From: Fimicolochytrium jonesii
Taxonomy: Eukaryota
Length of the DNA stretch: 64,000 nucleotides
Direction of reading: 5' to 3'
Assembly: GCF_025526975.1 (NCBI RefSeq)
Contig: NW_026515684.1
Coordinates: 310,001-374,000, forward strand
Below, piece after piece: positions 1-64,000 of this stretch. Each line of letters starts with the position of its first letter. The stretch's first letter is position 1. Both the position numbers and the translations under genes were made by a program. A model generated the notes under the pieces. That model was not told the origin of the DNA, ran no database searches, and saw only the letters and a program-made list of their open reading frames with translations.

Positions 1-2146
1 GCTTGTAACAACGCGCACCACCTATATATCCAGAGACAAGCATCAGTGAGTGACAACAATAAAACATGCGCATTGGAAAGACCGCACCTGTTGACAGCTT
101 GATCGTTCAGCCAGCTGTTGGGTTTGACAATCTTCTGAATGGTAGCGAGTTCGATGATCGACGACCCTGCCGGCATCCTCAGGTCTCCTCCTCTTTCCTT
201 TATGCCGCAACCAAGAGCCCACTGGCCCACCGGCATGCGTTTGCTGCTGATTACGCGTTCAAGGAAGGCGAGATGCTTTTCATCCACTTTTGGCCACGGC
301 TCGCCTTTCCACACTGCCGGCAGCCTGTTCCACCACGCTGCCGGTCCGGGAAACGTCGTTGGTAATTCGACAATCTCCGCATCATCTTCCGTTACTCCGC
401 AGTCGGCGTCCATATCAATCCCATAGTTACAACGTACTCCCCCACCAGCTTCCCCATCGATGCCAACTCCAGTGTCCTCACCAGCCCTGCCACTGGCTTC
501 GACACCACCGACTTTGACTTCCTCCAGTCCAATGTCCAAAGGAGTATCCCTGTCCGACCCCTCCTCCTCCGACCCCTCCTCCTCCGACCCCTCCTCCTCC
601 GCGGCTGCAGTGGGCTTGGCCCTCTTCTCGGGGGGCGCTTGCTCCGGCTCCTCCTCCTCTGCGCGCTTGCGCTTCCCAGCCTCAGCCTCCCCCGGCGCCT
701 TCTCCGCCGCTCTCTCTGCCGTCTTCTCCGCCACCCTCTCTGCCGCCTCCTCTTCCACCCCCTCCACACCCTCCATGGCGACCTTCACCGATGCCCCCTC
801 GCTGACCTCCCCTGCCGCCCCTTCGCTGACTGGGGGGCCAGAAAGCGCCTCGATCTGAGCTGCCGTGGGCCCTGCCCCCTCCCAGCTGCTCTTGGTCACA
901 CCGGGCACAGATGCCAGCGGTTCCCCGGGCCTTTCTTCCGCGAAAAGGTCGTCGAAGCTCACGTCCTCGCGCCGACGGAGCTGAATGCAGTCCCAGTACA
1001 GCGAGAAGCTTGCCACCTCCTCCTTGCTTGCCGTCCTCCCAAAGATGTGGCCATACGGCAAGTACGGCGGCCAGCCCACGACAAGGAGGGGGTTTGTCAG
1101 CGCGCGGATCTGCGGCCAAGGCGTGCGCCTGATGTCCCTGCTGGATGCCTTGTTGTACTTGTCCCGAAGTGCATCGCGGAGGCCCTCTCTGTTTTTCCAG
1201 ATGGGCACAATGGGCGCCAGGGGTTTGCCTGCACGGGGTGGGCGGAGCCAGAGACGACTTGGTTACGAGCGCTAGCGCGGCGGGTGACGTTAACGCGGGT
1301 CACGCACCTTCTTTTTCATCCCCATCTTTTTTAGCCCCGTGTTTTCTCTTCCCCCATTTTTCTCCCCCTCAACAAACAGGGAGCGCACGTAGGTGTCCAC
1401 AGCACGCCGGGCTGCGTGGGTGGTGTCGACAGGCTGCCCCATTAGGCCCCCCGCCACGATCCGCATTGTGTCGTCGCTGTCCATGACCAGGTAGCTGCGG
1501 CCTGCGTTCCGAGAGGATGCAACTATGAGTTGGAGGGGCTCGCCGGCCAGCCTGCAGATCTCGACCAAGCTCTGGGCAGCCATGATGAGCGCCCCCTCGG
1601 CTACAACAACGTCTGCGATGGTCCCCGATATGCTCCCCGCGTCGTCGCCGAGCGCCTTCCTGTCGTCGCCGTCCAGCTGGTCAACCAGCGCCCGCGCAAG
1701 GCTACGTTGTGCACTGTGGCCAAGCAAGTTGGCGGTTGCGGGCCTCGCCTCCGCACCGGCAGCCTCCCTCATCCGCCCCATGTCGACGTCGGCTGTTTTC
1801 TGGGCTTCCGCCATGTTCAATGACCTGAACCGACCAGCGGGGTTGCCCGCCCGTAGAAGTTGACCATTCTTGTCTTCTCTTGCTGAAGGAGGCGTTTGGC
1901 GGACTTTCCACTGCACTTCTTGGGTGCGGCGCTCGCCTCCTCCTCCCCGGCCCCCTCCTCCGCGTCGCCCTCCTCCTCCCCCTCCTCCTCCTCCCCCTCC
2001 TCCTCGTACTCGCTCCCCTCGTCGCCGATGGCAAGCAGCACGCTGGTGGCCATGTCCGCCAACGCCTCGTCGCTCTCACCGTCAAAGTTGGAGCTATCAG
2101 CGGCCCTATCGGCGGCCTCTGCCACCTTTGACGGGCGGGCCAGCAT
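1..2146 (-). CDS. Multi-exon hypothetical protein with long acidic region and start of a C-terminal Ulp1/C48-like SUMO protease domain; runs off the left window edge; probably transposon-associated
   Basis: The minus-strand frame antisense to the + ORFs 66..365 and 639..1334 is open from ~1260 to the window edge, so the track does not list it. Splicing a 66-nt GT..AG intron (87-22) gives ...IQKIVKPNSWLNDQAVNRWCALLQ, matching the Ulp1 WLNDxxIN motif. Upstream exons are ORFs 1290..1916 and 1817..2146; their junctions and the start are unresolved. Confidence 0.5.
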
Positions 2147-2676
2147 CTAGAAAAGGCGGTGGGTGCGCATGTGTCGTTAGCGCCTGTGCGCGGCAGTGCC
2201 CGCGGTAGCGCCTCCCCGCCCGCGCTATCGCATGCCTATGGCAAGTCGGTGGCGAGACTATATATATATGCCAGCTGCACACGCCCATACCTCGCCCGCC
2301 GCCTTGTCAGCGGCCGCTTCCATCTTTGACCGGCTAGGGCCGGGCGCCTTTGCCGCCGCTTGGCTGCGAGTCTCCATCTTTGTACCCGCTGCGCCGCCGC
2401 TCTGTGTGGGTGTGTGTGTGTGAGTGTGTGGTGGCTGTGTGTGGGTGTGTATCTCCGTCATCCAGAGCCGGCCACGCTTGGCTGCTTAGCCAATCCGCTG
2501 GAGGTGACGCAGTCGTGGCTTGCCGGTCACACTGCTGCTGCGGCCATCGATGATCGCAGCATCTCCAAGACCACACTCCCACATGAAACGTCAAGCGCTT
2601 GCAGCGGACGACAGCCTCCTCGCCCCCCTGGCCGGCGCCTACCTCCTTCCAGCTCAAGCCCGGCAACTCACACAGC

Positions 2677-2761
2677 GCACACTCCGAGAATGATCAGCGC
2701 TGACGAGGTGAGTGGCCAGAGCACACTCCGAGAATGCTCAGCGCTGACGAGGTGAGTGGCC
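2677..2761. repeat. 44-bp tandem duplication (2 copies)
   Basis: gcacactccgagaatg(a/c)tcagcgctgacgaggtgagtggcc at 2677 and 2721. Confidence 0.9.
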
Positions 2762-2927
2762 GCTGTGCAGCCGTGGGCGTCTCCGCTGGGTGTTGACCGC
2801 CTGGGCTTGCGGCCCATGTTGAGCACGACCGCCGCTTGCGGGAGGTCGACCTGCATGGGCTGTGCTGCCTGGGCGCGCTTGCTTTACGCCGATCTCGCGG
2901 CCCTTGTTGAGCACGACCGCTCTCTGG

Positions 2928-3441
2928 ACTCCCGCAATCGCTTGAGGTGCAGCCTGGATTTGGGCACTCGCGCTGGCCCCATTCTACCAACCCACTCCCA
3001 CTCCCATGCCCACGCTGCCTGCTATTTATTTCACCCCAACTAACTCATGTACACTCCATTCCCCAGACAAATCACCATGAGAGTGTCAAAGCCGCGGCAA
3101 CGTTCCAAGAGCCGGCGCCTACACAGAGAATAGACGGGGCACGGTGCCCAGGACCGTTCCGGTTTAACGTGCGGGGGACGAATTTCTCCCCAAAATCCAT
3201 TGAGGGCTGACTAGTACAGCGTGGGGCGAAAATGGTTCCCCCGACGGCGTGGCGGACAATAGATGGAAGCAAAGCCCGTTAGGGTTGTTGACGCTCGGCC
3301 TTACAGCCTTCACGCTGCAGCGCGAAATCACACTGGGCTCTCCCCGCTCGCGGTTCGCTATCGCTCACATACCTCAAAGCGACATCAAAAGCGCAACGCG
3401 AGTGCCCAAATCCAGGCTGCCCCTCAAGCGATTGCGGAAGT
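2928..3441. repeat. Inverted-repeat/foldback structure with 45-bp outer arms and ~21-bp inner arms
   Basis: The reverse complement of 2928-2972 matches 3397-3441 with 2 mismatches. An imperfect inner pair lies at 3172-3192 / 3222-3243. Confidence 0.85.
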
Positions 3442-4490
3442 ACCGAGGGCCACCGGCACCGGCACCTCCAAAAAGCAATGGCAGAATGCTGCCCAGCAAA
3501 AGTCAAGCTAACAATCATGCCTGGCCATGCCGGCAGTGAATACCACGCCTGGCCGTGCCGGCAGTGGTCATAGCTCTTCTAGCTGCAGGGCAACAGTGCC
3601 ATTGCATTCTGTGGAAAAAAGTTTGGCAATTGCCGGAGGATCTTGGGCTGGGGAGAGGACTATGAAGAAAATGACCCGGGTGCTGTAGCCTGTGAGTCGC
3701 GGACGCGCCGACAGTGGACACTGACTTAATGTTGGGGGGGTCCCAGCTTTATGGACACTGGCTAGCTTGCGCTTATTGTGAGTGCAAAGAAGCGCCGAAA
3801 ACTGCGATGAGCGATGTTGGTGGTTTCCCCAGAGCCCCGTCGAGATGGAGCTGTGTGAAACGGGAGGAATAAAACAAAAAGGAGCATGAGGCAGAGCAAA
3901 AATGGTCGTGCATCGAGCTGTTTGAGAGCGGGTAAGGACTGGAGGATTGGTTGAGGCACATTTCGGTTGCTTTCTGTTGCGATACTTAGTTGTGCTGTTC
4001 AGTTAACACCCACGAAGCGCCGAGCGCGACAGTAGTTACCACGCCGCGCCTAGCGCGACAGGGGTCATAATCTGAACAAACAAAGAAGTTGTCTGGGAGT
4101 GGGAATTGAGCTTGCTACCTGCACATCTGCAAGGAGAGCAGTATTCAACTGTGCCAAAGCGCCAGTGTTGTCAGAATGCAATTACAGTAGTACCAGAAGG
4201 GTGTACTGTTACGGTACAGGTGGCCAAAAGAGCGTCCGAGAGAGCGTTCCATCACGTGGGTTTCATCACGTGAGCGTTGCGCAGGCTTTAATAAGTCTGA
4301 TGTCCACGAAGGCACCGACGAAAGATTAAGAGTATGCGAAAAGCCAAAACTAGAGCTGGAGGATATACTAAAAACTAAGTAAGAGAAAGTAAATCAAGAG
4401 AATCATATGACTAAAAAAAAGGGGTAACAGCCAAGCTCGGGCCCGTACGCCATCGCCCACGACGGCGTCAGCAATTCAAACGCGTCCTTC

Positions 4491-5964
4491 TCATTCAAGG
4501 AACCGCATCTCCCTCTTGCGGTTCTTTGCGTACTTGTCCTTGTACGTGTCCCAGATATGCATCAGCTCGTCGAGGTACTTCTGTTGGTACTCGAGTAGGA
4601 TTTCTTGGGAGGGGTTTTCGATTTTGGGGCATTCGATTGGTCGTCCGACTAGAATCATGCGACGTTAGAAACATGAGAGAAGAGAGGAATGTGATTCTCT
4701 TTTCGAGATACTCACCAACGGAAACAACAGCCCGACGATACGGCATGATCCCAAAACTGTAGTTGAACACACCGCGGCCGAAGAAGAGCGGGGGCGCGAA
4801 TGTCATGTATTTCTGGAAGAGCGCTTGCATGGTGCGCACGGCGGACCCGGGCGGGTTGGGGACTTGGTCCCAGAGGTCGTTTTCACCTGGGGGGGGGGGG
4901 GGGGGGGGGGGGGAAAGAGATGGAGTGAGATGGGGTGATTCTCATGATATGCAATATGAATGACGCTTCCCTCGCTCCGCTCGCCAAGTGAGTACCTACC
5001 AAAACTGTAAACCGGCACAAGATCCGCCCCATTCCTCAGCGCAACCTTGATAAACCCTAACCGTTTCCTCACAATCAAATCCGCAATCCCCGGAAATGCA
5101 TGCAAACTCTCCGTCGCGCCGCCCACAACAATCATGCAACTATGTCCGGGCCCTTTATTCAAAATATTATCGCACGACCGGCGGCTGACGGACGAGATTC
5201 CCAGCGAGAGGAGGACTTCGCGCCAGAGGGGGAGGTTGAAGTTGGTCTGCAGGGTCATGAGACGGATGTTGAGCCCGGGGAATTTGTGCGAGAAGGAGGA
5301 GGCTTCGGTGCCAAAGTTGAGGAAGGAGCCGAGGGCGATGATTCCTAAAAAAATAATACGAACAAAAAAGGTAAGGTCACCGATGGGATTCGAAAGCATG
5401 CCAAGCGAAATAAGGCAGGCGACCGTTGAATGGTCAAATGGATGGTTCGATGGTTGAATGGTATTCTGCTCCCTCCGGTCGCGACGATAAGGTTGGGGAT
5501 ACATGGTGAGGGGAGTATTGCGCCTTTGGCGCAATGTGCTGCTCGCTTCGCTCGCAAAAGATCTGACGCTCGCTAAGAAATGCGGTGAGGGGAGTATTGC
5601 GCCTCTGGCGCAATGTGGCTCGCTCCGCTCGCTCATACATACCATGAGGATGATAACCAAAAAGATAGTTCCTACTGGGGTCCAACTCCGCCATCGACAC
5701 GAGTTGGATCGGGAAATAATCCTTACACCACCTCCAAATCGGCAATTTCCTCATCCACATGACCCTCCTCGCACCCGTCTCGGGACTCGGATCCAAAATG
5801 ATAAACACGACATATGCGAGCGCCAGAGGTGTGAATTTCGGAGTAAAGAGAAAGTAGAAGAATATAGCGAAGGAGATGGGTATGAGGAGCATCCAGAGGA
5901 GGACTGACGCGGTCTGACGACGGCGGGGGAGAGGGAGCGAGAGGGGGGCCCATTGAACTGCCAT
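4491..5964 (-). CDS. DGA1: Diacylglycerol O-acyltransferase 2 (DGAT2), 4 exons
   Basis: Motifs YFP, FGYHPHG|IIALG (intron 5642-5345), RKRLGFIKVAL, LVPVYSFGENDLW, GRGVFNYSFGIMP and GRPI; ATG at 5964, TGA at 4491-4493. Confidence 0.93.
5345..5642 (-). repeat. Intron-resident repeat rich in C-GNA-G minihairpins, with an internal ~45-bp duplication
   Basis: Two copies of gagcg(a/g)agcgagc..cacattgcgcca(a/g)aggcgcaatactcccctcacc in DGAT intron 1; shares a gcag..ta.c.ttcaaccatc tail with the GCIP intron. Confidence 0.7.
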
Positions 5965-6461
5965 TTTGAGTGGGGAGGCTGGTGTTGTGGTGGTGGTGAG
6001 GGATGGGCAGGACCGGCCTGATGGAAAAAAAAAGCCTCGTTTGACGTCGAGAATGGACAGGTGTCGACCAGCGTGTGGTGCGTTCGAACAGCGAAGCGAG
6101 GTAAGGAAGAGGCCTGACAGGAGACTGCAGATGAGTAGCCGGCCTGCAGCAGAGCGGTTCCCTTTATGATGGGGAGAGTGCAGTGGAGGAGTGGAGGGGA
6201 TGTGCAGCGGCAGGAGCAAGGGAGGTTGGAGGAGTGGACCGTTGCAAAAGACGCAAAATGTGCGCGAGGGCGGAAGGGGCGGAAAGAGTGTTCTGTCACG
6301 AAAACGGCGCGCGCACATGCGAGATTGTGGCCCTTGCGTCCCCCTCTCTCACTTGCGACATGCCAATTCAATCGGACATCCCAGGACATCCATTCTTCGT
6401 ACTGTACAAGCCATAATATGTACTGTACTGTACAAGGGCTTCACAACTGATGAGCGTCGTT

Positions 6462-7295
6462 TTACTTCCCCCGATGCTCTTTGAACGTCTTGGCGATGCT
6501 CCTCCCATTCTCAATGTCCCTCCTACACAGTTCATCCACCTGTTTGCTCTTCTGAGCCACCTCTGCCACCTCCCTCACTCTACCAATAGGAACCACCACT
6601 ACGCCGTCTACATCCGCCACAATAATATCTCCAGTCTCCACCACAACGCAATATGGGTCCAGTGACGGCTGCGGTGGTGCACCATTCACCTGACGTCCAT
6701 CCAGAAAAGTCAACCTCTCACCAACACTCGCAGCCCTCGAAAACCCACCACTCCCAATCGTACTAGTCCCCATAGCCCAAAGTTTAATCCCGAGGTCCCA
6801 ATGCTCTCTCAAATCCCGTATTCTCCCATGCACAACCACCCCTGCACACCCCAGCTCACTTGCCCGCAAGGACATCAGACCACCCCATACCGCGTTCACC
6901 GCCGTCGCCGCCTCCTCATCTTTGATCACCACCACATGGTAATCCGGGATGGTGTCAACGTGATGCGTGCCGGGCGGTAAACGCGGGGAGGTGGTATTTT
7001 TCGCGTGGACCAGGCGAATAGTATACGCCGGACCGCAGATGCGCGCCTCCTGAACGACGCGGTTCGTTGGGTCGGGCGAGCGGAGAGTGAGCGATGGCAG
7101 AAGCGAAGGGAGAGAGAGTTTCGTGAGGGCGTCGGAGAGGTCGCAGGTGGAGAAGGGGGCGAGGAGGTCGATTGCTTCGATGTGCAGGGCGCTTCGCTGC
7201 GTAAAGGCGGGTTTGTTACTGGTGGTTGTGGAAGCTGCTGACTCACGGTTGCCTGACCTCTGGCGCTCGGCGGAGAGTGACGCTGATGAGGCCAT
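6462..7295 (-). CDS. RraA-like / HMG aldolase family protein
   Basis: FSTCDLSDAL, ICGPAYT, AVWGGLMSLRA, GVVVHGRIRD, GDIIVADVDGVVVVP; likely start MASSAS at 7295. Confidence 0.9.
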   Translation of the reverse strand: MASSASLSAERQRSGNRESAASTTTSNKPAFTQRSALHIEAIDLLAPFSTCDLSDALTKLSLPSLLPSLTLRSPDPTNRVVQEARICGPAYTIRLVHAKNTTSPRLPPGTHHVDTIPDYHVVVIKDEEAATAVNAVWGGLMSLRASELGCAGVVVHGRIRDLREHWDLGIKLWAMGTSTIGSGGFSRAASVGERLTFLDGRQVNGAPPQPSLDPYCVVVETGDIIVADVDGVVVVPIGRVREVAEVAQKSKQVDELCRRDIENGRSIAKTFKEHRGK

Positions 7296-7515
7296 AGTGT
7301 GTGTGTGTGTGCGTGGGCTGGGGGTTGCTGGGTGAGACCTTCTGGGGAGATGAGCAGCGCAAGATTGTGGGTGGGTCCTTGGGTGTCGGTGGTGTTTTAG
7401 GACGTGGTCGCCTGGTAGCGCAGAACAAGGCAACAACTGCTTTTTCTCGCAGACTTCCACTCCAGAAGAACCCCCACTTTCGTCCCCCCCCTCAACACAG
7501 CCGACCTCTCAAAAG

Positions 7516-9380
7516 ATGACCCGGGACAAGCGCAAAAAGCGCAAAGACCACGCGACAAAAAAAGCCGTCTCGAAATCCCAAAAGGCCTCCAAACAAGCCT
7601 CCAAAGCAGAACGCAAGGACTCGCGCCACGCCTCCAAATTCGACGACGACGGCGACGAGGAGGACATTGAGATTCTGATCAAGCAGTTTCAGGAGGGGGA
7701 TAGGAGGATTGGGGTTGCCGAGGAGGTTGCATGTGAGCCGCCGAGTCCAAGGGCGAATGCGAGTTGGGTTGCTGCTGCAGGGAATGCGCCGTTTGTGTGG
7801 TTGTTTGGGGGCGAGCATTGTACGGGGAGGAAGGTGAAGGTTTACGGGGAGCTTTTTAAGTGAGTATGGGATTCGGGCGGAGCGAGTAGAAGGCGAGCGG
7901 CAGCGAGCCCCAATTGGGCGGGAAGCCCAGGAATGCTTGAGGTCCGGTCCGCAAGCGAAGCGAGCAGGGTAGCATTTAGGTGGCTGATGGTGACGTTCAA
8001 TGGTCTTTGACCGATCATTGATCCCGTCTTACCCACACCAGATACAGAATCGACAAAAAAGACTGGCGTCGCATCAACACCCCCGTCTCGCCACCCCCCC
8101 GCAGCGGGCACCAAACCGTCGTCCTCACCAACGGCAAGCTGCTCGTTTTCGGCGGCGAGTACACCTCGCCGTCGCAGAACCAGTTCCATCACTGGAAAGA
8201 TTGCTGGGTGTTTGATCCCAAGGAACTTAAATGGGAGCAGCTGGATATACCGACACCGAGCGCGAGGAGTGGGCATCGGATGACTGTTTGGAAGAATTTT
8301 GTTGTGAGTGATGCTTTTCGAGCCTACCCAGGAAATCCCTCGATTTCCCTGATTTCTCATCACCGACTCGATCATTATCACGCACAGGTCCTATTCGGCG
8401 GCTTCTACGACAACTACAAAACAACAAAATACCACGACGACCTCTGGCTGTTCGACACGACCGAGTACAAATGGTCCAAAGTCGAGTTTTCGTCCCTTGC
8501 TTCTAAGCCTGGGTAAGGGGGCCCATTCATTTGTTACCCACTTCATTCACAATCAACCGCCCTGTTCTTGATTAAGTTTTGTGATGTTCATAGACCACGC
8601 TCAGGCTTCCAATTCATAACCCACAACGACACAATCTACCTCTACGGCGGCTACTGCAAAAAACAAATCGACGGCGATCGCGAGAGCGGGCATGTCTATT
8701 CCGGTAAAACATTTCCCCTCCACCCTCCCCACCAACCCCCGCCCCCCCCCCCCCCCTAACCCTCCTCTCCCCTAGACATGTGGCTCCTCCAAATGTCCGC
8801 GGACCCCTCCCTCATCACATGGAGCCTGACAAAAAAAGCCGGCAAGCCGCCCCCGAAACGCGCCGGCTGCACAATGATCATGCATAAGAACCGCGGAATC
8901 CGTTTCGGAGGCGTGGAGGATAACGAAGACGACGAAGACGTGGTGTGCCGGAACGACATGTATGCGTTCGAGGTTGAGAAGGGGAGGTGGTTTGGCGTTA
9001 CCATCAAGAGCGGGAAGGCCAAGACCGATGACCCAGTAGCGGAGTTAGACCCAGCGGCAGAGACCCCCGCGGCGATAGACCCATCCCAGCCCCACCCCCG
9101 CTACAACGCGATGCTGGCAACCTACAAGTCCCAGCTGATACTCTACGGCGGGCTGTTTGAGGATAAGAAGTCGGAGCATACCTTGGATGATCTGTGGGTG
9201 GTGAATCTGGATAAAGGCGGGCCGTGGGAGGTGGTGCAGAGGGGTGGGTGGGAGAGGGGGGGTACTTCGATGGCGGCGCTGCGTGAGGCGAAGACGGGTG
9301 AGGAAACGAAGGAGGGTGGGGAAGAGGAGGAGAGTGGGAGTGATAGCGATAGCAGCGATAGCAGTAGCGATGAAGAGTAA
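7516..9380 (+). CDS. Kelch-repeat protein (KLHDC4/Kel3-like), multi-exon
   Basis: Lys-rich N-terminus, PSPRANAS, repeated FGG motifs, PSARSGHRM, RPRSGFQF, PHPRYNAML and an acidic tail; first intron 7860-8041. Confidence 0.88.
7860..8041 (+). repeat. Intron-resident GNA-hairpin repeat homologous to the GCIP intron element
   Basis: agccccaattgggcgggaagcccaggaatgcttga versus the reverse complement of ~14208-14241 (gcccaattgggccgtaggcccaggaatgcttga); an upstream 37-nt block is 28/37 identical. Confidence 0.75.
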
Positions 9381-9438
9381 GGATGTCGTGAAAATGTGGT
9401 TGTGAGCGGAATGTGGGTTTTTTGTACATAGAAACATA

Positions 9439-9740
9439 GGTAGCGTATCGCGAGACTGCCCCTACTCCAGGCTGCCTCAGGCGATTGCGGAAGTTGAGTC
9501 GAGAGAGCGTACCGCGAGACTGCCCCTACTCCAGGCTGCCTCAAGCGGTTGCGGAAGTCGAGTCGAGAAGGTAGCGAATCGCGAGGCTGCTCCTATTCCG
9601 AGCTGCCTCAAGCGGTTGCGGAAGTTGAGTCGAGAAGGTAGCGAATCGCGAGGCTGCTCCTATTCCGAGCTGCCTCAGGCGATTGCGCAAGTGGATAGCG
9701 TATCGCGAGGCTGCTCCTATTCCGAGCTGCCTCAGGCGAT
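9439..9740 (+). repeat. Five tandem ~57-67-bp hairpin-forming repeats at the Fanzor element left end
   Basis: Units start at ~9439, 9506, 9570, 9637 and 9694; consensus gtagcgaatcgcgaggctgctcctattccgagctgcctca(a/g)gcg(a/g)ttgcggaagttgagtcgagaag. Confidence 0.92.
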
Positions 9741-9958
9741 CGTGTCGTGAAGAGTGAAGTGAATCGCAGAATGTGGAGCGGCGACTGCGACGGCAACCGA
9801 ATTCGATCTGCAGTCTGAGAGGGAGTGTTGTAAACAACCTGTTTCAAGCCACAGCATCCGGGGGATAAGGGAAAGAGAGAGCTCGAGCCAAAATCAACCC
9901 CAGAAGCTACCCTCGCTGCCCAGCTACTGTAAGCTGCCCTGGAAGCTACCCCACATCC

Positions 9959-9974
9959 TTTACACGCGTGTAAA
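9959..9974. promoter_or_regulatory. Perfect 16-bp palindrome with an MCB-like ACGCGT core upstream of Fanzor
   Basis: TTTACACGCGTGTAAA, ~230 bp before the ATG at 10202. Confidence 0.4.
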
Positions 9975-10201
9975 AAACGTCCCCACTCTACTCCTTCCCA
10001 ACCCCCTTCCTTCCCAACGCAATTATTGTGAGCAGTAAGCATCCCCGTGTTCACCTTCAACCGCCACCAGGTAACAACCGCAATTCCTCACCGTCTTCAG
10101 CTCCATGACCACAGCACTGACGCGAGTTCTTTGACACACAGCTATCACGGCAATCACCTGCAACATGTCTCTCGACTGACTTAAGGCACAGCACAGTCAT
10201 C

Positions 10202-12894
10202 ATGTCTTCACACCAGGCGCTCCAGGGGCACCTGTGGTGTGGCATCTTTACTGGAGCAACCACACCACGGCGGAAGAGGAGGAAGGTTGCTCCGGTTACC
10301 CCGCGGTTGCCCATACGTCTGCCAACCGCCGCTGTGCAGACACCAGTGCAACCCCCGCGATTTGAGTTCCCATCGTCTGTCCAGCACCACTTGCCCCAAG
10401 CAATTGCAGACATGGTTGGCGAGAGTTCCGGCGACGAAGATGAAGATGGGCAGCAGGAGCAGCATCAGCGGCAAGGGCTTTCACCCGTCGAAAGGGGTCT
10501 GCAGCGTCCGTTGAACCTCCCCGCTCCCATCCCTTTCCGGTTTCCCAGCACACCGGGTGGATCCCTGGTGCTTGAACCCCCGCCTCCACCACCAGTTCAA
10601 CGACCCCGCCCGCAGACACATGCCAGCACAAAGGTTTCCCTTCACCGAATCCAAAATCACAATCAAGTCCAAAGGGAGCGCCTAACAACGTTCATCGCCG
10701 ATGTTCATGTCCTTGCGCGCCACACCACCTTCTTTATCAAGTACTACCTTGGTGAGTTTTTGAGGTACACTACACTGTATATTTCCCATAAAACAATGTC
10801 CTGACTGCTACATCTGCCCACCCCACCACAGCTGATCATCCTCTACACGATTTCCCGGACATCACCGACAAGCACATTAGTGTGATATTTGAGCTGCTAA
10901 ACAATCCGGGCTACAACGGCAATCCGGTCATCGTGCAAGAATTGCGTCCACGGGTTCAAGAGTACTGTAATGTTCACGGATTTGCCCCCATCCGCATGCG
11001 AAATAGCCAACAGACCGCAGCGTACACAGCTACGAGCATCTTCACCAACCTCAAAGTCAACGTACAGGAGCATTTTATGCAAATGTTTCTGCGCTATGTC
11101 AATGAAAGGCTTGGTTTGAAGCAAGTCGTACTGCATCTCCGGAGAGCGCAGCGGCGACACTATTATCGGCGTGTCCATCAATTTACAAAGTACGCAACGT
11201 TTGAAGAGTATCCAACCGAAGAGGAATTTGCGCGCCTCACACGAATTGAGCGGACCGTCCTCGACGAGTTATGGGCTCTGTTTCCTCCCCAGGATGAGCC
11301 GCTTGCGTACAGCCTTGCAGTGGACGCAATGGCATATTTAGGTGAGTTAGTATATTCCCCCCCCCCCCCCCGCGGTGCCCTCTTTTGTCTAATCATGGTC
11401 CGCACCTGCCTCATCACAGGTGCCTATTGTGAGCTCTCATGCCTCTATGAGCGCCGTGGAATGCGGCTGTTTTCCGCTATCCCGCTGCGCAAATCTCGAA
11501 TCCAGTCATCTGTTCGGATCGACACGCTGATCCTAGGCACTCATATCCTGGATGTTGGCCGACGTCCCACGGGGAAACTCACTGATGAACGCAAGCAGGA
11601 GCTGTGGGGGCAGTTTCTCAATGTGAATGTAAGTCTGTATCCTTCCGCTCTTATTTCAATCACCTTACTGAATGACGGATTATAGGACAAGGTCTTCAAA
11701 CATTGAAAGAAGCTTGGTCTCAAATTTGATGGGTCAATCAGCACAAACGGGTATTCCGTTACCATCCACTTCAAGAAGCCAGGGCTCAAGTATGGGCATC
11801 GGGCCCGGAAGCGCAGCAAGCCGCAAATGCGGGAAGAAGTCAAGCAGCTGTATTTTGAGCACCACATTGCGGAACTACGCGAGGCTCCAAACATCGTCTG
11901 CATTGATCCGGGCAAGCATGACCTCCTGTTCTGTCGAGACATCGAGAAGGAGCGCCCATTTCGGTACGTTCCAGTTGATTACTGCTTTTGACATTCCGTT
12001 GCCACATTCTCACAATGCACCACCCCGTACCAGATACACATCCACTCAACGGGCGGTAGAGACAAAGTCTCGGTTCTTTCGAAGAGACATGACAGAGTGA
12101 AAGATCAATGCCGGCGTCGCCGAGATGGAATCACATATTCCGTCGCAGAAGAGCATGAACATCGAGGCGTTCTCAGCGTTCATTGTGGATCACATACATG
12201 CAGGTATGATGTTCTACTTAATTTTGATTCTCAAATTTAATGATACATGGGCTGACATCCCATCCATATCCCAGATCCCGCCCTGGATGAGTTTTACCGG
12301 GATCAGATTCACGTGGCTCGCAGATTCAAGGCGTTCTCTGCGGCAAAAGTCTGAGAGCAAGCTCATCAAGAACATGTGACGCCTGTATGGAAAGCATTTT
12401 GTGGTCATCTTGGGTGATTGGAGCGACGCTGGGAAGACCATGTGCTTTCAGGAGTCATCAAAGACCAAGGGGTGAGTGACCATCATTTGTGGTACCTACT
12501 ATGTATTTTAATATGCCAACTCATCATGGAAATCAGATTCCGCACCCTCTTTGCAAGAAACAGCATTCCATGCTACTTGCTAGATGAGTATCGAACGTCT
12601 TCCGTGTGCCCAGACTGCCACGGGTGTGTGAAGAAAAACATCGGACGCCGGCTGTCACCTCGGCCGTGGCAAGCTCGAAAGGGAAGAATGGAATACGTCC
12701 ATGGATTGGTGGGTTGCCCCAACCCCGAATGTATCAACCAAGACTGGACGCCGTTTGAGATTCCTGGAAGACAACCACTACGACTACGGATGAAAGTGCA
12801 CAATCGGGACGTCCTAAGCACCAAGAATTTCCTCTCGATTGTGCGTTCGGTGGTGCTTGGCAATGGCCGCAGACCAGACGCATTCTCCCGGTAG
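10202..12894 (+). pseudogene. Fanzor: Fanzor (TnpB-like RuvC RNA-guided endonuclease, Fanzor1-like), 7 exons, disrupted
   Basis: Introns 10752-10831, 11342-11419, 11629-11685, 11964-12033, 12204-12274 and 12472-12536, all GT..AG and phase-compatible. Motifs FSAIPLR..RIDT, FDGSISTNGYSV, RuvC-I IVCIDPG (D 11905), ILGDWS, RuvC-II LLDEYRTS (E 12586), CPDC..VHGLVGCPNPEC zinc finger, RuvC-III NRD (D 12808) and terminal RPDAFSR. TGA stops at 11704, 12098 and 12377; frameshift at ~12340. Confidence 0.92.
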
Positions 12895-13006
12895 TCTAGA
12901 GTTTTCACCCCATCCCATTTTCCGTGGTGGTTATCTGCCATCCACATCATTGTACCTCTGCCTGAGGCGTCGCCGATGAGGGCAACTTGTAGAAACAAAA
13001 TAGATG
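12895..13006 (+). ncRNA. Candidate Fanzor omegaRNA (scaffold to ~12991, guide from right flank)
   Basis: Lies between the Fanzor stop and the inferred right end; stem-loops at 12924-12945 and 12955-12967. Assignment is by analogy with TnpB/Fanzor loci only. Confidence 0.5.
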
Positions 13007-13049
13007 GTAATGCGATATATGGGTCGAGGCGGTGGGGTCGCTTCTACGT

Positions 13050-14574
13050 TCACCGCGCACTATCCCGCTCCAGGATCCTCTCCAACACCCTCCCGACCTG
13101 CGCGCCACACGTCTCGAACCAACTTAACGTCTTCTCATCCTCCACAAGCGTCTTTACCGCCTCCATGACACTCGCACAGGTCTGTGCGAGCGCAGAGGCG
13201 GCCGCGGCGACTTCGCTGGCGTGGAGGGGCGGCTCGATGAGGAGGGCGAGGTCGTCGACGCGGTGGGAGGTTTCAAGGGAGACGCGGGCGAGGGTGTCTT
13301 GGATGAGGGTGCGTTCGGTGAGGAGGGCTTCTGATTCTGTTCTTGTCGTTGTTGTTGGTGGGGTTTTGGATGCGGATGGTTGTTCCTCGTTTTGCACTGC
13401 CACGATGACTTTCTTGAGCAGGAGTTTTGTGGCCTTCATGATGACCAGACATTGGTTGGCGAGTTCCTTTTCCGAGGGTGTGAACTGCCTGCCGCCTTCA
13501 TCCTCAGCATCCCCGTCGGCATCATCCCCCTCGTCCTCGCCCATGAGGTCGCCCCACCCCCCAGCGCCCCCACCACCACCACCATTCTCAATCGTCCCCT
13601 CAACCTCCTCAATCGCATCCTCAACAAGCCCCAATCGATCCCTGACTCGCCTCGCAACCGCCTCCCCATTCCTAAACGCCATCCCCTCAACAACCTCACA
13701 CGTCTTCCACACCAACCCCGTCGAACTCGCATATCCGATGCTGTTGCTCCCTGTTTTCAACTCCCGCGGCGTCGTTAGGAAGTTGTTAGCGAGGGAGGCG
13801 ACGTCAGTGAAGAGTAAAGAGACGGTGGAGCGGATCTCGTCTTGGAGGACGGACCCGAGGGACCCGGGGACGGAGTCGATCAGAGCCGAGAGGTGGAGCA
13901 GGCATTTGTGGATTTCGGACGTGACTTTGGGGGTGTCACGCGATTTTTCGGGGGCTATCAGGGAGAGCTACGGGGAGGAGAGGAGGGTGTGTGGGTGAGC
14001 GATCGGGTGTGTAGGGACGACGGATGATGGAAACCTTCATCAACAATCATCAACCCATCAACTCATCAACTCATCAACTATCAACCATCAACCCATAAAC
14101 AACCATCGACCATCAGCATGGAGCGGATGGTTGAACGATACCCTGCACGCTCCGCGACGTTGGACTGGTGTGTGATCCGCAATCCTGCGCCTTCGGCCTC
14201 GTCGCACTCAAGCATTCCTGGGCCTACGGCCCAATTGGGCTTACGGCCAAGTTGGGCTCACTATCGTTGGCCTTCTCCTCACTTCGCTCGGGACCCTCAA
14301 GCATCCCTCGCCTCGCTCGGCCCTCCCTCTCACTCGCCTTCCCTCCCCCAATCCATTTCACACCCCTCACCTTGGTGGCATTATGACTCAGCAACTTCAC
14401 CGTATTCTTCGTCTCCGTCTCAAACCATCTCTGGTCAAACTCCTTCAGCGGCAGTCCACTCGTCGTGTCCCTCTTCTGCAGTTCCTGGGATAGGTGTAAG
14501 GCGAGGTCTATGAGGGTTGCGAGGTCCACGTCGAAGTTGGGGGCGGGAGTGGACGGGGTTGGGGGGGTTGTCAT
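13050..14574 (-). CDS. GCIP / cyclin-D1-binding protein 1-like, 2 exons
   Basis: LLSHNATK|LSL across intron 14370-13968, TGLVWKTCE, LVEDAIEEVE, VDDLALLIEPP. Confidence 0.75.
13968..14370 (-). repeat. Long intron with GNA-hairpin element and (CATCAAC)n-like simple repeat
   Basis: Sense strand has gccgtaggc, gccgaaggc, gcggagc and gagcgaagtgag; catcaac repeats at ~14038-14115. Confidence 0.75.
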
Positions 14575-14973
14575 TGTGGTGGTGCGGGCGAAGCTGAGTG
14601 GGCTGGGGCTGGTGTCGGGTGGTTGTTGTTGATCCAATAGGTGGTCCAGTCTAGTCGGCGGCAACGGAAGTCAAGGTTGGTGGCGGTTTGGCTGAAGTTG
14701 CTGAAGTTGCCTTTTGCGCTTTTGCGAGAGGGCCAGTCAAAAGGAACACGGCGGCCCCCCCCAAGACCTATATATACAGTGCACGCTTCCAGCCTGTGCA
14801 TCCACTCTGAGGACGTCGGCAATAGTGCCACACAACCAGAAAGCCGTGGGTAGGTGTAGAATGCACATCTGCAGTGAGAATGCTGGAGCAATTCCCGTAC
14901 ATTTCCACATTTCCGCTTTCCCTTTTTTTAACAGTTTGCATACTCATCCAGCACGTTCTTAACGACGTTATAA

Positions 14974-15216
14974 ATGCCACGTACAAAAGAAGAAATCCGG
15001 GAGTGGCTGGACATGGAGCTCCCTACCGTCTTAGCAGGCCGTGAGCCAAAGGCGGTGGTCGAGGCCATGCGGGAATTCGCCAATGGGGACCCTGATGTTC
15101 TGTCTCAACTCTTTGATTCAACAATCACCATTGCCGCCCACGGCCACGCTCGAAAAAGAAACGAGGCGCGTCGAAAGATATCTGAGTTGGGCAACGCGGA
15201 AGCCTGCAAAGAATAG
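14974..15216 (+). CDS. Small hypothetical protein (80 aa)
   Basis: ATG-started ORF with protein-like, helical charged composition; no recognisable motif. Confidence 0.35.
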   Translation: MPRTKEEIREWLDMELPTVLAGREPKAVVEAMREFANGDPDVLSQLFDSTITIAAHGHARKRNEARRKISELGNAEACKE

Positions 15217-15794
15217 AGAGTATGGGAGAGGTGTTAGGCAGATACAAGCCGTTGTCGTCATCAATGTACCGTGGAATGAACTTTATTGGACCCGCAAGAA
15301 TGTAGGATGAAGTGGATATGCATGTATTGCAGTTGATGGGGAGCCAGCCAAGAGCCAGGGAAAAATAATAGGATGTACTGTACAGATTTTCCTAAATCCT
15401 GACATCCTTCGCGGTATATTTGCAAGGAGCGCGGTAGCTTGACTAAGCCTGACCTTTTTCTATGGGCGTTCCCATTCCCCTAATGTGTAAAGTCTTTCAC
15501 CTGTTCGTGGAGCCGTAACGTTCCGATCACAGTCCACCAATACCATCGCCCCGCAGTTGGAGATGACGGCGGAGGCAAGCACGTCGGTGTGTTTTGGGAA
15601 GAGCTTTCCCCTTGACCCCGCAACGTCTCATTCACTCTGCAACCGTCTCCACAAAAAGGTCACTTCCAAGCGGCCAATGATCCTCCCCACGGCCAGCCGC
15701 AGGTTCCGATCACCCGATGTTCCACGTATCAGGAAGCCTGTTCTTTCTCCTCGACATCGCACACCCTACGCCAAAAGCCTACCTACTGTACTAC

Positions 15795-17062
15795 CTAGAA
15801 TGAGCCCATCATCCCCGCCCTTTCAGCCTTCCTCTGTTCCGCCGCATTAACACAGTTCAGCACATCCCACCACAACCGCTGTTCATTCACATCCGTCGTC
15901 GTATCCGCATTCTTCGGCTCTCCTCCTGCAACAACCGTCTTCTCACCCGCGCTTTGCACCGCGTCACCCGCGATCTGACACATCAGACGGGTCAAATTGC
16001 GCTGTGTGAGATTCGCGGGGCTCATACCCAGCCAGAGCAAGTCCCTGAGCTTGCGGCAATGGGTCTCGCGGGTCTCATCTGAGTACCTTCCCTCCATCGC
16101 ACTCTGTAACCCCGTAGAGTGTCGATCGATGTTAACGTTGAAGCTGTTGACAAACTCCTGGATCAGCTCGAATTTCACTTTCGTTTGGTCGTGCTCAAGC
16201 ACAAGTGCATGTTTCAAGAAATCGCGGACGGTGGCTGGCGGGATCGCGATATGGAGGAGTTTGAGGTAGTGTATGATGTGAGGGAGGTCCCGCCACTGAT
16301 GGAAGTGGAAGTCCCACACGGGCATGATTGAGTTTTCTGTGAGGTATATGAACATGTCGAGACTCCCGATGGGGCAGTCGGGCATGTCGAGGACAAGGTC
16401 TATGATCGTAGCTGACCGTGCGGGGCATAACGGCGTCACCGCGCCACCGCGGACGTGCTCGAATACGACGGGGTCGCCGAGAAGGAAGGCGCTGATGAGC
16501 GCGTCCTCCAGGTCGGCGACAGGCAACGGGCTGATCTGACAGCATGCCAATGCGGCGACGTTCCACCCTTTCTCGCACACCCACTCAAAGTAGGACCCGC
16601 AATTGCCGTGCAGATATTCCGCTGGTTCAAATACCGAGATCCCCATTTTCCCGTCCTTGTTCTTTGTCTTTGGCAACGCGGCTTCGAGCAACCGCCGTCC
16701 GATTTTGGTCCCGGCGTCGAATGTGAGACACTCCCCGAAGCATTCGTGAGCAGCTAGCATTTGTTCAACGAGAGCATCCCGTTCTTCCCTCTGACAACGG
16801 AGGAACGTGTTGTCTTCGCACCCTTCGGCCAGGATTTGCAGGGCTGCGTGTATTCGCGGATGGTCAAGGTTCAGCCGACACCTCAGGAATGCCGGTACGA
16901 CGAGCGAATCGCGAGGCGCCTCTCTCCATCTCCCGAGCCATTGATGTGCGACGACGATGGGCTCCCGTCTGACCTGCGCCGACTGTCTGTTCCAGGGAAG
17001 TTGCTCGGGAGGCAGGAATTTCCAGATCGCAGTGAGGATCTCAGGCGGTAAAAGGCGGAACA
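15795..17062 (-). CDS. F-box-like protein with degenerate helical/ankyrin-like repeats (may be the 3' part of a longer gene starting at 18014)
   Basis: MFRLLPPEILTAIWKFLPP is an F-box-like motif, followed by ~400 open codons. Confidence 0.6.
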
Positions 17063-18014
17063 TGTTGCATGCGTGCCGGGAGGCGGTCTCGTAATGGCGC
17101 AAAGAATCGGCTGATGTCGTCCCGGGAACAACTTTCTGTCCTGGATCGGAGTTTCGGACAATGCGCATGAATGCGACGTAAAGGTGGTATCTATATTGAG
17201 GATGGTCGATGCATCTGTTCAGCAAATCCCTCGGAGCACGGAAACATGCGTACGCGGCCCACGCCCAGCGCATACGGCCACCCGTTCAGCAGAGCAACAG
17301 AAATTGCATATGCAGCGCAAGCTCAACGCATGCAATATCTCACCTTCCATCATCTAGTGCAACCTGCTTATACACATCCTCCCCCCGGCGTTGAGCTGTT
17401 AAGCTGCCAACCGTTCCAGCCTTCTTCAATCTGTTCCTGAATATCCCACATCGGACATGGACGCCACCATCACTGTAAGCGTCAGGATCCTGTTGATCCT
17501 CGACGTCGGATATCACGGCGGGAATGATTTGGGACAAGTTGACGCTATAGCCGTCTGTGGTCGGGTCGAACTTGACATCCACCCCTTCGGCTGTGACAAA
17601 GACGCCTGGCCACTGCAGGTCAGACCAACTGGAACCAACAGCGCTGTATATGACATCAACTGTAGAGGCGTTTTAAGTAAGGTTGAGATCGGTAAAGGAC
17701 CAAGAAAGGCACTCGGCAAACCGCTTACCATCGAGTTTGCGGTTTGGAATACGCGGCGGAAGGTGCATTTGCTGAATATTCGCACCCGCCGCAGATCCTT
17801 GCCGTCCGATCCCGTGAGAACTGGAAGCGCCACCGTGACCCTGAGCCTCATCCCGTTCCTGAGCATATACCTTGAGACATTCCTTCTTTCCAGCGAGTAA
17901 CTGTGGTATAGGCCTGATCCCAGCCCTTTTGATGAGAACGTCTAACTGCTGTCCCCTAAGGTTGTCTATCTCGGCTTCAGTAATTGTTGCCAGGTCGGGG
18001 ATGAAGTCCGGCAT
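17063..18014 (-). pseudogene. Upstream in-frame segment with SAP/HEH-like N-terminus, one internal TAA and a probable intron
   Basis: ORFs 17673..18014, 17340..17582 and 15795..17273 share one frame; GTGAGA..GCTGAACAG intron ~17343-17218; TAA at 17673-17675. Confidence 0.4.
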
Positions 18015-18293
18015 GTTGGAAGTTGACTCTCTATGTTAAGGCATTGAGGAAAGAGAGTGAGTTGGGAGCTCGGGGACAGCAGCTCAGGCGGTATTTGCCT
18101 ACCTGAGGAGGCAGCCGAGGAGAATGGGAAGGGCTCAACAAACCAATGCTCAGATGCTCGCTGCCACGTCCGTGAACCAGACATCTTTACGCCAATCTAG
18201 ATAGCAGCAACTGCTCAGCGAGGAGCTCAACCACTCCAGTTGCCACCGCCGCCAAAGGTCTCTGCTTCTTATCACTAACCCCCCGAGAGAGAA

Positions 18294-19056
18294 ATGACAA
18301 ACGAACCCCCAAACCCACCAATCCCGCACCTCATCCTGATTGCCGCCGCCCTCGCTGACACCAACGGCATAGGCAAAAACAACGACCTACCATGGCACAT
18401 TCCCAGCGAAATGCGGTACTTTAACGCCGTCACAACGTGGTTGGGACGGAGGGTGGGCAACGCCTACCCCGATAAGACTCAGGGAGATACGCATGTGGAG
18501 GATGGGCAGAAACCGCTGAACGCGGTGATTATGGGACGCAGGACATGGGATTCGATGCCGGATGGGTTCAGGCCGCTGAAGGGGAGGGTGAACGTCGTTC
18601 TGACGGGGAGTGAGGACGTGAGGGTGGAGGTGTGCAGGTGAGGGTTCCATTCAAAACAAAACGAGGCATGCGTGATGATCTTGTGGGCAAGTCCACTCAC
18701 ACCCCCTGCACAACAGCCGAAGCACCCCAGAAACCCCCACCCTCGCCTTCCCGACCCTTCCAGAAGCCCTCACCTACCTCACCACCACCACCCGCCCCAC
18801 CAACACCTTCATCATCGGCGGCTCGCACATCTACATCCTAGCCCTCGCCCACCCCTCCTGCTCGCACGTCCTATTAACGCGTGTGAAGGCGCCGGCTCCC
18901 ATCGAGTGCGATACGTTCTTCCCGGAGGTGGATATGGCGGTGTTTAGGAAGGCAAGGGAGGAGGAGTTGAGGGAGGTGGTGGGGCCGATGGTGCCGGTGG
19001 GCGTGCAGAGGGAGAGAGGGTTGGAGTATGAGTTTGGCATGTTCGTGAGGAGGTAG
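18294..19056 (+). CDS. DFR1: Dihydrofolate reductase, 2 exons
   Basis: GIGKNNDLPW, NAVIMGRRTWDSMP, RPLKGRVNVVLT, FIIGGSHIY, ECDTFFP. Confidence 0.95.
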
Positions 19057-19248
19057 GGAGGGGTGGACCGAGGATGGTCAAAGGGCGGCGTAGGTGTGTC
19101 AAATCTCAGGAACACCATCTTTTGGTGAAGAATGCTTTGTTTTCACTTATCTAGTGTACATACGAATCTTACATCTAGTCTTGCGCCAAAGTGCAAACAT
19201 CTACATAAATAACATCAACGACGGGGTGCTACGCTACAAAACAAAATT

Positions 19249-20228
19249 TCACGCCATAGTGGAACTGGTAACGTTCCAAATGTCCGCGAAAGGGTCAAAT
19301 GTCGAGTTCTTGATGGGGATGTACTCAATGACGTTCGTCAGACGGGTCGCAAGCTTCTCGCCGTACAGCTTTCCAACAAAGTAGTACATCATATCCATGC
19401 CTAAACGCAAGGAATGTCAGCAACACACCAAAAGCAGGGACAACGCCGTGAATGAAGCGCCTTACCAGCCGTAACCCCCGAACTCGTCAACACATTCCCA
19501 TCCTCCACCCACCTCGCCCTCGGCACCCACTCCACCTTATCACTCTGCCCCGTAATGAACTTCCAACTGAACTTCGTCCCCGTCGCCCTCCGTCCATCCA
19601 ACACCCCGCTCTTTGCCAACAGCGCCGCGCCTGTGCACACCGAGAGCAGGTACTCCAACTCGGGGTACCGAGCGTTGATAAACGCGGATATATCCGTGTT
19701 GTTGACTTCTGAACGCGTCCCGAGACCACCCGGGACAATCAGGATGTCTAGCTTAGGCGCGGTGAGGAGCGTGTGGGTTGGGAGGATGGTTTCGCCGACG
19801 GCCCCTGTGAGGGACATGGACATCGGGGTGCCCTGGGCGAGCGAGGAGATGCCGGTGAGGTTCGTGGAGTTGGTGGTGGAGATCAGGGAGAGGGTGATGT
19901 TGTGGGAGGTGGAGAGCATGTTGAGCCATTCTAGGGGGCCTGGACGAGGGAAGAAGGGGTGGGGTGAGGAACGGGCCGGGGTTGGAGTGCGAGATGTTGG
20001 GGACTTACCGAAGACATCAAGGGCGGTGAACCCGGGATACAACAGCATCCCGAAACTGCGGGTCGCAGTGGAGTTGCCGGCCGCCGGTGTGGGCGGGTTG
20101 GGTTGGTTAGATGGAATCGGGGTGGGGGATGTGCCGTTCAAGGAGACGGTGCGGACTGGCTGAGGAGCAGCTTGCGCGATGCCGATGAGGGCTGCGAGGA
20201 CGAGGAGGGCGGGCGTTTTGAAGAACAT
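19249..20228 (-). CDS. Secreted DJ-1/PfpI family protein, 3 exons
   Basis: Signal peptide MFFKTPALLVLAALIGIAQA; GFTALDVFGP, LIVPGGLGTR, SVCTGA, ARWVEDGNVLTSSGVTAG|MDM. Confidence 0.9.
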
Positions 20229-20715
20229 GATGGCGGTTAAGATGGTGAGCTGTTAGTTCTTTTCCAGAGGGCCGTGTTGTGAAGGGAGTATTTATACATA
20301 GTGCATTTGAATTGGGCCATTGAGTCTGGCGTGCGGCATCGATGGACAAAAAAAGAGTATTGGGTGCGCGTCAAAGGAACGTGCGGTGCGTGTTGTACGG
20401 CACGCGTTGTCCGGGCGTAAGCAGCGTATCCGTCGGAAATGCATGCATTGGTCCATCTTCATAACCGTTCGTAAGGTTTGAGACATCCCACAAAAAAACT
20501 TCCTTCTGGACGACCCATCCACCGTTTGACTTGCCTCTCAGGGTATCCAGCGGCATCTATACAGTACATAGTAGGTCTAAAGACACTCACAGTATACATG
20601 TAAAAATTATGTTAATGTAAACACAAAAAATTTACTCAAATGAGGTCCTATTAATTCTACGAAGCGATGCAAAGGCGATGAGAGGGTGATTTCAATACAA
20701 GCGTATCTGGCACAA

Positions 20716-22112
20716 TCATAACTTCTTGAACTCGGCCGAGAGGTTCAACAATGCCCAGTTCTTTGATGTGAAAAGGTCTTTCGATTTCATTTGACGAGCG
20801 ACGAAATCGCCGAATGTGAATGAGCCCAATTGCATTACGCCGCCGGATTTGCCGAGTGTGACAATGCCGACTCCCATAGCCATGGGTTTGAAGACGTCGA
20901 GGATTGCGGGTTTTGTTGGTTGGGCGGCTGTGTGATGGAGGTGGCTATAACGTCAGCATACGAACGTGCGAGCTACGTACCAGATTGACGCAATCAATAC
21001 TCACAGATCAGCTTGACGACATTCTTAGCAGCCAAAGTCCCTTGCTCGCCGGCAATGTACGCCAACTTCTCCGGCGTATCATTCACATCCCCAATCGCAA
21101 ATATCTTGGAGTACTTCTCATCAGCCAGCTGCATCGTCGGCCGCACTTTGATCTGGTTCTGCCCGTTCACGACTCCCTCTCCAAGCGCCTTGGCGGGGTC
21201 GGAGTTGTATTTCGCGTTGCCGTTAGCGAGGAACACAATGTCGCCGGTGAACGAGTTGCCCTTGTTCGTGTGGACGGTCACCGGAACCGTTTCCGAGACG
21301 TGGTACCCCTTCTGGATAGGGTTCGGGATCAACTCCTCCCACCCTTTCGCACGTTCCGATAAGACGACCTGGACACCGCGGGCGTGTAGACCAGCCAGAA
21401 TGCGGGCGCGGTACGCTGCGGTGCTCTTCGGCGACTGCACGAGCTCGTCGCCGCCGTGGATGACCACAATCTTCTTCGTTGGGTCGGCTACGGCGATCTC
21501 ACCGGCGATCTCGACGCCGACGGGTCCGCCGCCGATGATGACAATGGAGGAGGCTTTGGCGACGGCTTTGTTGAGTTGTTGCACTTCGGCGATGCTGTCG
21601 GCGCGGTGAAGGTGAGGGGTCTTAGTTGGGGAGGGGTAGGCTGAGCCGGTGGCGATGATGAGGTAGTCGAAGGGGACGGTGGTGCCGTCCTCGAGGGTGA
21701 CTTGGGTCTCGTGGATGGCCACAGCGTTGCCTTGCACGACGCGGCCGTTGGCGACTCCTTGGAAGAGGTTTGTGTATGGGATGTAGACCTTCTCGGCCCA
21801 GGTTTCGTCAACGAGAGGGCGGAATGCGCCACTAAACCAATGGATTTTAGTGAGGTTTGGATGAACATCTGTGTTCGATGCTGAAAATGAGGATACATAC
21901 ACGCTGTGAACCATAAAATCGGTCTTCGTCACGACGGTAATCTCAATATCCGGCCTCTTTCCGAGAGAGGACGTCAGCTGCTTGACTGTAAAAAAACCAG
22001 AACGTCAGAACTTGGTTCCTTATCGAACGTGATGCAAATCTCGTGAGCACATACCTGCTGCCATCGCACCGTAACCTCCACCCAGGACAACGATCTTTGT
22101 GGTTGCAGTCAT
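20716..22112 (-). CDS. AIF/AMID(FSP1)-like FAD/NAD(P)H oxidoreductase, multi-exon
   Basis: KIVVLGGGYGA, FDYLIIATGS, IVIIGGGPVGVEIAGEI, IFAIGD. Confidence 0.9.
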
Positions 22113-22581
22113 GATGGATAGCGCTTTATGTTGATGTGAAAGGTATTGACTGTTGACTGAGCTTTTTGAACAAATCGACAGGAAATCCCTCGACGGGCTG
22201 GCCTTTTATAAACTTTGCAGTCGTCGCGGACATAGCGCAAAGCCCGACCTCCCTTGAGAGCACGACTCTTCCATAATTTCGAAGCGCGCCAACTCCGAAA
22301 AGCCGAAGAGACCGCGACGCGCTCTTAATTGCGACGCGACACAAGGTGGGACAAACAAGATGACTAATCCGTGGCTTCGGCGTCGGAGACCCGGAGATGC
22401 TTGTTGGATTGACAGGCGACAGTCCGGGTGATAAGATTCAAAACGTATTTACGTACAATATAAAGGTTGAAAAAACGCAGAAGGGTGGTTGGACTTTCAT
22501 TCTGAGATCTGAAGAGGAAGCAGTCCGGATAGCTTATGGACACCAAACTTCGCCAAAACGTCTTTTCAGATCCAGCTACCA

Positions 22582-23263
22582 TCAAGCGGCGGGTGTCAAA
22601 GCCTGCGCGGTTGTCAATGACTGAAAGCCGGTGTCGGTGTCGACTACCACTACGGCAAAGAACTGGACGTTTCCGGCGGCCGCTGCGGGAGGTGTCCTGG
22701 GTAGATCGAAGAGGAAGTCAAAATTAGCCTTTGTCAGAGTCCTCGTACGAGACACAGTTGTGCGTGACGTTCCGTACCAAGTAAAGTTTGCGGGAAGCAC
22801 TTTCGCATCGGGGCTGTCATGGCTGAGAGTTGAACCGGGTCCGAAAGGCGTGCAGTCCGCAGGCGCATCGGCACCCTCCAAATGCTTTCGCAGCCAACTG
22901 TCAGCCGGCCTCCATACCTCAACAACCAAATCGCCCAAAATCACATACCCTGAATCCCGGCTGCACAGTCCAAGTCCCCAAATGCGTCTCCGCCCCCACC
23001 TCGTTCGCCGCATAAATCAACAACCCTTTATATTCTCCACCCCCACCCACACTAACAGTAACAGGCTGGTTCGCGGCATACGTAGTCACGCCGGCGGGTG
23101 TAGACAGCGTGAAACCGAGCCGCTCGTTTTGTTGGCCCATGGCGCCGTTGGCGGCCGCGGCGATGGCGGCGGGGTCGACTTGGCAGAGGCCGGCGCCGGT
23201 TGGGAAGGCGGGGACGAGGGTGGGGAGGAAGAGGATTGACAGGAGAGCAATGGGTGTGAGCAT
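22582..23263 (-). CDS. Secreted Reeler-domain protein, ~3 exons
   Basis: Signal peptide followed by FPTGAGLC, YKGLLIYA, LGTW, TLSHDSP, FTW and VQFFAVVV. Confidence 0.75.
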
Positions 23264-23824
23264 CTTTGATATGATTTCTGTGGTGATGCTAGGAAAGCGG
23301 CTCTTGAGGCGACTTTATGAGAAAGGTGCGCATGAAGAATGCGCTTTTTATGCCGGAGCAAAAGAAATTGAAGATGCGACCTGCCAAGACTGCGGATGCC
23401 AACTACGAAATGTGTGGAGGTGTCGACTGTTGGGATTGCGGTCTCCACAGCTGTCAACTGCCAGACGCCCGCATATTTGACGGCTCCCTGTCATTAAAAC
23501 CCCGTTGGAAGACCTACCCCGGGCATCAGGATACCCCGACGACCGCAGTGCTTGGCTTCGATGGCCGTCGTCGACCGCCTTTCTACACTGGAATGTCATC
23601 ATAGACCGTACATTCCTTGACGAAGGCGGTGGTGGTTAACTCCTGTCTCTCCGTCCGTCTCCCCAAGTGTCAAGAGACAGTGCAAGGTCTATTGTTCTCC
23701 CCGTTTCAGAAAAAGAAAATGCCCAAAAGAGGATAAATACAGGTATGGCGCCCCTTGCCAAAAATCTATCCCACCGCTTTCTCCGGTAACTCCCCATCGC
23801 TACGCAGATCTGCCAATCTCCTAT

Positions 23825-25733
23825 CTACAAAACCGCAGCTTCGGCCCTATTCTCCAATATCACCGGCCGATTCCCGGTCTCAACATCCTCATCCTCCTCC
23901 TCCATCGTCCCCGACCGCGCCGACACATCACTCTTCATTCCATCTTCGGCAACAAATTCCGCAGATGGCGCCCGGTCGCGGAGGATGCACGTGGCGGAGA
24001 TGATGCTGGGTGTGCTTATGGACGACTTTTTGAACATTTTTTGGCGTCCGGCTTTTTCGGCTTTGGCGGCTTTGACTTCTGGCGGGGTTGAGAGGATGAC
24101 TGTGTGGAAGAATTCGCGGCGGTTGCGTTCGCCGGCGGGGACTACTACGAGGCCTGAATAAACATCATAGACATGAGAAGGACTGTTCGATGTTTTGGTA
24201 AAACCTGTGCAAGAACGAACATACCAGCAAACAACGCCATCGACAACTGCGTGATCGGCAACAACGGGCTCCCATCCGCATTCCCCCACTTTGCCACCAA
24301 CAAGCCCGCCACCACGTCCACCCCGCTGCAAACCAACCCATACCGCCCAATCAAGCAATCCAGCCCATACAGCGACACCGGCGCATTGTAATGGAAAAAC
24401 AAGATCGATATGTACACGTGCCACTCGTACCCCTCCACCTGGTATACGTTCATCGTCCCGTCCAGGTATCCCGGGATACACCGTACCGCGCAGATGCAGA
24501 GTACCGTGGTGCCTATCCGCAGCAGGGCGTATGCGCAGGTGAGTGTCCGTTGTTGTCGTAGGAGGTGTTTCCCGCCGAACGCGGCCATGTAGGTGCAGGC
24601 GAAGGAGAAGATGCAGATGAAGGGGACCGTGACGGCAAAGACAGTGTGGACGATGAAGTCGGTGTCGGCCATTCGGTGGCCTTTGAAGCGGAAGTACAGG
24701 TTTGTGGTAGAGACGACGTTGGAGGTCATCATGGCCACTGACATGAGCCGGACGGCCTTTTTGGAGACGGTTGCAAAGTAGGATTGGAAGTTCTCCTCTT
24801 TGTGTGTGTCGGCGAATGCGCTTGTCCAGATGGACTGGAGATGCGCTTTAAGGGCTTTGAGGGTGAAACGGGATTCCACCACCACCGAAGTTGTGCAGCT
24901 CGGGCCCCGTTCTTTCACTTTCCCCGTCGCGACCGCGAAGCTGAGTCTATCCCGTCTGTCCCGTTGGTAGAGCCCAAAAATGTATGTCATGCTGACCAGA
25001 AGCTGCAGCGCACCCTCGTACTGTACCCAATCGAAAACGTCTCTGAAGACGATGAAGATCAAGAGGAGCCGGAACAGGCCGAAATACCAGATGATCATCA
25101 GTTGCTTGTGGTAGAACTGGCGGTACAGGCAGACGAAAAGGCGAGACTCAGTGTTCTGACAAACTGATTCCTCCAACTGGAAGGCTCAGATGCAACCTAC
25201 AACTGTATGCAGCGCCATGAGTGCATCCCAGGTGACGACCAACTCCGTTGGCGCACGGCGATACATCCAAGATACCAGAGCCTCTCTATTCAGATTGACC
25301 GTCCATCGAGCGAGGAATTTGAAGACGTACGATGTCGACAAGAAAAGTCCGGCGAGTGTATTCAGCGATACGGAAATCATGGTGGGAGAGCCGATGGCCC
25401 ATTTCTTGTTCAGCCACAGTTGACCCTGGGCGAGGGCTACAATCGCTAGAAGCTGTCGCGAGTACGATGAGCACTCTCGCTTTGAGAGGAATGACATATC
25501 TCTTTGGTTGAAGCAAGCATACCGCAAAGTCCATGGCGACCATGCGCACGTCGATTTTGGGGTCTATCGACGGATCTGATATCCCGGTAACTACATAGAA
25601 GAGGGCCGCCAGAAAAGCAACTCCTGTATGGAAGGAAGTCTTTCAGATGCCATAGATCATGAGAAAGTCTCGGACCGCAGCAGCACGCTCAATCTACCTA
25701 TGCAGATCAGATTCGGAGCTGAGTTTTTGGCCA
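23825..25733 (-). CDS. Multi-pass membrane hypothetical protein, multi-exon (boundaries approximate)
   Basis: Overlapping hydrophobic ORFs 25186..25527, 24145..25176 and 23825..24481 in two similar halves; splice structure not fully resolved. Confidence 0.5.
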
Positions 25734-26636
25734 TGAGATGTTCCCGGAACCTACATTCCAATGAAATCTAACTAATCAGACGATACGATACACAAGAGAA
25801 CCGTTGCCTCTTCTTCATTCCTTACTTGGACTCCAATTCCTCGGAAGCATAGATATTCGAAAACATTGCCATAGGATAAGCCTTCAAAGCCCAACTGTCC
25901 GGCTGATGTTCCCAAAAGACATCGAGCACCAGCAGCAGCAGCAGTTTACAGGATCGCATACCCGCAGCGAACATCCTGGAGCTGCTTCAGATCGGTCGAC
26001 CGTGGCTGTGGCTTTGAGAAGAGAAGAACAGGGAGAGAAAGTCTGGATGGTTGTAAGCGCGAGTTGTGCAGGGACGGGAGACTCGGTGACACAATCCAGG
26101 TGGCTGGATGGGTCATGTTGACGGGTTTGGGCTGTGAACAGGGATTGCGCCACGACAGGCGGGCTTAGACAACCGCGCTGTCAATAACGTACGTAAGCGC
26201 GCAGGGGTGGGTGGGTGGGACACGACCACGTGCGACGGAACGCCCGCCCAAATCCACGGAGCGCCGTGATTGGCCATCCCCATCAGCGATTTGCCCCACA
26301 ATTTAAATTCTCACTCACGGCGCGTCTCACATCTAATCACTGTGATAATAACCCAGATCTCACGCCTCTGGTTGACCGTTGATGTCCGAAAGCGCCGCGC
26401 AAAGATTGGGACGGTTGTTCGCGCTCCCGTTTCCCCAATTGGCAAAACAGGGCGCGTCAGACACCTTTTCCCGTCAAGAACAAAACAACAACAAACAACC
26501 AGGCGGCCAACGACGACCCTCGTTCTCGCGTACAAAAAGGACCGTGGTGAAATCGAAGCGCTCCTATACTCCAGCTTCGCTGTAATCCATCCACTCTCAA
26601 ACGCACCGTCTCTTCAAGGAGCTCCTAAGATAGAAA

Positions 26637-28480
26637 ATGGGCTTCTTCCATAGGCTCAACGCCAGCGTGGCGGGTTCCCCCGTAGGGAAGTGGTTCAAAC
26701 TCGAAGGCTCTGGAGCAAAGAACGAACGAATCGGAAGCAATTTCACGACGGAAATGCGAGCTGGTCTCGCTACGTTTGTGACGATGGCATATATCATTAG
26801 TGGTGAGTTTTGGAAACTCCGACGGTCGTTTGGGGACCTTGATGTCTGCTTTGCTGGTCGATTCATCCCTCCTAATCCGTCTCTTCAAACGTAGTCAACG
26901 CAACCATTTTGAGCGACACTGGAGGCACATGTGGATGCACACAGGGCCCTGATGTCTGCCTTGCCGACCCAGTCTACCAGGACTGCTTGCGAGACTTGCG
27001 GAAAGACCTCATCACAGCAACTTCAGCCATCGCCACCATCTCGACCTTTGCCATGGGTCTCTTCGCCAACCTGCCATTGGCTTTGGCACCAGGACTCGGT
27101 GTCAACGCCTACTTTGCCTACACAGTCGTTGGTTTCCACGGAACCGGAAAGGTGTCATACCAAACAGCATTAGCGGCTGTCTTTATCGAAGGTCTCATTT
27201 TCCTGGCCCTCTCGCTCCTCGGTCTCCGTCAACTCCTCACTAAAGTCGTCCCACTGTCGATCAAAACCGCCACCGCGGCCGGCATCGGTCTCTTCCTGGC
27301 CTTCATCGGACTGCAAAGCAGCGAGGGTATCGGAATCGTTGGTGGAAGTTCCGCAACACTGGTTACGCTCGGTGGATGCCCACCGGACTTCAAAGACAAA
27401 AACGGTGCCTGCACGTCTCGGACAATGGAGTCGCCCACAACATGGGTCGGCATCCTCGGCTTCATCATCATCGCCATCCTCATGTCCTACCGCGTCAAGG
27501 GAAGTCTCCTGATCGGAATCGTGTTCATCTCGGCCATCAGCTGGTTCCGGTCCACGAGCATCACGTACTTCCCCTACACCGACAACGGCAACAGCGCGTT
27601 CGACTACTTCAAGCAGGTCGTCGACGTCCCAAAGATCCGCCACACCGCTGGCGCGCTCGACTTCAACCTTTCGTCCTCGTCCGTGTGGATTGCCCTCGTG
27701 ACGATGTTGTACGTTGACATTTTGGACACCACCGGATCCCTGTTCTCCATGGCCAAGTACGCCGGCCTCGTTGACGAGCACGGCGACTTTGAAGGCTCCT
27801 ACCCCGCCTTCATCACCGATGCGGCATCCATCAGCATCGGGTCCCTCCTCGGCACATCGCCCAACACCGTGTTCATCGAATCCGGTGCCGGGATCGCTGA
27901 GGGAGGAAAGACGGGGTTGACCGCGATCGCTGCGTCGTTCTTTTTCTTCCTGAGCTTGTTCTTTGCGCCCATCTTTGCATCCTTCCCGCCTTGGGCGACG
28001 GGACCCGCGTTGATCCTGGTCGGCGTGTTGATGGCGCAGACGGCCTTTGCGGATATCAACTGGAGGTACCTCCCTGACGCCATCCCTGCTTTCCTCACCA
28101 TTGCGGTAAGTCACGCTTTCATTTCTCCCATATTCCATCAACGCCATCTCATTCTCACCCCCTGTCAGATCATGCCAATGACCTACAGCATCGCCTACGG
28201 CCTCATCGCGGGCCTCGGCTCCTACATCGCCATCAACGGCACCATCTACCTCCTCCGCGTCGTCTCGGGCGGCCGCCTCGTCCCCGCCGACAAGGACCTG
28301 AAAGAGCAGTGGGGCCCCGAACACGCGCGAGAGCTCTTGCCGTTCTGGCTGTCGTATTTCTTCCGGTATGGAAAGGACGACGAGAAGAGGGGTGACAGGA
28401 GCGTGGGCGCGACGAATGTGGAGGAGGAGGGGGATGTGGAGATCAGTGTGCATCAGGAGGGGGATAAGCATTTAGATTAG
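26637..28480 (+). CDS. azgA: AzgA-type (NCS2) purine permease, 3 exons
   Basis: [69 protein letters not shown]. Confidence 0.93.
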
Positions 28481-28915
28481 GCGCGTGAGATGATGGTGTA
28501 AAGTAGTCTGATGGATTATGGACTACGATTCAGTTCATGTGTGTTTGACACAGACGGTGTATAATGGTTTTGGTAGTCTGTCGTTTAGTGTTGTTTGTAG
28601 CATAGAGTGTATAAAATACAGTCATGAGAAGCAACATGTCATCCCAAATCAGTTGGAAAGTGGCAGAGTTCCGGTTCTATTGCGGACCCAATGGGCCATC
28701 GGAAGACAGAACACAGGCTTAAACTTGCTGAACGCCTTCGCAGTTTGTTGGCCTCGATGTTTTCACGGGGAAAGCTTCTTGAGACGTTGTGACATGGCCG
28801 CTCCAACAGGACAATCAGCATAAGCCCGCGCTAAAACTGCATTTCCATCAGCTTGATCACGAATAGGCGATTGTGTACGTCGCAGGTCGGCAACAATAGG
28901 CGATACCACCAATAG

Positions 28916-29111
28916 GCATTTAAATGATGTTTTCTTTTTTTTCGGCTGGCAGCAGCAATGGGTGTGTCATTTAAATGGTGCTCTTCATTTTTTCCGTTAA
29001 CGGGCAACAATGGGTCAACCCCTGGTCGTCGCATTCACGCTTTTCCTTTTTCTGTTGTGCGGCAATCATTGTCCTAACAATGGTTCAAATCGCATTTAAA
29101 TGATGTTCTTC
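28916..29111. repeat. Degenerate AT-rich repeat with CATTTAAATG palindromic core (3 copies)
   Basis: catttaaatg(a/g)tg at ~28917, 28968 and 29092, each followed by a pyrimidine run. Confidence 0.55.
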
Positions 29112-29559
29112 TTTTACCTACTCCTCTCTGGCAATGGCATGTAGACTATTTGTATTCGGGCAGGGTTGAGGGCATTGAAGCCGCCGTAAACCTTTCGTCG
29201 CAGATCCTCTAATCGCTGTGAATGCGTGGGTATCCCTTTCCGAGCTATAAGGACTGCCTAGAATGCCTTCGCATCTATCACGGCCTCATGGCAATGTCCG
29301 CAACTTGGCTACCTTTCGCTTGATAAACTTGATAAAGCAACGGGATGACATTATCGACCGGCCCGCGACGGCGATCGAATAGCCGGCTCAAAATACCCTT
29401 TTACCAACACTCACTAATCGACTACTTTAGTATTTTTAGTGGGCCTGGGAGTTGATATTGATCGAAACGGGATGTCTGATTGCAAAACAGCGCCCCTAGT
29501 CCGAGTCCCGTCGGCGCCGCACTCGCCGCGGTAGATCGTGCCACCGGGGCATGACCACA

Positions 29560-30400
29560 CACGCATTATCTGAGGTATCAAGAACCAGCTGCGAGCGCGC
29601 GGGGGTCGCCCATCAGGCACGGGATCTCGGGCTTACACCAGATCGTCGAGCTGCTCGCCGACCGGCGGATGAGGTAGGTCTTCGCGTACTGCGTGCGCTG
29701 CGCGGTGTAGTCGGTCACGCAGGAGGGGACGGTGGTGCGGGCGTAGATGAGTGCCATCGGCACGCCGGTCGATGTGATGGTTGGGACTCGTAGCTGGCGA
29801 GCCCGTTGTCGGGGCCGAAGGTGGCGATGACGGCGTAGGCGTCGTCGACGGAGAGCACGCCCCGTCGTGGCGCCTACCCATGTCTTGCCGAGTTGCCTGC
29901 TACGCGGACTTTTAAGTTCCGGCCGCCATCGTCGGAAAAAGACGTAGACGGTGTTGTGGACGGGTTTGCCTGTGTCGTAGCACCGGACGCCGTTGGAGAC
30001 GCTCTCGCGCCAGGTGCCGAGGACATGCAGCCGAGCGTTCGGGGCATAGTTGAACCCGTGCGGGACGAGACTACGGGTCATGGGGTCCGCGGCAGTGTTT
30101 TCATTCGGTGCAGTGGAGGTGCCCGTCACCCCCGTAAACGTACCCATCTTGGTCTGCGTCCCCGTAGTCCCATTCACAGGATACTCCGCCCGATTCACGG
30201 TCCCATTGTTGGCATTCCCGGACCGATAAAATGGCTGTAACGCGCCGGTAGGCGCCGCCACGAACTGCCCAAACCCAACACTGTTCTCCAGCGCCGTCCC
30301 CATCAACATACTAGCCGGATTCGTGAACCCCGAACTATCCCAACTCCGCACCTGCCTCCGCCGGCATTCAGCTGGTTAATGGTCGTGGTCAAGTACTGCA
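29560..30400 (-). pseudogene. Degenerate BNR-repeat (BNR_4-like) beta-propeller fragment
   Basis: FYRSGNANNG, HGFNY..RLHVLGTWRE, and NTVYV followed after a frameshift by the SDDGG Asp-box; several frameshifts. Confidence 0.55.
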
Positions 30401-31801
30401 GCTGCGCGTCATGCAGAATTGTACACGATATGCACCCGGGTCGTCGGCGGGGTGAGACGCCCATGCTGCTGACGTTGCGGATGTCGTCCCATTGCGCTTG
30501 GGAGGCATTGGTGTTGGTGGTCTGCCATGGGGCCAGTGGGGATGCCGCGGGCGTGGGGCGACCATCCGGGTGTAGTTTGCGGCGTACCCGGCGACGTATT
30601 CGAAGTCGAGGTACGGTGAGGATGTTTGCGTCGGATGTCGATGGGATGTTGGGCCCTGCATGCAATGGAAGTTGACGGTCAGATCGTTGCGTACCTGCCG
30701 CCGCATTACGGTATGATGGGGGCGCCGACCTCACCTGCAACGCCGGTCTTAGACGTCGAACGCGCATCCCCAACCAACTCTCCCCCTCACAACGAACCAC
30801 CGCCGCCGACAACCAAGCAGAGCAGCCTCTTCAACGACCCCAGAACAGGATCCGCCAAAAGTGCCGCGTAGGAAACCATCTCGGGAAAATCCACGAAAGC
30901 GGAAAGCTATACGCTGCAGCAACTTGCGGACGCCAACCACGGGCTTATACGCCCATACGGCCTGGTCGCATCGCACATCCACTCGGTGCATACGGCACAA
31001 ATACAGGGTTTGCGCGTTTCTCAGGTTTGGCAGGTCTGTGTTGTAGCAGGGGACCCGTAAAAAACCGCCCCCTGAATGCCCGTCTTTTCGAGCCCAGAAC
31101 GCGATTCTCAAGATGATAATACGGGGCGGCAGCGTTCAGTGAAATGACTTGAAGCTATGGATAAGTACCGTAACGTATAGGGTTTCTTTTGTCTATTGTG
31201 CTCTCTAATCGTAAGAAGGTGTTTTCGCTGAGAGGGGGATCGATCGAAGCTTGGAGGCCAACTAGCCTTTGCATGCGTGTTGCGGAAAGTTTATTTGAGC
31301 GGAAACCCCTCCAACACGCTGTCGAATACCGTCAACGTTCGCTTTCAGACTTTGCACCAACAAGCACATTAAATTGATAATGTAAAGAAGAGAAGCACGG
31401 ACGGGGATGGGGAAGAAAAGCCAACAGATGGTGTGGAGGGATGGTTGTGCAAGGAAAAGGGGGCAAGAAGCAGGTATATACAACGGTCCGAAAAAAGGAA
31501 ACCTATATGTCACAAGCGGTGGTGGATGCATGCCCGAACGAATGCAATGATAAGGGAGGGGGGGGGGGGGGGGGGGGGGGGGGATTGAGGGAGGGAATGG
31601 GTGGGGAAGGGTAGGAGAGCGAGGCGTGTGTTGCTGATGCGGCGCTAAGCCGTGCAGCGTTCTGTAAAGGGTCCTGGCGAGCGGCCCTCATCCGAGAGGA
31701 AGCTTGACAGGAAATCACGGATTCCTATCACACGCCGTCGGGATCGCATGTCGAGTCGAGAGGTATCGAAAGGACGATCGCAAGGTCTCTCGGGCGTACT
31801 G

Positions 31802-34800
31802 CTACCAAGCGCCCAACATCCCATCATGAGCCTCGGCCCCACCTCCCAGCGACCGACCATCCAAGCCCTCCGACAGCCTGTCAAACTCCGACAGCAATGG
31901 TGGGTCCGCGCCAGCAGTGCTCCCCGCAAACTGTTCCTGTAACATCCCAAACGTGTAATCACTCAGCCGCTGGTTGAACCCGTTATCGTTCTGCTGCTGC
32001 TGATGGTGCATAAGCCCGTCTTTAGATCCGCCAAACGAGACGGGCGAAGACCGCATGCCTTCGTTTGCCGCGGCCGATAGCTGCCGCTGGTGCGAATCGT
32101 ACGTCGGGGTCGGTGGGCCGCCGTCTGGTGGTTGGGCAGCGGCGAGGGTGGTCGACATGCCGTTCATCTGCTGCAGCTCGTCCATGCCTTGCAGCTGGGA
32201 GTAGAGGGTATCCATGTTGAGATATTCGTTGGCGATTTGGTCGGCGGCCGCGAAATTTGCTGCGGACATCGCGTCTGGGTAACCTTGCATCATCGACGAT
32301 TGCTGTTGTTGCTGCTGCTGTTGTTGCTGCTGCTGTTGTTGCTGCTGGGAACGGAAATTGAACTGATGTTCTGGCATGGAAGAGCTCATCATCATCAGCC
32401 CCTCTGCCGATTGGGACGTGTGGAAGCCCATAGCCGACCGCCCGCCAGCGCCCCCACCATTTTGTCCATTCTGATTCGCAGCAGGTTGCACAGCGGCTGG
32501 TGCCGCAGAGTGTATTCCCGGATGGAATCCAGGCGCCCAGCTGTTCGCATGCTGAGCCCCGATGTTGAACGCCGACGAAAAGGCCGCCGAGTCCTGCAGG
32601 TTTCCATATGACAGATTCACAGGCAGTTCGGTTGCGGATCCCGCTGGGCCAAACCCCGGCGACGACGACCGACTCCAATCTCCCCCCGAAACGAAACTCG
32701 AGGACAATGAGCCCGGTTCAGAAGACGGGAAGTGCCGCGGCGAGCCCGTCACGTCCATCTGCAGGAAGGAGTTCGTTTGGAATGCTGGTGATGATGCCAC
32801 CGATGCTGGCGACCCGACTTGGAAGCCGTGGTGCGATATGATCGGTGACGAGCGCTGCTGAACGAAGGACGATGGAGACATGACAATCGGATATTCGGAG
32901 GTGGGGAGGGAGTTTGAGTGGTACGTTGGTGTTATGCTCAGAGGCATGGTGTTGGAATTGCCTGGAAGCGAGCCGATTAGCACGCCTTGCCGTAACTGAG
33001 CATGTCTTTGGAGGGGTGATGTATCATACGCCATCGTTTGTTGATGCTGCATCGAATACGGGCCTATTAGTCCACTTGACAGAGCGGAGTGCATCTGTGC
33101 CTGCTGTTGCATTTGGTGTTGGGCTATCATTTGCTGTGCAGCCATGGCGGCAGACGCCGAACTCAACCCCGCTGTCAGCTGTGACCGCGGAGGTCCTGGC
33201 ATCGTCGAAATCCCTTGCGCAACAGGCGACCGCCGTAATGGCTGACCCAATGTAGGGCCGAGAGTACTTGATTTCATGGGATGCGCGGTGCCGTTCGCCG
33301 AGGGTATATTCGTCATCATCTCCAAATTCGGACTACTCATACTCCGGAGTAGTGTGGGTGCGGTTCCTCCATTCTGCAGACCCCCGGCACCCAACGTCTC
33401 TCGGAAACTAGCAATCGCTGGTGGCTTGTTCGGCCCTGACGTTTCTCGACGCTGCTTCCCCTTCGGTTGCGTCCCCTTCCCACGGTTCCGCGTTCGGATG
33501 ACGTCCGTTTTCAGGCTGATGGGCCGATCCACACCATGCAGCTTGAAGAACAACCCGCAAGCATTACATAATGGTTCTCCGTCCGGGTTCCTCCTCCACA
33601 GAGATGTTTTATTCGTCCCACAGTTCTTACAGGTCGTGAACTCATGCAAATTCCTTGCAGATGTCCGACGAGCTGCACCCCTTTTCAAGGGCGAGGCGCG
33701 TTCAGGAGCGCTAGTTCCTGGAGTGAAAGTGCTGCTGTTCTCCGCAGAGGGTCTGGTGAACGAGTGGCTTTCCAGCGATGCAGATAGCATGGACATCTCT
33801 GGGAATGAGCCTTCCATTATGGCTAATGGAGAAGCTGTAGACGGTCGAGTAGTGTTGGACGAAACCGAGTTTCTGCGAGATGCACCTTCGTCCGACATAC
33901 TCCCGAAACCCACATAATCGCGAGCCATATCCGACGCATTCGGTGAGTCAGAGAATGCCTCGAAATCCATGCCTTGCGACGATTGTTCGGTAAGATACGC
34001 ATGTAATTGGCTCTTTGAATCTGATCCGTTCGAGGTGACGGTCATCCGCTGGGCGCTTTCTGATCCACCGACATTGAAGGCCATCGGAGAACTAGCGTCT
34101 GCCGATATAGACGACTCCGCCCCCTCTGCTTTCTGCATCCCATCCGACATATCCTTTTCTCCAGCTTTCTCTTTTTCCTTCTCCTTCTTTTTCTGCATAT
34201 GCATCAACCTCCAGGTCATGTTTTCGAGCCGCGCCCCATTTGGCACCGCCTCTTTGACTTTGCTGAAAAGCTTCCATACGTCGTTGTTGTCATCTACAGA
34301 TGTGTCACGGTTTAGAATCGAGGGCAGGAAGGCGTTTGCGTCGTCGAGCAGTCCCGGTGAGTGGACAGCCGCCGAAAACGGCTTTGCTAAAGACGCTTGA
34401 GTATTTCCATCGATCCCAACCGGGTGAATACCCTGAGATCCTGGCTCGCCAAATCCAGACTGTGCATTTGATTGCGTCGCGGGAAAAAGTGCACTTTCCC
34501 ATGGCGATGCTGAGGACATTCCCCAAGCTGAAGCCGAAGTCGGCGACTGTGGTGACGTTAACGAATTCTCCCCATCGGCAGACGCTGTTGAGGAGCCTGA
34601 CCCCTCTCCACCTCCGGCTCCACCAAATAGAGCTTTGAAAATTGATTTCCGTTGATCCGGAACGGGTCGTAATGTTGGCGTGGCTTTCTGAGCCATGGCG
34701 CTGGAATGGTCACTCAGCAAAACCACTGCTGATATAGTTGAGAGGCGTCCTGCCGTGGAGGTTCTACAGCTACCTTCTCCGGGAATACTGGGCGCACAGC

Positions 34801-34885
34801 CTGAAGAAAGAGCCAGCGGATTCAGTGTGACGGGTCGAAAAGGTAAAGGCATTCCCGCCTCGAGACCAGAATTGCTGGCGTTCAT
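31802..34885 (-). CDS. areA: AreA/NIT2-type GATA transcription factor
   Basis: DUF1752-like [27 protein letters not shown] finger [50 protein letters not shown]; polyQ tract. Confidence 0.9.
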
Positions 34886-37800
34886 GGCTTACTTACCTGG
34901 GAGAGCTGTCTGTAGCCCCTCTTGAGACGTAGAGGTAGGTAGCCCTTCAAGACGAGAAGTAGTATACGGACGCTGTCGTCAAGAGATGCGGATTCCCCAC
35001 CCGCTTTTCGATTTTTACGAGCAAACCCCCCTATTTTTTCGAAGTTAAGACCTGACCGCGGAAGCCCTTCACTGCGCTGGTTCTTGCGTACGTGCGACGG
35101 AGTGGGCCGGCCTGTGTTTGCGGGACGGGTGTGCGTTAAGTTTCTTCGTCCTCGAGGTCCGTCAGTCCAAGGGTGCTTTGATTTCCCGAAGCAGGTGGGA
35201 AGGTGGGACTGCAAAGGACACCCGCCCGGAGACCGATCGCTGCCTGATTGTCATAGATGCCTCCATTTTACGCTTGTGCCATTGGTGACGGCGGCACTCA
35301 CCACGCGCCCGTGTCGTGGTACACATACCCACTCGCCCTGCAGCAGCCAAGGATTCGCAGCGCAAGGGCGTTCCGTGTGTGTTTTGCCTCGTGTCCCGTG
35401 CTGCTGTTTTTGGCTGCGGGTCCCACTAAATGGGCTAACGGCTCCTCAACCCCAGCGCTCACATTACACCTGGCTCATGGCTTGTGACTGATGAGAGCCC
35501 TGGCCAGGTTGCCCAAATGAAAGCTTCCGGGACTTCATGTTCAGGGAGCTCCAGGCACTGGTATCGATGCATTGGCAGGTCAGAAGTTCACATGGAGTTC
35601 TCCGCGATCCCCCGCACAATTTTCGCTTCTTCCATCCCACATGCATGTGCACAATGCACATGCACATGCAGCTCGCTTTCATCCGCCCCCACGCGGCACA
35701 TCAGCGATGACCCAGTCGGTGGCATCCGTTGGCCTCAAGGATGGTTGGGTGGGTGTGCCGAAAATGCAACGTCTCTCCGCTCTCCATTAGTGTACTCCCT
35801 GCAGGGTCCATACAACTCACTCTTCCTGTGGTATGGCGTGCTCGAATGCGAGCTTCGACATCAACAGAGCTGCTTGTTCAACATCAACGCAGTACTGGCC
35901 GCCTTGTCCGAACCCATCCATGTCCAGATCCATGTCCAGCTTCGATCGTGCCCACTGCCTTGTCCCTTGGAAGCTGCCACTCTTTCTTCACGTGGGCTTT
36001 CTTCAAGGAGTGATGTGTACGATAATGGGCTTGACGCGTTTCTGCCGAAAGCGCACGAACAAGACGGGGGAAATGAAATCCACATGCCAGAGAGAAAAAC
36101 AGCGCATTGTCACGTGGGGGATCAGCGATTGACGGACTTCGACAGGGTTCGGACTGCACTAGAGAGGGCTTGCATGATTTATGGCAGCCTGCACCTGAGA
36201 CGTGCCAGAGTGTTCAGGTTCGGCGTTCTTCGCATTTCATTTTTAACCCAACGAAGCGGGATGGGAACGCTTGGCAAGATTTCCTCGTCCAGAGCACAAC
36301 GACGTTCATCTGCAGAGGATGCGTATCTTGATGTCCAGGTATGGGCGCGGCTTGATCAGTGGTCTTCCGTGCTGGCAATTAGGAATGTGCACATCGCTGA
36401 TCATATCGGTAGCTGGAGGAACTCGTCCAGCAAGCGTAATTTCAGCAAGTAAGCAGTTCCACCTCATGGTAAAACGTTACCGTAAGTCCCGAACAACACT
36501 TGATCTACAGTCATTGGCGAAAACTCTCACAGCCTTATCCCTTGGTGCAGAGTTGCATCTGATCCGACAGAGATGTAGCAGTCTCGAAGTTCTCTCCAAG
36601 TGTCGTTGAGGTGACCAGACAAAGAAATCTGAACGCAATGCCTCTTCCCAACGAAATAAAACGGCTTTCACCGTCATCCTTCCTCTGCTACCCAAAAACT
36701 TTCAATGGGCGAGAGCGAAAGAGAGCCGGATGCGCGATGTGAGCAACGAGCGCTCGCTCTGTTTCATGGAGGGTTTGAAGGCGGAACGAGAAGCTCGAAA
36801 TTCATGGCTGACAGCCAGCCAGGCTTAGCAAGGCTTTTCGCCGTCGACAGCGAGAATGGGATCCGCCTGAGCGCATCAGTTTCGGGCAGCGACGAGCGAG
36901 GATATGGGATTGGAGGATAGCCTTTAGCGAGCAAGGGCATTGCATGCACTGGCCAGCGAACCCCACCCCAGTAACAACCTCACACTTGCAAAGCGGATCT
37001 GGCCCCGTCGGGGATGGCAGGGGGATTGGCAAAGGGGATGACGAGTCGGAGGACGAAGAGTCGGAGGACGACGACCAGATGTCGTAACAATTCTAATTGC
37101 TGCTGACATGGCGGAACGACCGAACGCTGCTGATACGGCGGAACTGTTCTTGCCCAATCTTCACCACGCTATTACGGCGGAGGTGACAACTCATGCTGGA
37201 AAGTCTCTTAAGAGTTCGAAGAGCGGCGTATGATCTAACCAGGCCGACCGCGGCAGGCTTAGTTGTAGCGCGACGCCGCGTTTATTTGGATGCGGTTAGC
37301 GAGTATATATATCCTCCTCGATTGAGAATCGCATTCACCGGATGGCACCGGGAGAGCGTATGGGAACGAGACGCGGGGTTATGTTTTTCGTGCACCCCGG
37401 CCCCACCCATAGCAATTGCATCTCTGTTTTGTTCTCATCAGCGATAGCAGATGGTGCTAAGTTCGCTCGAGAACCGGATACCTGACTTCCTTGTTGTGAA
37501 CTCCCGTCCACGTCCGACAGCGATTCGGTGTCGTCGGGAAGCGACGAGGTCGCCAACTTTGCAGAGGATTGGTCTTCTTCTTTCTTCATGTTGCCGTGGG
37601 CGCGGCGGTGACCGAGGCCGACAAGCAAGGAATTGTTATGGGTTGGTCGGAGTCGTTGGTCTCAGAACATCATGTGCGTAAAGGCTCGGAAGAGCCAGTA
37701 CGAGTGAAGTCTTTGGCAAATTGCCAACAGTAAAACGCTCTTCCCACCACTTGTCAGGTTTAAGCATTGTCGGAGAACTCTTTCGAAGTGTCGTCGCAAA

Positions 37801-38026
37801 TGATAGAAGCGGGCGACAATTGGAAGTTTCGCTGGTGAGTGCAAAAGTAGGGAACATAACTTCACCGAAACTACGGCGATAGGATATATGGTCTCGTACG
37901 ATATATTAATGTCCATTGATGAACAAGGAGGCTCTCGTACATATACAAATGATGCTATCTACACATGGGGATACCAGCTACCCAAGCGGAGTCAATCAAC
38001 TGTGCTCACGAGTGAGAGGTGCGGAT

Positions 38027-40472
38027 CTATTCCGCAGGGGCGTCAGGAACCTTCCACAACTCGGGGTTGACACACCAGTAGTCGTAGTAGCCGAGCTCGG
38101 GGTTCGGGTTGCCCTTCCACACCGGGAAGAAGACGGAGAATGAAAGGAAAGCAATGACGACAGTGGCGATGGCGTTGCCGGTGTCGAGACCAGCACCCAG
38201 GATGTAGTTGTACCTAAAGGAAAGAAGTTTCGGGTCAATACTCGGAACACAGACCAACAGCCGCGAAAACATGTGAAAAAGAGAATACGTACTTGGACCA
38301 CCACTCGTACTTGTTGCGGTACAAGTAGAACTGGAAGATGTAACCGGTGATAATGGTCATCCAGAAGTAGTTGTTTTGCAGACCGGCACCCCATGTTCCG
38401 TAGGACATGGAGATGACCGGGAAGTTCATGTACACCCAAAACTTCGATGGCCACCTCTTGTTCGCCCAGTATGGAAGGAAAGGCAAGATCATGCCGAGAG
38501 GGAAAGCCCAGTAAGCGTGGGCCAAAGGACCGGAGAAGAATCGCTTGGGCGCAATGGCTCCCCAGATGGCACCGGCGTTGAAGAAGAGCGAGTAACCTTG
38601 CGCCATCCAGTTGTTGTTGTGCAGGATGCGGGTCTTCCAGGCGTCCATGATCCAGAAAGTGACACCGGTTCCGAGGAAGGCTTGGATAAGGGTACCCCAG
38701 AGCTGGGAGATCAACATGTACCATGGGGCAATGTGGAGGTAGTGACCAAGCTTGAGGGCAGCCAACAAGGACATCGCCTGAATCATGACATTGTAACCGA
38801 AGGACTTAAAGCAAATGACGGTAACGACTTCACCGGGGAGGATGAGCCCGATGACGAACTCGGTGACGACGTTGAGACCGATCTGAAGACCAGTGAGGGC
38901 TTGAATGATACCGATGGGAATCATGAAGAGGGCGGCGATTCCGGTGGCGAGGAACACGGACCACCAGGGCATCCTGAAGTCGGTGAACTCCCCGACGAAG
39001 ATCATACCGACGAAGAAGACGCCGAGAATGGTGAAGTACACCCAGTCGGGAACTTCACTGTAGTTCCGCATGATACGGTTGTGGACGTCGTTGCCTTGGC
39101 GACCGTCACCCTTGAGCATGGCGCGGGTGTGCTTGACAAGTTCATCTCCGTGCCACAGGTAGATGTGGGAGAGAAGCGCGGTCAAGTTGAAGAACGACAT
39201 GACGTAGTTCATAAGGAAGTAAGGGGAGATACGGAAGGGACCCTTCTCGGCGACGAAGGTCTCGTTGGTGCGGAAACCTTCCATGTAGAGTTTCTTCTTG
39301 CTGACGTACATGCCATCCTTGTCGTAGAGGCCTCCGGTGTTGAAGTCGGGGAACACGAAGTCACCGTCGACATAGGTTTCGGACGTGAGGTGACCGGCGT
39401 GCTCATAGGGCTCAGTGTAGAAGATAATGAGGGGGAGAATCCAGCTGAAGATGACGGTACCGATGGACATGAGGACGGTGACGAAGAACGGAGTAGTCAT
39501 CCAGGTGGAGGTGATGTATTGCCAGTCGAAAGCGAATGTCAGGAAACCGAGACCGTTAGACGCGGAACCGAACATGCGAGCATAGGAGTCCCGCGGTGCA
39601 ATCCAGCAAAGGATTGAGACGACTTGGAGAACGGGCATGATGTACAGCGGGATCCACTCGTAAACGAAGATGCAGATAACAGCGATCCAGAAGAACTTGT
39701 AACGGGTCATGCGGTACTTGCCACCCTCAGCGGCGGCCTCCTCCGAGGTCTGGTGGAAACTCATGAACAGAGCCAGCTGTGACAAGTTTCCGGGCCAGAT
39801 CATCTCACGAGGCCAGATAATGAACCGACGGCAAAGACCGGCGAAACCGAAACCCATGAACTGGGAGCAGATAATCCAGGCGAGAGCAGGAAGGAACTTG
39901 ATGTCCTGCCCGCCGATAAGCTTCTGTGCGACGACGTTGTCCATGCCGTATGGGATACCACCACCACCACCACCGGCAGCGGAAGCGATCATGGAGACAA
40001 GGACGTGCTCCTTGACGGTGAAGGGTCCGGGGTTGAGGTTCAAGCCGAAGACCTTGGTGTGGGGGAGGGCCTTGGCCATGAAGACACCGAGAGGGTAGGA
40101 GAGGAGAACGGCGACGGTGGGGGGGATGATGAGTTGAGTGGTCTTGAAAGCGAAGATGTTGTTGCAAGCGCACAAGATGCAACCGAAGATTGTTCCCAAG
40201 AACATCGCACGGAACGACATTTGCGGGGCGTTGGGGTCATCGGTGAGTGGCACGACGGAGTTGATCTTCCTGGCGATTTCATCGAACTCCTCGTCGACCT
40301 CGCCGGCCTCGACGATGTCTCCTTGCTTGTAGTTCTCGAAGTCCTTCTTCTCGTCGAAGGCCTTCTCGTCGAGGGTTGCGGAGCTGTCGTGGTGGTGAAT
40401 GGGCTTCTGGTCGCCGGCGGGCTGAACCGTGACTTGTTCGGCCTCCTGGTTGACGGCGTGAGCGTCGCTCAT
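38027..40472 (-). CDS. OPT-family oligopeptide transporter, 2 exons
   Basis: TDDP..SFRAMFLG, LNPGPFTVKEHVL, DVHNRIMRNYSEVPDW, GLNVVTEF, KLGHYLHIAP, WWSK|YNYILGAGLDTG. Confidence 0.95.
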
Positions 40473-42282
40473 TTTGGCAAATGAACCAACCGAGGCGACA
40501 AGTGGGAAATAGGGTAGTGAACGAGCCTGGGGAGGGAATGGTGGACAAGTCCACCCGGGCTTTATATATGCCGTTCGGGGCAGCGGTCTTCCAGAGGGCG
40601 TTCTTCCACAGGGCGACCGGAATGCTCCCAGTGCGGAACAGAGCGATGCGAGATAAGCCTTGTGATTTGGAATTGGGGACGAACCCTGTGTCAGGGGCCG
40701 CTGAGGCCGGTCTCTCGTGATTGTCCTCCATTCATCCATGCCTTCGTTATTGCGCACAACTCATGATGCGAAGCGTGTCGGCGGATCTTGGGATAATCAG
40801 GAGCCGCTAACCCCAAACGCTATCTGGGAGCAGTTTTTTCCAGTGGAGAAAAAAAGCGCTCGACTGACAGCGAAAAATTGCGGGCTGTGTGTGACCACCG
40901 CCCCCCCCCCGGTACAATTAATAGGTAAAGCAGCACACCGGTAGTCTCACACAAAACACCCGGAACCCCTGGCAGCAGGCGAAAATTGATCACTCTCCAA
41001 TCATGGGCGCACCGCCATGGATCTCGCTTACCATAAGCCAGACAGCGCCTGTCCTATTGAGCAGTGAGCATTAGATGTCCGTAGGTGTTGGCTATTGTGA
41101 CACGGTCATGTACCCAATTTCAGGTACTGCTGGAATTCGCTAAGCGGCACACCGGATAGGCCCACCGGAATTTGGCGGTTGTGGAACTTCCATGGCAGGC
41201 TGAGATAAGGGCAAAAGCCACAACGCTCGTTGTTCGACTGGAACGTTAATTGTGTTTATGTAAGGTTATATTGCATTGCGGCCTCATAACGTTGTAACAG
41301 ATGGACTTTTACTATATCTTAATCTGTTGAACAACCTCGGAAAAAATGACCCTCATTGTTGGCACGAGATCCGGGATACGAGTATCGTATCTGTGCAACG
41401 ACACCACAGTGGATCTGGAGCGCCGTATGGGGCTGAAAGATGGCTCACGCCGCTTCCCGCGAGCTCAATCGAGCTGAAAGCTCCTCGTCAGCAGGGCGAC
41501 GCCCAGAGTGCCTACAACGGCGTGACGGCGCAGTCTGTGATCGGGAGAGGCCCCAACTCCGGCCCCAAACGCACACCAGTGACCAGTGAGCAGCGTGCCA
41601 CACCGTGCCTCCGCCTCGGGATAGGATCTGTCTGAGCTGGACTCTGGACAGATCTCGGCTGTTACTGTACCACGTTTACCCTTCCGAGCTCGCAGGTTGA
41701 TCGGCGTGAAGTGTATGGAAAGGAAAGGTCTCGCGAGCGAAATTTCTGCAACGCGCCATCAAATAATCGACATTCCGGGCCTCAAATTCCAAGCATTGGA
41801 CCAAAGCCATGGGCGAAGTGGAAGAGACATCCTCTCTACAGTGTACGCTGGCTAGTAGCTACTGCTCACAGCGGCGGCTGAATTCTGATGAACCCCAAAT
41901 GCAATAAATGTCCTGCAACGCACACACGCGCCCTTTGTACGCCAGTAACGATCTATGAAGGTGCCTCTTCAGCTTCAATAGAGGTCAAGAGACTCATCAG
42001 AGGCCACCGAACGACGTTTCCAAAAAAAAAAAGGTCGCATAAAGATGTTCGATTGGGCTGATGGATCGCCAGGTCCCTTCGGCTTCCCGAACTCGGGGCG
42101 GCAAGATCCCTGTGAGAGCATCTGCCATCAACTGGCAGAGGCGGCGTCGCATCTGGAGACACTATAGAATGAACAAAACACAGCCTCCATGTACAGGAAG
42201 GTGCTCTGGTGAGGCCCGCTCGTCGAATGTGGGGTTTGTGGGGGTTGTGGAGCCTGCAGCTGCGGCCGCTGTCAAATGACAA

Positions 42283-42676
42283 TGAACTCCGCGGGCACAA
42301 ACTCCGCTCTTATTGCAACTTTCCTACACCGTGACTGTACATTACAGTCTACAGTACAATGAGAAAAAAGCCGCCAAAATCCACAGTAGAGACACTGATG
42401 GCAATAAACATGCCGTTTCGTTCATGCCTCAGAATGCAGCGGCGTGACTCTACATACAGGAAAGGGACGTCAAAACTATGTGTGATGCATGTCAGAATCG
42501 AAACCTCCGAAAATGAAGGCATGGCCATGAGGACGCCGTTGCATTCTAAGTTATGAACGAAACGGCATGTTCATTGCCATTAGTGTCTCTACTGTGGATT
42601 TTGGCGGCTTTTTTCTGTGCACGTCCTCCGCACCAAAAGACCTTACTGAGAGCGAGTTCATGACCCGCGGAGTTCA
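42283..42676. mobile_element. Nested foldback/MITE-like element
   Basis: 84-bp arms 42362-42445 / 42533-42616 (78/84 identical); outer arms 42283-42310 / 42649-42676 (tgaactccgcggg..aactc(c)gctct). Confidence 0.8.
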
Positions 42677-43472
42677 CGAACATCCTCATCAGTCGGATTG
42701 AACAACGGACAGACTCGGAATTGGCTTATTTGACGGGGTCGCGGTTGTTGGGTGGAATCTGGTGAACCCTTCTTCAGTTTGAACCTCTAGACTGGCGAAA
42801 CCCTGCTGGCGAACACCGCCCGCGGGCAACCTGCGAGGACCCTGGAGCGTTTCAGATTCATCTGCGAGTAGTTAAGGAGGGCGAATATCAGGGCTTCCTC
42901 GTTCCTCACCAAGCACACTCTTCCTTTCAACATAATCACCGCATCCAGCAGGCATCTTGAAGTTCACAAGCCGTTCTAACTGCCCTCGTCGCTGCCCTTC
43001 AGCTCGTCGCAGCTGCTCCCACCGGCAAATCCTGAAATCAACGACGCCGGCGCCGCCGCCGTCCCCGCGCCCGTGCATGATGTGCTGCCCCCCTTGATGC
43101 CCAACCCATCTGCGTCCCCAATCAGTTTTATATCCACGTCCCGCAAAGTGAGTGAGTTAGTACCGGCGGCTCCTTCTCTGCGTTCAAAAAGGACAATCAT
43201 CCGTCAAAAGGGTTGTAGCGGATTACACAAGTTGCCCTTTGGCGAGATACCACGGAAACGGCACTGCACTGCCTAGTTGAGAGATGTACACAGAAAGAAA
43301 ATTGACCGGCTGTTTGCACTGCTTGCCAAAGTTCAACATCTGAGCAGTTGGGCTAAAGGCCACGACCGGCAGGAAAAGATGTGATTAACAATGGAAATAA
43401 CTCCCTGCTTCCGGAGCTACACTATAATATGTACAATGGCCCTCTACGGTAGAACCTCACACCCATCCCCCG

Positions 43473-45878
43473 CTATCCCTTCCTCCCCTTCCCCTTCTTC
43501 CTCCCGGTCGGCGGCACCGGCGGGGGCGCAACACCCACCACCGACGCCCCCATCACCTCCCCCATGCCGCTGTTTTCCACCTGGCTCCTCATATCCAAAA
43601 ACGCCATCAGATCCCTCACCTGCTCCCTCAACTCCCCTGCCTCGCCTTCCTTCTCCTCCAACGCTTGATCCCGCAGGGCTAGCTTCGCCTGGTACGCGGC
43701 CTGGTTCTCCAGCAGCGACGCGCTGACGGCTTTTTCTTCGCGGGCTTCTTTTTCGGACGCGAGTGCGCGGGTGAGCAGTTTGGCGAGTCGGGTTTGCAAC
43801 GCGCGGTTATCCTTCTCCACGCGCGATAGTTGTTCCGAGATCTGTTCCGCGGTGGTCACGGCCACGTCGCGGTCCTTTTGAGCCTGTGTGAGCGCAGCCA
43901 TGACGGCGGCTATCTGGTCCATGAGGGAGGACTCGAGTTTGGTGAGCTGTTGCTGGTACCATGTGCGTTGGGATTCGAGCTGGGAGGTGAGGAGGTAGGT
44001 GTATTCGAGGCCGATGGATTCCATTTTTTCGGCCGTGATTCCATTTTCGGCGGTGAGTCCATTTTTTCGGTTGCCTGGTTCGCCTGGGCCGCCTGCCCCG
44101 AAACCGCCGCCGCCGCCGTTGCTGCGGAAGGACATCCCGTCGGTGGACAGGGAGTTCATCTCGTACCCGCCGGAGGTATCGGTGCCGTCAATGCGGCCCG
44201 GGCGCGACGGTGCGGGCAACTCGACCAGTTTGCCATCCGTGCGGTTCTGAATCAATCGATGGACGTACCCATCCCCCGCATAATCCCACACCCGCTGCGT
44301 CTCCAACTCCAAAGCATACAGGTGCTGCGTATCCGTGAAATGCTCCTGCGCATGGCCCTCCTGATACCTCCCACACCCAATATTCCCACAAATCAGGCAG
44401 ATCCACAGGTTATCCGTCGACCCGCAGTCCATGCACTCGTTCGACATGTCGTCCTCGGGATCCTGGCCCGCGGCCGAGAAGCGGGAGGAGTAGCGACAGA
44501 CGGGGCAGGACGAGTCGCCCCATTTGGCGAGACAGTGGCAGTGGAAGGTGTGGTGGCAGACGATGGTCAGCAGGCCGCTGACTGAGGCGTCCATTCTGTC
44601 CAGACAGACGGGGCAGGTTGGGAGTTCGAGGAGGCCGGGTCCGACAGGCGATTTGGATGATCGGAGTGGGGAGTGCTCGTCAGGCGTTTCCTCTGGAGCC
44701 ATTGACATGCCGCCCGGAGCCTGTTTCGTTGATGCGTCTGAACCGATAGTAAGCCGGTTAGGTAAGAACAAAGTACTTGGATCGTTGGGCATAGGTGGAA
44801 ACGCGTACGGGGGAATAGCATGCGACTTGAACTCGACCGATTTGATGTAAACGACATGACACGTCTCCGGTTCCAGCGAGCTATACTCCCTCCCGTTATA
44901 TTCCTGCACAAACACGTCGGCGGCTTCGCGGGATCTGAACTTGATGAGAACCATGTATCGGTTTGGTAGCGAGTCGCGCACGATCCGCAGATGCGACATC
45001 TCGTCGCGCATGGAGCCGATGAAGGTGAGGAAGTCCTGCGCGCTCATGTAGGCTGGGACGGCGAGCACGCAGAGGATTGTGCCCGTCCCGCGCGCAGAAT
45101 CAATTTCCTCCGAAGACGGCTGGCCATCTACATCTGGGTCCCGATGTGTCGCAGATTCCTCCAAGATACTCTCAACCTCATTCCGATCCCGATACAAATG
45201 CAAGATTCCCGCATTCAGCTCCGTCTTGCCATGCCTGAAGGGTATATACGCCCCACTAGTCGGCACCGTTCTCGGCTTTTGCCTCTTCTTGGATGATTTC
45301 GTCCGCTGTCTCCTAGGCACCTCCATCTCCTCATTCATCTCCCCGTGCTCCAGATGCGGGTCAGCGCTCTTCGACCTCGATCCCCGCCGGTCTCTGACTC
45401 CCTCAAAGTCAACAGTCGGCCGCCGCTCATCCGCCGAGCATGTTCCCCTCTCATCGACTGTTTCGCTCGGATCCAGCATATCGAACCACTCAATCGCCAA
45501 ATCTCCTATCCTCCAATCGGTGCCTCGCGATCGAGCGGGCCCTTTTCGGTATAACTCGGGTGTATTCCGCGGACTCGACGCAACACCGCTGTTCTCCACA
45601 GTCCGGCTGAGCCTTGCTCCCTCAGCTTTCTGTTTCTTCCTCGCCGCTTTTCTGTCTTTCCGGATATGCTGCTTGTCGACGGTCCCGATGCGGTAGCTGG
45701 TGAGGAGGTTGGGGGCAAAGATGTCGTCGGGGTAGGGCAGTAGGGCGTAGTCGTGCTCTGGCGTGTAGGAGCTCTGGGTGAGATCGCTGGTTTGGCGGAA
45801 GCCGAGCTTTTGGGATCGGCTTGTGGCGGAATGTGATTGTGGGAGGAAGACTTCGAAACAGAGATGGTACCAATGCAT
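43473..45878 (-). CDS. ETP1: BRAP2/ETP1 RING and zf-UBP ubiquitin ligase
   Basis: PNRYMVLIKF, ELPTCPVCLDRMD..CHHTFHCHCLAKW..CPVCRY, LWICLICGNIGCGRY, QRVWDYAGDGYVHRL and a coiled coil. Confidence 0.95.
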   Translation of the reverse strand: MHWYHLCFEVFLPQSHSATSRSQKLGFRQTSDLTQSSYTPEHDYALLPYPDDIFAPNLLTSYRIGTVDKQHIRKDRKAARKKQKAEGARLSRTVENSGVASSPRNTPELYRKGPARSRGTDWRIGDLAIEWFDMLDPSETVDERGTCSADERRPTVDFEGVRDRRGSRSKSADPHLEHGEMNEEMEVPRRQRTKSSKKRQKPRTVPTSGAYIPFRHGKTELNAGILHLYRDRNEVESILEESATHRDPDVDGQPSSEEIDSARGTGTILCVLAVPAYMSAQDFLTFIGSMRDEMSHLRIVRDSLPNRYMVLIKFRSREAADVFVQEYNGREYSSLEPETCHVVYIKSVEFKSHAIPPYAFPPMPNDPSTLFLPNRLTIGSDASTKQAPGGMSMAPEETPDEHSPLRSSKSPVGPGLLELPTCPVCLDRMDASVSGLLTIVCHHTFHCHCLAKWGDSSCPVCRYSSRFSAAGQDPEDDMSNECMDCGSTDNLWICLICGNIGCGRYQEGHAQEHFTDTQHLYALELETQRVWDYAGDGYVHRLIQNRTDGKLVELPAPSRPGRIDGTDTSGGYEMNSLSTDGMSFRSNGGGGGFGAGGPGEPGNRKNGLTAENGITAEKMESIGLEYTYLLTSQLESQRTWYQQQLTKLESSLMDQIAAVMAALTQAQKDRDVAVTTAEQISEQLSRVEKDNRALQTRLAKLLTRALASEKEAREEKAVSASLLENQAAYQAKLALRDQALEEKEGEAGELREQVRDLMAFLDMRSQVENSGMGEVMGASVVGVAPPPVPPTGRKKGKGRKG

Positions 45879-46218
45879 TTGTTCAAAGGAGGTGAAGTGC
45901 GCTTATTTCCTGGGTATGTATGTATGAGGTTTGCTTCGTGGGAATGGTCTCGGTCACCGTGAGGTTTCAGAGATTGCGGTAGGAGCTGGGAATCTTGCTG
46001 GGTCACAACCTCACGCCTACCTCTCCTACCTAGTACCCACGCGATACTCGTGCCAAGGTCAACCTCGTATTATGCGGAAGTGCGAAAGCCATGTTCTATC
46101 GAACGTTACAGAAGGCGACATGGTGGGTTTTGAGGAAGACATGACACAGACATGATAGGACTTCGAATGTCATGATAAAACAAGCTGCTACACCGTCAAT
46201 GTTCTATCTCCCTCCCAC

Positions 46219-47544
<1,326 letters not shown>

Positions 47545-47989
47545 TCAACTGAGACGGCCTCTTATTACTGTGGGTGGGAGATAGCTTATCTGTGGGAGGT
47601 TGGGAGGGAGGGGGGAGGGGGTTGAAGGTGGAAAGGTGGAACGGGTGGGATGTTTGCTGCGTCCGTCCGTCGTCCGCCGCGTGACCTCAACTCACTCGCT
47701 CAACTCAACTCAGAAGTGACAAATGGGCCGATCGCTCCGTTGATTTCGACACCGCCGCGGCGCAACGCAGGCGGGGATCGACACATGCATGGGGTGGTCG
47801 GAACTTTTGACCTTCTTTCCCTTTGCAGGAGGCCATCTTGCGAAATACACGGGGGCCAATCGACACCACGTCGAGCGAGAGACATTCCGGGGAACCGGTG
47901 CATCGTTCTATCCATGCCCAGTTCTGGATCTGGAGAGCCGAACAATTCTTCTCGAGTCAACTCAACCTCCGAGAAACCCATTCCATCCC

Positions 47990-48780
47990 CAATCTGGACC
48001 AAGAGACATCGCGACGACCTCCTCCGTGAGGGCGAACGGCTCTTCAAATGCCCGACCCAACACCGGTTTACAAGCCTAACACACTGTGGTATGTTCATCC
48101 ACATCTCCTGGTTTGAGAGGTGTTTGGTGACCGAGGAAATCCAGCACAATCGATCCAAAACACTTGCGCGTACTGTACGTAGCTACATCCGTCTGGACCA
48201 ATATAAGCACGAACGTGAAAATGCATCTCGTCGACCATATGCGGTTATACATTCACTGGCCACTAGCCGACAAGAAGTTGAAGATGATTCAAAGCACTCG
48301 GTACACATCGTCGGCGACGCGCTTGAATGTGAAGACGACGGTGGACTGGCGGAGGGAGGGAGCGATATACAGTGGAGGAAGGGAGCGATACAGTGGTCTG
48401 CGCGAGATACCGACTCAGCGCTTCTATCAGTGTACTCGCAGGTTGGGAGCCACTGTCACCATTTCACTCGGCGCTCTTGCTGTTTGCCGCCGCCGCCGCC
48501 ATGTGCTCCCGGCTCACAGGCCCGGTAACGTTTCACCAACACCACCATCCCACCATCCCACATCCAACCAATCATCCAATAAGGCACTGCGTCTAGTAGG
48601 GGATCAACAACTCACTCGGCGAGACGGAGGAGGACCTGGTCGACGCTCGGCGCTCTCCACAGTCCGATCTGCGGAACGCCTCAACCCCGTCCGCCGTGCT
48701 CACACCTCGGACCTATCTCACAATTAAGCAGTCTGGCCTCATCGCTATTGTAGCGGACGAACGCTGCCGTAGGGGGAGCT
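47990..48780 (+). pseudogene. Degenerate Fanzor-like fragment (N-terminal half only)
   Basis: 48176-48265 translates YVATSVWTNISTNVKMHLVDHMRLYIHWPL, 11/30 identical without gaps to YTATSIFTNLKVNVQEHFMQMFLRYVNERL (11023-11112); outer bounds approximate. Confidence 0.55.
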
Positions 48781-48860
48781 CGCGATGTGGTCAGTCAGTC
48801 CCGGGTGGTATGCCGCTCAGACTGCCGAGCCGAGCGGACCCGAGCAGCAGTCCGTCAGGT

Positions 48861-50232
48861 TTATGAAACCTGCAACTCTATCCCGATCGACCGCCGGGGA
48901 TTCCGTGCAAACTCCGTCATCAAGCCAATACTAAGCAAGGCTCGTCTATACTGGCCTTCCAGTTTCAGTGCCAGGCCCTGATCCATAGTGTCGGAAAGTC
49001 AATATCCGAGACCTTTCACCAAAGAGAGTATGACTTTCAGCAAGACTCACCTCAACCAAGCTAACCCTGGCCTTAACCATCTGACTCCTATCCTTCCTCA
49101 AGTACTCCAACCCGACCGCAAGATCGGCCTCATAGCTGTACACATTGATATCGTAACGTGTTGACATGGTCAGTCCGGACCGGACGGTGGTGGTGTAGCT
49201 GGTGCTGAAGTGGCCCATGATGGGGTTGGCGAGGAATGTTAGGGCGGATCTCACGGCATGTGGTGGATAAGGTGACGTGGATAATGGTGGTTGCCGGGAG
49301 GGAGCGAGGGATTTGTAGCGGGCGCCAAATGAGACTGGGTGATAGAAAGGAAGAGCCATGAGATTTGCATATCCATTTGGGGTGACGAACAAATCAGAAT
49401 ACATACGACCACCGCTTTTCTCCTTGGCGGTATAACACACCTCAGATCCAGCTGCCCACCCAGTGTTCCCAAACCGGAACAACCCGCTGACCCCCAACAC
49501 CTGGTCATCCGACGTCCAACTCAGCCCCGCGTTGTAGGATTCACCTGCATGAAGTAACTGTGCGCTTATCTATCAAAGGTAGATGTGAGTGGAGATGATC
49601 ATGTAGTGTGGACGTTTTCGTTGAATACCTACTGAACTGGCTCCGTTTGGTGCCCGCCGCCAGGAGTTTACACCTGACGCAACAAAATGTGTACGTTGTG
49701 ACAGCGAGCGGATGTACATGGCTTCCAGGCGGAGATCCTCAAAGATTCGGCCGTAAAGGAGATACTTCTTTGTCTCCGTCTCCGCCTTGTCGTGGGTTGA
49801 TATGTCTCGCGCATCAAGATCCAGCGCCACGGCTGCTGCATTTGCAGGCAGTTCATTCCCACCCTCCTCTCTGTTGACCGTCGAAACAACCTTCACCTCC
49901 GTAGTCCCCCTTTCCCTCTCCCTCTCCCTGTCCATGCCCAGCAAGCCCCCCTCCCCATCCCCCTCATTGTCCCCCCACAACGCTCCGACCTCCCCGGCAA
50001 CTGGCAAGCTCGTAAACAAAAACCCTGCGCTCCGTATGTTGGGTATCCCCACGGTATAAGACGCCTTCAATTCCGGCGAGATGCATTTCCCCAGCGTGAC
50101 GCTGAGTCCGCGCGGGACCGGAAAATCGAGGATGCAACGAGAGTCGAGGGTGAGCGACGTGTACGAATCGTCTGGGCGGTAGCGGGTGGCATGGTGGTAG
50201 GTGCGAAGGATATGCGAGAGGTAGTCTATCAT
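48861..50232 (-). CDS. MDM10: Mitochondrial outer-membrane beta-barrel Mdm10, multi-exon
   Basis: MIDYL..DDSY..ILDFPVPRGL, LLYGRIF, NPIMGHFSTSY, RYDINVYSYEADL, C-terminal IGIELQVS. Confidence 0.9.
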
Positions 50233-52061
50233 TTTTCGGTGTGCGTGAATATGGGCGAGGAGGTTTTTGACCGTGGAGGCCAGCGGGATGTCGCCTTTCC
50301 CTAGAGAGCTATGGGGCAGAAGAAGAAGCCGATCGGGACGGGAGGTGAAGGCGAAGGCAGCGGAGGCAACGGCAGCGCAGATGAGGGCAGCGGGAGAGGA
50401 AGCAGCGGCCTTCTCTGTCCGCGTCTGTGAGGCGGTCGTCTGGGGGTCGTCGACTGGGATTGCGGCGTTGGGCAGGCGTTGGGCACGTTGGCGTGGAGGA
50501 ACTCAAGCGCAATGGACATCCCTTTCCAAAACCATTTTTGCGTGTATCCGCGTGCTATATACTGTATGTACAATACATATGCTACATTGCAGTTCGCTTG
50601 TCCTCTTTGCTACCAGCGACATACGGCGGGATGTGTTTTGGCTGCGCAAAGCAACGATAGCCGGAATTCAAAGCACGAAACTTGGCCATGTTCCAACAGC
50701 ATGTGCGCGGTATATATAGCCGACGCCGAAGCTGACAGAGAGAAGGATGCGCAACGACGGGCAGCGAAGGAACAACGGGTCCTAGAAGACCTGCGTGCTC
50801 GTCCACAGCGCCACACCCTCAGCACCCCTGTGTACAGGCCAGAGAGATGTCACCACCAGCAGCAACGGAAGCGCTGGAACTCTACGACTACCCAGCTTGG
50901 GGTAATTCGCGAAGCTACATATAATTGCCGCATAGGGGCAAGCCCATCCGGACCAGCTGAGCTGTATGCGTTCGAATCGCGGGGAGTGGGTTGGATACAT
51001 GACTGCTGAGAATGCGATGGACGCCGAGCAGATTGGGCTACCGATCGACTCAGGGTGGAGACCCAACGCAGGAGCCCGTATACGAGTGAGCCCACTATAG
51101 CAGCCACGTCCCTCAATGGAGAAGACGACCGGTATACGGGCCCCCGCGCCGAACTCCTGCAAGTGCGAGACATCGGGTGTGACTAACTACTTATCATGGG
51201 CCCCACTGGTTCGGGGAAGACGATGGCAGTTATTCTTTCTTGTTGATGTACCTGTGGCCCCAAATCGCTCGCAAGGAGCCCTGAAAACCGCTCGGGATGC
51301 AGATTCTTGCTTCCCAATGGTCCTGCATACCGAGCGGGGTTTCAATGATCGAGGTTGTTATGCACCGCGAACTCACCGCACGGGCTGCACCGGTTCAAAG
51401 CCCTGGTGGTGGATGCAAAATACGACACGTTATCTTCGCTGAGCAATGGAAAAGATCGAAGACTTTCTGAGTGATCTAGACAGAGCTTTGTCTCCGTCTC
51501 TCTCGAGGACCGATCGCTGGACGCCAATAGGCCGAATGTCTAAACCTCACAATAACATCCGCCAACACACACCGTAACGCTTCTTTTACTCGCATGCCCA
51601 TTTGGAGCATTTGCCATACACCCAAATCTTGAGAGAATTGTAGATAAAGATGCATCGAATGCTGGATTCGATAATATGGATTTTGAGCTCGGTTAGCCAA
51701 TCGACCGTCCCGCTGCTGGATGACACGGAACTACAAGAATCGCACAGTCAGAGGCCCGGGGAATACCGTTCATGATTTCCGTGCCCATCGTGATAGAGGC
51801 TGAATTTGCAAGCTACCAACTGCGATACCATTGAGCATCAAGGTGGCCATTACTGTATACATGCATCTGATTTCCGTCGCAATGCGCACACTCTCGAACA
51901 GATATATATATATAGAGAATACGTGTACACGGAGTTTGTTGATACGCAAAAATGATGGTTACGGGGCTGTCTACTTTGTCGTATGATAGAGCTGATTGCT
52001 GGTTGTGTCGATGCAATGCGTAGGAGCCAGGTGACGACTTATGACGCCGACATCTAAAAAT

Positions 52062-52502
52062 CTAGCGAGAAGCCGACGCCTGCTCCTCCTTCTTCTCATC
52101 ACCCTTCCTCTCCTCCTTCTCCTCCTCGTCCTCATCCTCCTCGTCATCGTCATCATCCTCCAATTCAGCCCCATAAATATCCGGGTGATCCCTAAAACAC
52201 TTCTGCATCTCCCTAAACTGCTCCAAACAGTCCGACCCCTTCGGCTCCTCCTTCGAGTACACAAAACACGAGAACGCGGCCTTGAACGAGTCCCCGCACG
52301 GCGGCTTGGTCATGTTCTCGAGACACGGGCAGTCCCAATTTATCTCGCCGGTTTCGGGGTCGTAGGCGTCTTCTTGGGAGGATTCGGTGGCTTTGGCGTC
52401 TATTACGGTGGCGGCGGGGGTGTCGGGGGTGGTGGTGGGAGATGTGGAGGGTTCGTCTTTGTGGTCTGACGACCGTTGTGGTGCGGAGGCGGAGGGCGAC
52501 AT
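52062..52502 (-). CDS. MIA40: Mitochondrial IMS oxidoreductase Mia40
   Basis: [16 protein letters not shown], twin CX9C, EPKGSDC. Confidence 0.95.
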
Positions 52503-53668
52503 TGCGATGCGTGGATTCGAGGTGGTAGAGATATGAACGACTTTTTTTTGCGGATCTGAATGTGAGCACTTTCGAATCGGTTCCGCCTGCGACTACGCTA
52601 TATGTCACTATATACACAAAGGGCGTTACCCTGAGGTTCTCGGTCTTTTCTACTTGTAAGTTGTATGTAGTGTGGGGATTGCAAACGTGGACGCTCAGCG
52701 CAGGTGGGAAGTTGAAGCGCAAATTCCGAACGCTCTCGCCCATTACTAATGTTACGTAAGCGCGCAGACCTCATTGGCTGCGTTTGGGCACGGTTTAGAA
52801 ACCACCTTCGACACTGCACATCTGCACATTCTGTGCGAGGACCGCTGCAGCGAGTTCATGGCCCTCGCCAAGTGGTGCTCCGAGCATCGCCTTGGGCTAT
52901 CCCGACGGTGCCCTTTCTAACATATACAACGTCCTTTCCCGTCACGAGAAGTAGCATACTGACATCGAGCAATGCAATCCAACTATGCTCCGTTGCAGCC
53001 TACCCCGTTGATTTGCATGTCACTTGATCTCAATACGCTACTTGAAGTGAACCTCGCGAAACTGAAGCCAAGAGACTCTGATGGTTGCTGTGACAGACTC
53101 CGGTGAATCGAGCTTCAATCAATGTGACCCAGAGCATCCTTCCAAAGTTCTTTAGTCCAGACACGTCCTCGTAGAGCGGATGACATTCACATTCTTCCGT
53201 TTTCGTGCCGAGAGTATCGACGACGTTTCCAAAGTCGACGTGTCATCCAAGCTGTCGCGGCGATGCGTCAAAAGGCCATTGCGGCGATGTATGCACGGAG
53301 CTTAGCATCCGCGACTGAAGTTTGCTTCTTGAGTATGGAGGGAAATGGAGGGACTATTTTGCAGGCAGTCGGAGGAGAACGAAAGCGCAGGGTTGGGCGA
53401 TTATGTAAGCGTGGCGCTTGGGGTGTGACGTTGAATTGGGCGAGGGGACGCCGGCTTGCTGCAAAGGCTGCAACCGTCTTGGTCGGGCATCGGATCTACC
53501 GCATCGGAAAATACCTCAAGCACACACGCAGGCGGGCAAGGTTCGCAGCGCTGCTCAGCAACTGGTAGATACGACTGCTATTCGCCTTCCCGCTTTGCAC
53601 TGTCCTCAAAGGCTTGCTGTTTCAGACATCACCCGCTCGGAGCCATTTCACACACTACGAACATCAAA

Positions 53669-54370
53669 ATGGGTCTGAACAACTTTGCAATCACGGCAGC
53701 CGTAGTTACCGGTGTTGCCGCCGTCGGATACCTCGTGTACTTTGACCAGAAGAGGCACAACGACCCCGCCTTCAGGAGGAAGCTGAGTACGTAGAAAGGA
53801 TGTTTTTCTCCCTACCGAAGTGGACGAAAGATCTACGGTTGGGTGGGAACCCTAGCGGTGGTTGCACATTGTTGACAACGCCTACGTCGTTTACAGGGAA
53901 ACAGAGGAAGGCTGCAGAGCAAGCAAAGAGGGCCAATGCTCACTCGGCGCCGAAGGCACCAAAAGAACAAAGCTTTGCAAGCATGGGAGGGGGTTTGAAC
54001 TTGGACGAGCCCATTCCATCGGACCCCCAAGAGCGGGGAGAGTTCTTCGTGAAGCACCTGCAGATGGGTGAAGCTCTTGTGCAAAGAGGTGAGTTTGAAG
54101 CGAGAAATAAGTCAATGACGTTCGTCAATCGCTCACACACACCTATGTGACCATCCAGGCCCACAAATGCACGTTGCGGCAGCAAAATGCCTTTTCCGCG
54201 CGCTCCAAGCCTACGGCGAGCCCATGAACCTCCTAATGGTCCTCCAACAAACCGTGCCTGAACCCGTCATGAGCCTGATCATGGAGATGTATGCCGCGGA
54301 AGTAAGTGCGGAAGGGCTTGGCGGGCCTCAACGGACAGGCCCGACGTTGGAGGAGGTCGACATAGAGTAA
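53669..54370 (+). CDS. TOM20: Mitochondrial import receptor Tom20 (short isoform), 3 exons
   Basis: Transmembrane anchor then GYLVYFDQKRHNDPAFRRKL, FFVKHLQMGEAL, FRALQAYGEPMNLLMVLQQTVP. Confidence 0.92.
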
Positions 54371-54690
54371 AACGAGAAGCGAGGTAGACATAGTCTTACC
54401 CCGGGGGAATACGATCGAAACATCCCCCGACTCCGTGATGCGCATTATTTAAGGAAGGAGTTTGGTTTAGTTACGTAGTGACTGGATCAGAAGCTTCGCT
54501 TCGCACGGCGTATCACTTTGTACATGTTCCCTCTGCAATGCACCTGTATTCAAATAAACAATCTTGCAAATCAGTCAAATCTAACTCAATGCCTTTTTCT
54601 CGTTCTTCTTCCGTCCCCACTCTCTTTTACGTCTATGGTTCATCTCGCATCTATTCTTTGGCTACATTACGATCGCCCTCATCATCTCAG

Positions 54691-56130
54691 ATCAAGAAAA
54701 CGCAAGCTGAATGTAAGTCCTTGGCCCGCAGATAGCAGCCAGATATGTGATCTTTGACTGACGACCTCGCATCCACAAACACCTAGACTTCCAAAACTAC
54801 CCCGACCCGAAAGAAAACGTCCAAATTAAGGAAGTCACCATGTCCACCACCGAGTCCGGAAAGAAAATCATCAGGCGAGGTCTCACAGTGACCAAGGACG
54901 TGAAATCCGGCGAGGAGATCTTCCGTGTACAGCCGATCGTATCACATTGCGAGGTATCGTTAAACTAAATCGCAACCCTGCCGAAACCCCAGCGAAGTCC
55001 TCATCTATAACTCTCCGTTTGAACCACAGCTCGACGACCACTGCGCCCACTGCACCCTCCCCCTCCCGCCCACCCCCACCGCCTGCCCCAAATGCGCCAC
55101 CGCCCGCTACTGCACCCCCACCTGCCTCTCCACCGCTCACGACGAGTACCACGGCTTCCTCTGCCCCGGCGACGATACAACGGGTCCGGCCGCACAGGAG
55201 TTCTTGGAGTATTGCAGGGAGAGGAATGTAGTTGTGCCGGTTCTGGTTGCCAAATTTTTGAGCAGGATGGTGTTTGAGGAGCAGGTTAAGCCGCAGAGGG
55301 ACCCTGAAGCGACGAGGGCGAAGTATACCGCTTGGGGTGAGGGACCACGATGAGGTTTTCTTCGGAATCGGCGATGTACTTACTCTCCTTCCCCCCGCCC
55401 CGCTTCCGTGGGGCAATTCCGTTCCGTTGCAGATCACTTGGAACGCCTCTTCGATCTGAAACTCAAACCGTCCGACGCCGAGACAAAGGAAGTCGAACTC
55501 CTGCAAAAGATCATCGCGCCCAAAACCCCCGGTTTCGACGAATGTAAACAGTCGCTCGCTGTTCTCACAGATATCTCCTCCGCCCACATCTTGACTAACC
55601 GACATTTCCGTCCCCCACACACAGTCCTCACCCCGGAACGCTACACCGTCATCAAATCCAAACTCGCCTACAACGCCTACTCCATCCACACCCCCTCCGT
55701 TCCCTCGCTCACCACCCCTCTCGTGCCCGCAGAACACCTCCGCACATCCCACCCGCCCACAACCCGCACCGGCACCGGCCTCTACCAAACCCCGGCATTC
55801 ATCTCCCACTCCTGCGCACCCAACGCGGAACTCGTGTTCCCCGGTGCGGACCGTGAGGCGGCGCTGGTGGCGCTGAGGGATGTGCGAGTGGGTGAGGAGG
55901 TGTTTGTGAGCTGGATTGAGGCCGGGGAGGAGAGGACGGGTGAGAGGAGGAAGGGGTTGAAGAAATATGTGAGTATCCCGTTTGTGGGTGTTCGGAGAGG
56001 GGGGCCCGACTGGTGAGGGGTGGTTTCTGAAGAGTGGGGATTCTGATGTCGTTTTTTTCTTTCTTTTCTTTTGTAGTACGCGTTCCACTGTAAATGCACG
56101 AAATGTGCGCCGGCGGCCACCACCGCTTGA
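54691..56130 (+). CDS. SET/MYND (SMYD-like) lysine methyltransferase module, probably spliced to TOM20
   Basis: RGLTVTKDVKSGEEIF, MYND CAHC..CPKC..YCTPTC..H..C, AFISHSCAPNA, ALRDVRVGEEVFVSW, post-SET FHCKCTKC. Confidence 0.85.
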
Positions 56131-56397
56131 AGCAAGCGAATGAAAAGCTCCCGTCTAGCATTCTTCCAGAAATCGGTAGCAGCCTCATCCCCCCTCACAT
56201 CATATGTTCCCGGCATCCCCACCCACATATCTATTTTTCAAACCGTCACGTACATCTAGTATCAACCCCCCCATATCCACAATGTCTCCCACTTTGTCTA
56301 GCATTAACGTTATGTCCCCACACTTTCTATATATTGTATTATCAATCCATCGTCCACTGCCCAACACCAGACGAGATGAGCTGAATTGTAAAAGACG

Positions 56398-59300
56398 TTA
56401 TGTCCCCCGAGGCGTCCCAGGATCTCCGGGGTGCTGCTCCCGAAACATCTTCCCAAGGAGGGCCATCAGCTCGCGTTGGCGGAGGTGCGGGTTGGCTGTT
56501 TTCACAGTCGCAAAGTTCTCCTGTCCACAGCGAAAAACCTCGTGCGTTAACAACCCCCCGGGTAGTATACACCCCCAAAAGCCCCCACCCACGCATCCAT
56601 TACCTTGACAAACAACGCAAACCGATTCATCTTGAACGGCGTCCCATCCTTCTTCAGCCTCGGCGACCCGGCCGCGGAGGCAGCAGCAGCATCGCCCTCC
56701 ATCTCCAACCGCCCGCCGCACCCGCCACACGCCTGCGTCTCCGTGTTGATCGATCGACTATGTCGGCCGTACCTGCACAGAAAGCCGCACCCGGCTAAGT
56801 CACCATACCCCCCCGGGATACATGACTGACAACCACATACCGGACGCCACACCGCACACACCGCCAATGGAACCGGTACGCAATGTCGTAGGAGTGGCAG
56901 GTCTGGCACACAATGTCCGGGTACGCTTCCTCTGCGCGGCGGCCCCAGTGCCTGAACTCGGGGCCGTGGGGCGGCCTGCTCGTGTGGTTGAGCAGCCATT
57001 GGGCCGCGTGGCAGAGCTCGTGCATCAGCGTGTTGCGGAGCTTGGCTTGACGATCCCCCAAAACCATCACGGTCATCATCGAAGGTCGGATGTTGGGAAT
57101 ATGAGGCAAAGGAAAAAAACGTACCCAGATCGTCAACAACCTTAACCGACAACTCCACCCGCGCGGAATACACCGTCGCGCCCCCGACCAGCCGCTTCTC
57201 CTGGAAACAGCGGCCCGCCGTCTTCGTGAGGCGTTTGGACCAGGTGACGGACATGTCGGGGGGTAATTGGGCCCCGAAAACCGTCTTGTTGAATTCTTGG
57301 TACAGCGCTGTTGTCAGCGCGGCGCGTTTGCGGGCGAAGGTTGTTGACGGGGTTGGCGCGGCTGTTGAGGGAGTGAGGTTAGCTGGGAGGGGGGGGGGGG
57401 GGGGGGGGGGGGGGAGGTGAGAGACAGCGGCGGGGGCATTGGGGAGCAGAGGTGGGGGTTTTGCCTTACTGGGGGTGTTGAGGGTGGCGAGCGGCCGTCG
57501 TGTGGGCGTAGCGGGCGGCACGATATCCCACAACGACTCGCGGACGTTTTTTCTCGGTATCGGTTTTGTGGGTGTTCCTTCACTAAAGCAAAAAACCCAA
57601 TTCCGCATCAGCTCGGTTACTCTGCCTGCCCGCGCCGCGCCATCGTTGGTGGGAAAGATGGCCCTTACAATACAATGACGCCCCGCAGACTATCGTCATC
57701 GTCATCTTCGTCCGCTTCCTCTTCCTCGTCGGTAACGGCCACAACCTCCGTCTGTGGTGTATTGATATGAATTGATCCCATCAGTTTTTCGAGGTCGTCC
57801 ATGGCCGTCGGATCCGGTCCGGCCGCGTTGGGTGGGACGGCAAGCGATGGCAGCGCACGTGTAAGGTGCTGCTGCCCTATCGTTCCCTGCAGCGACGGGG
57901 CTGTCCGCGCATCGCGCCCGGCGGGCACCGCCGCAGATGGATAGGAAACCCGCGCCGAGTCGTCCATTGCGACCTTCCAACGCGCTTCATCGCCCGCATC
58001 CCCTGCTACGCTCTCATTCTCGCCCAGCTCCCTCGCCTCCCCCCGCCCCCCCAACGGCGACCCGACCCCCGTCTCAAACTCCTCCCTCTCCAACATAAAC
58101 GACACCCCGCCCCCACCAATCGGCGAAATCTCCCCCAACGTCGCATCCATGCACATAAACGACTCTCTCCTCACACCCCCCTCATCCCGCGTCGGTAATG
58201 TATCCGCGGCCGGTGGGGATGCAGGTTTATGCGTGGGTGTAAAGGTCTCGCCACGCAAAGGCGATACGGCGCGGATGGATTGGCGGAACGAGTGGAGGAC
58301 GCTGGTGGCGGCGAGCGAGGAGTCGAGGTCTGAGCGACGGTGTTTGCGGCGGCGGACGCTTACGAAGCCTGCGAAAAAAACACAGAAAAAAGAATATGAC
58401 CCCACCCATGAATCGGATATCAGGGTTCAGTTTGCGCTACCGCTCGGGCTGACGGGTGGAACCATACCTTGCGATCCAGCGACCGTTTTGAGCGGCGTGC
58501 TGATCCGCACATTCCGGGGGATCAGCGTCTCCATCCCGTCACTGTCGAACGGGTCGGATGAGTGCGATCTCGTGGGGCTTTGTATGACATCTGCGGCGGG
58601 CTCTCGGCAGTCATCCGGGACATGAGGCGGTAATTGCACGCGCATGGCATTAAAGTGGTCGGCGAGGGTGTCGAGAGGGTCGGTGATGGTCGCGTTTTTG
58701 GAGGCGCCATGTGTTTGGGTGGGTGGTGATGCCGGGCTGTGGGAGCGGTCAGAGAGCGAATAGTACTCTGATGAGACTGGCGACAATGACTCCAGCGACG
58801 TCCTACCCCCCCGGTGGTGGGTCCGCGGACGAGGGTCGGTCAAGGGTCCTGGTGAGGTGTCCGGAGACCGTGCTGGTGCGTCCAGTCTTGGCGGTACGTC
58901 GTCTACGTCCCATGGATCGGGGTACAGCCGTCCTTCGGCGGGTGCGATCGGCGGGGTTGATGGGACGGGGATTGGGGGGTTTTTGGGAGGTGGGTGTGCG
59001 GATTGTGACTGAGGGTTTGCGTTGTTCGCCTGTGATGCCGCGACGTCCGATGCGTCGTCGGAGGAGAGGATCTCGATCACTTCAATCGACGCAGCTTTCG
59101 TGCATATCCGCGTCGCACTCGCTCTCCTGGCTTCCTTGCCGCCGACATCCGCCCCACCACCCCCATCCCCCCCACTCTCCTCACTCTCCGAATCAACAAC
59201 CCTCGTCTTCCGGCCCCGTCTCCGCACCCGCGGCCGCATCTCCTCCTCCCCATCATCGCTCCCCGCTTGCCCGCCAACCCCACGTCCGGCGGCCGTATCC

Positions 59301-59788
59301 TCGATCTCCGTCAAGTCCAAAAACACGATATCCCTCTCACCAGCGGCGTGTTTCGCATTTCCACCCCGCCAGCTATGGGGAACGGGACGGGCGGTTGTGG
59401 GCTTCAGGCGGCGTCGGGGGGTGGGTGTCGGTGCTGTGTTTTCTTTTTGAGGCTGGTGGGGGGATGGTGGTGAGGGTGACACCCGGCGAGGATGGGACGG
59501 AGCGGGGTTGTGCGCCCGTTTCGGGACCTGCAAGTTTTTTCTTATCAGCTCGAACATGGAGACTACAGGAGCTGTGAGGGAGTTGCGCTGTCGTGAACTC
59601 ACCTGCTGTCCCCGACGAGTCGATCGTGGCGTCTCCGCTGGTGATGGACTCGCTGGCGGGTCGGCCTGAGTCATGGTGGCGAAGAAGGCGTCCCAGGCGG
59701 CAGCGGCCTCTTTTGCCTGGATGTGGGCTGGTTTCTTCATTTGTGCGTCTGCTCGGCGTGAGGGATGCGGCACCTGCGCTGGCGGCAA
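56398..59788 (-). CDS. SprT-like zinc metalloprotease with long disordered N-terminus (GCNA/ACRC-like), multi-exon
   Basis: FNKTVFG..VTWSKRLTKTAG, VELSVKVVD, NTLMHELCH, PHGPEF, CHSYDIAY, CxxC..GRHSRS..CxxC, HMG-like FALFVK|ENF; start approximate. Confidence 0.85.
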
Positions 59789-60021
59789 GCGATCTTAGGG
59801 CCTTCTGTCCGAGACCGAGCGAGAAAGCCCTTGGGCGCTTTGGGAGTCTTTGGGCCTTCCACGCGTCGCCCTCCGCCTTTCCGCACGCGCAACATTCCAC
59901 AAAGAGAGGCACATAGATACACAGACAGACAGTCGCCTCGCCCCTACATGCATACTCCTACTCCATATCTACCCTACCCTTGCCCTACCCACCCCCATCC
60001 GCATCCCTCACTCTCCACCCC

Positions 60022-61905
60022 TTATCCCAAATACTTCGCAAAAGCCAAGCAAGCATTCGTCCCCCCAAACCCAAAACTATTCGTCAACGCCGCCCGCACC
60101 CCTCCCTCCTTGGTCACCCTCCGCGCCTCAAGCGGCACATAGTCGAGGGAAAACTCTTCCGCTGGGGACGCATTGTGGAGGTTGAGTGTGGGTGGGAGGA
60201 TGTTCTGATGAGGAGGATACACAGCGGGGTTAGTGAGTAAGACGGGGGTGGCGATGATGCAGGGGACGCCGAGGAGAGGAAGGGAAATACGCACGTGGTG
60301 GATGGCGAGAATGGTAAAGATGGCCTCGACGGCGCCCGCGGCACCCAACAGGTGTCCGATCGCGCTTTTGGTGGATGAAACGGCGAGGTTGGCGGCATGG
60401 GGTCCAAACACGCTCTTGATCGCTCTCGTTTCCGCCAGATCCCCTGTTTGATTCAAGAAGATCAGGAACGTGGCCAGAGTCCCCCCCACACACACAGTGA
60501 GGTTACAAATAACAAGCCCCCCATAAGAGAAAGAGCCTTACCCAACCCGGTACTAGTAGCATGCGCATTGACATAATCCACCTCCTCCCTCCTCATCCCC
60601 GCCGTCTCCAACGCCCTGCACATCGCTCTCGCCGCGCCATTGCCGTCCTCGGGGGGTGCAGTGATATGGAACGCGTCGCCGGAGAGGCCGTACCCGCGCA
60701 TCTCGGCGTAGATGCGGGCGTTACGCTTGGTAGCGTGCTCGAGGGATTCGAGGACGACGCAGCCGGCGCCTTCGCCGATGACGAACCCGTCGCGGTGGGA
60801 GTCGAAGGGGCGGGAGGCGGAGGGGGGGTCGTGGTTGTACTTTGTAGAGAGAGCGCGGGATCTATTTGGCGTGGAATGATTTAGAAATGAAGACGGCTCG
60901 TTCTTGTGGTGAAGTTGGGGTGAACGACCCGACCCTGCGCGGATACGTACTTGGCGAATCCAGCCATAGCCAACGGCGAGACACTTGCCTCCGCCCCACC
61001 CGCAACCATCACATCCGCGTCCCCATACTGGATAAACCGCATCGCGTCGCCTATGGAGTGCGCGCCCGTCGTGCAGGCTGTTGATGCAGCGTGATTAGGT
61101 CCCTTAGAAAAGACATAAGATGTCTTGTATGTCTAATGAATGAGAGCAAGGGAAGGGTGAACAAACCTGAAGCCCGTGTTTCATGCTGATATGGCCCGCG
61201 GCGAGGTTGATGAGGATTTTGGGAACAAAGTAGGGCGATATCTTTTTCAATCCCTGTTTTCCGTAACACTCCAAATATCAGCAATCATTCCCACCCACCC
61301 AAGAATGGTCGCAACTCACTCACACTCTCTGAAAACGACGCCGCCGTCGCAGCGATATCCTCCAGACACCCAATCCCGGACCCGAAACACACCCCTGTCC
61401 GTTCCTTGTCACGCGCTGTCCTCGTTTCCCAGCCCGCGTCGGTGAGTGCCTGTTGTGCCACGCTTGATGCGTAGTGCATGAACGGTGCCATGTTCCGCGA
61501 TTCCTATTGGGATACACGAACGGAACGAAGCGATGATTGAGCGGATGGTTGAAAACGATACCCAACGACGAGGATGTTGGGGCTGGTGTGATCCGCAATG
61601 CTATTCCCACCGCACCTCCGGCGCGATTGTCCTCGCTCGATACCCACCGCTTTCGTCAACCACTCCTCGACCCTGAAAACCCCGACGTCCTCCTCACCCC
61701 GCACGCCGCCCGGCTTCGGCACCAACGCAGCGACCTGCGACGGGATCCCGTTATAGGTCGTCCCGGTCTCCGGGTGTATGCGGCCGTTTAGGGACACGAT
61801 GCCGGAGTGGGCAGCAATGAGGCGCTCCCAGGAGTGGGCGACACCCGTGCCGAGAGGGGTGACGAGGCCGAGGCCTGTTACTACTACGCGGCGGTGGGGG
61901 GACAT
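60022..61905 (-). CDS. CEM1: Mitochondrial beta-ketoacyl-ACP synthase, multi-exon
   Basis: [65 protein letters not shown]. Confidence 0.95.
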
Positions 61906-62919
61906 GTTGTGGGGGTGGTTGGGTGTGCCGGGTGGATTTGTTGCCGACGGAGTGGAGCTGTCCCGCTGCATGCATGTGCTTGCTTGAAGCAAGCAAGCGG
62001 AACATGGGGGACGACGCGTTCGGGTGGGAGCCACTCCCCTCGCCCCCCTCTCGTTACTCTTGCGATCTGGCTTCCCCACCTCATGATGAATCAGTCTATG
62101 CAGATGGAAATCCCTCACGGGCTCTGGCCCACAGGCTCTCCCTGCATCACACAATGGTCACTACAGCATCAGATGGAGGGGAAAAGGTCTTCACGGGAGG
62201 AGGAGGAAATCGTTTGTCGCGTCCTCACACCTCCGACGCTTAAAGGACGTCCCAAACCCCACCCGATGAGCGCGACCCTCGGCGGCGATTCTGACCACCA
62301 CCCGTTTTGCCAGTACCAGAAAGGGGAACGAAAGCACCGCCCATCACCGCCATGAACATGTAGGTATCGATTGCCAACTGATAAATCGGGTGGCTTCAAG
62401 ATCGGAAAAAAATTGCCAAAGGGTGGGCCGCAATGAGCAATCTCGGGCACTCTTTGGTGATGCATGCTTACCGTACTGTACGTTTTGTTTGCCTGACCTG
62501 GTCGTCATGATTCCCTACCAACCTCCGGGGACTTGATCCCAAATCCACCGCGAAAGGACTAGAGCTTCGTTATGGAGCCGTGGGGCAGTGATGCGAAATG
62601 ACCGGCGGTGTAATGACCGGCAAGATAACCGACTCTATCCAGCTGCATTGAACCAAGACTTCCCTTTGTGGAAAAGGTGCGGGATTGCTCGCCAGATTCA
62701 ATGTCGTTGTGAGTCACGCACGACGCGACCCCCTGCTGACGTGATCCGACCTGTTTGACGGGGCGGTGGGTTGTCGAATTCACCTTCGCCCCAAACCCCC
62801 ATCCGAGTTCCCCTTTCAGAGCATCGGATGACGGGGAAAAGCTAGCTCCAATTCAGAACCTCACCCACTTCACTCAAAAAAAAACGGTCAAAGCGCCCCC
62901 CCCCCCCCGCTCCCCAACG

Positions 62920-63381
62920 ATGAAAGCAGATCACCTCACCCGCAATGCATCACCGTGCCGTGCGCGACCGCCACCCGCCATCCCCAAGTCATCCCCAGAA
63001 GCAGGCTCATCACCACCCCCACCGGCAGAGGTATCCGCATCATTGGCTCCGGCGGCTGAACGCGAGTGTCAGATACGTACCGCGGCATACACACCATCGC
63101 CATCTACGTCCACATCAAGATCAGTCCAACCACCAAGCCGGGGCACATGGCCCTCCAAAATCCGCGCCCTCCACTTCACCCGCCTCGTCTACGCCACCTC
63201 CCGCCCACACACAGCGCGGACACCCCACCGCTTCCTCACCCGCCTCCTGCGCCGCCGCGGCGAAATCGAGCGCGAGCTCGGCCGCGACGCGTTCGTGGGG
63301 ATGTGGCGGCGGTGGCGGGTGTTGGGGCGGTGTCTCGAGGCGTGGGTGGGCGGTATGGATGGGGGGCTACCGGACGCTTGA
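62920..63381 (+). CDS. Hypothetical protein
   Basis: ATG at 62920; Pro/Ser-rich N-terminus and Arg/Trp-rich helical C-terminus; no motif recognised. Confidence 0.35.
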   Translation: MKADHLTRNASPCRARPPPAIPKSSPEAGSSPPPPAEVSASLAPAAERECQIRTAAYTPSPSTSTSRSVQPPSRGTWPSKIRALHFTRLVYATSRPHTARTPHRFLTRLLRRRGEIERELGRDAFVGMWRRWRVLGRCLEAWVGGMDGGLPDA

Positions 63382-64000
63382 GAAATGGCTCATGACGCAG
63401 ACTAGGAGGGGATCGTAAGGGCAGAAGACAAGAGACCCCGCGGTGCTTCAACTTTTTTTTGGGACTGTTTTGTATGTACAGGAAACATGGACGCGGGAGG
63501 GGGAGGGGATGATAGATTTACAAGTTTGGAAGGCCGTGTGATGGGGGGGGGGGGGGGGGGCGTAGAACTTTTTGTTTTGCGAAACGAGGGAACGACGGGA
63601 CGGGATTGTGTGGGTGCAGGGAAAAAAAGGGGGGTGTGAAAAAAGACAACCCGGGCAAGGGCGGGACGGGGCGTCATGGACGTGCGGTGCAGCGATGGTT
63701 GGGTGTACAGTACTTAACCGCGCTCGAAGCAGATTCGGGGCGTGATGTTTTCGCCTGCATTGTTCATTACCGTCTCGTCTCGCGAGCTATCTGTGAGGTG
63801 GGTACACCACCACCCCATCGGGATTCTGCGTGAATGTAACACGTGTCGAAATTCAACTGGGAAGAGGAATCTGGGGTTGCGCGGTGATGCGGGACGTAGG
63901 TGTCGTGTCGGGTCGAGCGTTGGGGTGATGCCACCGTCCCCACCCTACGAGATCAAAATCAAGACAACCACAAGCACGACGATCGCGACAACGACCATGA

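What the first reader, a model, noticed from the sequence alone, without database searches (positions are those of the whole stretch)
12895..13006. Candidate omegaRNA and guide; reconstructed empty site places CATA next to the guide match
Seen: 95 nt separate the stop from the inferred right end, with stem-loops at 12924-12945 and 12955-12967. Removing the element and one TAGAAACA copy gives TTTGTA-CATA-GAAACAAAATAGATGG. Established: TnpB/Fanzor scaffolds end at the transposon right end and take the guide from flanking DNA, and CATA is the reported TAM of the chytrid Spizellomyces Fanzor1. Inference: a scaffold ending ..CTTGTA with guide GAAACAAAATAGATG would target the empty allele. It would match only 6 nt after CATA in the occupied allele, which fits homing logic.
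Basis: partly seen in the sequence, partly recalled or inferred. Interest (0 to 1): 0.8.

Follow-up and report, generated by a model that had tools for sequence, protein, structure and literature searches.

The report
Chytrid Fanzor guide-RNA and CATA site
Behind a broken copy of a many-copy fungal transposon gene for an RNA-guided DNA cutter (Fanzor) lies a 75-base stretch laid out like the known Spizellomyces guide-RNA scaffold, which would likely steer intact sister copies to cut the transposon-free version of this spot; it is a new member of a known system.

Summary
The gene at 10202-12894 is a six-intron Fanzor1 closely related to SpuFz1 (an intact paralog scores E 5.5e-148), one of up to 60 paralogous gene models. 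This copy is broken by stops and a frameshift. The scaffold starts at about 12917, not 12895. Numbered from there, 12917-12991 is 75 nt like SpuFz1, with U5-C6-C7, a 7-bp stem-loop 1 and a 4-bp stem-2 base closing on the terminal UA; five pairs change on both sides (by eye against the published RNA). A strict descriptor matched 1 of 11 motif sites in the window and 0 of 20,000 shuffles. A metagenome relative has a 76-nt version ending in the same TTGTA. The 8-nt duplication preceded by CA is rare by chance (3 of 3563 sites, including this one). Against: stem 2 is 5.5 kcal/mol above the minimum fold, there are no significant terminal inverted repeats, TAM contact N133 is alanine, and no other copy or RNA data could be read. 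The left end is ambiguous because CATA occurs twice. Verdict: new member of a known kind.

The parts
9427..9430 (+). Outer CATA, the candidate TAM; it abuts the guide match in the reconstructed empty site
   Evidence: CATA is the SpuFz1 TAM (PMC10432273)
9429..9436 (+). Left copy of the 8-nt direct repeat (TA plus the first 6 guide nt)
   Evidence: 3 of 3563 TA sites have such a repeat preceded by CA
9435..9438 (+). Inner CATA immediately before the first repeat unit; alternative left junction (element starting at 9439 with a TA duplication)
   Evidence: the only two CATA in 9381-10201 are at 9427 and 9435
9438..9760 (+). Array of about five 57-67-nt tandem units, inferred to be the element's left subterminal region
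   Evidence: period 67, 4.7 copies, 87% matches; membership in the element is inferred from position only
10202..12894 (+). Fanzor1 gene with six GT-AG introns (10752-10831, 11342-11419, 11629-11685, 11964-12033, 12204-12274, 12472-12536); broken by stops at 11704, 12098 and 12377 and a frameshift near 12340-12350
   Evidence: paralog P0023 against SpuFz1
12895..12916 (+). [quoted passage not shown]
   Evidence: register with SpuFz1
12917..12991 (+). Predicted 75-nt omegaRNA scaffold of the SpuFz1 type, ending in the duplicated TA
   Evidence: strict descriptor: 1 of 11 motif sites, 0 of 20,000 shuffles; L003 counterpart
12924..12945 (+). Stem-loop 1: 7 bp (8 with one extra U-G) and one bulge
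   Evidence: pair probabilities 0.87-0.98
12951..12991 (+). Predicted stem-2 region; base pairs 12951-12954 with 12988-12991, as SpuFz1 nt 35-38 with 72-75
   Evidence: 4 pairs; one search shows it is thermodynamically weak in this copy
12955..12967 (+).
12990..12997 (+). Right copy of the 8-nt direct repeat
12992..13006 (+). Predicted 15-nt guide taken from flanking host DNA
   Evidence: inferred from SpuFz1 (14-15-nt extension)
8778..9380 (+). Host Kelch-repeat gene, last exon (left neighbour)
13050..13760 (-). Host GCIP/CCNDBP1-like gene (right neighbour, convergent); the empty spacer between the two stops would be 108 nt

Best explanation
This is the right end of a decayed copy of a multi-copy, intron-bearing chytrid Fanzor1 element, where 12917-12991 is predicted to be a 75-nt SpuFz1-type omegaRNA scaffold and 12992-13006 its flank-derived guide, which would likely direct intact Fanzor made by sister copies to cut the element-free site next to CATA. 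Shown: the gene's identity, its lesions, the duplication, the CATA position and the in-register RNA features. [quoted passage not shown] The occupied locus would escape because only 6 nt match after the outer CATA and none after the inner one. For the extra duplicated bases on the left I lean, weakly (about 0.35 within this explanation), to a repair scar on an element whose normal junction is CA-TA, with the left end at 9439.
For: Protein: P0023 against SpuFz1 chain 8gkh_P E 5.5e-148; the model's top four Foldseek hits are SpuFz1, target TM 0.82-0.86, about 42% identity; D433, E592, D666 and the zinc-finger cysteines are kept. Family: 60 of 222 held proteins align to P0022 at 70% identity or more, on 31 distinct contig lengths counted by hand. 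RNA: with 12917 as nt 1 the length is 75; U5-C6-C7 is present; stem-loop 1 has 7 bp; loop positions 13-19 match SpuFz1 at 6 of 7; G21 can pair with C6; U35-A75 and G36-U74 are identical. Five pairs change on both sides (three in stem-loop 1, two in stem 2), judged by eye against PMC10432273 supplementary file 5 and section 10, with the window pairs checked. Controls: strict descriptor 1 of 11 motif sites and 0 of 20,000 shuffles; loose descriptor 5 of 601 sites and 189 of 20,000 shuffles; of 36 TTTTCC sites only this one has TTGTA ending at nt 74-77. Relative L003 (41% protein identity) has the same layout 13 nt after its stop, 76 nt long, ending in TTGTA. Duplication preceded by CA: 3 of 3563. 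TAM contacts Q129, Q130 and Y345 are kept, and R291 is kept in the window copy and in 10 of 20 scored paralogs. SpuFz1 had minimal activity with a 10-nt guide, so a 6-nt match should be inert.
Against: No other genomic copy could be read, so the conservation boundary was not tested in the family itself. The SpuFz1-type stem 2 is 5.5 kcal/mol above the minimum fold with pair probability about 0, and a rival stem ending at nt 69 is only 2.3 above. The whole RNA is not more stable than shuffles (19 of 200). The descriptor tolerances were set after I had seen the sequence, and L003 passes only the loose one. N133, which makes TAM contacts in SpuFz1, is alanine in the three family proteins aligned and in the window; the R96 loop is shortened; R291 is H, Q or C in 10 of 20 paralogs. 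No significant terminal inverted repeat was found. L003 shows no duplication longer than 5 nt in the 1.2 kb searched. This copy makes no intact protein. Homing by Fanzor is a proposal in the papers read, not a demonstrated fact.
Confidence: 0.78

Rival explanations
1. Same RNA and TAM, but the element is moved by a transposase that always makes an 8-bp target duplication (hAT-like). It runs 9437-12989, so 6 nt of the duplication become the guide seed in every copy.
For: The repeat is exactly 8 nt. Read inward, the two ends agree at 5 of the first 9 bases. Fanzor1 clades were most often associated with hAT (PMC10530073). The 8-bp duplication and the Y-A-R start as hAT traits are recalled, not taken from a call.
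Against: The best of 16 end-anchored tests was reached by 66 of 2000 random sequences, which is not significant after that many tests. The inner CATA would be a coincidence. In solved Fanzor structures the 3' duplication lies inside the scaffold, not the guide (PMC13565253). L003 shows no 8-nt duplication. No transposase gene was found between the ends.
Confidence: 0.27
2. An ordinary TA-duplicating insertion (element 9439-12989) landed at the second unit of an 8-nt tandem repeat that was already in the host DNA; the longer duplication says nothing about mechanism.
For: It gives the canonical CA-TA-element-TA layout of SPu-1, and the first repeat unit starts at this point. An ACA word recurs 8 nt apart in the empty site, so slippage could have made the repeat.
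Against: It needs a rare pre-existing tandem duplication exactly at the target, and it gives the same final sequence as a repair scar, so one locus cannot separate them.
Confidence: 0.22
3. The locus was an omegaRNA ancestrally, but this copy's RNA is now dead along with its gene.
For: The gene has three stops and a frameshift and mild CpG loss (observed/expected 0.87 against 0.97 for the window); stem 2 folds poorly.
Against: Stem-loop 1 is intact (pair probabilities 0.87-0.98). Protein-less ghost loci of S. punctatus supply working scaffolds, and the distal stem 2 is dispensable.
Confidence: 0.4
4. The scaffold ends elsewhere (for example at 12985, where a rival stem closes), or the TAM has drifted from CATA, and the CATA junction is coincidental.
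For: The rival stem 34-37 with 66-69 is more stable than the SpuFz1-type stem (-19.7 against -16.5 kcal/mol); N133 is alanine and R291 varies.
Against: The 75-nt register, the two double-sided changes at the stem-2 base, the shared TTGTA end in L003 and the duplication starting at exactly this TA all point to 12991.
Confidence: 0.1

Closest known systems
SpuFz1 and the SPu-1 element of Spizellomyces punctatus (PMC10432273, PMC3627910; PDB 8GKH, 9CEU-9CEZ)
   Same: About 42% protein identity and the same fold; 75-nt scaffold with U5-C6-C7, a 7-bp stem-loop 1 and stem 2 closing on the duplicated TA; CA-TA upstream of the left end; many copies; no transposase inside the element.
   Different: Six introns against a single ORF; a longer, low-confidence N-terminal extension; no 30-33-bp terminal inverted repeat; a 67-nt tandem array at the left; about 3.55 kb against 2.1 kb; N133 is alanine and N385 glycine; an 8-nt rather than 2-nt duplication at this locus; a scaffold sequence diverged beyond the 5' motif and loop.
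S. punctatus ghost loci (omegaRNA without Fanzor ORF)
   Same: A locus that can supply RNA but not protein, to be used in trans.
   Different: Here the ORF is present but broken, not deleted.
CRe-1/2/3 Fanzor1-bearing Helitron2 elements of Chlamydomonas (PMC3627910)
   Same: Intron-containing Fanzor1 without ordinary terminal inverted repeats; 7-19-bp duplications next to a fixed target word in 10-70% of insertions, almost absent from related Helitrons that lack Fanzor.
   Different: Different host and target word; no asymmetric terminal repeats or 5' hairpin of the Helitron2 type were evident here; only one locus was seen, so variable length is untested.
Gaertneriomyces sp. protein P0057 and metagenome locus L003/L004
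   Same: P0057 is the sister of this family in a quick tree (SH-aLRT 100). L003 has an intron-interrupted Fanzor1 and a 76-nt scaffold-like end.
   Different: Neither is characterised; P0057's DNA could not be read; L003 groups with the Spizellomyces side of the tree (support 84).

Membership tests
Fanzor1 | RuvC D-E-D triad with the glutamate shortly before a C4 zinc finger | tested here: met
   D433, E592, D666 and C599, C602, C635, C640 in P0023; the same motifs read in the window
Fanzor1 | Fanzor1 fold with enlarged REC region | tested here: met
   model pLDDT 82.7; top Foldseek hits SpuFz1, then PpFz1 and GtFz1; tested on paralog P0023
Fanzor1 | Intact reading frame at this locus | tested here: not met
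   stops at 11704, 12098, 12377 and a frameshift; P0022 and P0023 look full-length
Fanzor1 | Conserved 3' non-coding block across genomic copies, ending at the right end | not testable with these tools
   no genome held; indirect attempts found nothing
Fanzor1 | omegaRNA expressed and bound; RNA-guided cleavage next to a TAM | not testable with these tools
   needs small-RNA sequencing, pull-down and a TAM screen
SpuFz1-type omegaRNA | U5-C6-C7 followed by a 7-bp stem-loop 1 | tested here: met
SpuFz1-type omegaRNA | 75-nt scaffold whose last two bases are the duplicated TA | tested here: met
   12917-12991
SpuFz1-type omegaRNA | Stem 2 opening at nt 35 and closing on nt 75 | tested here: inconclusive
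   4 in-register pairs, two of them G-U, but pair probability about 0 in the free fold
SPu-1 element | 30-33-bp terminal inverted repeats | tested here: not met
   local scores 16-23 against a background reaching 31; best of 16 anchored tests 66 of 2000
SPu-1 element | CA plus TA duplication at the junctions | tested here: met
   CATA at 9427 and 9435, TA at 12990; one locus only
SPu-1 element | Single intronless ORF | tested here: not met
   six introns
SPu-1 element | CATA-reading residues R96, Q129, Q130, N133, R291, Y345 | tested here: inconclusive
   Q, Q, R and Y kept in the window copy; N133 is A; R96 loop shortened
hAT-type non-autonomous element | 8-bp target duplication in all copies and short terminal inverted repeats (recalled) | tested here: inconclusive
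   8 nt at one locus; ends agree at 5 of 9, not significant
Helitron / Helitron2 (CRe type) | Variable 7-19-bp duplications, asymmetric terminal repeats, 3' CTRR or CTTG with a subterminal hairpin | tested here: inconclusive
   the right end reads CTTG as in HELPO2 and 8 nt is within range, but no convincing asymmetric repeat or hairpin was found

The most novel reading that the evidence does not exclude
The duplicated TA plus 6 guide bases is a fossil of Fanzor-initiated repair: Fanzor cut the empty site, the element was copied back from its right end, and the new strand rejoined on a 3-nt ACA microhomology 8 nt too far along. If other copies of this roughly 60-member family carry variable duplications that always start at the TAM/guide border, the genome would hold a countable record of Fanzor homing in a eukaryote, in an element that has lost the SPu-1 terminal repeats and may borrow its left end from another transposon family.
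Probability: 0.25. Interest if true: 0.75.

Novelty: new member of a known kind. Interest (0 to 1): 0.47.

Why it matters
SpuFz1 is the best-studied eukaryotic RNA-guided nuclease. This family is a diverged relative with dozens of copies, so it offers natural covariation for the scaffold, a test of whether CATA can be read without N133, and possibly a new compact editor from an intact paralog. The copies' junctions would also test an open question, whether Fanzor cutting actually restores or spreads its element, by counting duplications that begin at the guide border. The RNA and TAM logic themselves are already known.

Tried and rejected
No genome is held. No sequencing run was listed for 9300-13300, which is no evidence either way. 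Exact DNA patterns from the scaffold found nothing in metagenome contigs or viral contigs, nor did a left-repeat pattern in viral contigs. Protein-based locus scans of viral contigs gave 0 of 1 and 0 of 25 confirmed stretches; the metagenome scan gave 5 of 116, of which only L003 and L004 (one locus) reach past the stop. Searching with the antisense ORF over the right end, to read a conservation boundary in protein space, gave 0 of 8 candidates. None of the 47 related gene models among the 50 proteins mapped to 12895-13000 or 9430-10200. Rfam gave no relevant match. An automatic alignment of the window and L003 ends fell out of register and was not used, so no covariance model was built. A terminal inverted repeat was rejected as not significant. 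Three AAGYTRCCC words at 9905-9952 as an inner left end were set aside: no CATA lies there and the score was at background. The bacterial promoter scan was irrelevant. The upstream ORF 3-1262 had no Pfam, PDB or Atlas hit. The careful tree did not finish; the quick tree on 27 rows is cited. Earlier findings of the scan: nothing returned.

Full report
What is there. The stop at 12892-12894 ends a gene that begins at 10202 and has six GT-AG introns. Its last exon found 13 clusters at 70-95% identity, all named Fimicolochytrium jonesii by their sources. Model P0052 appears to be this locus, since it reads like the window and ends at the same frameshift stop. Cluster look-ups and two further searches raised the set to 60 of 222 held proteins at 70% identity or more to P0022. 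Some are fragments of one locus and five are unnamed, so 60 is an upper count of models; they lie on 31 distinct contig lengths (my hand count). Paralog P0023 matches SpuFz1 at E 5.5e-148, its predicted model has SpuFz1 as the top four structural hits, and the catalytic triad and zinc finger are kept. The window's own copy has stops at 11704, 12098 and 12377 and a frameshift near 12340-12350. The element sits between the convergent 3' ends of a Kelch gene and a GCIP-like gene, which would be 108 nt apart without it.

The 95 nt, both hairpins, the repeated 8-mer, the CATA junction and the 6-nt match are all as described. The first hairpin beats 198 of 200 shuffles. The second has only 4 bp (11 of 200 as good), and the region as a whole folds no better than chance (30 of 200). 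The duplication is hard to get by chance: 17 of 3563 TA sites have one of at least 8 nt in the equivalent upstream block, and 3, this one included, have CA before it.

The RNA. SpuFz1's scaffold is 75 nt, with U5-C6-C7, a 7-bp stem-loop 1, a C6-G20 pair, a short linker and a stem 2 whose distal part (nt 40-70) is dispensable (PMC10432273 section 10; PMC11423790 passages; sequence in supplementary file 5). Taking 12917 as nt 1, the window has U5-C6-C7, seven pairs from G8-C29 to G14-C22, loop positions 13-19 identical at 6 of 7, a G21 available for C6, and TA ending at nt 75 = 12991. By eye against the published RNA, three stem-1 pairs change on both sides (A-U to U-A, C-G to G-C, C-G to U-A). 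At the stem-2 base U35-A75 and G36-U74 are identical, while 37-73 and 38-72 change on both sides. A strict descriptor matched only this site among 11 motif sites in the window and 0 of 20,000 shuffles of the 155-nt spacer; a loose one matched 5 of 601 sites and 189 of 20,000 shuffles. I set the tolerances after seeing the sequence, so these are optimistic. Independently, metagenome locus L003 (L004 is the same locus; 41% protein identity) has the same 5' word 13 nt after its stop, a 5-bp first hairpin and TTGTA ending at nt 76; it passes the loose descriptor only.

Against. Either the protein enforces the fold or this copy's RNA has decayed. Of the TAM contacts, Q129, Q130 and Y345 are kept and R291 is kept here and in 10 of 20 scored paralogs, but N133 is alanine and the R96 loop is short. 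CATA therefore rests on the junction and on kinship, not on full residue conservation. Unlike SPu-1, with its 30-33-bp inverted repeats, no significant terminal repeat links the two ends. No other copy and no RNA data could be read.

The left junction. CATA occurs twice, at 9427 and 9435, the only two in the 820 nt before the gene, and the 67-nt array starts at 9438. Three histories give this sequence: a fixed 8-bp duplication by a hAT-like enzyme (element from 9437); a TA duplication inside a pre-existing tandem repeat (element from 9439); or a repair scar, in which copying from the right end rejoined on the ACA that recurs 8 nt apart. All three leave CATA beside the same guide. I lean to the scar because the inner CATA is then expected, because solved Fanzors keep the 3' duplication inside the scaffold (PMC13565253 section 20), and because Fanzor-bearing Chlamydomonas Helitrons carry variable 7-19-bp duplications that Fanzor-less relatives almost lack (PMC3627910 passages). 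One locus cannot decide this.

Mechanism. Inferred from SpuFz1: a transcript through the right end yields a roughly 90-nt RNA, intact paralogs load it, and the complex cuts 16-21 nt from CATA in the element-free site. A 6-nt match should be inert, since SpuFz1 had minimal activity with a 10-nt guide. Homing by Fanzor is proposed but not shown in the papers read.

Novelty and literature seen. A search for Fanzor and Fimicolochytrium listed one paper holding both words, where Fanzor appears only in a reference; the 15 listed papers naming the genus are on other topics by title and abstract start. The genus was absent from the searchable supplements of PMC10432273 (one scanned PDF and one oversized PDF not read). 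The blank in the supplements of PMC10530073 is uninformative, because Spizellomyces was absent too. Unread tables that list accessions only could include this family. I also read passages of 10.1101/2023.08.09.552727, PMC10530073, PMC13434818 and PMC4289320, part 1 of supplementary file 8 and search hits in file 6 of PMC10432273, and search hits in the supplements of PMC3627910. Introns in Fanzors are known. This works like SpuFz1, is a Fanzor1 locus, and is not an SPu-1 element in the strict sense (no inverted repeats, six introns). Verdict: real, new member of a known kind, interest 0.47.

Noticed in passing
window 2919-2975 (-) and 3394-3450 (+): An inverted pair (57 nt, 89%) carries the same unit as the 9438-9760 array (profile E 4e-6 and 2e-7). 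The N-terminus of another paralog's gene model, P0068, matches the adjacent 2750-2905 (-), hinting that some Fanzor copies share upstream DNA with another element; the model may merely join neighbours.
   Followed up: partly
window 3-1262 (-): An open frame ending in a WLNDQAVN motif that recalls Ulp1 proteases carried by some DNA transposons (recalled, not from a call); no Pfam, PDB or Atlas hit.
   Followed up: partly
window 10393-10412: A degenerate copy of the repeat core lies inside the Fanzor N-terminal extension; both read LPQAIA in one frame with mostly third-position differences. Unexplained.
   Followed up: partly
window 48176-48478 (+): Weak match to the Fanzor REC helix region (25-27% identity, E 0.001-0.003 within the window); possibly an old Fanzor remnant.
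   Followed up: partly
protein P0067: A gene model joins a tyrosine-recombinase-like part (PF00589, E 5.6e-4, below cut-off) to a Fanzor fragment; a nested insertion or a recombinase-linked copy.
   Followed up: no
L003 3639-3642, 3695-5930, 5944-6019: An intron-interrupted Fanzor1 with a 76-nt scaffold-like end; the only CATA in 3200-3700 lies about 55 nt before the start codon, after a T-rich TA context like the window's; no inverted repeat or long duplication seen.
   Followed up: partly
window 9905-9952: Three AAGYTRCCC words, with one inverted copy near the right end (about 12980-12988); not above background in the alignment test.
   Followed up: partly
window 42362-42616: A 255-nt imperfect palindrome (74%), possibly a small inverted-repeat element.
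   Followed up: no
window 7909-7941 and 14207-14239: A 33-nt dispersed repeat in inverted orientation, 91% alike.
   Followed up: no
paralog proteins: The residue equivalent to TAM contact R291 is R in 10, H in 6, Q in 3 and C in 1 of 20 scored paralogs; decay or TAM drift within one genome.
   Followed up: partly
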